In this document: positions 1 through 64,000 of the stretch, piece by piece
How positions within the stretch are numbered: position 1 is the stretch's first letter
How the letters are laid out: each line of letters opens with the position of its first letter
Assembly: GCA_965644295.1 (NCBI GenBank)
Contig: CBFFRP010000398.1
Span: 50,649 to 114,648 of the forward strand
Direction of reading: 5' to 3'
Length of the DNA: 64,000 bases
From: Paraphysomonas bandaiensis
Lineage: Eukaryota; Protista; Chrysophyceae
Notes under the pieces: model-generated
Told to the model about the DNA's origin: nothing
Database searches by the model: none
The model's input: only the letters and a program-made list of their open reading frames with translations
Translations under genes and position numbers: made by a program

Positions 1-1640
1 AGGAGGACGGATTGAGCCTGTATGAGCTGCAGGAGTTTGTGAATGTATCGTTTGGAGATGCGTGTGATGGGCGGATCGATGCTTCTAAGATAGGATGGGA
101 GTATACGAGCGATAGACGCGGTGGACATGTACTGTTTGTTGAGAATCCGAAGACTGGATTGTTAGTAGAAACTCCGATAGAGGGTCAAGCTCCGACGCCA
201 GGTGTGGAAGATGAAGAAGATGACGAAGAGGTGGGCACAAGAGATACATGTAGTTTGTATTGACAGCTATACCTTGAGTAGACTCCATTGGTTCCGGGAG
301 TAGCACCGCGGGGAGGTGTTGATGCAGCTCTACAACAGGCTACGGGTCCTACTACACCCATGCAGGCTGTGTATATGTTCATGCAGGTGTGTTTGTCGTT
401 AGTCATGACTTTTATATGTATACTACGTACGTTTAGTATGTCGTAGCTAGATTTTAGGTACACATATGAGAATGTTTAATGCAGGGTGTGTTGGCGGGTT
501 TCTCTCTAGCCTTAGTGTACACAATTTCTGAGGTACCGCTGATATATTAAAAAAACATTCTTACCACTGATAATACTGCAGGCTTCCAATGACAGGGATT
601 TACTACTTGACTATCAGCCCTCAGCCAGTGAGAGCAGGTAATTCATGGACTGTACTTCATGCAATTACGGTGGTGTTATAAGTGTCATGTAGACGGTTTT
701 TCTTCATAATTAGTTGCGCCTCCCTGGTGGGGGCTTTGGATGCCCTTATCCATTCATTCTATCTCCAGCGTACACTCTCTTTGTACGCATCTCAGGCTGA
801 TGGTGGAACTAGCAGTCGTAGCAAGCTTTCATCAATGCGGGATCTATACTCGCGCCAGCAGCAGGATAGAGGGCTAGTTGCGTGGGAAACATTGATGTTC
901 CCGTTAGCAGCGTGGACTTTCTTGTGTTTCTCGTTGTGCTTCCTTGCGGTGCTTATTATGGGCGCAGCGGTACGAATATTTGACCGCGCAGCTCTTTCTC
1001 TATTTCATTTTTGGGGTATTAGGAAGTCCTTATCGCCAATAAGAACGGATATTCACCTCCTGATGACTCTACAGAAGATGCAGATGCGTGGGTGGAGGAT
1101 GCCCTAGATGACAGCCTTTTCAGCGATAGATTTGAGCTTTGGAAAGATTTAGCTTCTGTAAGAGTCTGTTTTGCTCTCCTGGGGTGGATGGGGTGGGTTT
1201 TTATTTGATCTATTATGTTGCGTTCTGATAGATATACAGGAGCTGTCTCGTGGTGCTCATACAGCACTTTCTCGGGGGAAAGAGAGAAGATGACATCAAG
1301 AGGTATGTTGAGTGTATGTTGAATATACTATTTTTAAAAGCTCCCTGCAGGCTGTACGACCATATATCAGGCCTCAAACAACGGATTTCAGGTTTCTACT
1401 TCAATCACTTTTTGTTTCCTTTAACCTGCTTGTTGCCAGCTTTACAAGGTGATAAATTTGAGTCTAGTATATCTCCATCTGACCTTAGGCGACTTCTCGC
1501 TATACAAAAGGTACTAATACGCGAGATCGCAATATCAGTCATATTTTAAATGGTATATACTTTTGTAGTTGGGGGTTCAGAGGACGGAATCTGCCTTGGC
1601 TACGTTACAGCAGGCAGATGATGATTCCCAGAAATCGTAG
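1..1640 (+). CDS. TMEM237-like ciliary transition-zone membrane protein (5'-partial, multi-exon)
   Basis: Spliced reading gives ...YMFMQ|GVLAGFSLALVYTISE|ASNDRDLLLDYQPSASESR|RFFFIISCASLVGALD...FELWKDLASVRVCFALLGWM, resembling the TMEM237 transmembrane domain. Stop TAG at 1638-1640; short GT-AG introns. Confidence 0.6.
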
Positions 1641-2748
1641 TTGTTGCGTTATATATGTATAATCGTGTACTGTTTATGTCTAGGAAATCTTATGGCCTCT
1701 TAAGTTGTATTGTAGATTAAATGTAAACGCATATTATTATTATTGTCTGTACCCTTTTGCTATTAATGGTTATTACAAGATGATTGTAATAGAAATATGG
1801 AAAATATTCCCCGTTTGCATTGAAATATACTCTTATGCTAACCGCTATATATGAAATTGACGTTGTCGAAAAAATTGATGACAGAAACTCGTGGATTGAA
1901 CTTTCAATCATTATAGCTGCGCATTACAGTGATGAGAGCAATCGAAAGCAAAGTATTTGAAATATAACGTTATGACTGTTACATGAAGAATACAGTAGTG
2001 ACACAACATACAACTCGGCCTCCTTAAAGGTTTATTTGCTAAAGAAATATAGCACTTTTTCGAGAACTACAACCCTTATATGAAGACAGATCACTTGCAC
2101 TGACCTCATTATGCTCTTCTACAGCAGTCGAAGGATGGAATATAACTTGGAGTTAGATGATCTGCCCTTGATATTTGGCTCATGATTGTGGTTTCTCTAT
2201 AACTGTGTACTATAATGAAATCACGTACATTCGACTGTCATTATCATAATAGGGATAGAAGTGAGCTTCTGTTCAACCGAATATTGAAGTTGAATGTCTA
2301 TATTTGCCCGGTGGTGATATGAGCGCCCTGTTGAGCCCAAATCAGGTCAAAAAAACGCATTTTTCGAGACAAAATGGGGATATATCTCATAGTACAATTA
2401 TCTTGTATTCGTTTCCTAAATCTAATTCTTTATCTGATTTTGAGGGTGAATCCCACTACATATCAAAAATACTGCGAGTCAATTAAAAAAGCTACATTGT
2501 ATTGACAAAAACAAGGTCAATGATGTTCAGTAAAATTCTATACGGGACGATAGCTTTTTAATTAACATATTTTTTTAAAAGCATACGCTAAAGCTGTCCA
2601 ATGGTCAAATTCGTTCGCTTTATACAATACTGATTATATATCATGCTTATCACATTGTGATTTTCCTTTAAAAAGAATCAAGTAAATAAAACAGTTTGAG
2701 GTCTAATTGCAATCAAATACACCGTAGAGCATGCAGACATGGGAGTTA

Positions 2749-4351
2749 TTAGAGCTCATCCTCACTTTCACTAAGCTGGACCGGAATCAAAGTGCTATTT
2801 CCCTCTATTTTGTCGTCCGTCTCCCGCAGCTGCTGCTGCTTTTCAGCTACCTTCCTATCAGACTTTCCCCTGCTCTTCGCCTTCCGTGAAAACACCTCAG
2901 CATCGATGGGCTCTGTCTCTGTGCTGCTCCTGCCTCTTTCTCGCCTGGCTTGAGCTCTTCTATCCGGCATTCCCTTGTGATCGTAAAAAGACGCCTCGGC
3001 CACTGCTATCTTAGAATCTGCGGTCCCATAATAGAGCAGCCATTTGCCACGGAAGAACACTAGGCCTTCCAAAAAGCAAACATTTCCCACCTGCCCCGTT
3101 ATCTCAAAATCCTCAGAGGGCTTGAAAAAAGTTTCTTCCGACCTGCAGCAGCACCGACTCATCATCAGCGGCAAAAGTCGGAAGAATGGGTCACATTACC
3201 TCATCAACACCTTTGAAGGGTCATCCAAAGAAAACAGAACCTGTCCCGCCGAGTAGGTCCCCGGTGCCAAGTTTGGGTCTGCCTCGCCATTCACGCACCG
3301 ATAACCTGGCAGAGACTCACATGCAGTATTCTTAGAATTGTATATAAACAAAATGCCGTCTGGTCGCACGATTGCAGGCGGACCAGGCTCCACTAGATTC
3401 GAATCAAACTTTCCTCGCCTAGGGGAGAGGACAGATAGGGGTTTCTTGGCTGCGGTTGGAAGGTCCATATGGTCTGGTCGACCCCTATACACAGCGTCTG
3501 CATGTTCTGCCATAACAGGCGTCCAGTTGATGAGATCCTGGGATGTAGCGAGATGGAGATCATTTTCCCCCCAGTACATCCAAAAGCTTCCGTTCAGTTT
3601 GGCTGCCACAAGCCGTCCATCTGGCATGGGGTGCGAAACTATGGAACCCGATTTAGTCCAAGCATTCAAGTAAGAGCCCCCAAATGCTTTTCCAAATGCT
3701 GGCCCATGCTTTGTCCAGTGGAATAAATCACTACTGGTTGCAACACACAATCGGGCTGTACCATCATATGAGGTATACGTCATCACGTACCCTCCATCTG
3801 GAGATTCCACCACTCTCGGATCCTCACACCCACCATCCCATTCAAATTTGTCATTGCGATCCTTCGCGGGGTACAGTACAGGTGATGGGAGGCGATTATT
3901 GAAGCTGACTCCATCCTCGCTCCACGCTATACCGATACGTGAAGTACCAGCATAGCTACCAAGCTATCGGTTCGTAAGATACACTAATCACACACACATC
4001 TCATAACATCACCTTATCCTCTGCCCTATACAGCAAATAAACTTTGTTGTCCTTCACAACAGCCGCAGGATTAAAGACATCCTTCTCCTCCCATCTGACA
4101 TTTTTTCTTCTAACAGGACACTTAAAGACAGACGATGCATTCGGACCCAGCACAGGGTTCACTGCACCCATCTTTGAGAACTCCATCTGCCATGAGTGAT
4201 TTGGGGTCTCTGATTGTATCCTGTGAGTCATTTCAGGGGATAGTATGGTGTTACCTGTGCTAGATGCATACGTACACACGCATCCGTATATAAATAGAAG
4301 AGTAATGACATGAGAGGATTGGAGGGGGGTTGAGAGGACAGATAGGGCCAT
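2749..4351 (-). CDS. Glycoside hydrolase family 130, BT3780-like beta-1,2-mannosidase; probably secreted; 2 introns
   Basis: Motifs VFNPAA, LYRAED, TSRIG, GGCEDPR, WTKSGSIV, MYWGE, FDSNLVEPGPP, YSAGQ, FLEGLV and LYYGTADS are colinear with Bacteroides-type GH130 enzymes. Hydrophobic N-terminus. Introns at ~3965-4011 and ~3143-3198. Confidence 0.88.
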
Positions 4352-4972
4352 AATAGGGAGGTGATTGAGGGTAAAGTGGTGGGGTAGTGGGTTTATTGTA
4401 TGAGAGGGTGATATGCCTATATATGCATATATATATACAGCGATGTGCTCAGTACATACACCGCTGGGACTGTACATACTATGCGGATACAGAGTATACG
4501 AGTGATGCGTGTATGCATTGATGTATAGTATATAGATCGATATACAGTACAGGTGAAATACCAACAGTATTATATATATATACTGTATATACAGAGAATA
4601 CGACCAGCAGCGTAATACATCAAAGTACAGCAAAATACACAGTTAGAGTACAGAGTACAGTGTACTCCTGTATCAGATTGGATAATGTACATCCGCACCT
4701 GTCCTCCAGTACATCTATCTAAATACACATACGTATCCTTCCCTTTCATACATACGCACTTCACCCGCAGTCTCAACTCACCTACTCCAATTAGACGTAT
4801 GGACATGTCCACATACGCCCATTCACTCCTCAAATTTTCAGCAGTGTGTTAATATCCACATACCCAAATATTAAAATATTAAAAAATTCAATCCATGCAA
4901 ATCTTTCAAGAAATCCACTCAGTTCATCTCTCATTATTTCACCCTCCTCAAGGATAGAAGAACTCTATTGCA

Positions 4973-6526
4973 ATGAGTACTGAAGCAGCAGGCAGTACAG
5001 ATCAAGTGGATAAGTACTCCACACCTCCTCAGAAGACTCCTCTCGATATCTTCTTTACATACTTGAAGTACATCGTATCCTCTGGGCTCACTTTGACTTA
5101 TGTCGTCTACATCTTATGGGGCATATGGACCAATCAGGCGGTGTTGCCTGGCCCGCCTATCGCCCACTTCTTGATCTTTTTGTTCTGTATGACTCTTGTG
5201 GCGTATCTTGAGGGATTACAAGTGGCTATCTTAGCCGTTGAACACACTGATCCAGAGAAGTATCGGGAAACTCATCCACGTGCCTACGAGCTCATTACAT
5301 CAGTCAAGAGGGGTAATAATGTTGAAAAGTTTCTGGTTGGACGTCAGTTCTTCACAGTATTTGTTATGACTCTCATGGCACAAGTGACCAGTTTCCCTAA
5401 TATCTCTTCTCTTGGAATCCCACCAGTGATTTGGTTTATCTTCATTCAGACTGGTCTGCCTGGTGCAATGGTAGTTACCACTATTGGCTCACTTCAGCCC
5501 CAGCTGTTGGCTGCCAAGGACCCTTGGAAGTTTATGAATCTGTACGGGTCATGCGCGACTCTCTACCTTTGCTATGGTTTGGAGTTCACTGGTATCTGCA
5601 CACACTTCGCCTGGATGCTCATTACGATCCTACGCAACACCGTCTTCATCACGGATCAGAAACCCAAGAAGCACCAGAGGGAAGTCACTCTTCAAAGCCA
5701 ACTCATTGAGGCTGCTAAGTATGTGGTTTCCACATGCGTTATCCTAACTTACATGACCTACCTCATGTGGGGTATCTGGACTGGCCAGGCTGTGCTCCCT
5801 GTTCCTCACATTGCTGTCTTTATTGTCTTCTGCTGTTGTATTCTCTTTCTTGCTCACCTGGAGGGACTGCAGGTGGCGATATTGGTTGCAGAGGCAAAGG
5901 ACCCTGAGCCGTATGCTCAGAGTTATCCTCGCGCATACTCGCTCATGAAGAGAGCCACTTACGAAAAAAATGTCCGCCGATTCTTAATTGGAAGACAGTT
6001 TTTTGTCATCTTCGTAGTCTTTCTTATCAATCAGTGTACTATTTTCCCAGAAATTTCTAAATTGGGAATCAACAACGGTGTCTGGTTTGTGTTCGTCCAG
6101 CTGGGATTCCCAACCGCCCTCAACATCCTCTGTTTTGCTCAGCTTCCCGCTCAACTGCTCGGTAATCAGGATCCTTGGTTGTTTATGAACCGATATGGTC
6201 CCCGCTTCACTTTAGAGGTATGTCTTTTTACCGAGATGACTGGTTTGGCCCATTTCAGTTGGGTTGCTACATCTTTCTCCAAGGCTACTTGGTTCCCTAT
6301 TACTGTCAGCGCAATCTCTGAGATTGAGCAATACAAAGACCTAGAAAGCATTAAGACACCTAATGCAGCCACAGATGAGGTCACCTCAGCAGCTCCAACT
6401 TCAACTGTCCAGGATTACAACAGCGTTCCTGAGGCAGATCTTGCTACCGAGGAACTCGATATGGAAATGCATTCCAACCTTGGGCGATTTTTAAAGTCAT
6501 TTAGGCTTCCTACAGCCAGGAACTAA
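4973..6526 (+). CDS. SIT: Silicon (silicic acid) transporter, full-length two-repeat type, intronless
   Basis: 517-aa polytopic membrane ORF with two EGLQ and two GRQ motifs (the four GXQ motifs of SITs) in two homologous halves. Confidence 0.93.
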   Translation: MSTEAAGSTDQVDKYSTPPQKTPLDIFFTYLKYIVSSGLTLTYVVYILWGIWTNQAVLPGPPIAHFLIFLFCMTLVAYLEGLQVAILAVEHTDPEKYRETHPRAYELITSVKRGNNVEKFLVGRQFFTVFVMTLMAQVTSFPNISSLGIPPVIWFIFIQTGLPGAMVVTTIGSLQPQLLAAKDPWKFMNLYGSCATLYLCYGLEFTGICTHFAWMLITILRNTVFITDQKPKKHQREVTLQSQLIEAAKYVVSTCVILTYMTYLMWGIWTGQAVLPVPHIAVFIVFCCCILFLAHLEGLQVAILVAEAKDPEPYAQSYPRAYSLMKRATYEKNVRRFLIGRQFFVIFVVFLINQCTIFPEISKLGINNGVWFVFVQLGFPTALNILCFAQLPAQLLGNQDPWLFMNRYGPRFTLEVCLFTEMTGLAHFSWVATSFSKATWFPITVSAISEIEQYKDLESIKTPNAATDEVTSAAPTSTVQDYNSVPEADLATEELDMEMHSNLGRFLKSFRLPTARN

Positions 6527-7758
6527 TGTGGTACACATGAGTACTATTTGTTGTGCAAGTTTATTACAAATTCACTGGTAATTTGCTTTACGTAGAGCAG
6601 AATTCGATGTCATTCCGATATTGTCTGAAGTTTTGTTGATTGCGTGAAATAAGAATAACAATCTATACATATTCCATAAAGTCATTTCATTCTTTCGATT
6701 TTAATAAACCTGACGGATAAAGCACTTGGGACATAATCTGCAATATAACTTTGTACCAAAAGAGGACTTAGGTCGTTTTAGTTCTTAGGTTTTACCACAA
6801 AGTTAAAACGCTACTAAGATGAGCATTTACCGTATCCGTATTGTGCTATATATGTAAAATGTATTTTCATGATCAATAATTGCTATTACCATAGCATATA
6901 TCTCCACCTTAATTGTAAATAAAATTTTAAACACTTTACGTTTTATAAAGTAACAATATATACGAAATACCTATCATGTATTAGTTTCCTTCCTAGAAGT
7001 GGACGTCGAAGCCGCGAAATCGCATTAGAATTTGACAAAAGAGCGAAAAGAGTTATTTTAGTGAAAGTATCCAAGAGTTATATATATTAATAAATAATAA
7101 TAAGTATTAAATATGCTGTCAGTCAAGAATTATTCATCAGAAGCATGTACTGATAATGCAATAAAATAACAGGCAATCATGAATCCACTGTTTACTGTTT
7201 AAAAGGGGCCCAATTTACTAACGCCAATACAGTTTCTTTTTTTCCTTGCTATCATGTGTACATGTGTGAATTGATGACATCCTAGTGTAGTGCATAGTGT
7301 ACAAGATTTTGTCAGTGGAAATCACTGCTAAAATGATTTCTAATAAACATTTAGCATCATTTAATTCCTCTGATGAAGTAGAAAGTATTATACATTCATT
7401 TATATTATACTATACAATTTCCTTAGCCAGTTCATCAGGAATAATCTGCTGAACAGTATACTCAACTTGCCCTTTTCTTTTACCAATAATTAGATGTGTG
7501 AAAATATACTGAATGAGAATCATAATGTTTAAATGGGTTGGATACTACTGTTCTGGGTAGTAAACTGGCAATGCATGTATTTCTAAGCAAGGTAGAGATA
7601 ATTTTAACGTGCAAGCAGAGCGACCATTGTGCCATGAAAAACTGTCATTATATGAATTTATGTATCAATTGTGAGGTAAACGAATGCAAAATAACTAGCT
7701 ACATCACTTCTAATGGAGGTTCTAAGCATCATTACAGCTAGTCGGAGCAACACTAAAA

Positions 7759-10700
7759 TCAGTCTACTTGATTGAGTGATTGCTGCACACTAGTGTGTTT
7801 GCTCGGTGTGTTAGATTTGGCGTGAGCCATAACTTGCTGGAGCTCAACTGGTGTCAAGTGATCCAACTTGCCAGGTGCCCATCGGCTGACAAACCCTTGC
7901 GTATCTCCGACTAGGAGCTCATACATGTTCTCCCCTTCGTACACTCGTGGCAATAGAGGTTTAGACTTGTTAAATACAGCTGGAGATAGCTTCAAGGAGC
8001 ATATGTTGACACGGTGTATCTTTGTGAGAGCGTAGGACACAAGCTCTCGGACAACCCTTCTTTCACCATTCTCCCGTTCAACTGTGTTGACCTTTAGCTT
8101 CCAGAGGTACACATACCCGTTGTCATGCCCAGTGACAGCCACTACGCCATCTTGCCAGTCTCCAGACGGAGGACACAATACCACCCTCGCTCGGTGCTTC
8201 ACTGCTGACTCCTCAATCATGCTTGCAGACGATAAGAGCTCTCCGTTGAGGGAGTACAGCCGTAATTCCCCAGCAGTGAGTGTAACAATGTTTCCACTAA
8301 TGCTGTTCACACCAACAGATATGACAGGCCCAGAATGATGGCCAAGTACACGAAGCAACTTCGAGCCACGAAGGTCCCATACCATAGCAGTCCTATCTTC
8401 CGAACCAGAAACAACCACAGAGAAATTTACACATATTGTGACACATAAAATAGAGCCATCATGTCCACATAAGGTCATCTGTAATATGAACACAGACATA
8501 ATTACAAGAATATGTATGACATCGGAAGCACACACACCAGATGCTCTAATCTTCTATTTCCAGAAAGCTTTTGAAACTTCCACACCCTGATGGATCTATC
8601 TTCTCCTCCTACGAAATATTGCTGAGTGTGACCATCAATACATACTTGTGCCCTACCGGTTACAATGGTTTCTCCGTCAGCGCAAACGTCTACACACGAA
8701 ACAGGTCGGAAGTGAAGCTGCTCATGTGTGGATACTTCCCTGTCCACCTCCAGGTGCCTACGTTATCGCAATGTTATTCAGAAGTTGTTAAAATATTGAT
8801 AAACCTTGGTGAGCTCTGAGCAATATGAATCGACACTCCTCCCACAGTCTTTCCGAACCTAATAAATTTAACAAACTTTGGTGGAATCAGTGCACACCCC
8901 TCTGGAACTGCTATTAATCGGTCTCGTGATACAATACGCACGTCGCCAACAGGAAAACACTCCCCTGAGATGGAAGGGCTCAAAACCTGAGCGTAGGACA
9001 CCCTGTTCAGCCACACCATAGACGGGGCACCGACTACACATAGAGGGGGTGTCATTCTCTCGTGCCATTGTGAGCCGGCCGAGTCTACCACACATCCTGC
9101 GTCCGTTCGTTTCACCACATCGGGAACAGTTTTCTTGGGATGGGGTTTCATAAACAATCGGGCAGGAGTTTGCCCGAAGTTATTGATTTGAGCGAGTGTA
9201 GCTTCTCGCAACATGGGGTCTGTAATTGCATCGATATTCACTTCCCCCTCATATGTCAGAGGAATAAATACATTCATTGCATTCTCAGCGGCTTGTCCAC
9301 GCTGCTTGTACCCGAATATCAAATCTATCCAATTGTGAAGGTTCTCACTGACGTGTTTGCTCTCTAGCGCCTGTCGGTGGCGACGAATGAATTCAATTGC
9401 ATCACCCGCAGCCCAGGCAGGAAGCTGAACATCATCAACTTTCTCACCCTTCTGAGTTTCTCCGAATTCAAACCTGTTAGCATTTATCAGGAATTCCGGC
9501 AAGAAATAAAACTCAGGGATTAGTTCGCGCACATCTTGCAAATTATCCTGAGATGCACTCAACCAACTGTGCTCTAAAGCCTTAAAGAGTCTATCAGGCT
9601 TATCGAACTGACCACCTTGAAGAGAAATCGCCATTCGAGCGTATGGCTGGATTCGCATTAGATAGTAAAGCACATACCCCGCACATGAGTAGTGTGTGCC
9701 ATAAAAGAAGGGTGGCGTACATCCCTCTACTCCCTCCTTGTAGAAGTCGTCCATAGTTCGGAATCTCTCAGCGTACTGCTGGGCTCGTTTGTCTCCCAAG
9801 GCCCCCATAGGCCGAGATAAGTCTCTATACGAAGCAGGGTTGTTTAAATTTAGTGTTTGGCTCTCATAGTCAGCCAAAACCCAAGGGAAAACAGGGTACT
9901 GGGTAAGATCCTGGAAAGACCGACCAGCGGCGTAGTTCAGATGCATTAGATACTCCAGGTTACTGATACATCCTTTCTGCCAGAGCTTGGTCACATTCGA
10001 TAAAAAATAAGCCATCAGTCGTTTGTACATGAATAGCCCGCCTGCAATCTGTAAATTTTTCATTCCTACTTTGTAAAATATACTCTGCGGCATATTCATC
10101 TCCAGCAACCTTTTAAGAGTTGATTCACATTCCTAAATGACGTGTCATAAACGAAGTAGCGTAAACATAGACGTAGACATACCACTACACTATCGCAGGC
10201 AAATAGCAAGCTGCTGCCATAGATATCCGTCACCTCCATCGCGACATTCTGTAACTGATACCTCCTCTTAAAAATAGTGTACACCTATGTTATCACATTA
10301 TATATAACCACAGCATACAATGGGTTAAAACCTGATCCAAGGGCATCCTGTAATACCCATAGTCCACATGCAGCAGTTGATACCACACTTTAGTCAGCCA
10401 TTGGTTCTCCTTCTCCAAACTAGCGTCGCTATCACTGGGACACGCTTTATTTTTGCTTGCTCGGCTTTCAGTACTTTCTTTTACAGGCAAGTCGATGGTC
10501 CCTGACACACTGGCTACGACTTCTGCTGGGGAGAGGATCACCTTCTCCACAGCTTTATATTGACTGACTACCTCTGTCCATTCCAGTCTCCTGGATGAAC
10601 CCTCGCCATACACTTTAAATCCATCTAGGACATGTACATTTGATGGTGTAAGTACCAGCATGGCCCCTCGAGCTTCTAGTCCACACACCCTAAACAGAAT

Positions 10701-13700
10701 ATAAAGTTCACACGACATAAAAAAATGTACCTATACCTAGATATATTTATGCAATGGCCACTATCCCATTCCTCAACTCCAATTATTCCACGAACTATTT
10801 CAATTAGCATTATATTTATCCGAGAGGACCTCTCGTCAGCAACGGATGGTTTGTACAGAGCAGGTACAGAATACCCAGACTGTTTGCTCATATGCAAGGG
10901 TGCCTCCTCGGCAAACGCATGAGAACCACCAGGTGGAGACCCAGACGTCTCACCCGTGTGCGAGTTACTATCCTCTCCATCTTTGTATACAACAGACCGA
11001 ACTGCATCGGGAAAAGCCATCGCCGCAGAAAATAGCTTTCCCGATATTCTCTTCTTGAAGGGAGACGGTGCTGGACTGCGGTCATGAGTAATTTCATCAG
11101 ACGCTGAGGCACTAATAGATGTGGCGTCGCGCTTTTCTGGTGCATCCAACATATCGGTAACACGGTCATCGTATTCTGCGTCATCTATGTCTTCGTCTTC
11201 GTCATCGTTGCCGTCATCCTCCTGCATTAATTCCTCGATATCCGCAAACTGGGAGCTATACTGTACATCGACTTCGTCAGCATTCGAATTGCTGCTTTTA
11301 CGCAGATACTTGTTTTGAGACATACGCTTGAACAACTCCTCCATATCTACCTCTTCTTTCAAGTGCACCTGCTCAGCCTCCTTTTCATATTCAACCCCAC
11401 TAGAAATTTCATTTTGTGTATCAGTTGGATCTCCATGGCCGACTACGTTCTCGTCCACGTTGACATCATTTCCACTACTCATCACCTCATCGTCGTAGTC
11501 TTGCTCCAAACGCTTTCGTATCTTCTCCGGTCCTTCCCCGAAATCAAGTCGCCAGGAAACCTTTACGTCATCCAGGCACTTCTTCTGGTCAATCGGGGTA
11601 CAGGTGAGACCAGAACTATGCTCTCGCAAGCCAGATTCCTTTGACACTGCACTTTCAGCGACAGAGTAGTTTTCCGGCTTTATACCCCACACCGGGCTCG
11701 ATTGTAGAGACCCCCATACCTGCTTCCAAGAAATACACCCCCTCGCGATAAGGGCAACACCATAAACTAACCAGCGGTGCGTGTTACTGATAATGCCATT
11801 TACTTGTGACGAAAATTCTGCATTCCAGTGGGGCAGCGCAGGCTCATCAGATGAGTGTGCATCAAACTTTATCTTTTCATGAATGAGTTCCCTCACTGAA
11901 GATGTCGCAGACATAATGGACGGCATGGCGACTGCTGTGTTCGTATCAATTGACGTTATCAACTCAGCACATAGTGAGCGATTGTCAGTCAACCAGTACG
12001 AAAATTCAGCAATCCTGGCCTCCTCTCCGTCATAGTCCACATTTGCATTTCGAAGTAGTTTCGCATACATCGATGTTCCTCCGACCGTATCAGGAATGAG
12101 TTTAGCAAACCCGTTGTAAAGAACTAACTCTTGGTTATCTGGAACGTCAGATGTGTCGGTTCCTTTTTTTGTACGTACTGGAGATAACACTTCTAGCATA
12201 AACTGTCTTCTGTGAATCAATAGTGCGGCACAGACTCGCATTGCTTCCGTTCTCATTTTCTGGTCATCATCCAAAAAAAGAGTGTAGGAATTGATCAGCA
12301 TCAAAAGGGAGAACATTTGACTAATTCGACATTTATCCGAATTTGCTACGACCAAAGAAGCTTCAACAGTGTTCGTAGAGCGCTTAGCACCGAGACTACC
12401 ACTTACAGATATTCCTGTGGAAACGCCTGAATCAAATCCAGGCACAACAGTCATGCCATATGCCTCTAACATCAGTAATGGTCCTTTTCTATCATCAACT
12501 TCACGCCTGGATTTCAGCAAAGAGGGGTCTGATACCTCATCAAACACTGGCAAACAAAGCACATGCAAGTTTGCTCGAATAGTTTCGAGTGTGTGTAGAC
12601 GATTATTCCACCCTTCAGCAGTGTTCAGTGCCGAATGAATATTCAACAGAGCGAAGAAGCGTGCGGAAGAACCGATATCTTTCACGAATTGCGAGTGCTT
12701 GTCCAGGAGCCAGTTAGAAGCTTCTGTACTCGCTATGGTTTCTAACGCAAATAGAGAGACTTCCAAGACATCAAAAAGTACAGTATCATGCAGAAGGCGC
12801 GCCCGTGCTATGGGAACCAAAAACGTAAATACATTACACGCAGTCTGTAAGGTTCCCATATCTCTTGGAATACGATCTTCAACATCACATGATGCGAATA
12901 CCATATCTTCAAATACACATTTCAATACTCGCTTTATTTTTTTAAAAAGCAGGACGTGATAGCCACATACGAAAGCCTCTGTTATATGTTTGGGGAAGGC
13001 CAAGAAAAAATTTGCCACAGTTTGAGGGTTCCCATATTTTGTCACTGCACTGTGCAGCACCTTGAACATGATGTCCTCCAAGCTGGTCCCGTCAGGGCTA
13101 AATAAAATAACTTCTGACCACGAAGACGGTGCTGGCGGTTCAGACAACAGACGAACACGAGGGTTGTCTGATACTGGCTTCATATCAACATGGGTACAAG
13201 TCTCGCCGGATTTATCTGTGACCTCCCCGTAGTCGATGGAGATATAGTCTTCCTGGATACTCGCACTCAGGTCCGTATCATCGCCACTGTATATGTGAGA
13301 GCCGTAGTCATCACAAGCGTTGGAGCACATCAAGAGTGTCTTCACCAGAACTTCAATTGCGTTCCTATGCTGCATCAAGTCCCTCATACCATCAAATGAG
13401 TTCGTTGTTAAGGCACGAGATATCATACCACTGATGATAGTGGTTTCCAGACCTAGTGCCTTACCAGCGCTCTGTCGAGCATTCGTTGAGAAACAGCTCA
13501 TTATAATAGAAAATACAGGAATTGTAAAGTCACTGAGATCCGGTTCCAAAGCAAGAGGACCCTGGCATTTCTCCATGAGGTCACCAAGTCCTTGGAGAGT
13601 GACATCATCGGGCATTGGAAGGAACTTCATTGGGATTTGAAAGAGTAGCGCTAACATTGGAAGTACCACCGGTAGAGTGGGAACCTCCGGATCATCGTAT

Positions 13701-16700
13701 GTCAAAATCGCTTGGAGGGACTTCAGTGACACATCAGTAGCACAGAAACTCCTGCGGAACATATAATCTCGTTGAAGGAGAGTACCCAGTAAGCGCAAAC
13801 AGAAGGCGTTGGTGGCTACGTCCGTGCTCTTCTCTAGAATAACAAGAAACCACTGTGGTGTAAGGACAGAGCTGAATAACCCTGTAATCTCCGCTTCCGT
13901 CAGATGCTTCCCATTGACACTCTTACTCCGTGCAGCAGCATGATGTGGTTCGTCCGAATCGAGGTGGACAACATATAGCTCTCGCAAAAGACGAAGCAAT
14001 CCCACACGAAGGGAACCTCCAGTGGTAAGCACGGCACTATCTCTGTCTCCTCGTCCACTATCTCTGACAGAGTCGGTCGATGGAGTCTCCTGCACTGCAC
14101 TCGACGAAAACGATTTTCTCTTGTGAATATGGTGGTTAGATAAGTTGTCATTCACCACAAGTGTTCTTAAAATAGCATTGGCAATCTCTGCAATATCAGT
14201 TTGCCTAAGATTGTTCGTCACCATTGCTCGCAAAACATAAATCGCATTCGAGAGGAATATATCAAGTGAGTCGCGACTACTAGCCGCTTCCATAACAGTG
14301 CGACACCGCATTGTCCAGTGACTATGGTCACCCTCAAAAGTGTCGTTGGAGGACGAAACAGTTGACCCCATACATTTGGCCGACTCATCTGCAGCAAATA
14401 TGAGCAAGTGGATAATCCATCGACCCAACCCCAGCAAGCTCATGCGTTTGGCATTTAGAGCTGCGTGTCTCGCATCCTCGCACACCAGACTACGGAACAG
14501 GCCTATGATGTGAGCGGCAAACCGTGGCCGTCGTATATCCCATATTTGGTGATTAAGGAAGAAGTGATAGAAAGCCAAAGTGTCCACAAGAAGAACACTA
14601 AAAACAGACGAGTTAGATGACTTCAGACCCCTGTCTACTGTCCACGAAAATAGACACTCTACAACATCTTCTGTCAAGAGTGCCTTCGGTTTTCTGCTGA
14701 GCAAATAACTCAAGATACCATAGCCATGAGTGTGCATATATTTCATATTCGAGGAATCTGGTCTAAAGCACTCCTTTAGGAGATTCAGGGATAGTAGAAG
14801 CTGTTTCTCAGATGAGGCAGCGTGAACCAACGGCAGCAAAACTGCAGGCCCTCCCAGGGAACCGATGCAATGGGCCACAGAATCGACTCGAGACACATGC
14901 CATCCGTTAATGAGTTCTGCGTAAGGTAGCATTGTTTGCTCAGATGCGGAGTTGTGCATCTTCACTCTGGCAGTGCTTCTAAATGCGAAATCCGAAGATG
15001 AATTGACTGTCTCAGCTGAAGTTGAGCTATATGCAAGTACCGGAACTGGACAAACCGGCATATCAAGAGTAAATTCATCAATACCACCCTCTAACAATGG
15101 CACTACGATTAACTCCATTCCCTTGAGACCCAGGGATACCATTAGTGTGTCCATATCTAAAAAAGTAGAATTGCATTTGCAGAGCATGTCAGTAACCACA
15201 GTGGATATTGAGTCCTCCAACGGCGATTCCCCTTGAAATATTCCAGTGTATGTGGGCCCCTTTGTCATAATTCTCGACACTTGAATCTGAGATAGCGCAT
15301 CGTCAAAAAATAAGATAGGACCAATATGCCAGAGTTTCATGAGTTCCACTAATCCCACAGAGCAATGTTCAGTGAAGGGGTCTGGAGTTTTTTCCTGCGA
15401 ATGCCAAGTCTTGGATGTTCTACTACCAGATGCAGAATCTGGTCGTTTACTATCAGCATGCAAACGATCTCCAGTTAGAGACTTGCCGACATATATATCA
15501 ACGGATGGGCCTTGCACAGGAACCTCGGCTTCAATTTTATCAGAGAAAATTGATTGCCCATCGAAGAACACACTCATGGTTACTTTTGAAGATGTAACAA
15601 CTCGCTTCGACTTCTTCATCGTAATAACAATCAGGTGCCACTCGTGTTCACTTATATACGGGACACTGAAGCTGATAATATGCGGCTGCTTCCCACGTGC
15701 CTGAATAATGATTTTTGCAGTCGAGTCACACACATCAAATTGAACCTCCAGAACCCCTCCAGTGGCTCCTCGAACAGTGAATATTGGAACCACTCCAGAT
15801 CGTCTCTCGGAGCTCAGAGAAGGCTTCCGGTCAACAGACGGACGTCTTCCAGAATCTCCCAGCTGCGCCCAGCAAGAAAACGTGAAGCCTGACACTGGGA
15901 AAGGTTTTCCTAAGCTATGCTCTGACCAGTGCATGTGGAGGTGTGCAGGGTCGTCCCCAGAACGCCGCGACACACTCGGTCCCATAGAGGCATACGAAAC
16001 ACCATGAGATCTAGATGACGAGGTCTCTGTGAGGTCAATTAACATTTGAACACTGTCCCAATCACGTCCTGCCATCACGCCTTTCTTATCAACCACCTCC
16101 CAGAGAGGAAGAAGCTGTTGGTTTCTTTCTGACAATATCGCGTCTGGCCTCACTAAATTTCGAAGTATCGCTGCAAAATCAACGATCGTGAGATACTCTC
16201 CACATAGTGTCAGCAGCAAAGACGTAAGGGCCTGTTTCAAAGGATGACTAGAATCTCGAAGTATAGATTGAAATTTCTCAACGAACAACCTCATGATTCC
16301 AGCTCTACTCAGCAGCTGGCACCCATCGATCTGTGAGAACACATGGTTTTTCAACGACTGCACGGTCCTCAGTGCTGTAGTCTCATTAAGGTAAGGTATG
16401 ATGTCGATAACAACTGCAACTGCATCCGGGTTAGCGATCTTTATACCTCGTTCACATCCGTTGACCAGTGAAAATACAAGTTCGACACAATTATGAGCGT
16501 TCTGCGACTCGAATATACCGGTGCGACGGAGGGCAGCGGTTAAGGTGGGATACTTCACTTTCTCACGAAAATATTTCCTGTTTGCAACTGTTGCCGCTTC
16601 CGAATCATGGATAGTGAGTGCACCTGCAAGACAGAGTATCGCTGCCTTCAGACATACAAATGTCTCGTCACAATCATCAGAGTTGGCATCATTTTTAGTG

Positions 16701-18880
16701 TCCTCATCCACGCTACTCCCTTCTTCGGTCACGCGGTCAGGTTCGTCGTCTCCTGGGGAGAACGCTCCCTCTAAAGAGTCTATAGCTGATATGACGTTGC
16801 TAAATCCGTCCACTGTCTGCCACACATCACTCACTTTTTCATTTCCAAGCCTTAGAACACGAGATATACAATCCAGAACTTGACTCATTTTCTTATGACT
16901 GCCGCGCACAAAGTTAAGCAGGTCGACTAGTGTCTCAGCGTTTATCTCGTAGCAGTGCTGCTCTGCCACCGCCAGTTGTTCAATCACAGAAAGCAAGTAC
17001 GGGGAAAAAGTTGCATCTACACCGGGGCATGCGATAAGTGTCTTAGCCAGCTGAACTAGGCCACTGGCACGAAGCTCTGGTGCAACAGATGGGTGGTCTC
17101 TCAAGGTACCTACAGTAAGCTGAATGATTCGGGTATAAACCACGAACGCTTCTTCCGTCATATCAAAGTGAGGAAAGTTCTCGGCATTAGCAAGATGTTC
17201 ACATAGCATCGGACGTAGACCCTCCTTTACAAACACTGCAGCATAACGTTCCTCCCGACATATGACTTCTTCGAAGAACTGCAGAGACTGCTGCAATCGC
17301 TTGCTCGCCCGCTTCCTTTCCTCTGGTGAAGCACTGATAGTAACCACACCTTCCACTCTGCCTTTGGTAGGTGTACTCCTGCTGCGTTGAGTCTCTTCTA
17401 ACACTGATACGCCCTCACCATCCTCCTCTGTCTTGCCGACACATTGTTGCACCATGACTGATGCTGAAGCACACAATGCTAAAATCGGAAAAGTGCCGAG
17501 CCCCTCAGAGCAGACGAAGTCTGCAGTTTTTAGAACAGCCGAGGAGGACTCACGCACACGAAAAGCTGGCAAACAAAGAGTCAACATCGGAAGCAGGCGA
17601 TACTTTGGTTCTAAGATGTTGTAGTTGTCAGAGTGGCTTGAATACAGCGTGAGGAGAGAGTACGCGAGATTCTGGAGAATGAACTCGGCCCTGTGCCAGG
17701 TATCAGCCTTCACGGCAACGCGGATGCTCATCTGTCTCAATTCTGCAACACTTTCCTCTCCAGTCAAGACAGACTCTCCAGATGATCCAGATCCCTTGGA
17801 TCCTGATCCCCCACCCGAGACCCCAATTCGAAGCACAGCTTTCAGGACTCCACTCAAGACAGCGCCCACTTGAGGATGCATCAGAGGTCTATCAGCGCTT
17901 CTGGAATCTCCCACAAGCAAATTCGCAACCACATTCATTATCTTCATGCAGCGATCACGGGAAGAGTTTATCACAATATGCACGAGCAAGTCGAAACCTC
18001 CGGCAGCCTCGAACTCAGTCATGAGAACAGGAGAGAAGGCACAAGACGCATTTAACAGGCAAACAAGACATTCCGTCGCGATTATCCACATTCCACGCTG
18101 CTCTGCGGCTTTTCCTCGAAGTAATATATCTCCAGAGTGTCTTTTCCCCCCATCGGAAGACGATGATGTCGAGATTGCAGTGAGCTCCCGGAGAGATTTA
18201 GTCATAACGGATATAGTCTGGTTGTCTCGCAAGCACCAGACAATCTGAGATGTGAGACCAGACCTACACATTGCATTAACCACAGAAGCCACGTGGTCTT
18301 GAAAGTGGAGGCCTGACTCAGGAAGCGCAGATAAAGGTAACTGCAACAATTTGGTAAGGGATGGACGCAACTGCTCGATGGTCTGGTTGTGAGCGCAGAG
18401 TGTGGACAGCACAAGACATACGCGACTCGATGCTGTGACCGTAACAGAACCACTAGCCTCCTTACTAGAAGCATTACCATGCTTCACCTCCATCATTCTC
18501 AACAGCCTAAGAGAGTGCATTAGACCGGGAGCGAGATTCGCTTGACAACAGATGTCTACGTATGATGGGTGGACCATGTGGACCAAAAGTATTCCTAGGC
18601 ACCCGACTCCTCGGCTGGTGGAAATAGCATGTAAATCCTCTGGAATTGCAGCACTCTCCAACATTGCGAGTAGTCTATGAAATCCAGACATATCATCTCC
18701 GCTTAGACTACTTTGATCGCTCAATATTTCTTCAATTCCTTCAATGAGAGCACGGGCCGCTGCCAGGACAACCTGAGGAGTTGTATCCACCTCATGAGAT
18801 GGGGAATTTAAGTCAGAAGAAGAGAATCCATTTTTTGGTCGATCTTTCCAATGTGCAACTCGGTCAAATATTTTTTTCAT
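7759..18880 (-). CDS. Giant BEACH-domain protein (ARM-like repeats, ConA/LamG-like, PH, BEACH, WD40); WDFY3/SPIRRIG/Lvs-like
   Basis: BEACH motifs W..G.ISNLEYLMHLN, GRSFQDLTQYPVFPWV, YGTHYS, DVRELIPEFYF and LHNWIDLIFGYKQRG. WRLD..EGP...RKRL upstream; WD repeats at the C-terminus. First exon ~8.1 kb (18880 to ~10730), then several short introns. Confidence 0.93.
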
Positions 18881-19118
18881 CGAGAAATGGCACCTAACTT
18901 CCTTATAATAGACGCAGAGATATATGGATTATTACTCTTCCATCCGGCCCTTTTGAATACTGAATATTAGCAGAAACACGGGCAAACAAACAACAATCAA
19001 TGTCTAATATTGGATCGTGTCTAGTTATGTATCCATTGTAGTTAATATTACGATATATGTTTATAGCGAATATGTGTGTGAGATAGAAATCTGGTTTGGC
19101 TATACAGACACAGTGCGT

Positions 19119-19575
19119 GTATGTATGTATGTATGTATGTATGTATGTATGTATGTATGTATGTATGTATGTATGTATGTATGTATGTATGTATGTATGT
19201 ATGTATGTATGTATGTATGTATGTATGTATGTATGTATGTATGTATGTATGTATGTATGTATGTATGTATGTATGTATGTATGTATGTATGTATGTATGT
19301 ATGTATGTATGTATGTATGTATGTATGTATGTATGTATGTATGTATGTATGTATGTATGTATGTATGTATGTATGTATGTATGTATGTATGTATGTATGT
19401 ATGTATGTATGTATGTATGTATGTATGTATGTATGTATGTATGTATGTATGTATGTATGTATGTATGTATGTATGTATGTATGTATGTATGTATGTATGT
19501 ATGTATGTATGTATGTATGTATGTATGTATGTATGTATGTATGTATGTATGTATGTATGTATGTATGTATGTATG
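19119..19575. repeat. Perfect (GTAT/TATG)n microsatellite, ~114 units
   Basis: Directly visible; lies ~240 bp upstream of the BEACH gene ATG. Confidence 0.99.
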
Positions 19576-19815
19576 GGCTGCATATGTGAAGCTCTATGGT
19601 TTTTTCCTCATCTAAAAAACCCCACTGTGAAGCCAAAAGCTTCACATACACAGTATGCCTTCACACATAAACCGGCGTTTTTATATAATAAAAATACTAT
19701 TTTACAGGGAAATAGCCACTTTATTAGTTGTAAAACACTGTTGAATCTCCACTATTCTCCTTGAACATGGCAGCCGTTAGTGGCATATCAATATTCGACC
19801 ATAGTTACTGCAAAC

Positions 19816-20460
19816 ATGAACGAGACAGATTCAGACAGGGAAGAAGAGTTACCTCAATGGGGTAGAGGAAGTTGCCGTAAACGCCGACAGCCGTTTGTGT
19901 CTGTTGACTCCAATGCTGATAGTATATCTGACTATAAGAAGAAACGAACAGAAGCAGGAACGATATCAGCATACAAGCAAAGGTTGGCCATATTGCAACG
20001 TGGTATAAAACATAGTACCCTGAAGCTCTAGATGATGATGAAAATGTGAAGATTCCATTCCCGAAAGTCATCTGTCTGGATTACTTTGGCCATATGTAGA
20101 ACTAAACCAGGCAATAGATGGCTACGAGTTAGACATCAATGAACTGAAGAAGAAAGGACTCATGAAACCAGAAGAGGGTAAAAGTCCGTTAAATATGAAT
20201 GGCTGCAACATGTTAGTGACGAAGATGATGTTAATGGTTCCCTGTGCCATTGCAGGCAGTTGGTGGTCAGATTATGCACTTCGTTCCAAAGGTTTGGAGA
20301 TTTACAGCCAGAATTCCATTGATCTGTCTGTATGATTTATGGTTCTATGGAGATAGGGCGAGCGGAACAAAACCATATCGTCTCATAAGTCGTCGGTTTG
20401 ACATACAGAAGAGTGATATTATTGCTTTTACTCGAGCTAGTATGCGTGATGTCATTTGTT
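19816..20460 (+). mobile_element. Degenerate, internally deleted CryptonS-like tyrosine-recombinase transposon relic
   Basis: Frameshifted fragments: ...TISAYKQRL, YPEALDDDENVKIPFP...DYFGHM, IDGYELDINELKKKGLMKPEEGKSPLN (like the GY..G...EGK.P block of stramenopile Cryptons), and HFVPKVWRF...LYDLWFYGD...PYRLI (C-terminal GCR1_C-like block). The catalytic core is absent. Confidence 0.65.
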
Positions 20461-21765
20461 AATACTATCGTGAGTGATAATGGGCTGCTGCCAGATGGAT
20501 ACATGATGGATAATGGCTTTTTTCAAATGATACTATAGTGATGTTTAAGAGCTTGTGCATGAAAGACACAAACACGTGACTATGAGGGCCTAAGTTAAGG
20601 TGATTAAGCCATTAATTTACATGATTTAAGTACAATCTTAAAATAAAATTAGTTTAGAAAACTGCCGATGTAATTATTACATTGCGATTAATTTGTAAGT
20701 ACTTAGTACTAAACGAGTAGTAAAAATTACTGCAAGTGTCCATTGTGATTTGAAACTGAAAACAGTGTGTAATTTACAAAAATTCCTACTAATTCGCTTA
20801 GTAGAGTAGGTGACGGCATCGAGAAATTAAATACTTTTCGTACAATTACGAATAACTTTTGTACTCGGATCAATGTAGCAGTGGCGAGAGTTTCAAATCG
20901 AAGCAGAGTGTTCTTACAAATTCCTATATGATTAAGTCCATAGTGAAAACCAAAAAATGCGTCAATGTACACATCTAAGAGTAGGTTTCCCACGTGTTGT
21001 ATACCAGTTCTTCGAATTCGGTACCAGCCAGCACGAGCACCACCTTAATCCAGTCGGTTTATGTAGGCTTCTTCATCTAGAACACATGCATGAAATGGGA
21101 GAATGGCATCAAAGCATTTTCGCTACTACTTGATTACAGTTCTATTATTACACTCCTCTTGAAGAATAGTCTTCTGCAATCAAAACTCCTATGAATACTA
21201 TCCCTTCACTATTTAAGCTCCATGTTGCGACACCGCCCTCTCTCGCCTTATCGTTAGATGTTTGTATCTCACAGAGTGAGTCGGTCAACCTTTCCGGTAT
21301 CCCTGAGTCCTACAGCACAGAGATCTATTTTATCTACATATGGGCGATAGTCGGGAGCAACCTTCAATCGATATCTAGATATTCATTCCATGTGTAGTGC
21401 ATGTCGACATCACCCCATGCCATGATATCTACTGCATGTGTGTACCGCCATATGCAGTCACATACAAGTCCGAGATATGGGGATATCTACAGTGTATATA
21501 AAACCTGTGTATACAGGAAATATTGTACTCTAAATATAGCACTTTACACTAAAATCCTGCTATTTAGTAACTTTAAACCATGAAAATTGCACTTTTTTGT
21601 GATTTTTAGTTTCTGTGGTGGTCTATCTTCTTCAACTTCAATATGAAGTTTAGGCATAATTTTCTGCGTATATTCTCATAACAATACCATAATAGAGTGA
21701 CTGCACGTACATCTCAACTCATACAAGAACCACATTCCTTCCACATCATATAGCATCATAGAACA

Positions 21766-22875
21766 ATGATACCACTCTCTCTTCGTCTCAGACTTGGAAT
21801 TCGTAGTGTCGTGGCTCCTGTAAGGAGTTTCTCGGATCACATTCGGCCTGGAAATAGAAGTCACATCCATTTCCGTGCAACCCCTAAGCCTCATCCTCTG
21901 GGAGCAAAGAAAATCGCATCGAACTATGAAACAGATGCATATGTACAAGGAGATCATACGGGAAGACTGCAGAATCATATCTGGACGAAAGATGAACTAC
22001 AGAAAGCGATGACAACACTCTACCGACACAACCCTCAGACCATATCAGATCATGTGATGAATAAACTGGTACGCAAATGTTGTCTTATTGATATACTACG
22101 TTATAACACTTTCTCATGTAGATGTATGGTATGTATCATTCCTTCAACTTTATAACCGGATATCAGCACAAAAATCCTTCCGTGAGATCTATCGAATGGC
22201 GTCTCATAATACTGGAGTCAGTCGCTGGTGTCCCTGGGTTTGTAGCAGCAGGATTTAGACACTTCCGCTCATTGCGCACCTTAGAGCGGGATCATGGATG
22301 GATTTCGACTTTGTTAGAAGAAGCTGAGAATGAGCGTATGCACCTTTTGGTTTGTCTGCATATGTTTGAAGCTTCCTATCTCACGCGAGCACTGGTGGTG
22401 GCCGCACAGCTTTGCTTGACCCCTCTTCTAATGGGTGTCTACTTGGTGAAGCCAAGTGCAATGCATCGATTTGTTGGGTACTTGGAAGAGACTGCCTGCC
22501 ACACGTACGTCTCCATCATAGAGCAAGCGCAGGTGCCAGGAACTCATCTCAATGACGCCTGGAAAGATCTACCTGCTCCAGATATTGCCAAAGGGTACTG
22601 GAAACTGCAACCCGACGCGAAGTTTTTAGATGTTCTTATGTGCATGGTGAGTACCAGGTATTGTACCACTTGTCTTGTTTATAACCCTATATTTACAGTG
22701 TGCTGATGAGACACACCACCGCGACGTAAACCATACATTTGCGGACATGAAAAGTGACGATCCAAATCCATTTGTCGAGAAGCATAAAGAGGATGCTGTT
22801 CGGGCGTGGAGGCTCCACGAAGAACACTTGCACCGAGAGAAGTTTGTTGCGGACGAAACTAATGTTAAGGTCTAA
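21766..22875 (+). CDS. AOX: Mitochondrial alternative oxidase; 2 introns
   Basis: Di-iron motifs LESVAGVPG, EEAENERMHL, HRFVGYLEETA and ADETHHRDVNH. Arg-rich N-terminal targeting peptide. Introns at ~22069-22121 and ~22647-22698. Confidence 0.95.
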
Positions 22876-24008
22876 ATACTGTACTAGATTTCAGCACCAT
22901 CGCTTAGAGTCTAAATTTCTATAGAAGATATATTATTATACAACAGCATATTAGCGTAAAATATAATGAGAAATACGACCTATACACAAATACAATAATT
23001 TGGAATAAATTCTCGTTATATAACACTGTATGGCTATCTCACCCCGGTAATAAGAGGAAGGGTAGTTTTACTATCATATGCTACATCCAGTAGAAACAAC
23101 TAGCATATATACTAATATTAAACTGCCCTCTTCATACGTAATGGATATATAGTGCACTGTGGGTTCTGGCGTCACCCTGCCCATTTCGGTCAATGAGAAT
23201 ATAGAATGTACATTGTTTGGGCACTGTCCCGCTATAACACACCCTACTACTGCTTCGTTAATGCACTTCATAAGGCTCACTCTTCGGAAGAACTACTGCA
23301 CACTAACCCTAACTCTAATCGAACAGGACGAGGCTAAATCAACCAAACAATGTTATTAATAGTGTGTTACAAGAATTATTACGAAGCAGAAATGCCAAAT
23401 ACTGCTAGATCTATGTACTATATCCATGTAGATATGAATATCCCTTACTCTATGCCCAATACATAATATACAGGTGTACACCAAACCAGCAATCAAATAT
23501 CAATAGCAATAATAAGTAACTTAGAATCAAAACAAACGATAATAAGAGTGAAGGATCATATTTACTCAGATGCAAATGTCTAATGGATCTAACTGCTGTC
23601 GCAGTTCTCACTCTACTGTGGATAGCCCGCAAAGGTAGTGCATATACTCTCTAATACTTCATATCTAGATATGTACAGTTATTCTTGATCCATGATATGT
23701 GGAGCGGCTGTTTTCCACATACACTCTACATGTTGAGGGGGTCTGCTTAACGGCTATCACTCCTGTACAGCATATGCATGTACTGCTGTACGTGTACTGC
23801 TGTATATCCAATCTTGTTGCATTGCATACAATACCTATACAACTGTATACAAGATATAGTGTAGATGTACATGTACTGCTGTATATAGGTACATACATAT
23901 ATTGCTGTTGATGCACACAGAAAGATGCATGATGCTATACATGCATATCACACCGCCAGAGTTCAGTCCATCACATAGAACAGAACAAGTCATAAAACAC
24001 TATTACAA

Positions 24009-25258
24009 ATGTTCGTACGTTGCTCACGAATTGGTTCGATTCATGTGAGGCGTCAGGCCCGCAGCAATATGTCCACTATCGGGTTTATAGGGCTCGGTCA
24101 TATGGTACCTACTAACTGCTATATGAATATATATACTAACACCGCATACTTACGCAGGGATCGAAAATGGTTAATTATCTTCTCCTTTAAACGAAATATG
24201 ATTGAGGTGTTACTTATCTTGCAGGTTGCGAATATATCTAACGACGGACACGATTTGGTTGTGTATGATGCTAACCCCGATGCTGCCACTCAACTTGCAT
24301 CGCCTAAAGTCACTCCAGCGGTATCCTCGTCATGTGTGTTGCGGAATCTCTTCATGTTAATTTTTGTATTGTAGGTGAGTGTAGAAGAAGTTGCATCACA
24401 GTGCTCAACAATTATTTCTATGCTCCCGAATGATGCTGCCGTCAATGCTGTGTCAGCTGATATACTTAAGCACAGCCCTTCGGGAACTCTGCATATTGGG
24501 TGTTCCACGGTGTCCCCTACTACCTCTCGGAGGTTGGCTATGGAATATGCGAATGCGGGGAAATGTTTTGTGGCCTCCCCTGTGTTTGCGCGACCAGATG
24601 GACTCCAGCGTCGACAAGCAGTGTGGATGATCGCAGGGGACGAACAGGGGCGCAAGACTGCAGCAGGGCTATTGGAAAGCAGTGGACAGGTGGTGGACTA
24701 TGGATCGGATGTAGGCTCTGCGAACGTTGTGAAGCTTTGTGGAAATTTCCTCATTGCCGTAAGTTATTTCAGTCGAACCGAAATAGTGTTGTAATATCGA
24801 TGTAGTCTAGTATAGAGGCAATATCAGAGGCGATGGCACTCTCTGAGAAGCATGGCGTTGACCGTACAGAAGTTATGAAGCTTCTGTCTTCTACCATATT
24901 TGACTGCCTTATATACAAGGTCACCTTCCATTCGTACGATAAATCTGTTGGTAAAGGTGTTTGTGTTTAGGGTTACGGACAGCGCGTGTCGGAGCGGGAT
25001 CATAGGCCTGGTGGGTTCTCACTTGAGCTTGGCCTAAAGGACGTGTCTTTGGTTTCCCAAGCAGCAAGGGAGGCGGACACCCCTATGCCGTTTTTGTCCG
25101 TTCTTTTAGACCGCTTTACATCTGCCAAAGCACGAGGAAGGGGACAGTTCGACTGGTCGGCAATAGGACTCAGCGCTGGGGAGGATGCAGGAATTGACCT
25201 AGCGTCTGATATTGCCAAGAATAAGAAGGCGGTTGAAACTGGTGATGTGTATAAATAA
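24009..25258 (+). CDS. NAD(P)-dependent beta-hydroxyacid dehydrogenase (3-hydroxyisobutyrate dehydrogenase/6PGD NAD-binding family), multi-exon
   Basis: IGFIGLGHM|GSKM Rossmann motif, ASPVF, catalytic-Lys region VVKLCGN, and GFSLELGLKD. N-terminus looks like a mitochondrial presequence. Confidence 0.9.
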
Positions 25259-25839
25259 ACACGCTGCACGTTAGTCTAAAGCAATAGTCGTGGGGTAATA
25301 TATTCACAGAAATGTGGGCATGTGGTGCAAGAAATCTAATTTGAATATACTTTTTCAAATAAAATGTCGCAGGGTTCCATTATCAGATCAGGGTCGCACA
25401 TATATTATAGGAGTCGTATTTATAAATCGTAGATAACTAGTATACTAGTACTATACAACATACATTAATAAATATGATAGATGATACCATATTTTGGAGC
25501 AATCTACGGCCAAGCTTAAGGTAATAACGCTGCTCTTCAATTTTATGACCATAGTATCTCCGAAATAGAAGAATTTCGAAAATGCTTTTTGTCATGTTGT
25601 GTGTGTGAAATGACAGAGCGATGATTAAGACCACCAATTGAAGCATAAAGCACAGAGGAACTAAAATACTGACACATTATAAATCCGTACAGCACATTGT
25701 ACACTATATTAATTATGTCACATGTCAATTCTGCCGTAAAACCATTCTATTGCAAGAGTAGCTGATGTGCAACTGACTCATAAGTTCTATTTATTGAAGT
25801 AAACAATGCCCTGATATATCAACGAGATCATGATGTCGT

Positions 25840-26862
25840 TTAATTAGGATTTGAGGTTTTGAGCTGGTAAAGATCGTCTCTCTTCTGGAACCAGCAGGGG
25901 ATGCTTTGTCGCATGTCCTCCAGTGGGCCGAGATCGACCTCAGCAGACACGATTTGGTCCCTTTCCTCTGCATCACACAAGACCTCTCCCCAGGGGCTAA
26001 CAACCATACTGTGACCCCAAGCAATGTAAGAGGAACTCTCGTCCCGAGCAGGAGAGCACATCGCCACGTAAACCTGGTACAAACCTTAGATCAACTACAG
26101 CTACCAGTCGGGCTAGTGATGTTTGCAGCAGTATAATACCTATCAAAATATTACAGTTGGCATACCTGGTTATCAACAGCTCTTGCACGCTGTAGAAGCT
26201 CCCAATGAGCGGGCCCGGTGACCATATTGAATGCACCCGGGTAGATCATCATCACAGCACCACGCTGGCGCATCGCAGTGGCCAGCTCTGGAAACCTCAC
26301 GTCGTAACATATTCCAACTCCCAGCCCACCCCATCTACAAGTCGAATATATAAAATGTGTAGGAAATTAGAAATGTGACTTACGGAGTGTCAACAACAGT
26401 GATACTGTCACCTGCTGTCAGGGAGTCCGACTCCTTAAATTTAATTTTTCCTGGCACATCGATGTCAAACAGGTGAACTTTCCTGTGCTTCCCCACAATT
26501 TCTCCCTCTGGGTTGACTACAATGCATGTGTTATATATCTTGCGACCAGAGTCTAGATCCTCTAGTTCAGGAACAGAGCCGCCCACTAGCCATAGCCCGA
26601 GATTCTTGGCCTCAGTACATAACATCGACGCAGAGGGGCTGAGTGTCGGATCAGGAGTCTCTCCTAGTCGAGGAACTACCTCAGCATACTCAGGAAAGCA
26701 TAGTGTTGAGTATGGACAGTTCCAGCATTCAGGTAACACAACTAAATGAGATCCTAAAGCCTTCGCGTTCTCCAGAGCCCCCTTAGCTCGAGATATATTG
26801 AGAAGCTTATCCTTTCCAACACTAATCTGAAGAAGAGATAACTTTAATTTACGAAGTGCCAT
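25840..26862 (-). CDS. NIT2: Omega-amidase Nit2-like carbon-nitrogen hydrolase; 3 exons
   Basis: Nitrilase triad motifs [19 protein letters not shown] and [10 protein letters not shown], plus [14 protein letters not shown] and [11 protein letters not shown]. Confidence 0.9.
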
Positions 26863-28894
26863 ATTCGTAATAGATCACGAGGGTATGCTACGACTTACTG
26901 TCTGCACTGTGTGGCAAGTGAGAACTCCATACACACATACATACATAAGAACAGTGAGATCCAAGCAACCATATTCCATATACAGGTACATACAGTACAA
27001 ATACTGGCAGTTCTGTGTGGAGGAATATGTCGATTCAACAAAAAAATCGACCTTTTTTTCGTTATTAGTGAAATATATCGTCATCAAAAAACACCATGCA
27101 TCGAAAAAGCCTGGATTTTTTTGCAATCGATATACAGTGTAGTGAGTATACGATATCTAGATATCTCTCTGCTCCAGCACCCTTTGCACTGCATATGATA
27201 CACTTGTCATAGTCATATGCTCAAACAATGATACATTTCACATAAACACACTGGGTTACCAATAGAACATGCTATTCTGGAGGTGTGGGGTCCAACCTCT
27301 ACAAGTTTTGGTGGGAATTCGCTTGTAAGATTGCAATTGTTATCCTGCATCAAAATTCACAGTTATGGAGAGCTCCTGAACTGACTGTGAGGTACATAGC
27401 AGAGACCAGTTGCTGAAAACAATGTTGTGATATAGCAAAGATGAGACTGTGAGTTCTGATTCTGGATTCATTAATAAACGGTCAAGAAATATGCACAGGT
27501 CACTATAGGAGGACATGACCCAAATTGTCCCTTCCTTGTTACACTTAATGACCCACATACCCCCAATTCAAAGAATCGTGATCATTCTTAATATTTGAGT
27601 GATATGAAAACTTGATACGGAGTTTCATCATTGTTTTGTTGGAATTACGTTCTTTCATAGCTCTTCGTTGTATAGACGGATGGCCCCAAAACCCGTACAA
27701 CCACGGGTGTAGTTGTCCTATGTTGCAGTAAACTTTACCTCAATGACTGTTGATGATATTTTATAATGGTTTGATTAATATAAGTAATCTTTGATGAAAT
27801 ATTAAGGCCATATTGAATGGAATTGCTACTTTGCAGATGCAATATAATACGCACCGATGTCACTTGTGACGCAATGTCGTATGATATGCTACCAATCAAA
27901 TTGGATGTTTGTAGTGAGTTATTATAACTAATTTAATATCATTTTCATGTTCATGTCATTATGTCTTTCATTGTTGGTCTGGAATTGTGATTATATATAG
28001 ATAACTTATGTGACCGTGTAAATATGGTGCACAGGAAGTAACAGCCAGAAAACAGTAAAATCAACGAGGTTAGGACGCACAACAGGTGAGTCAGCGGCAC
28101 TTCATATGGATATTCAATTGCTGTCTACTTCAACTTGTCGCAAACAATATGGCGACAGCTTTCAGCGGCACGGCTGGCTCACCTGTTATTTGGTGTACCA
28201 CTATCCCCCTACCAGTGGAAACGCCACGGTGCCGCCTCTGCCAGCTTCTTCTCTGCTCCAGGCCCAACTAGCGGCCCTCTATGTTTATTCCAAACAAAGA
28301 ATCGCATAAAAAGAAGAGTGTCTCTATCATTCCCACGGCGAGGGCGCCAGTGATCGAGTACTGCAGTGAGATATGTTCCGCACTACCAGTGCATCATGTC
28401 AGTCGCTATGCAGTTGAATATACTACTGCTCCAGGGCACCTAAGCAATCATCTTTATCTTGACATCACAGTCCTACGCCACATACATATATACATACCTA
28501 CGTGTCATATATTCAACCGATATCTCATGGAATTCAGATTCACAATATGTGGTACTTGGTCGATTTCATGAACACACTGAATCCTGAAATTGGAGTACTT
28601 GAAGCTTCCGATCTGGACAGGTTCTTTAATTTTAGATGATGGAGTGACTTGTTTGGAAACACAGATTGCTGCCTTTGTCAGCTGAGGAGTGCTCTCCTTC
28701 AAGTGAAGTACAGCACATCTGCGAACTAATAGATTTTTGCCAATTATACTGTGAGGTATAGAATATTGAACCAGTAATTTCAATTTACGTGTCAAGCTAT
28801 GACACAATTGGATGGTTTACTAAGTTAACTTGACGTGTATTCACTCATTAAGTTTGTTATCTCCTCTCATTTATCAATTTCATGTTATCTCTAC

Positions 28895-29017
28895 CAGGGC
28901 CTGGTAACCATTAATGGTAATGGTCATTATAATTGCCGGGACATTTTTCATTAATGCCATTACAATTGCCGGGAACTGGACTACCATTAATGGGCCATTA
29001 ATGGTTATCAGGCCCTG
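28895..29017. mobile_element. 123-bp hAT-type MITE
   Basis: TIR CAGGGCCTGGTAACCATTAATGG / CCATTAATGGTTATCAGGCCCTG. Perfect 8-bp TSD ATCTCTAC at 28887-28894 and 29018-29025. Confidence 0.93.
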
Positions 29018-29060
29018 ATCTCTACGACCAATCATTTCTCGTACGATCTTACATTGTCAC

Positions 29061-30669
29061 CAGACTTGCGTAACCATTAATGGTAATGGCCATTAATGGC
29101 CATTAATGGCCTTCCCCCATAAAATGGAAAAAAAGCAATTCATTAATGGCCATAAAAATGGGGGAGAGATGTAGTGCCCATTAATGGCCATTAATGGCAA
29201 TATCCATTAGTTAGTATCCTGTCAGCATCATGTAAGAATACGTGACAAGCCACGACCTTCCGGTGCATTATTAGTTATTAATATATTATATACGTATTTA
29301 AGTCATTTAAACAATCTGTTTTAAGAATTCATATAAATTCTATTGATGTGATAACATCACAATCATGTTGTGAATGTTAACATGAATTGATTGTACCACC
29401 TTCTTTTCTAGTTTTAAATTCACAGCCCAGCCACTTGTCAGCATAAGCAATAAGAACTTTATGTAATATATTATAATACAAAAAGGTAAAGATATGTAAA
29501 GACTGTGAGTATATAGTGTATAAGCAATAAACGGAGACGTTTAAACCCTAATTTAAACGAGAAGAAATTACAACACGAGTGGCTCGATCATATTTGCAAT
29601 GTGTAGGTGGCAACGCATATATAATGTAATGAACAATATTGCATTTTTAATACTTATTAAATCGCCATTTGCTCCTGTGGCTGCTTATGCTGCTTGTCTT
29701 AGGAATGACACACGCTGGAACTCTGTCCATCATTCATGGAAGCGGTATTTGTTACTTTCTCCTGTGTTGACTTGTGAAAATTTTAATGACGATGTTACTG
29801 ACTTACTACCTTCTGTACCACAGCACCGACGGATCGCGCAAGTAACATCAGACCTTGCTAAGTGCAACGAAGTCGCATTGATGCTGCAGAAATCGTCTGT
29901 AGATCATTATGTTGTGCGTAGCATGTTCGACAAACTTATTGAAAACTTTCCAGATATGGAACAGTATCTTTTTGCTAGTGCTACCATTACAACTGACCCA
30001 TTATTCGAGAGAGCTGTTGTGAAGATCCAAAGCCAACTGGAGAATACTCTGACTGTTGCAGAATCTAAAACCGTTAAGGGCTATCTCCTTGCGGCTCATA
30101 AGGATGACGATAGCAGTGGCGATGATGAAACGGGGGAAACAGGAGGATTTGCTGTGGATATAGTGAGAGAAGCTGTGGCAAAAAAGGCAAAGAACAGCAG
30201 GAGAGCTACTAAATATCGCTCCATGAATCATTTGGTGACGACTTCCAATATTGTTGAGCGATTATTTAGCAGAGCAAAACTTATTATGAGAGACCAGCGC
30301 AAGCTAATGGAACCCCAACATTTGGAGCTGCTACTCTTTTTGCGTTGCAACAAATTCTTATGGAACGAAGTTACCATTGATGATATTATAGTTGCTGATG
30401 ATGTTTAAGAATATTGTTCGCATTAGCTATCTGACCTGACTGTAACATGGGAACGAACTGCTCATCATTGCTGTTAAATAGCTAGTACTTAGTCTAATTA
30501 TTAACACTTTCCATTTACTTCTTTCTAAAAAGCAATAAAGCAATAGTAATCAAACCATAAATGGTCCATTAATGGCCATAAAAATGGTGGGATTTTTAAA
30601 ATTAATGGCCATAAAAATGGGGGAAGCGATGCGTCGCCATTAATGGCCATTAATGGTTACGCAAGCCTG
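29061..30669 (+). mobile_element. Non-autonomous (internally deleted) hAT DNA transposon
   Basis: 23-bp TIRs CAG(A/G)CTTGCGTAACCATTAATGG. 8-bp TSD ATTGTCAC at 29053-29060 and 30670-30677. Subterminal CCATTAATGG repeats at both ends. Confidence 0.95.
29599..30408 (+). pseudogene. C-terminal half of a hAT transposase
   Basis: TRWNS motif and C-terminal TSNIVERLFSRAK...LELLLFLRCN block. BED finger and first catalytic Asp residues are missing. Confidence 0.88.
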
Positions 30670-31284
30670 ATTGTCACTATCTTGTATGATCAATATATTA
30701 TATTCAGTTTCATTACTACAGTAGCTATCATGTTGTTATTTCTCATAATACTGTTAACCACTACCCACTACTGTATTCTTTGCCTAACGGTCATAATTCC
30801 AATACCTTAGAATTGCAGATTTTAGTTGCTCCAAAACAGCAAAACTCAACATTACGGTCTAAGATCTAAGAAGTTCACTATTTTAATATCTCGTGAAGGA
30901 TTAGCAGGACCACTCAACAATATATTATATAATAGCAAACACCTTGTGCATTGTACACATTACTAACAGGGCGCACTTCATTTGAGTCGAGTTAGAATTG
31001 ACTGTTTTTTCATTCATATCAACAGCGTTTTCCATTTTTTGTGCAATGATGATATAATTTAACGAGCAAAACAATATATTCTACAATATGTTGCTATAAA
31101 ATATATTGTCCCTTAGCCCTTCCTTAAACTAAACCGTTTTTGAAAATAGGCTTATCTGAGAAACAATGGAGTACACATTGCTAATAATATTCGCCAACAA
31201 TAACATGACCATGAAAACATATTTCCTTTCTCTGCCTACTTAGGGTTCACCTACATACCTAACAACACTTAATCCAGAGAACAA

Positions 31285-34200
31285 TTAAAGCATAACGTTA
31301 TCCTCCCCAATCAGTCTGCCGATCTTGTCGACAATAGTTCCACCACCAGGGCTATTAGCAACTTCGCGCCAACCCTTCACAAAGTCATTGTGATAGAGGC
31401 AACCATTGTTGTCCTTGTCGAACCTACGTACAGGAATATCACACACGTTCAGAGAAAAAACTTATGGTAACGATATGCAACACTACATAAGCAGAGCTTT
31501 CCACATTAAACGTACTTTTGAAACATCTGCATCTCCTTGAATAGGTTGCCCTTCTCACCCGTGATGAGGCGGAATATGGTGCTGAACTGCATCGGATTCA
31601 ACGAGGGCTCATTGTCGTCCACCCGACGCGCGTATGAATGGAAGCAGCGCTCCAGTTGTTCGTCGGTGGTAATTGATCCCTCGGCGGTCACACGACTACG
31701 TTCGGCCTCTTTCTCAAGCCTCTCCGCCCGTGTACCCAGCTTACGGCCCATATCCTTGAGAGACGGACGACGACTACCCAGGGTGCGACCGGTGGATCCA
31801 GACACATCAGTCGACATAGAAGCTCCAGCAGTTGACGTAGTGGACTCCGCACGCGAACTTCCACCCACAGTCTCCACCTACATATAGTCACATTAGCATG
31901 TATTACTATTAAACCAGAATTATATAAATGCACACGTAAATGGAACGCCACAAACCTCGTGTGCCCCAATGTCGTCATCATCGAAGTCCTCTCCTGCATC
32001 TGCGCCCTCCTCGTCACTATCTGGTGCAAGGTTAACCCCTTCTATCTCTTGTACCAGCTTTTCCTCTTCCTCGGTGGAAGCCGCTGTTGCTGCCATTTCA
32101 GCATCCAATGCCGCTGCCTCCGCAGCAAGTCGAGCATTTTCCTCCTCGACTCGACGTGCCTCCTCCACTTTGAGTCGTTCCAGAAGACGTCGCGCCTCTT
32201 CCACCTCAGGCCCACAGTATTTGATTGATTGGGCAGTCTCAATAGCTTCCTCCAGTGAAGGAGCCATTTCGTAGGCAATAGCGGAGTTGAGAATGCCCTT
32301 AATCTCCTCAATCATCGCCTTCTCCTTTCGTAGAGCCATCAGCTGGGCTCGTGCATTGTTAATCAAGTTCTGGTCAACAGATGCCTCTTCACCAGCATGG
32401 AGAGCTGATGCCAAGGTGTCACAGTTGTCCATAGTTGCACTCTCCGATGCTACAATCAGGGCATTTTCCGCATCTGCCCGGGCTTGGCGTACAGCTTCTT
32501 CACGGGCTTGCACAGCGGCCAAGTGCTCTTTTGCTTGCACTAGCACAGGAAGATCGCTCTCCACTTCCTCCATGCCCTCCGCCCGCTTAATGGCAGCGGC
32601 TAACGCAGCGCTGTCGTCCTGACTCATCGCAGCAGTCAGCAGGCCACACGCCTCATCCACTGCCTTCTGCTTTCTATCAGCGGCTTCTAGTTTCAATCTC
32701 TCCTCCTCAGCCAGGGCTGCTCTGCGCCGTGCTTCTTCTTCTGCAGCCTTTCGCCGGGCTTCCTCCTCTGCTCTGGCTTTAGCCTCGGCCTCCTCCTTTT
32801 GCCTCTTAGCTTCAGCTTCTTCACGAGCTCTAGCCGCAATCGCTTCTTCCCGGGCCCGCTCTCTCGCCTCCTGCTCCTCTACCCGCTTCCTCTCTATACT
32901 TAGAATGTGGGCACCTCCGTTAGCAATGGCAATAGCGTGATAAAGGGTGGACGCCCAATCCATCATTTCATCCATAGTCACTCCCTGCATCACCAAAGAC
33001 GTGACACCAGAAACCACCCGGAAGCAGAAAAACTTTCCAGTCTCTGCAGATGACATAAGAGATACAGCACTACCCATCAGGGGGACGTCCCCTTTCACAG
33101 GTGCGTCCGGGCTCTCGTTCTCTTTATACACAAGTCGGCCTTCTTCCAATACAAAAAATCGCTCCTTCCAATTTTTCTGTGAGTTGCCCCGGCGTTGTCT
33201 GGAGAGTTTTACCAGATAACCACTCTTCCTTGGTGCCCGTCGGAATCCCAGATGTAGCGGGGGCTTCCAGTTCTTGAGTTTCTCGATGGTCTGCGCATAG
33301 GATTTCAGGATACATGACTCGCCGTTAATAGATGTCAGTGCAGACCCAATCGATACTCCTGTCTCCCTGAAGTTAGATAACTTGACGAGCGCCCACTCTC
33401 CCGATCGCTCCAACACGACACCGAGAGGCTTGTCCTCATGGAACGATACGTCGTAAAATACATCTTCCTCAAGTTTAGACAGAGCGGCCTGTAGTAAAGG
33501 ATCGTCGCTCTCAGGTTGGGAGTTTGCTATAGATGACCGGATAGCATGAATCCATGCAGATGTACTCTCTCTTGAGTCTGACATCACATGTAGTACTTTT
33601 TTAGAAGTCACCAACTCAAACGCATAATGGCCAAGATTGGTCTCGAAAACACTGCAGTTGGGGTGAATCTCGTACAAATCAATCACCTCCATCTGTCCCT
33701 CTGCATTTTTTTCCATGACCAGGATCTCATTGGCTGTTAGAACGAAGTAGTACTCGTCCCATACGTCTCCACCTTTGGGAGGACGCATACGCAATTTCCC
33801 TCTCTTTGTCGCATTTTCGTAAGCATTCTCGATGCGTTCCACCGTCGCTTTCTCAACAGCTGCGAACTTATTCAGTATGCTCATGATGCCCTGCTTCCAG
33901 GCATTATACTCGTGATTATTAGAGTCAAAGCGCAGACCAAGACTACAATAAACAGTGAGAAAACAAAGACAAGCAGTGATAGTACGTACGTGGCGTTCGT
34001 GGAAGTGTCAGTGAGAGTGATACTGTGCTTATCATCGTTGGCTGCGATGGTGGTCTCTGGGGTGAGTTTCATCATTCCCTATATAGCATAATTAAAGCAA
34101 ATATTACAAATGTCCCATGAGGTATAAAGAGCACCTGAATCGCGCTCGTGTGTTCATGATCCTGATGCCAAGTGATGGCAGCATCATGCAATATGAAAAA

Positions 34201-34590
34201 CTTCCGAGATTTTCCTCTATCCACAAGACCGCCTTTCTTAGTAATATACCCCCGAATAGAGTTCTTAGCCTGCATGATAGATTCCTCTATGGCTGCCTTC
34301 CAAGCTGCTCTCTCATCGACATCTTTCGCAGCTACTATGAGTGTATGGAAGGGAGTGGTGACAGTGATACAGAAGGGCTTGCCCGGCATAGTAGACTCTT
34401 CTACAGAGGCTTCAGCAGTGAGTAGAAGATCTCCTTTAGCCTTATCAATAGAGTTATGGTCTACATAGTACGTCATGGTGTTCCCATTGAGCATGAAGTA
34501 TCTCTTCTTCCAGTTACGACCAGAGCCTTTGGCTAACTTGATTAGATAGCCTGATTTCACTATACTCGCCTCTAACTTAACAGCAGACAT
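31285..34590 (-). CDS. Multidomain scaffold: PH-PH-PH-PDZ-like-PH, charged helical region, C-terminal EF-hand; about 5 exons
   Basis: Four PH-like units (KSGYLIK..NWKKRYF, RGYITKKG, KRGKLRM..WDEYYF, KSGYLVK..NWKERFF), a KPLGVVL PDZ-like segment, an E/R/K/A-rich helix, and a terminal exon FDKDNNGCL...DF. Confidence 0.85.
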
Positions 34591-35327
34591 GATGCGGTTA
34601 GTAGAAGGGGTACGGGGTGTGTGTGTTGTTAGTGGAGGGGGAAGTAGACTGACTATATTAGAGTGAGGCAGTGTACTTGTATGTATGTATGTGTGTGTAT
34701 GTATAGTAGTGTGCTGTATACAGACATCTATTAGGATACACATCCAGCCCACATACAGCAGTGTATGTACAGTATATTCTTGGGTACATATCTACATGGA
34801 TCTACTGCTGGATCTACGTGTACAGCAGTCTATAGAAATTCCAAGCACTTTTGGTGCACTGATATGGCGTACGGCAGTATAGCTGCAGACGGTATACCGG
34901 TACATATGCGGCGTACTACTGAAGTACAGTGTACTGCTGTACGCTGTATGTATTTATGACCCGAAACTTCTAGAGTTTTTTTTAGTAAATAGGATACAAA
35001 TACAGTACACAGTATACAGTACATATACATGTATACCGTTGAAGAAATCTGCACTGAATGACATTCATATCTTCAACAGACACACTGAAAATCAGTATAT
35101 TCAAATTTCGTTCTAACAGTTTTTTTTCTCTCTGTACTGTGTACAGCTAGACAGCAGTGTGTGCTGTTGGTATGTACAGCTACATGTACGTCTATATATA
35201 TATGTATGTGTACAGCAGTGTACTGTACGTGTGTATGTGTATGTATGTATATATATGAGGAGATAGCAGCAGAGTGGCCCGCATAACAAGCTGAGAGAGT
35301 TATCACATAACAACACCATCCAAGCAC
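34591..35327. promoter_or_regulatory. Divergent promoter region rich in alternating purine-pyrimidine words (GTAC/TGTA/ATAC)
   Basis: Lies between head-to-head genes; the same composition recurs upstream of most genes in the window. Confidence 0.6.
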
Positions 35328-36031
35328 ATGTCAAAATCAAGATCAGCCCCTCGACCTGCTCGGGTACATAAGCCCCCCTTACAAGTGCATGACTGTTAAC
35401 CATAGTGTGTATAGGGCCCAAAGATTGAGCTCTCAGATGATCAGAAACTAGAGCTCAGAGAAGCCTTTGAGTTGTTTGATGCCGATAAAACAGGATCAAT
35501 AGACTTACATGAACTGAAGGTTCTCATGCGGGCACTTGGATTTGATGTGAAGAAGCCTGATATTGTCCGTATGGTTCATGATGTGGACCCCAATAATTCA
35601 GGATCTGTAGACTATCCACAATTCTTAGAGATCAGTATGTGTCATGGATTGTTACTGTAGTTTATGTTAATTATGTGGTATAGTGACAGATCGATATGCG
35701 GAAAGAAATCCTGAGGAGGAAATAATAAAGGCTTTCCAGGTTATCTGCACTCATGTAATAGCCCGTCGCAACTTATTGTGTTGTACAGTTGTTTGACGAT
35801 GACCACAGTGGACGTATAAGCTTACGTAACATGAAACGTGTTGCTCGTGAATTGGGCGAGAACTTGAGCGAAGACGAACTGCAGGCCATGATCGATGAGT
35901 TCGACAGAGACCAGGATGGGGAGATATCTGGAGATGAGTTTATGTAAGCATATATATGGCAAAGATTGTTACACTAAATATATCGGCTTTATTTGAATAG
36001 GTATATAATGAAACAGTCCACAATGTACTAA
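35328..36031 (+). CDS. CETN3: Centrin (centrin-3/Cdc31-like); 5 exons
   Basis: [59 protein letters not shown] and [14 protein letters not shown]. Confidence 0.92.
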
Positions 36032-37613
36032 GCGAAAACTGCTGGGGGTAATTGAAACGTCGTGGAATTATTTATTTGTAATGAGTCCAACCGTGCAGTT
36101 GCATGCATCATGGATCAATCAGTAGAAATCTCCTTTGCATGTTATATGATAATAATAAACCAACCTGTTTTCCTTCTATCAGTGGTGACACTATGTTATA
36201 CCTTCGCTTATATTTCTGGTTTGGGGTATATATATTCACATGCAAAAATGACACAATTACTACTGCATCTCCATCACTACTGCAAACTGTGATAAACTGT
36301 CAAAGATTGTGTTATGGTAGCATCCCTCAGCTTTAAAAAGTGAGATCTGGAGTAAGTATGTCAGGCTTCATACTCTCCAGAAAGAGGGTTTGACGCTTGG
36401 GCAACATGAGAGAGAAGATTCCATTCCCCCAGTCCGGTCTGCTGTTAGGGCTGGCAATATGGTCAACACGTCAATACTGTACACCTGCTCGCAGAATTGT
36501 GTAGCACACTGCATAAGATATTTGCACTTAGAATTGTCAGATATTTATAATAAATAAACAGACATCACGAATAACACATGATGTTACCGAATTCCGCGAT
36601 TCTTCGAATGTGAATAGAACCTTGATGCAAACCTAATTAATACAACTATATTTCAATTACGAGAACCAATCATACTGTTCATGTCGAAGTTTCTTGTCAA
36701 AAATAATGATATAATTAACGTAGCATGTTGAGTTTCGCTACTCGAGCTGTATTTTAAGGTATTTGAAGTTTGATCGTTTCATACTAATTCAGCAGTCGTG
36801 AATTCGTGAACGGTATAACATGATCTCGTAATATGACATGAATTGTATGCAAGATTGATAATAAAGACGGTATAAATTTAGTAAAAAGCAATGAACGATT
36901 TTGAGCACAATAATAATTGTTTATTGAGCGAGTTCAACATTCGAATACTCAGTTATTTCCAAAATTCGAATTGTGATATACCAGAGTACTTCATTGCAGT
37001 AGTGTCAATAGTACGTGAAGATAAGTTAGAACAGACATCTATCACATAGTTCTACGTCATAAACTCCCACATCAATTTCTGCATCACTAGCTAAATCAAC
37101 CTTTCCATTGAGAATGATGTGGTTTCTCTAATCCTGGTGATATGTGGGTTGAGAAAATTATACAAGTATCTATTAGATTGTATATATTTTTGATGTAATT
37201 ATTTGACAGGGAATATTACGCAGTGTTATTTGACGTCAGTGTTCAATAACCTATACCACATGAATGCGTCCTGGATACTCTGCGAAAACTATTTGTCCCT
37301 AATGTCTCTCACTCTGTAAATACCTCATCTTGTATCAATTACTATGAACCATTAAGTGAGGCGAAGTTCCACATCTTGTTCATCTGTCTAGCGTTGAACA
37401 CCACAACTTCGGGTGAACAAACGCTGCCATCGAAGAAGATTTTTATTCTTGTCATTAGGTCATCCAGTTTCCTAACCTGAGGTCCACCACATCGATGGAT
37501 TCGTCGTAGATGAAATCTTCGTTGCATTGTGAGGTCTTCATGATGGGGCATATATGTCATCTGACGACATGATTGTTAGATATATAGGTATGTGTGAGAT
37601 TCTCTCTGGGAAG

Positions 37614-37775
37614 AAACTAACGTGAGCCGCATATATAGTCAACAAATATTTTTCTGCCTACTCATAGCCAAATGCTTGTGTGATACAAGGAACACCAACA
37701 ATAAGTGTCGCTTCTGTAGACGTCTTTGAACCCTGACGAGTAAACAGGCATCCGGGAATATAGGCTATATTGTCC
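37614..37775. repeat. Dispersed repeat, uninterrupted copy; inverted copy at 57422-57476 plus 58139-58230
   Basis: GAAACTAACGTGAGCC...GAACACCAACAATAAG and CCCTGACGAGTAAACAGGCATCCGGGAATATAGGC match the reverse complement of the 57-58 kb segments. Confidence 0.85.
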
Positions 37776-38178
37776 CAAACACAATGCTCACTTGAGAAGA
37801 TGAAGAGTGATGTGATGCATTCATTGACTGCAGTCATTAATAGATGGGTGGAGAGTGGAGTAAATCTCTGGAATTGAATATTTTCGTTTATACTTCCAAC
37901 ACCTACTAGTCAACCTCGTCATTGTTAATCTCAAAATCGTTATTAATTTACGACGAGGTTGCCACACCAACATCGGTTGCATAATACACCCCAAACTCAA
38001 CAACCATTCCGATCTACCTTATTATAGTAAATATAAGAACTCTCAAATGTGACAAGTCCTTGACTCTGTGAAAAAAGTAATGCTAAAATTATTCTGTTCA
38101 CAAATATCACCTCATTTCAATATAGCAACACAATATTTGTACACCACATTCTATCGTATTCAGTAAACTAACGTAGGA

Positions 38179-41100
38179 CTATTTATTTGTCGTTAGAGCT
38201 TGCCATGCTCGGCTCGCATTGGCATGAGCCGACAGCACAGAGGGGTTGGAGTCAATGGCAGCTGCTGCAAGAACGGCTGAGACTCGTACAGACACGGCCG
38301 CCTGCTTAAAGAATTCAACACGCCCATCTCCTGCTCCGGTGTTATCAAAAAGCCTACATAGGGCTGACAAAGCAGCTACTCTGATCTGATGATATCTTGA
38401 GTCATTAGTTGCGAATCCCACAATATCTAAGTAAGTTTGTAAATCATTGGAAAGGAGGGACCAAGAAGCAAGCGATTCCAGCAACACAATGGCAGCTCGG
38501 CGCACGCTCCAAATTTCATGGTGAATAACCCCACAAACCCATTTTACAAGTTTGGAAACTGTAGCAGCCAGTGTCTCACTGCTTCCGTCGCACTCCACAC
38601 AAAGAGATGGGCTGGAGGGCCATCCACGAGCAGAAGCTTCTAGAAACTTCACACGCACGGCGGCGTCTGCTTTACTAACAACAATTTCACTTGGTTGTTG
38701 GGACGATGAGGTCGTGTCACCATTTTCCTCTGCATTGGGTTCGCTTATATCCTCAACGGCAGATATAATTGTTTCCTCGGTTCTCGAAGTGCTGGTATCA
38801 TGTGAGGTAGCTACAGAAGCAATTGTTACCGTAGGTAAGGCGGGTGATGACAGTTTCGCCCGCTTGGATTTAGAATTCACAGAGAATTCATCCCCGTATC
38901 TTCCACCAAACATGTCCACTGCAGCCCGCACAGGAGCTGGTCTCGACTTCCCCTCATCATCCACTGCTTTAGAAATCGCAATTGGAGGTTCAGTCTCTAT
39001 CCCAGTAATAGATGAGGGTATGCCCGCTGCGTGCCAGATCCGCGGGAGGAGTGGTACCGTGGCCTTGACACCTGAAATAGTCTGTGCTATCTGCCATGGA
39101 AGGGTGCTCATTGCAGTAGCAGCGGCAAGGCGGTACTGCCTTTCGCCCCTTTCGCTCTCCTGAAGGAGGAGAGTGAGAACGCCTGACCAAGAAACACGCC
39201 AAGACTTGCAGGCGGGGAGAATAGATTTGCTATCTTCCTTCAAAGGTACACTGGCAGTTGTGCCCTCCCATTCCTGAACTCGTTGTGTGATGGTGTCATT
39301 TAATCTAACTCGAGATTCCATATCCCCCAGGTGGATCAATACAAACGAGGAGCTCCGTGACACTAAAGTGGCTGCAACCAAATCCGATACATTTGCACTC
39401 GTGTCTACACACTGCGGACAGTGCGAAAGCAGTGCAGAGAGTGTGCGCAGTACAGCCTCTTTGCCCCGCCACATCTGTCCGGGAAGAGTTTTAAGCATTC
39501 CAACGAGAATTCCAGTCATGTTGGGTGCTAGAAGGCCACTTGGGAAAATAGAGATGAGGTCTTTCGTAGCAGCTAAAGCTTGTGTGCGCTGAGTCCAAGA
39601 AAGGCTACCCAGGAGGCTCTCAATTCCTTTTAAAACATCAGTTAGAACGGCTCGTAGTGCGGCCTCCCTTGTGCCGTGCGTAGACTGGACGGTGGCGTCT
39701 GCAAACAGCTTCTCCCACGGGGCTCGGGTATCATCATCCTACAGGCATGGATTAATAGTGCAAAGACATAACACAGTTGAAAACACCCACACCTCGATGA
39801 AACTGCCGAGGTACGAACTGCAGAGTACCCATCGCCACATCTCTGATTCCTCCTGCAGGGCATCCCCTGCTTTTGCTATGATCTGATGAATGCACTCACC
39901 AACCACTGCCACCATGTGTGTATCTGCATTATCTGCTTTGTCGTACATGTCCACAAGTTTTCGAATGATTTCCACAAGAAACTCCGGGCTGGTGACCTTT
40001 GACAAAACGCCAACTGCAGACAGCATCTCTCTGGTGAGGCTTGACGAGGATGGCGGAGTCGGGAGCAGGGACGAGAGAATAATCCGAAAGCACTTCTCGG
40101 TGGTCACTCGCTTAAGAGATTCCGGATAGGAACTGACAATGTGTACCAATGAGCGAACCGCTGCCACTCGTGTGGCAAGCCCAACTCCTTGTTGGGTCTG
40201 CATAGAGAGATTCAAAGCAATTTCTGGTACAATACCGGTAGTAGTTGGAGCACGAAGAGATTCGAGACAAGCATCCAAGGCATCTTGCAGTGGTGATAGC
40301 TGCGAGAGACGTAAGCGAGTGGACTCAAGGTCTTCATTAGATATATTGAGTCTTTCTGTATGAAAGCTCATGTACTCCAGTGTGCGAGGTTCCATGGCTG
40401 ACATGCTCTCAACTAAAACAGATATGAGTCGTATAAGGTGGTCTTTAAGACTTGATTTCGTAACTTTCACAATGCGCAGCAGCAATCCCATAGAAAACCC
40501 TCGACCTTCAGGACTCGGAGCGAGGAGACCTTTGTCCAACAGGATAGGTATAATGAAGGCTGTTGCATCATCCAGAGTACTCTCTCGATTGGCGGGATTT
40601 ATGGACACTGAGTCCTCGTTAACTTCAGGATTACACGCAGTCACCACCTGAGGAGACGACAACAATGATATCAATCAAGTGTATTAATATCTGATCCATA
40701 AGGTACCTGGTTGGAGAGCACTTTCATAAACCCAAGTGCTGCGATTCTGGTTGTGTCCCGTACATCATCCAGAACCCTCATACCCAAGTCCCAGAGCTGT
40801 GCTATACAAGGTCTAATCTTTCTCCAGGGACGCTGAGGTATGTAAACCTCCAGTGCAAGACAAGCAGACTCCCTCTCCCGCCACTGCCGACTAGTCAAGT
40901 TTGACGCTAGATATTTGAGAATCTCCTCGCATTGGGAACTCAGCAGAGATGACTCTTGTTCTGTAGGAACCAGAGTAGACCACAAAGTCCGCATGAGATC
41001 TCGAATAGAAGGAGTTGGGTCAAACCGAGTCATATACAGCATCGGTAATAGACGGCGGATCCTCTCCCGATCGAGTTTAATCACTGGCGACTTGTATTTG

Positions 41101-44100
41101 TTAAAATATTTTTCAGTATCACTCCCATGGGATCCAAACGCAGGGTCTCGTCTCACAAGGGAAAGGACACCAAATACAACGGATGGGTCGCCAGCTTTCT
41201 TGGCTACCTTACATATTTTCGTGTAGACGCCGTATGAGTCCTCTCCTCTAGCGGAATTATTTCGTCTTTCGCCTAACTCTCCCCCCACGGATAGAGAACT
41301 AAATATATTCAGCTCAGCCGCAGCAGAGGCCGCAGCAGCAGCTAATAGGTCCTCCCCAGTTCCCCCTGCTGGAATAGGTACTGTCCCGCCCTCGAGAATT
41401 CGTTCCGCTTCCTCGGCCATGTCTCCAGCTGCACCTGACGAAGTGGACTCCCCAGCAACAGCAACACCTAAACATTTACGTCAAATACAAATTAAATATA
41501 AAACTCTATTACCTGCAATTGCAATCCCCTTTTTCTCTCTACAAAGGGTTGATATTACAAGGGAAGATATGCGCTCAGCTGCTTGTGCATACGATTTATC
41601 CGTCCCTTTATCATCCTTTTCCCCTTCCTTTTCCAAAGAAATACTGCTGGCAATGTCATAGAGTCTACAAAGGCCAGCACAGCATACATCCTGCGCAAAA
41701 GGCTCTTGAGTTGATGCTGGTGTATTCCCATCCAAGTGTTGTTGTGGACCTCTAATAACCAGGAGAAAAGCCACAGCCATTCGCTGGAGCAAATTTGGTC
41801 GGTGCAATTCTTTGCTTTGCTTTAAAGCGACCAAGAGTACCACAGCAGCGAAGCTGCGTTCCCTTTCCGTCCGCCCCACACTCAACACCACTACTTCCAT
41901 GCGTTCAAGAAGTTGAATCAACAAACTAGTGTCAAAAGAGTCCGCCATCGCCATGCGCACCACTGCTTCCGCCAGCTCGAACCGAAACATGACACTGTGT
42001 GTATCCTTCACAAGTTTCATATCAAGCAAAAAGTGCCACACATCAAAGAAGTCATCTGTTGTACAATTACAAGCACACTTGATATATATAGGTCAGTACC
42101 TCTATCCATGGCTCCAGCAGCACAAAGTTTGGAGAGTGATCTCACTGCTGAGGCAGCAACACTTACTTCCCCTTCAATACCTTCTCCTGTTAACGACGCA
42201 CAAGTGATTGTGGTCCGAAGACCCTCTAACAAGATAAGCTGCATTGGCGTCTTTTTATCAGACATAGTAAACTCTTGAGCAATCACCGGATCACAGTGAC
42301 CTTCCACCGCACAAGTAGGAATATTAGTCGAAAGAAGACCCCGACCAACAAGGTCACCTAGAGCGTCAAGGGCAACCTGCCGCAGCTTATGTGGCTGTGC
42401 AGATAACTCATCTCCGACAAGTGGAATAGCCATCGGTAAAAGCACATCAAAGAGCTCAGAACACATCTGTACAACTCTGAGCGATGACGACGAATTCGCA
42501 CCCTCTGATCTAGTCATGCTGTACTCGCAGACTAGCGTTTCAACCACCGCTGTTAGACACTTTATCGATGAACTAGTCACCTGATTAGTTGAAGAACCAC
42601 TTTGCACTTTCAATAGCAAGATCCTCCATACTTTAGCGACAAAATTCATATCATCCTGAGAAAAAAAGCCAGGTGTAGGACTCATACATAGAAGGCCTAT
42701 TGACTGTGCCAGATACTGCTGACTGGGTTCACTAACTACCTCCATCCACTGCAACAGAGAAGCTAACATGCTCCGCCCCTTAGCAGTACATTCACCCGCA
42801 CCAAGAAGCAAGGAATTCCGGGTCAATTTCACCATTCCCTCAACTAGTAACACTTGCTCAGGGTTTGCACATTGTCCAGACACCTCTCGCTCTGAAGAGA
42901 CTGTATCCAGTACTCGTACTACAAGGGAAGGGGGTATGACACAATCTTGAAACGTCTCAGAACGGCGGAAGCGCAGCGCTATCATAGGCCACTGAGCAGC
43001 CCCAATGAAAGGCGCACACCCAACATCCCCTTCAGGTAGTGCCTTCTCAAGTATATGAAATACAGTTAGAAATACCTCTCTCCGGGTGGCCAAATACCGC
43101 TTATCCTGACTATCAGCTGATGAATCCCGGACAGAGAGGAGAGAAGAAATCAGACTCTTTAGTTCCTCACTAGTGTCCTTATCACCAATGCTCTGCACGT
43201 GCGTTCTCAATTTGATAAATTCTGTTAACGCAGCGGCATGCACAATATCTGAGGGGTCACCTGTAATCAATACAATACTCAAATCTCCAAAACAATTAAG
43301 CATTATTCCTACCGGCAACAACGACCAATGCCTCAATGGCTCTTCTGGACCACCCGTACATGGCACGAGCCCATTGCAGACCCACTAATCTCTTCTTTGC
43401 AACAGATGAATTACGCGCTGAGAGTATAACTGCCTCAAGCTTATCAGCAGAATATGGTGTTACAATCCCTATATATAAATTGTAAATAAAGATGGAAGTA
43501 AAGTCATATACACGGTACCTTGAGGTCTATGTTCCTGATACGCTTGTCGTATGCCCCCAAGAGCGGATAAAAGCCTCGAAAGTCCACTCTCTGTCTCTTT
43601 TTCTATTAACTTAAATAGAGTAAGCACCGCATCCATCCCATACTCCTCACTAACAAGGGCTTTAGGGTACCGTCGAGAGAGAGAATCCATGATGGCGTAC
43701 GCTTTCTGCATATAACATAAACTGAGCACAACGTAACATTAGCACCTACATTTCGAACTGTGGTATCTACATCATCGACAGAAAACGCATTTTCACCACC
43801 TAAAAATCGCTGCAGAGCAGCAGTACAACCTTGCATTAATATATAGATGTCTCTCTCTTCCAGTATATGAGTTTCTCTTAACACTGCCTCTGTTAGTGTC
43901 AGCAGAGAGCCTTGGAGCCTTGCCCCGGCTTGTACTCCAGCTAAAGGACCAGGAAAATCACCTCTTTTCGAATATACTCGGTGCACTAGGTTGGTCACGT
44001 CGTGAAGAGTTGGCAAGGCCTCTCGAAGAGCCCACTGCAAGGCCTGTACCCTCACTTCCTCTTTAAGAGGAATTCTGTAAGCCAATCCCCGTTCACAGGT

Positions 44101-45008
44101 GTCTTCATACCCTAGGCCACAAATCTTCAATAGAAATCCCGATGCCTCCTGAATATTCCCTCCTGATCGTAATATGGCGGACCTTAAACCACTGAGTTTA
44201 AAGTTCGCCTCTTGTGCCACAACAGGGTCTGGATCACAGACGAGAACGCTACATATAGCTGCGGCGTACTTCCCTTGCAAGCCAGGCGCGAACACAGCAC
44301 TGAGCAAGCTCAGTTTTAATGGAGATATCTCAGGCAAAGGCCAGACCTCCCTCTTGGCAGTGAGACGACGTACTCTCTCCTGCGAAAGTCCAGGCTGGAT
44401 GGAGCCCACAGCATCACGTCTGAGGCCTGGCAGCACCAAAGAGACATCCAAAAGCCACCCAAGAACTGCATCCTTCACCCACTGTGACGACACTATGGAC
44501 GGGGAAGTCATTTGATTGATCACCTCCGGAAGCATGCGTAGTGTATAATTTAGTAGAGCAGCAGCTTGATTCGAGTACTCTCCACCGTTGTCCACAACAA
44601 AGCTATCAAGTGCACGGAGGATCGCACATGCACAGTCTTCTCTACCACTAATGGGAACTTTGTCGATAGAGAGATCAATTAGACTTATTGCTATATTGCA
44701 GGCATATGGAAGCATATCTCTACGGACGATTCTATCTATCAACACAGCACAAGGCAGTGAGATACCCAGAGATTTAACACGCCGCGATATATTCGTCACT
44801 ATTGTCAACACTTGCGGTCTTAAATCATCTTTATTACAAAGGGGTAATAGCCCTGGTAGTAGTTTATCAAGCACTCTGGGGAGCTGTAAGGGGGGTTAGG
44901 AATAGAGTGATACATCACATGAACACATCCATTTACCTCATCGTTTGATGTTGCAGTAACTCGATCATGAACTCGTTGTAATGCCGCAACATCAGCAGAA
45001 GATGTCAT
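38179..45008 (-). CDS. ECM29: Proteasome adaptor/scaffold ECM29 (HEAT repeats), multi-exon
   Basis: N-terminal LDKLLPGLL. Conserved blocks LYMTRFDPTPSIR..MRTLW, QWRERESACLAL, RVLDDVRDTTR, SAMEP..LEY, GVGLATRVAA and W.GKE. Confidence 0.85.
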
Positions 45009-45192
45009 CTGCTACAACTGTTAATAGTCAGGGTGTTTAGTTAGGAGGATGTCACTGAGGTGTTGCTATATATCATCATGTACATATATACACGTACCAT
45101 TACACATATATATACGTACACTCTCCAGCTATGAATATACAGCAGTGTACATACTCCTGTCCATATTCCGAATATTCCTATAGAATGTACAG

Positions 45193-46162
45193 GAGAAGCT
45201 CTGTTGGGACAAACCGCCTCTCAGTGGATATTGAGGGCACTGAAAAGGACACACCTGCAGAAGATTTTCTATGAAGTTTGGAACGACCGCTCAAGATACT
45301 CTTCCCTTTCATTCTTCGTCAGTTGTTTTCCCACACATGTTATGGGGGAAGATACGTACACTACACACAGCACAGGAGTGTGTACTTCACTATACTATGG
45401 AACAGTATGGACAGCAGCAGTATGGAGATTCTTATACACATACACAAACATACATACATACATACATACATACATTCCCTGTCAGTATCATATCCTCATA
45501 TCCGTCTTTTCAGTCAAGAAAATGGCCAACCAAACTAAAGCTAAAAGAAGCTCAGCTAAGGCTACATCAGAGCCCAAATCCAAGAGGGCTCCTTCTGCGT
45601 ACAACATATTCATGAAGGCGGAGTACGTGTTCAAGTATTGTTGTTAAGTATCTGTCTCACTTTTGATTCAGGATCGCGAAGGTCAAGAAAGCCAATCCTG
45701 GTTTTGATCATAAGGAGGCCTTCAAAGCTGCTGCGGGACACTGGAAGACAGCTAAAGAAAACCCTGCGAACAATCAGTAATCCAAGTGAAAGCTATCCAT
45801 CACAGTATCTCTTACTACTCACAATATTTATCGAGCGAGATCACAGAAACTTCTTCACGCTATGTATTATTCGAATTATTTATTATCAGTTGTTATAAGT
45901 TAATTTAATGTTTTTTTTGTAATATTGTCAATCTTACCACTGAAAGTCCTGTCCATTTCGTGGTGTCCAAGATGGTCACTCTGTGGACAATAGCTTATAT
46001 GTATACTATAATGTCATAATGAATTAGTTAAACTAGTTTTGAAGCAGCGGTTTGGTGTTGTTGTTTGGGCAGTCTCATCATCTTGAGACTGGAGATGTGA
46101 AAAGGCTCATCATCTTGAGTACTGGAGTAGTCAGTGTTCTTGGTTTAGTGTCTAATCTCTAG
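45193..46162 (+). repeat. Left arm of a ~0.97-kb inverted duplication
   Basis: Near-identical to the reverse complement of 49371-50332; mirrored ORF coordinates sum to 95525. Confidence 0.97.
45522..45780 (+). CDS. 69-aa YABBY/HMG-box-like domain protein, copy 1 (intron 45623-45671)
   Basis: Spliced product MANQTKAKRSSAKATSEPKSKRAPSAYNIFMKAEIAKVKKANPGFDHKEAFKAAAGHWKTAKENPANNQ matches the YABBY consensus PSAYN.F.K.EI...K..NP...H.EAF..AA..W. Confidence 0.9.
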
Positions 46163-46614
46163 TTTATGTTTTATCTTCTTAAGATGGAATTGTATTTGAA
46201 ATAGAGCTAATTAATCTAGGATATTAATATTCTGTGTTAACTCGAATTTAAAATTCAGAATCATGTTTAGTGGGTTTACAGATAGAGCGAAAATTATCTA
46301 AGATACAATCATTGCAGTTTATTTTACATGTTTCCATAACCTACTTGTCGTCATATTATCGGGAGCCAAATTGCTGTAGCGCTATATATTATATGCTGTG
46401 TGAAAATTTACCTGGTGCTATGTAACTTTCTTACAATGATCGATTCATCACAAATGATTCTGAATGTAATTGATTTTTTATGGTTCAAAAGAAACTCAAA
46501 TGTGTCATCCAGGGTATCCTTTAGCCCTATGGTGTACATATGCTTGCCCAGCACTATGTATGTATCGTAAAATATATTTTATGCCATCTATTTACAACAG
46601 AAAGAAATACACTG

Positions 46615-49032
46615 TGTGATACCAGCGTCTCTGACCCTGGCTCAACTAAACCAATAACGAGTTCAATATCTCTGACGCGCTGCTCATCAGCACTCGATAT
46701 TGACTGTTGTTCTTCAATAATCATTGCTCTGATCCTTCTCAGAGCTAAATGAAACAGACTAGAGTCATGAACCTCCATTTTAGGTTCTCTCTCCATGGTA
46801 CTAATAGATAACTAACAATGAATATGACTGCAACTACAATACTATCTACAAGCAACTTCCAGAGTACAGAAATTGCATCTTATTATCAACAATCAATATA
46901 TACATATGATTCCCAGGCCAGAGGAAGGCCTCCAGGAATGACCTTCATCCATATACATCACTAATAACTCAGCCTGATCACAACTGATTCATCATCAATG
47001 CATAAGGGAAGATACATTCAGTATTCTCATTGTAGTTGAAGCCTTGTATACGTACTTCCAAGTACAGTTCAATAAACAATAAGTACCTAATGAAATACAT
47101 AAGTACAACTGTATTACTGGATAATCTGGCAATACACGTCTATCAGCATGGATATCAAACCCGGAATTCTCCAGTAAACTTCTCCAGCCTTAAGCATTAA
47201 TATATATATATAATAAGAACATATACATATAAATCATCAATCATAATATCTTCATCATTGAACTTCATTATTGGTAATCCTGTCTTTCTTTGTCTTTTGA
47301 ATAGATATATAAGTATCAATGATAAGCATAAATTGTCATATTCATAATATATCATATAGCTTAATGTGAGATATGGTAATAATAATAATATTCAATCTAT
47401 GTTTGCACAGATAGTATGTACAAAGTTAAGCATATACAATAGAGAGCTCATGTAGCATAAAATAACCAGATATGGCTGGTTATTACACTACCCCCTCCAG
47501 CAGTCGCATACGCCAGTATGCGGAACGAAGTTCACTGCGAACCTCTAGTATGTAGTTTCCTACTGATTGGATAAATCCGGACTTCGTACTCGTCAAATTT
47601 AGCATCATAAAGCACATTACATTGCAGCTGTACACCTTCATATGGACCTTCAAATTTCGCCTGTAGAATGGCCTTAAATTTGGTATGGTTCTTCATTGTG
47701 TAGGGTACATCATAATCACTAATGTGAACGCGTGCAGCTGGTCTTCTATGTTTCCTGGTTGGTATTGTCTATCGGTGTTGTAGACATCCTATCTTCCTGA
47801 AGTGGAATGTGTATGTGCCACATTCCCTGCATGAGGTGAGGGTATATATGACGACACTCCTTCATTCAGCATTCTTGTTACTATGTTCTCTGGCTTGCAA
47901 GGGGTCCATATGTACTGGACTATCACCTGTCGCATCTCCATCAATTGAACATAAATCCTCCTGGGCCCTCAATGGTTGGATTACATTCTAACCGATTACG
48001 AGAGGCTTGGGCTAACAAAAACCTCCACCGGGCTACTCGAATGTTCCACCAGTTCTGGAACAGTTGTGACTAAACTGTCGATATCCTGTTGAATTGCTCG
48101 CTCATCGAGATCGTTACCTCGGTCCACACGAGAATCAATTTCTGTAAAAAATGTGATACCAGCGTCTCTGACCCTGGCTCAACTAAACCAATAACGAGTT
48201 CAATATCTCTGACGCGCTGCTCATCAGCACTCGATATTGACTGTTGTTCTTCAATAATCATTGCTCTGATCCTTCTCAGAGCTAAATGAAACAGACTAGA
48301 GTCATGAACCTCCATTTTAGGTTCTCTCTCCATGGTACTAATAGATAACTAACAATGAATATGACTACAACTACAATACTATCTACAAGCAACTTCCAGA
48401 GTACAGAAATTGCATCTTATTATCAACAATCAATATATACATATGATTCCCAGGCCAGAGGAAGGCCTCCAGGAATGACCTTCATCCATATACATCACTA
48501 ATAGCTCAGCCTGATCACAACTGATTCATCATCAATGCATAAGGGAAGATACATTCAGTATTCTCATTGTAGTTGAAGCCTTGTATACGTGCTTCCAAGT
48601 ACAGTTCAATAAACAATAAGTACCTAATGAAATACATACTGTAAGTACAACTGTATTACTGGATAATCTGGCAATACACGTCTATCAGCATGGATATCAA
48701 ACCCGGAATTCTCCAGTAAACTTCTCCAGCCTTAAGCATTAATATATATATATAATAAGAACATATATATATAAATCATCAATCATAATATCTTCATCAT
48801 TGAACTTCATTATTGGTAATCCTGTCTTTCTTTGTCTTTTGAATGATTATGTAAATATCAATGATAAGCATGAATTGTCATATAGTCATAATATATCATA
48901 TATATCCTACTGTGAAATATGGCAATAATAATAATAATCAACCTATGTTACACATATAGTATGTACAAAGTTAAGCATATACAATAGAGAGCTCATGTAG
49001 CATAAAATAACCAGATATGGCTGGTTATTACA
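46615..49032 (-). mobile_element. Non-autonomous LTR retroelement (Ty3/gypsy-derived, TRIM-like)
   Basis: Direct repeats 46615-47487 and 48152-49032 with TG...CA ends. 4-bp TSD ACTG at 46611-46614 and 49033-49036. Polypurine tract GGAGGGGGTAG (minus, 47488-47498). 664-bp interior with a KFEGPYE (GPY/F) relic. Confidence 0.93.
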
Positions 49033-49370
49033 ACTGCCTCACCTATCTTTGCTCATACATTAGAATATATATCACTGAGTTTAGCCTTATTGTACAATTA
49101 CCTTATAGCTTATAGAGATCAGCCTCTAACAAGGGCACGTTAAGACATTACTTTGTATTCTGTCCTAAATATTACATAAAGAACATATATATACTGCACA
49201 CCATCATGAAAATGGCATAGTCCTTAGAAATCTGAGTTTAATACCTGGTGTGAAATCTTAACATTCACAAAACGGGTTTGACAATGCTACTCAACAGTAC
49301 CACCATCTAAATAACACAACTAAACTAAAGTCTGAAATAAAATATCCCTATAAAACTGTTAGTAGATATG

Positions 49371-50332
49371 CTAGAGATTAGACACTAAACCAAGAACACT
49401 GACTACTCCAGTACTCAAGATGATGAGCCTTTTCACATCTCCAGTACGGAGACTGTCCTAACAACAACACCAGACCGCTGCTTCAAAACTAGTTTAACTA
49501 ATTCATTATGACATTATAGTATGCATATTAGCTATTGTCCACAGAGTGACCATCTTGGACACCACGAAATGGACAGGACTTTCAGTGGTAAGATTGACAA
49601 TATTACAAAAAAAACATTAAATTAACTTATAACAACTGATAATAAATAATTCGAATAATACATAGCGTGAAGAAGTTTCTGTGATCTCGCTCGATAAATA
49701 TTGTGAGTAGTAAGAGATACTGTGATGGATAGCTTTCACTTGGATTACTGATTGTTCGCAGGGTTTTCTTTAGCTGTCTTCCAGTGTCCCGCAGCAGCTT
49801 TGAAGGCCTCCTTATGATCAAAACCAGGATTGGCTTTCTTGACCTTCGCGATCCTGAATCAAAAGTGAGACAGATACTTAACAACAATACTTGAACACGT
49901 ACTCCGCCTTCATGAATATGTTGTACGCAGAAGGAGCCCTCTTGGATTTGGGCTCTGATGTAGCCTTAGCTGAGCTTCTTTTAGCTTTAGTTTGGTTGGC
50001 CATTTTCTTGACTGAAAAGACGGATATGAGGATATGATACTGACAGGGAATGTATGTATGTATGTATGTATGTATGTTTGTGTATGTGTATAAGAATCTC
50101 CATACTGCTGCTGTCCATACTGTTCCATAGTATAGTGAAGTACACACTCCTGTGCTGTGTGTAGTGTACGTATCTTCCCCCATAACATGTGTGGGAAAAC
50201 AACTGACGAAGAATGAAAGGGAAGAGTATCTTGAGCGGTCGTTCCAAACTTCATAGAAAATCTTCTGGAGGTGTGTCCTTTTCAGTGCCCTCAATATCAA
50301 CTGAGAGGCGGTTTGTCCCAACAGAGCTTCTC
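49371..50332 (-). repeat. Right arm of the inverted duplication
   Basis: Reverse complement of 45193-46162 with a few substitutions and an indel near the inner end. Confidence 0.97.
49745..50003 (-). CDS. 69-aa YABBY/HMG-box-like domain protein, copy 2
   Basis: Apparently identical inverted copy of 45522-45780, with the same intron. Confidence 0.9.
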
Positions 50333-51341
50333 TGATGTAGACTCCTGCTGATGCTGTGGAGGTTAGATGGCTGCACTCTATACATGTATATTATAGCTAT
50401 ATGTGTGCTTTGCCGTCATCTTTTCTGCTATGATGTGGTTTGTACTGTGGGGTATACCTTCTAGATGTTAGTATTTCCTCAAAGAGTAGTGAGAATTAAG
50501 AGAATTATGAGTTCAGGGCATCACGATAGATTGACTCATACGCGGACCCTTCCTGACTTTAGAGGCGTGATTGAACGGAGTTATCCGAATGGAAACCTGA
50601 ACAAACACCCCTGATGAATACCTTAATCGATTTAATGATGAAAATCAGCTGCTATTTCTTGTGTTTCGAAGAACATGAAAATCTGTGGAACAGAAACACA
50701 GAACGTGAGTTCGAAATAGACCCTCTATATGATGACAACAGGTTCAATGAAGGAGTTTTGTCATTGCGTACTTAAAACGTGTGTGTGACATGAAGCTATG
50801 CTAAGTTTTATACGAAGTATTTGGACCCTTCCTTTGGAAACAATCATCAACTCATATTGGCTTAGACCTGTTTTATGTAGAAATAACACTGAGATTAGCA
50901 AATGAGATCGCGGATTGTGGTGGATGACTATGTAGAATGGTAAAATATGAGCGTTGTATGTGCTTCTGGCCTAATGTACCCGCGTACCCTGTATATTACG
51001 GCTACTCTATTGGAACGACGGTATCCAATCTCAATGGAAGACATTATCTTATCTTACACACGCTGACAACTGATTATTAATCAAGCTAACAATTTTAGAT
51101 TTTTTTCTGATCCTCTATGTGTACGTCCTTTCTATATTAAGTTATGGAAAGTCGGACAGTATACGCTGCACATAGTTTTGATAATATTATCACTTCAAAC
51201 TACCCAAAACGCAAAAAGTACATTTCAGCTTTATAATTATCATTTCATAATCTAGCTCATGCAAGCTAATAAACACAAAATATTCTACTGACAAAATATG
51301 GAAGTGAATCTCTAAACTATTTATAGTACATAATACTTAAC

Positions 51342-52653
51342 TCACTCAAACTCCATTCCAAGCCCAAACTTGTGCCCCTCATGCCCTGTTTCTTTGGCAT
51401 CCACCTAATAGAAAGGAAAAGTGAAATCACAATTGTGTTTAAAAACTATAATCCAGCGTATATAAAGTACTTGGTAGGTTTGTCAGTCAGACTACGGATA
51501 CACTTCAGAATTCCAAGTACCTACCTCAGCACACACAATCAGATGAAGATAATCTGACACTTTTTGTCTGAGGGATGCCGCAAAGACAGCATCGGAGTTC
51601 ATCTTACCCTTAACAACTGTCTGCTCATCCGGCCTGACAATACCGATCACTTGTAAACTATATTATGCATACATGCGTGCAATATATACCACACAGAGTG
51701 AGCATACGTAGGCAGCACTGTAAGAAAATTTAGCAAAACTCACATCCATCGTGATCCCACCGCAAGACTTTGGTAATTGCTTTTAATCCTGTATTCAACA
51801 AGTCCTCCAACGTCCAGACTGTCCGACACGTGGTGGACATAGGCAAGGCGCACATTGCTCATGAGATCCGTGGTGCGGAGAGATGCCGTCCAATCTGGAC
51901 CGTCGTAAGAGGCTCCTATACTAGCATCCATAAGCTCTGGCCGCTGTTCACGATCCTCGAAATGGGTATCTAGAAAGACATCTCCGCCAAATTTAAATTT
52001 CTCGTATTCACCCAGGATACTGGAGCTTACGATAGGCCCATTTACGATATCGACGTCACCCTGAACACTAACATAATCAGACAAAAAGTCCAGTCCTAGC
52101 TTGCCGTAAGATCGTAAAGGCTTTCCAGGTTCTGTGTGTGCATGAAAGTGACAGTGAAAATCGACTTTAATATATAACACCTTGTCGTCCATCTTCAATA
52201 GAAGAGGTGAATTTCAGACCTTCTGCAACCTTCAGGGATGCTTCAGCAAGTACTCTTCCATCAGTCTACAAAACCACTATAACGACACATCACTATATAT
52301 GCTAACTTCTCACTTTCACACGAAAATTTTCTAATGTGAATCCTAAGGGATTATCCCATCTAGCTGAAAAGCTACCGACAGTACCTGTCGGTGAAATAAC
52401 CCCAGCAGCACTCCTAATAACAACATGACTAATCATAAGATACTCATTGTTCGAAACTAACCATTCAATTCCAGATGCATTAGTTGTCTTCAGATCAACT
52501 TTTTTAGTATAAAAGTAATCGTCCTCAAGCAGCCCTGTGATACTATTACACAGACACAGACAGATACATACAGATACATGTATGCATATATATATATATA
52601 CGGGGTCACGTACCGTTAATCTTGTACTCCAAATTCTTGTAATAGAGTGACAT
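51342..52653 (-). CDS. VDAC: Mitochondrial porin (VDAC family), multi-exon
   Basis: N-terminus MSLYYKNLEYKIN|GLLEDDYFYTKKVDLKT, amphipathic beta-strands (VQGDVDIVNGP, IGASYDGPDWTASL), and C-terminal beta-signal GHKFGLGMEFE*. Confidence 0.88.
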
Positions 52654-53281
52654 GGTGATGTATAGGTGCGGTTATGTATGGGTGTGGATATAAAGCAAGG
52701 TAATAGATACTGGACAGTGTCGAACATACACAGCTGTCTGACTGCTCGTAATTAAACAAGAACCAACTCACACATGCATGTATATATACACAGTACAGGG
52801 GGTGACATATAGGCATATGTACAGGAGGATATATACACAGGTACAGCGGTACAGCAGAGTACTGCTGTATATACGTACTGCTGGACGTGTCCTATGCATA
52901 CCTGTGTAGGATCGATAGTCCAGAGGTACATATACTGTGGTCATGACACACATACAGGAGTGGATAAGTATGTACCGATGTACATGTCAATAAGTACATA
53001 TCTAGTAGTATGGTGTACTTATGGGTCCAATCTCCCATATACATACACATATAACGACACATAGTCATACGTCAGTGACACTCTCATCAACTTAAACTCC
53101 CATCATTCATAACAGACATCATATCAACCAACAAAAACACTCTCAGACGGTTCGCTGTATCACCATACATGGGAGGGAAACACAGCTGCTTGTAGTAATA
53201 GTAATCCCATGAGATAAACAGAGTTATTGTGATGTCCTGAATATAGACGCTTACTCCCAATAAACACGGACTGAGAGGACA

Positions 53282-56200
53282 ATGCCGGTTGTTAAACACC
53301 GTCCAAACTTCTCTGAATTGATAACTAAAGCTGCTAGCCAGCGGACTCGACAGAGATCAAAGCAGATGAAGTATATGGCAGTGGTGAGAGCCTCTGTAGC
53401 GATATCGGCCGGAGCTCACAGTCATGACGAGAAAAGGAAGTTAACTGTTCTCATGCACTCTCCTAAAGTAACCAAGGCTATGCTACTTTCAGTCAATGTA
53501 CAAAAGTTTTTGGATTCAAATGTAGTACAATGCATTCGAGCGGTAGTTGTGATTGCTGCCTTTGTTACACTTTCCTTAACAGCTAAAGCGGCCGGTGACA
53601 TCTCTGACCAGCACTATAGTATTATGGAACTTGTTAACATAGTTATTGATGTGTACTTTATCATTGAAGGGACGCTGAAGGTGATCTCCACCTTCTATAG
53701 AGTAGTAATGAAGAAAGATCAGCTGGAAAAGTCGAATATAGTCGAATTATTCACCTACTCTGGTGTGTTGGAGATTGTAATTGCGTCATGCAGCCTTGGC
53801 TTTCAAAATTTCAAAATCAAGTCGTGGTGTAGACTTTGTCGAATTCTTCTCATATCAGCTATATTTTTGAAGCATATGCCTAACATAGACGTTCTGATGG
53901 TAGTATTAATACTTTTGCCTTGCTGTCTGGTTGTGTTCATTATGTATATGTAGAGTGGGATCAGTCTTGGGGTGCACTCGCTAATATCCACGTGGCTACT
54001 CCTGACACTTGTTTTTTTTATATATGCCGCATGTGCAGTAAAATTTTTTGGAAGAAATGACCCGTTTCACTTTGGAACCATGGCCATGAGCATGTGGACA
54101 TTTTTTGAAATGGCAACACTTGATGTAAGTGTATGATTGATGTCTTTACCATGGAAACTACTCTATATATTTGCCAATATAATGCTGCTGTGTGGACTAG
54201 AACTGGGAGAAGGTGATGTATATCAATATGTATGGATGCATAGAGTCGCCATTCTACTACTACACACAAACGGAGATAAACGGAACTGTGTATGAGGGAC
54301 TGCCTCGAAGTGTTTTCATGTATGGAAATATGTTTTTGCCAGTTTGCGAGCAGTCAGTAGGACGTCCGTTACTTGCTTCCTTTATGTTCATTACCTTCAC
54401 ACTGGTATGCGGGTTTATCTTAGTGTCTCTAACTGTAGCAGCGGTCACTTCTGGAATAAATGACCGCATTGCCGAAATACAGTCCGAAGAACACGATCGC
54501 GTGGATGAAATTGATGCTGTGGTAGCTGAGGAGGAAGGGGGACAAGAAGAAGTAGCCACCGTGGATAGTATGGATCCTGAATTAGTGATCGTGATGCTAA
54601 AACGGATGTGGTTGAAGCAAAGGGCAAAAGAGCAGCGTATAGATCGCCCACGACGATTCAGTAATCACAAAGTGATGACTAATGCGACTGGGACAGCACG
54701 AATCCACCCAGAAGAATATGTAACTCAATCATATGTATTGGGGTGTTTGGATTGCATTCAGGATATATTCTATGATTGTATTTGTGGATGCGATATCATT
54801 GACCAGAGCTTGTTAATGAGAAACATGACTGGACATGTCATATACAAGATGTTAATTGCGGGCTTGATTCTATTTTCTGCTCTGTTTGAGATATGGATCA
54901 TTCAGGAAGACGCAGATTCGGAGTCGCTTGGAATATTCTCTGTGCAGTTAGGCTTGCAACTGTTTTTCATTTTAGACCTAGCGTGTAAATGTTTGGCACA
55001 CTACCCTGAATATGTCACTTTTTTCAAGGACAATTGGAACTCATTTGACCTTGTACTAGTTCTACTTACGTGCGTTCCATTTATTGCCTACGGAACGAGT
55101 GAAGGGGAGCTATTTAGTAAGTTTACTGGGGCACTGAGTGCTTTATATGACATATTTAATGGCGTGATGTTAGGTTTACTTAGGGTTCTCCGTATCCTCC
55201 GTGTGCTACGGATATTGACATGGATCGAGAACCTGAGTGTGATGATCCGAGCTATTACCGGATCTGTTAGAGCCCTTGTATATTTGGTTATTCTAATGTG
55301 CATATTCTTTTATCACTTCGCAATTGCTGGGGTATTTCTGTTTGAAGACAATGACGTGTACCATTTTGGAACACTATGGAGAGCTTTCGTTTCACTCTTT
55401 CAGGTAAGTGCCGATAAACAAAGGCTTGTGGAATTAATTTGTGTTATTAGGTGGTAACCCTTGCGAATTGGTCTGATGTGGCACGTACAAACATGTATGG
55501 TGAGTTAATGATATTGCATGCGTGCAGGATTCATTGTATATACCACATACAGGATGTGATCTTTATGGCTATGACACTGGGAAGGAATCTTTCGACAAGT
55601 TGTGTAACGAGCCGTCTGGGCTTGGTTGGTTTGCAGCCTGGTATATTTCGTGTTGCCACTGTACTTGGTTATGACTCATGTAGTATTATTTGTTTTGTAG
55701 GTACTTCGTTGTGTTCATCATATTCGGGGTTATGGTCCTTGTATCGCTTTTTGTGGGCATCATAATAACCTCCATGGAGCTTCTTAAGGAAGGCATGAAA
55801 GAGGAAGATGCCATGTGGGCGAAAGTTCGAGAGCGACAGAAACGGTACAAACTAGACGATGCAGATATCGACAACATGTTGGAGGTGTTTGACACAGTAG
55901 ACAAGAATAGCGTTGCTCAATTAACGGTGAGTCGCTTCGTGCTACCTAATTGATCTCAGTTGTAAGTGCTGTTTAGTTGGGCGATATGAAACCGATTTTA
56001 CAAATGGTGATTCCTGACGACTTAGACCAAGTTAGCGTTTTTATGAAGGTGCCCATAGTATGAGCTCGTGGAAGTGTGCTGCTGACATAATTACAGGCTG
56101 ACACAAACTCAAGTGGACAGATTGATTTCTCAGAATTTCTTGATATTGTACATCGCATGGGCGAATATTTCCAAAATAATCCTGAAATTGTCAATAGTGC

Positions 56201-56456
56201 AATTGAAGAAGCAAGTTCTCGGAGAAAGCTTAGACAACGGCAATCGTTTGGCGCTGACAATGCGATACACATATTGAGACAGATATCCAACACAAAAGTT
56301 AAAGTCCTCAATATACAGACAAAGAAGGAAAAGGAGGGAAACAATGCCGCAAAAGCCGTCGAAGATTGCAATTGTGATGCATTCGCCAGCCATGATAAAG
56401 TGGAGGCTTTCTCTTGTGATGAGGAGAAGCGATTGGATAGAGAACAGAGGACTTGA
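53282..56456 (+). CDS. Voltage-gated-type cation channel with two ion-transport domains and C-terminal EF-hands, multi-exon
   Basis: Domain 1 pore NDPFHFGT...FEMATLD|NW; domain 2 pore NDVYHFGT...LFQ|VVTLANW. S4 LRVLRILRVLR; DNWNSFD. EF-like loops DKNSVAQL and DTNSSGQIDFSEF. Confidence 0.88.
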
Positions 56457-57476
56457 CACTGTATGAGGCTTTTTACGATGACAACTAGATTGTGTGCCGC
56501 ATTGTTGTTTGCTCATGTATGTAAATTTATAGCACAGATCGTTTTCTATTTGTAAAAGCTGCTTTTGTTGTGAATAGTCAGTAATTTAACAGTAAATATG
56601 TCGTGAAAGATAAGTGGATCGGTTTCGTTATCGTCATATTCATTCGAAATTAATTGATATACTCATATAATAATAGTGTAAGACATTTCCAGATATTATA
56701 TAGATATAATCAATTGCCACGCAGATATCCCAAGTTGCCATTATGACACTTTTATTGTAATATATAACCGAACTCAAAATGATACTAAAAATATCACTCA
56801 ATAATTAATTTAAATTGTGATAGTAATTTTTCAGCATTATTTATTAAAACTTGTCGCAGTAGTAAACTTTACTATCACCACTCAATAACTTCTAAAAAGT
56901 CACAATCATTTAAACTTGTTACTTTTTAATTTAGCTAGAAATATATCATATATCACGTGAATACCACCATAATAATACTGTACAGGTTACAACATAGACA
57001 TCCGTTACATCCGTATGTACGGATAATAGTACTAATATATCCTAACCCTATATAGTATCTGGCCTTGTTGATACTCATATCTTCTTATCTGATCATCACT
57101 ACCATCTACGTCTCATATCATACTACAAACTACAATAGTAGAGTGAATGTCGCTTTATCAGCAATAGGCTGTTAAGACTCAGACTCAGTGCTTAACTCCA
57201 ATATCCTACTATTGAACGCTTCTAAAGCTGCTTGTGCGTCACCGCAAACACCAAGGTGCAACTACTTTCACTCTATCACTCTAAGCAAATGCGGTGAACA
57301 CGCAGAATATTGATATACCTGACATCTGCTGACTTCAGGATTTTTGAGTCCTTATGGTGAACAGCCCGGATGCTTGAATTCAGCAGAGGCAGCCCAATAC
57401 CCTGGGTGCCCCTTGAGGTGGGCCTATATTCCCGGATGCCTGTTTACTCGTCAGGGTCCAAGTGAGACTTATTGTT

Positions 57477-58138
57477 GAAATATATTATTCTACTGAGTCA
57501 ATTTGGTAGAATTTCCTAGTCATACTATTTTCGGTGTAAAAACCTAGTCAAAGCAATAAATGACTCAACCTAGCCAATTATAGTATTAAACCTAGCCATG
57601 AATTGTACTCGCATATAGTTACGCATTACAGGCCTATAGCTACACATTACAGGCATATAGCTACGCATTACAGAAGCATGAGGTCATAGCAGGTGACGTA
57701 GAACCAATATGCAACATACATCAGGTCAAAACAAAGCTAAAGAGCGGTATACAGCATATAGCACCATATGCAGGACTCCATCGATCTCTCCAATGCTGAA
57801 GTAGGCTGGTAGACCATTATTTCTCTCAACACAATCTTCATGCGTGTCCTTCAGTTTCCTTTGAAAACATCGATGAAATCTTACTCTCTGGGGGTCTATC
57901 AGCATCACTTATTAAAGTATGAATTATAAGGCACAAGTATGACAACAACACGCTACAACCTCTTACACACCCCTCTACACACTGAATACCCACTTCCACC
58001 AACTCAACCTAGTCATTGTAATGATAAAAATCTAATTATTTAATGACTAGGTTTTTCTACCTTTTGACTAGTTTTTTACACCAATTTTGGTGTGACTAGG
58101 AAATTCCACTAAATTGACTAGGTCGAAAAATAGATCCC
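57477..58138. mobile_element. Non-autonomous TIR element (MULE-like) with 9-bp TSD
   Basis: Imperfect ~80-bp TIRs (AGTCAATTT.GT.GAATTTCCTAGTCA...GGTGTAAAAA.CTAGTCAAA). TSD CTTATTGTT at 57468-57476 and 58139-58147. Internal 21-bp tandem repeat x3 at 57611-57673. Confidence 0.8.
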
Positions 58139-58514
58139 CTTATTGTTGGTGTTCCTAGTATCACACAAGCATTTGGCTATGAGTTGGCAGAAAATTATAT
58201 GTTGACTATATATATGGCTCACGTTAGTTTCCCGGAGAAAAGGTGCAAGTCCGACTTTGTTGAAGGCAACCTACACTACTTCTTCCTTATTCATGTATCC
58301 ACTATGATTGTGAATATCTAATAAGTTGCAATGAAATATAAAAGGATTTCTTAACTGTACTTCATTGAGTATAGTGTGAGTTGAGAGCTACTTCCTTGTA
58401 CGGGACAATGTCAATTTCGGATGCCATTAGATATCTAGTTAAAATAAAGCTACTCGTGTACGGATGTGTTGTACAGCAACTGACAAACATTGGACCAATA
58501 GTTAAAAATCTTTT

Positions 58515-61500
58515 TTACTTCGTTGAACGCGTAGTATCGTAAGTTGGGTCGTGCTTTACTAACTCCGTTTCCAAAACACCTAAATCATGCAACCACATAT
58601 CATGCGCCGACCTTTTTACGGCGTCCGAGAGTTTCGATTCAGCAGAAGCTGCTCGAGATCCTAAATTATCAGCCTGATCAGATGTTAAACTCCTCATGGG
58701 CATACTCAAAAGATATCCAAAATTATCGCTAGAGCTATTACCCTCCACCATTTCATCTCCGTGTCGCAAACGCGATATATCCTGCGCTGTCGCATACCCC
58801 CTTCTCAAAAGCAATCCCTTTATCTCTGCGTCCGACACTGGCACACCGGATCTAATTAAACTGATATCGCCCGATATCACTTCTCGAATGAAACGAGATC
58901 GATTCCTGGTCATCATTTCCTCCGCTCGCAGCAACTGTAAGACATTTTCTCTTCGCCTCTCGTATCCATCTAGCCTGGCACTATAGTGCACATTTACTAT
59001 ATCTTCGGCTGTGTCAAACTTTCGTAATTTCATGTCTGTATCAAATCCGTGCATATTTTCTGTACACGAAAGAGCAATGATAAAATGCATACCACATGTA
59101 AAAACACATACTCAGTGAAATAGTTGAGGAGAGGGAAAACAATTTCATTAGTCCTCCTGGTTTAATCTCGAGGTTGTCCCATACAGCCTACGATAAAGAA
59201 ATGAAACACGCATTGAAAGAGAACTGAATTTGCGAACCCTTGGGGCGTGTAGCTGGAATCGAACCCTATCAACTGTGTGCATTTCCCGCATCGAGGTGAA
59301 AGATATTTTCGACTTTTGGGACAACTTAGCGAGATTTTCCTTGAAACTTTCCGTCCACCGCCCCACAGGAAGCTCCGAAATCTACACATTGCACAAAAGA
59401 GCCAAATTAGGGACTATTCACTACCACTGCATCACATATGCTGCACCATCGCATGTACTTAGCAGTGTACAGGTGTCACCTCTACGACTGTTCCCGATGT
59501 ACGCTTGATAACCCCATTACACTGATAGATTTCTTCATCACGCCTGATCTCACCCTGAAGGCGCACCAGACTTAAGTATACAGTCGAATACAGGCGTGTA
59601 CAATCTATTCCTACCTTGAACCCCCTCACCCAAGGATGCAGTTGTCGGGATGGTGATATGCCCCTAAACATAATTAAAATGACTATAGTACCATCGACCC
59701 ATCTCACCGCACTAGTTGTTCAACATGCCGGACAACATCCAGTGGATTATACAAAGGGATTTCTGAAACAGATAGTTATTCGTCAATTTGAGCCTATAAA
59801 TATCCTACCTGTGGACCATCCTGTACCGATTCCAGTGCTCCCATTTACCAATAGCATAGGAATGATTGGTAAATAGTTCACTGGTTCCACAGTTTTCCCA
59901 TCTTCTTTGGCATATGTAAGTATGGGGTCGTCAGCTTCATGATATATATGACGGGCAATGGGAGAGAGTCGAGTGAAAATATATCGTCCCTGAGCAGCAT
60001 CTTTTCCACCCTTATGGCGAGTACCAAACTGACCCGATGGAACCAATAATGGAAGATTGCTTGCCCCAACGTAGTCTTGTGCCATACGAATGATCGCGCT
60101 GATGAGTGACCTGTCACCGTGATGGTATGACGTCAACTCAGTCACCGACCCCGCTAATTGAAGCACCTTCATATCCGAGCGAATACCTTTATGCAAGCAG
60201 GTGTACAGCACCTTTCTCTGAGAATTCTTAAGACCGTCTATAGCGGAAGGTAGGGACCTAATAATATCCGCCCTCGAATATTGAATTAAGTCATTATGAA
60301 TAAAATCGTCATATGTTATATCACGCTTTGTGGGACAGCTAGCGGAATACTCTGTCGCTCTGTTTTCAATCCACTTCTTACGATCGCTAATGCGACTGCT
60401 ACAAAACACTACTTTGAGGGCTTCACCAGTCTCAGGACTATAGACAAAGTTCTGAACGTTCTTACTCAAATTACGAAAATATTCTTTGCCGTCTTCTGCA
60501 GTACTGGTGCCAAGTCCCTAACAAAAAATACTAGATAAATATTCGAACATCAAGCGATGTAGCATATATCGTAGTCACCTTATAATACTTTACTGTGATC
60601 TTATCTAACGCACTCGAGCCATATTCAATTTCAAACTGCTGTCTCCACTTCTCGTATTCCTGTGTACTGTAAAACTCCTTCTTTATTGCTCGCTTATCGC
60701 TCGTGTAAGTCACCTTGATAAGAGGTGTGCACAGCTGCTGAACAAACCCCTGTCGTTGTACAAGAGATGGCCAATACTTATACAAGAAATTAACGACAAG
60801 GCCTTTGATATGGGTCCCATCGGTATCCTGATCGGTCATCAGGAGAATCCGGCCATACCTCAAGCCTGATAAGCTTTCCTTATACGTGCTATCAAAATCT
60901 AACCCCATAGCCTGGCAAATCCGCACTACTTCGTCGTTTTCATACAACTTTCTTCTTGTAGAAAGTGCATTGAGAATCTTCCCTTTGAGAGAGAGAACCC
61001 CATATAAGTCTCTTCCCACAGCCTCCAGACCTATATGATTGGTTACCAATAAAAACATGCAACATAACCTTCCATACAGTAATCTTACCAGCCACAGCAA
61101 GGGCTTTCGCGGATTCACCCTCAGTTATAACTAAAGTACAGTCCTTGGCTCTTACACGGTCACCTAATACCAATACACAATCACAACGGTGCAGATACGT
61201 ACAAAAAAAGCAGTTCGTACCGGCATAATGCGCATCATCAAGTCCTCGCACTATAATAGAACCCTTTCCAAAATGACCCTTATCTGGTGTCAAAACTTGC
61301 TTTCTAGCTTTTCTTTCCATCATTTCTAGCAAGTCCTTCACGAGCAGACCATCGTCGAAACTCTTCTTCAAAAATGATTCCGGAAGAACACACTGAGATC
61401 CAAACCTTGACACTGCGGTTGTAAGGGAATCTTTAGTCTGACTATCAAACGATGGGTTCTCAATAAGACACCGAATAAAAATCATTAATTTATTCTTTAT

Positions 61501-62896
61501 AACTGTAGCAGACGGAGGTGATAGGGTGGGATCCTCGTTGGAGAGCACTCCTTCGATGTATTTAACACACTGCATGGCTACATGATTCACATGAGTACCC
61601 CCTCTAGCTGTCCACACACTATTCACGAACGACATTTGCTCAAAGGATGCTGAAGGAGACAACATAACTCCCACCTCCCACCGATTTCCAACATTTGCCA
61701 CATGCACGTTCGATCTCGCATCCGACGAAAAGAGTGCTATATAGTCTGCAAACGACTTGACGGGAATATCCACGCCATTAAAGCTGACTGCGATTCCACT
61801 TTCCTTCCCTCCTGAGAGCCCACACGCACATACATCTATTACACGTCTGCGAAGCAGACGTACCGTGTCTTCTAGGGACGCCAGTGGTACATCATTGTGC
61901 GCCACAGTACCCGCTATACTCTCAGCAGAAGCTGTATATAATTTGGGCAGATCGGGACAGAAAGTAATCAGTGTATAACTACCCTCCTGCTGCAGTTCTG
62001 TAGGCGTGTGGATTGTAGGAGGTGACACGTACTGCATATTATTTCTCCACTCCTGTCGATATAAGGTATTACGGGAACTGTCGTATATTTCTACCGAAAA
62101 CTCATTGCTGAAAATGTTGGTCAACTTCGCCCCATATCCATGACGACCACCAGTGACCCGTCGCTATAACATGATCTTAAACCCCGTAAAAATGCATAGG
62201 CATCAGTAAACAAAACAGAATACACCGTGGTAACTCATTATATAGAGCACACACACTGCACCCATACCTTCGAGTCATCAAAATTTGACCCAGTCATCAT
62301 GTGCCCAAATATTAATTCGGGGGTGTAGATATTCTCCTTGTCATTGATAGCAACAGGAATACCTTTCCCATTGTTTTTAACAGAGATAGTAAACACCCCG
62401 TCTTTAGCACGTGGACCAATATTAACATCAATATACGACATGTTATGCCCTCTCCAACGGTTATCTGCAGCGTTAACTAGAATCTCATCAAATATCTGTC
62501 AAAAACAGTCTCATTAGATGACCATATCACAGACACATATACAGATATATACACCCTACAAGACGATCATATCCCATACATACATACGTATATGTACCTT
62601 AACGAATGCAGGGCTGACATACACATCCTCTTTCTCCATACACCGCTTAGATTCATTAAACAGCCATGTATTGAGTGTACTGGGAGTGGTTTCCCCGACA
62701 TACATCCCTGTTAACACTCATAACATGCTGTATATGTGTATATATGACATAAGTGACCTGGACGGAGCAACACATGCTCTATAGGAGACTTCCGCTCATA
62801 TACATCTTCCTCTAGAACAGAGACAAGACGTCGAGGAGAGTGAAGATGTGAGGGACGAATGCATCGACGAAGAGGAGCTAAACGCAACCCCAGCAT
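58515..62896 (-). CDS. TOP2: DNA topoisomerase II (eukaryotic type IIA), probably mitochondrion-targeted, multi-exon
   Basis: EHVLLRP, IFDEILVNAADN, NNGKGIP, GSNFDD, GGRHGYGAKL, TEGESAK, LKGKILN, MTDQDTDG, DGLK.SQRK, YHHG and active-site RYIFT. N-terminus MLGLRLAPLRRCIRPSHLHSPRR. Confidence 0.93.
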
Positions 62897-62998
62897 AGTG
62901 GTATGCAGAGTACGTATAGGATCTGACTGTACTGAGCAACACGCCACTTCGAAGAGAGAAAGTAAGTCAAACCAATCACTGACTGGGACTGCACACCA

Positions 62999-63362
62999 CA
63001 TACATACATACATACATACATACATACATACATACATACATACATACATACATACATACATACATACATACATACATACATACATACATACATACATACA
63101 TACATACATACATACATACATACATACATACATACATACATACATACATACATACATACATACATACATACATACATACATACATACATACATACATACA
63201 TACATACATACATACATACATACATACATACATACATACATACATACATACATACATACATACATACATACATACATACATACATACATACATACATACA
63301 TACATACATACATACATACATACATACATACATACATACATACATACATACATACATACATA
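62999..63362. repeat. Perfect (CATA)n microsatellite, ~91 units
   Basis: Directly visible; lies ~100 bp upstream of the TOP2 ATG. Confidence 0.99.
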
Positions 63363-64000
63363 CTGTAGCTGACAGACACCAAGAGAAAGAAGACTAGGAA
63401 TATATGGTTATTATGTATATAAGAATCATGTATGTATAGGCTGGCATGAAGCAACTGCCTATCACTATATCACGATCCTGAAGGGACGTGCCCAAGGCAA
63501 ACCCTGAAGGAGAGTGATCGCAAATCTAAAAACCCAAGGTTTTCCCAAAAGGCTGGGGTTTCATGCCACACTACCCCTTCCTTCCTTTTTTTTTGAAGAA
63601 AACCTGGCATTTAGCCTACGAAAACTACTACTCCTAAAAAAACTCACCACTACTACCCTACATATCACTCCAAGCATTATTCTGACTTACGAGAACCTTA
63701 TCATAGTGTAGGACTATCCACTTTCATATAGAATATATACGTGTACATGTCCTGTATTATATGATTAGTAGTACAGTACTGTATTGTATACGTGTACCAT
63801 GTAGTAAGGAATACAAACTGTAGGGAATGTGATTGTTGTTGGGATTAACAATAGCCGTTGATATTATTGTAGACAGTATTATTAGCCGTTGATATTGTAG
63901 ACAGTATTATTCATGATTCATTATACGATAATAATCATTATTTTGTACTTCTGTACTTGGGTATTGCTTTGCACACATACACATATGTATGCAAGCCCAC

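Follow-up and report, generated by a model that had tools for sequence, protein, structure and literature searches.

The window, the whole 64,000-nucleotide stretch of DNA that was analysed, carries a short LTR retroelement. This element is a deletion derivative of an active Ty3/gypsy element of ~10.3 kb, in a family that most likely primes minus-strand DNA with its own RNA, as Tf1 does. A stretch of the LTR pairs with a site lying immediately past the 5′ LTR, at the position of a primer-binding site (PBS). This pairing is kept by compensatory change in eight lineages that have no tRNA-type site, and the sister clade carries a tRNA-type site.

The window element is complete, 2.4 kb long and non-autonomous, and is read on the minus strand from position 49032 to 46615. 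Its parts are the following.

48152-49032, minus strand: 5′ LTR, 881 bp, TG..CA, holding the promoter, the self-primer and the ORF1 start; the target duplication CAGT precedes it at 49036-49033
48432-48439, minus strand: TATA-like box TATATATT, 27 nt ahead of the primer
48402-48412, minus strand: CAATTTCTGTA, the proposed self-primer, where the transcript is predicted to begin
48070-48333, minus strand: truncated ORF1 of 87 codons, which begins within the LTR, crosses the LTR end, the T-run and the PBS, and shows homology to the N-terminus of ORF1 in the autonomous element
48147-48151, minus strand: T-run spacer of five T between the terminal CA of the LTR and the PBS, read as Phe/Leu codons and kept across the clade
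48136-48146, minus strand: primer-binding site TACAGAAATTG, exact complement of 48412-48402, without TGG
47488-48151, minus strand: internal region, 664 bp, without pol
47488-47498, minus strand: polypurine tract (PPT) GGAGGGGGTAG, abutting the 3′ LTR
46615-47487, minus strand: 3′ LTR, 873 bp, TG..CA, in which the 11-mer recurs at 46875-46865 and after which the target duplication CAGT lies at 46614-46611

Several of these features had been proposed in the first-pass annotation, and those were all recovered. The orientation is as claimed, with the PPT beside the 46615-47487 LTR and all coordinates correct. In place of a TGG-type tRNA PBS, five T and then TACAGAAATTG follow the 5′ LTR. The complement said to be perfect over 11 nt is so, since CAATTTCTGTA pairs exactly with TACAGAAATTG from both of its LTR positions, and the 11-mer does lie 27 nt past the TATA box, found as TATATATT at 48439-48432. 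The window contains 3 exact copies of the 11-mer, where 0.08 would be expected. When the 25 nt following the LTR were compared with shuffled LTRs, an equally long complement was obtained in 6 of 2000 shuffles. The two LTRs of the window element are 96.7% identical to each other.

More than 40 sequences in the 62.5-Mb assembly match the window LTR. Among these, LTR pairs spaced 9.4 kb apart define an autonomous Ty3/gypsy element of 10,277 bp (L031/L032), which has two ORFs, ORF1 then Pol:

L031:501-1376: LTR of the autonomous element, target duplication AGTC
L031:5281-9843: Pol of the autonomous element, contig C123

The Pol domains are RT, RNase H, SET and integrase (H2C2 and core), with a weak match to a Tf2-type SH3. 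RNase H and integrase are separated by the SET domain (lysine-methyltransferase-like); a chromodomain is absent. ORF1 (1356 aa) gave no significant Pfam match; it starts in the LTR and continues past the LTR end into the T-run, which encodes Phe-Phe or Phe-Leu, and through the PBS. The marks of Ty3/gypsy elements are present: the RT-RNase H-integrase order, TG..CA LTRs, 4-bp duplications (CAGT, AGTC) and a PPT. The RT is 99-100% identical at at least nine loci and the LTRs of the C123 copy are identical to each other, which indicates that the family moved recently.

The window element, LTRs included, aligns to positions 1-1281 and 9212-10059 of this autonomous element. With pol absent, it is thus an internally deleted, non-autonomous derivative, and the first-pass view of a non-autonomous member of a gypsy lineage now has its full-length partner in the same genome. 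By eye, the two elements also agree over the ~55 nt that lead up to the 3′ LTR, PPT included.

Other copies of the family were seen in the assembly. A third LTR subfamily with a different U5 end (...GGAGGGTGTTACA) is found at L010-L014, L016, L018-L020 and L024-L027 of the host genome. The copies seen are solo or 3′ LTRs with no PBS after them; one such 5′ LTR (L015) has the PBS of the window element. The L045 copy, with the variant 11-mer CAATTTCTTCA, looks like a solo LTR with no T-run or PBS after it and was uninformative. Non-autonomous tandems of the form LTR-internal-LTR-internal-LTR occur at C108:245144-249090, where LTR starts recur every 1537 bp, and at C210:126330-130940; both presumably arose by unequal or inter-element recombination.

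Compensatory changes between the LTR 11-mer and the PBS had been proposed as a check, and they are found both within the genome and across seven other lineages. In the autonomous element L031, the primer CAATTTCCTTA and the PBS TAAGGAAATT form 10 bp, compared with 11 bp for CAATTTCTGTA and TACAGAAATTG in the window element. Two adjacent base pairs differ on both sides, from TG:CA to CT:AG, and the duplex is kept. All PBS-bearing non-autonomous copies, including the subfamily with a different U5 end, show the perfect 11-bp match; these copies are close kin and therefore carry little independent weight. A palindromic reading of the PBS does not apply to the window element family; the PBS pairs with a distant LTR site.

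To extend the comparison beyond the host, contigs of eleven metagenomic relatives were fetched. Two elements possess both LTRs and target duplications: L049 (LTR 3414-4277, primer TCATTGTTA, PBS TAACAATGA) and L054 (LTR end 6426, primer AAGTTTTA, PBS TAAAACTT). In L047 (primer GAATTTCA, PBS TGAAATTC) and L048 (primer TAAATCTAAA, PBS TTTAGATTTA), as also in L057 and L058, the LTR end was placed by homology and not from a second LTR and its flank. The LTR end could not be identified in L055 (P0043), for which the priming type was not called, nor set in L052; no LTR pair was found in L053, and self-comparison of L051 gave no repeat.

A single rule was then applied to six elements. PBS8 was defined as the final T of the post-LTR T-run and the following 7 nt. 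In all six cases, and with six different sequences, the LTR of the same element held the complement of PBS8 at a distance of 25-87 nt upstream of the ORF1 ATG, the chance rate per element being 6-38 in 5000 shuffles. Cross-pairings between elements gave a match anywhere in the LTR in only 2 of 30 combinations. All six lineages have a TATA-like box whose start lies 20-29 nt ahead of the primer. A second, annotation-free test considered each T-run of at least 4 within the first 600 nt of ORF1. It recovered all five of the earlier elements that were retested, gave no match with two tRNA-type elements, and added two new lineages, L058 with an 8-mer match (61/3000) and L057 with a 7-mer match (90/3000).

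Altogether, eight lineages (the window element, L031 and six metagenomic lineages) carry eight different self-complementary pairs in one layout: primer, ORF1 ATG inside the LTR, LTR end CA, T-run, PBS. None of the eight self-type PBSs begins with TGG, nor can any of them base-pair with a ...CCA 3′ end. In three lineages (L049, L047 and L054) the exact duplex is no longer than 7-8 bp, and these are not individually significant in a liberal test of the longest complement with any k-mer.

Between the terminal CA and the PBS lie 5-7 T in the window element (48151-48147), L031, L047, L048, L049, L054 and L057. This run may be a cleavage or initiation spacer, or may reflect a coding constraint alone. 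The PBS of L058 lies 12 nt past the nearest CA. A spacer of 5-7 nt (12 nt in L058) would leave bases past CA for integrase to trim, which counts against the proposed priming.

The sister clade has a tRNA-type PBS at the homologous place. This clade A comprises the host elements C661/C476 and the metagenomic L050 and L056, with TGGTGGACAA... as PBS. In the second host family (C661, C476), whose RT is 45% identical, the LTR is followed after 2 nt by TGGTGGACAACGTGGG, and a search for self-complements of at least 8 nt gave none. In L050 and L056, TGGTGGACAA... is at the same place, inside ORF1. A Cauli_VI domain (PF01693) was also observed in ORF1 of these two elements (L050:232-3645, L056:5072-8311). 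The complement of the sister-clade PBS, taken as positive control for the tRNA search, has 47 exact matches in the genome. Two of them, C111:77980-77992 and C263:497388-497400, lie ~170 nt downstream of scored tRNAs in the same orientation and may be the primer tRNA genes of this clade.

The relationship was examined with a quick IQ-TREE of RT-RNase H (67 rows, without a Tf1/sushi reference). The tRNA-type elements form a clade of 5 rows (SH-aLRT 100), sister to a clade of 38 rows with a support of 84-86, and every self-type element examined falls in the latter. The branch that carries the group with a SET domain is long and has full support, and the rows bearing a chromodomain lie elsewhere. 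Neither the focal Pol nor its clade has the chromodomain PF00385, which was seen in P0114, P0117 and P0119, placed far off in the tree. An RT-RNase H search retrieved a large unnamed RT-RNase H-SET-integrase clade from aquatic metagenomes (48-59% identity), and the top named matches of Pol were plant and invertebrate elements (35-38% identity). In a large metagenomic subclade (L051, L052, L054 and L057; P0007-P0059), an AP-endonuclease-like Exo_endo_phos domain (PF03372) was seen upstream of RT with the integrase kept, an unusual pairing for an LTR element. Covariation, unrelated pairs in one layout and the tRNA-type PBS of the sister clade together make self-priming well supported. The gypsy lineage with self-priming suggested by the first-pass annotation is supported by the covariation, the PBS position, the missing tRNA-type site and the tRNA-type sister clade.

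In the mechanism that we propose, transcription would begin ~25-30 nt after the TATA box of the LTR; for the window element a start at ~48412 is predicted solely by this spacing. The first 8-11 nt of the transcript would fold back over ~260 nt onto their complement just past U5, behind the short U-run. The RNase H of the element would cut at the end of the duplex, and the freed 3′-OH would then be extended through U5 and R in a Tf1-like manner. With priming by its own RNA, a derivative could carry a primer/PBS pair unlike that of the parent lending the enzymes.

Minimum free energy folds of the leader, starting at the primer, were computed for six lineages. The full primer:PBS duplex is in the fold of four of them, with pair probabilities of 0.98 (window element), 0.92 (autonomous element), 0.90 (L049) and 0.94 (L048); it is not in that of L047 (0.49) or L054 (~0). 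The duplex encloses the ORF1 start codon and the first 55-103 codons. A local hairpin beginning with the primer (CAATTTC, a 9-nt loop, GAAATTG) was also observed at window 48412-48390, with one G.U in this copy, and at L031:1105-1127. Because the sequence of its 3′ arm recurs in the 3′ half of the PBS, the leader could switch between closing its 5′ end and forming the priming duplex. With the primer predicted in the cap-proximal 5′ UTR and the PBS ~55-100 codons into ORF1, the duplex would close the start codon, so that an RNA would be either translated or reverse-transcribed. A tentative extension, which we consider rather doubtful as a whole, is that self-priming arose independently in this SET Gypsy clade with a tRNA-primed sister, and that closing of the start codon by the duplex acts as a translate-or-reverse-transcribe switch, perhaps set by the hairpin. 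If true, a primer switch would have been caught between close relatives.

The pairing might serve another purpose, such as 5′ leader closure for ORF1 translation, packaging or dimerisation, with another primer starting the minus strand. Covariation indeed shows pairing and not priming; the enclosed start codon and codons would suit such a role, and the hairpin beside the primer could be a switch. We nevertheless hold this unlikely, as the 3′ partner is at the canonical PBS position, occupied by a tRNA PBS in the sister clade, no other candidate primer site was recognised in these elements, and the duplex always ends on the T-run side, where the 3′ end of a primer must sit. It is less probable still that the same LTR-derived primer acts in trans, supplied by the other genomic RNA in a packaged dimer or by a short LTR transcript made separately. 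Cis and trans pairing are not separated by the data presented here, but the PBS is non-palindromic in most lineages, the duplex already forms in single-molecule folds, and priming in Tf1 is intramolecular.

A host tRNA fragment or other small RNA could also be the primer, the LTR match being secondary. Some copia lineages are primed by tRNA halves (PMC6317226). The exact 11-mer has 111 matches in the genome compared with 25 for a control pattern, and none of the 100 matches listed (of 111 in total) lies inside the 63 scored host tRNA genes. Priming by tRNA halves is excluded mainly by the covariation argument, and not fully, because this screen was by coordinate only. Such a primer is nonetheless very improbable: TGG is missing, the PBS differs by lineage yet always fits its own LTR, and parent and derivative in one genome differ by compensatory changes. 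Finally, the complementarity could be due to chance in AT-rich LTRs, and 7-9-mers taken alone reach only p ~0.03-0.2 in liberal tests. However, the match recurs at an equivalent position in eight lineages, the six PBS8 zone probabilities multiply to ~1e-14 and the cross-pair controls are at chance level. Chance is refuted by the PBS8 rule and the annotation-free test, and we give it practically no weight against self-priming.

To our knowledge, self-primed reverse transcription has been demonstrated only for Tf1, and elsewhere consists of complementarity within single sequences. The Tf1 RNA pairs with its PBS through its first 11 nt, and is cut by RNase H between nt 11 and 12 (PMC7175516). Self-priming has been proposed for Tj1 of S. 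japonicus (PMC4600332), and its use has been predicted in the Tcn1 clade of fungi, mosses and club mosses and in the copia TAR lineage (Houba, Osr-1), with 12% of surveyed plant elements concerned (PMC6317226). The mechanism, placed mainly in the Tf1/sushi group by the earlier statement, is no longer confined there in view of the predictions for the plant Tcn1 clade and copia TAR. Our literature search did not find self-priming described for chromist algae, nor joined with diatoms, oomycetes, haptophytes or dinoflagellates.

The mechanism is thus already known and the present lineage is a variant of it, with a SET domain, a PBS in a gag-like ORF, a U-run spacer, a duplex of 7-11 bp and a tRNA-primed sister. 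As in Tf1/Tf2 of Schizosaccharomyces pombe (Tf1/sushi), there is no tRNA PBS and ~11 nt at the transcript start, a predicted start in the present lineage, are complementary to the site after the 5′ LTR. In contrast to Tf1/sushi, the present Pol has SET between RNase H and integrase and no chromodomain, and the element has two ORFs. ORF1 starts in the LTR, which places the PBS inside coding sequence, another difference. Further differences are the conserved T-run of 5-7 nt between U5 and PBS, the duplex length of 7-11 bp and the tRNA-primed sister clade; the present lineage is known from sequence alone. Ty1 of Saccharomyces cerevisiae resembles the present element in that gag starts within the 5′ LTR and the PBS is inside the gag frame, but it is copia-type and primed by initiator tRNA-Met.

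For Tcn1 and TAR, as here, self-priming was inferred from sequence alone, from a part of the LTR that can pair with the site following it (PMC6317226). The present clade belongs to neither group, Tcn1 elements being chromoviruses with kinship to Tf1/sushi and TAR elements copia; the argument made here draws on eight lineages with compensatory change and on a sister clade primed by tRNA. In SM-Tcn1 the 5′ LTR is followed by a conserved thymine-rich stretch (PMC2864245), without a recognised complement. Skipper of Dictyostelium likewise lacks TGG, and its 5′ LTR is followed at once by a polypyrimidine stretch (PMC5006619); it has no complementary LTR region, unlike the present elements, which always have one beside the T-run.

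Self-priming in this clade probably had an origin separate from that in Tf1/sushi. The SET domain and the missing chromodomain of Pol argue for this, and the tRNA-primed sister clade suggests it as well; as the tree holds no Tf1/sushi reference, we infer a separate origin rather than read it as a result. More than one evolutionary origin of self-priming is thereby suggested. The family described here is young and multi-copy and provides a natural compensatory double mutant in the form of a parent and its non-autonomous derivative. Together with a wide clade of relatives with differing primer/PBS pairs and a tRNA-primed sister clade, it gives strong comparative support for self-priming outside fungi, vertebrates and plants. 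Annotation pipelines seek tRNA PBSs; there is now a concrete rule for self-primed elements in algal and metagenomic assemblies.

The surroundings of the element were also inspected. ARAGORN, run on the window and 41 of the fetched loci, reported one tRNA-Thr. This tRNA-Thr(TGT) gene (L016:803-874) is ~630 bp from a family LTR, a single case from which no targeting is claimed. The window contains an intact ORF of 517 aa for a silicon transporter (4973-6526), whose best named relative is from Ochromonas triangulata (67% identity). The chrysophyte-like host put forward earlier is plausible on this ground, and loosely placed. On the minus strand, the window also carries ECM29 N-terminal and ECM29 HEAT-repeat ORFs (proteasome adaptor) at 39739-44874; the LTR element is in intergenic DNA, ~1.7 kb upstream of the ECM29 gene.
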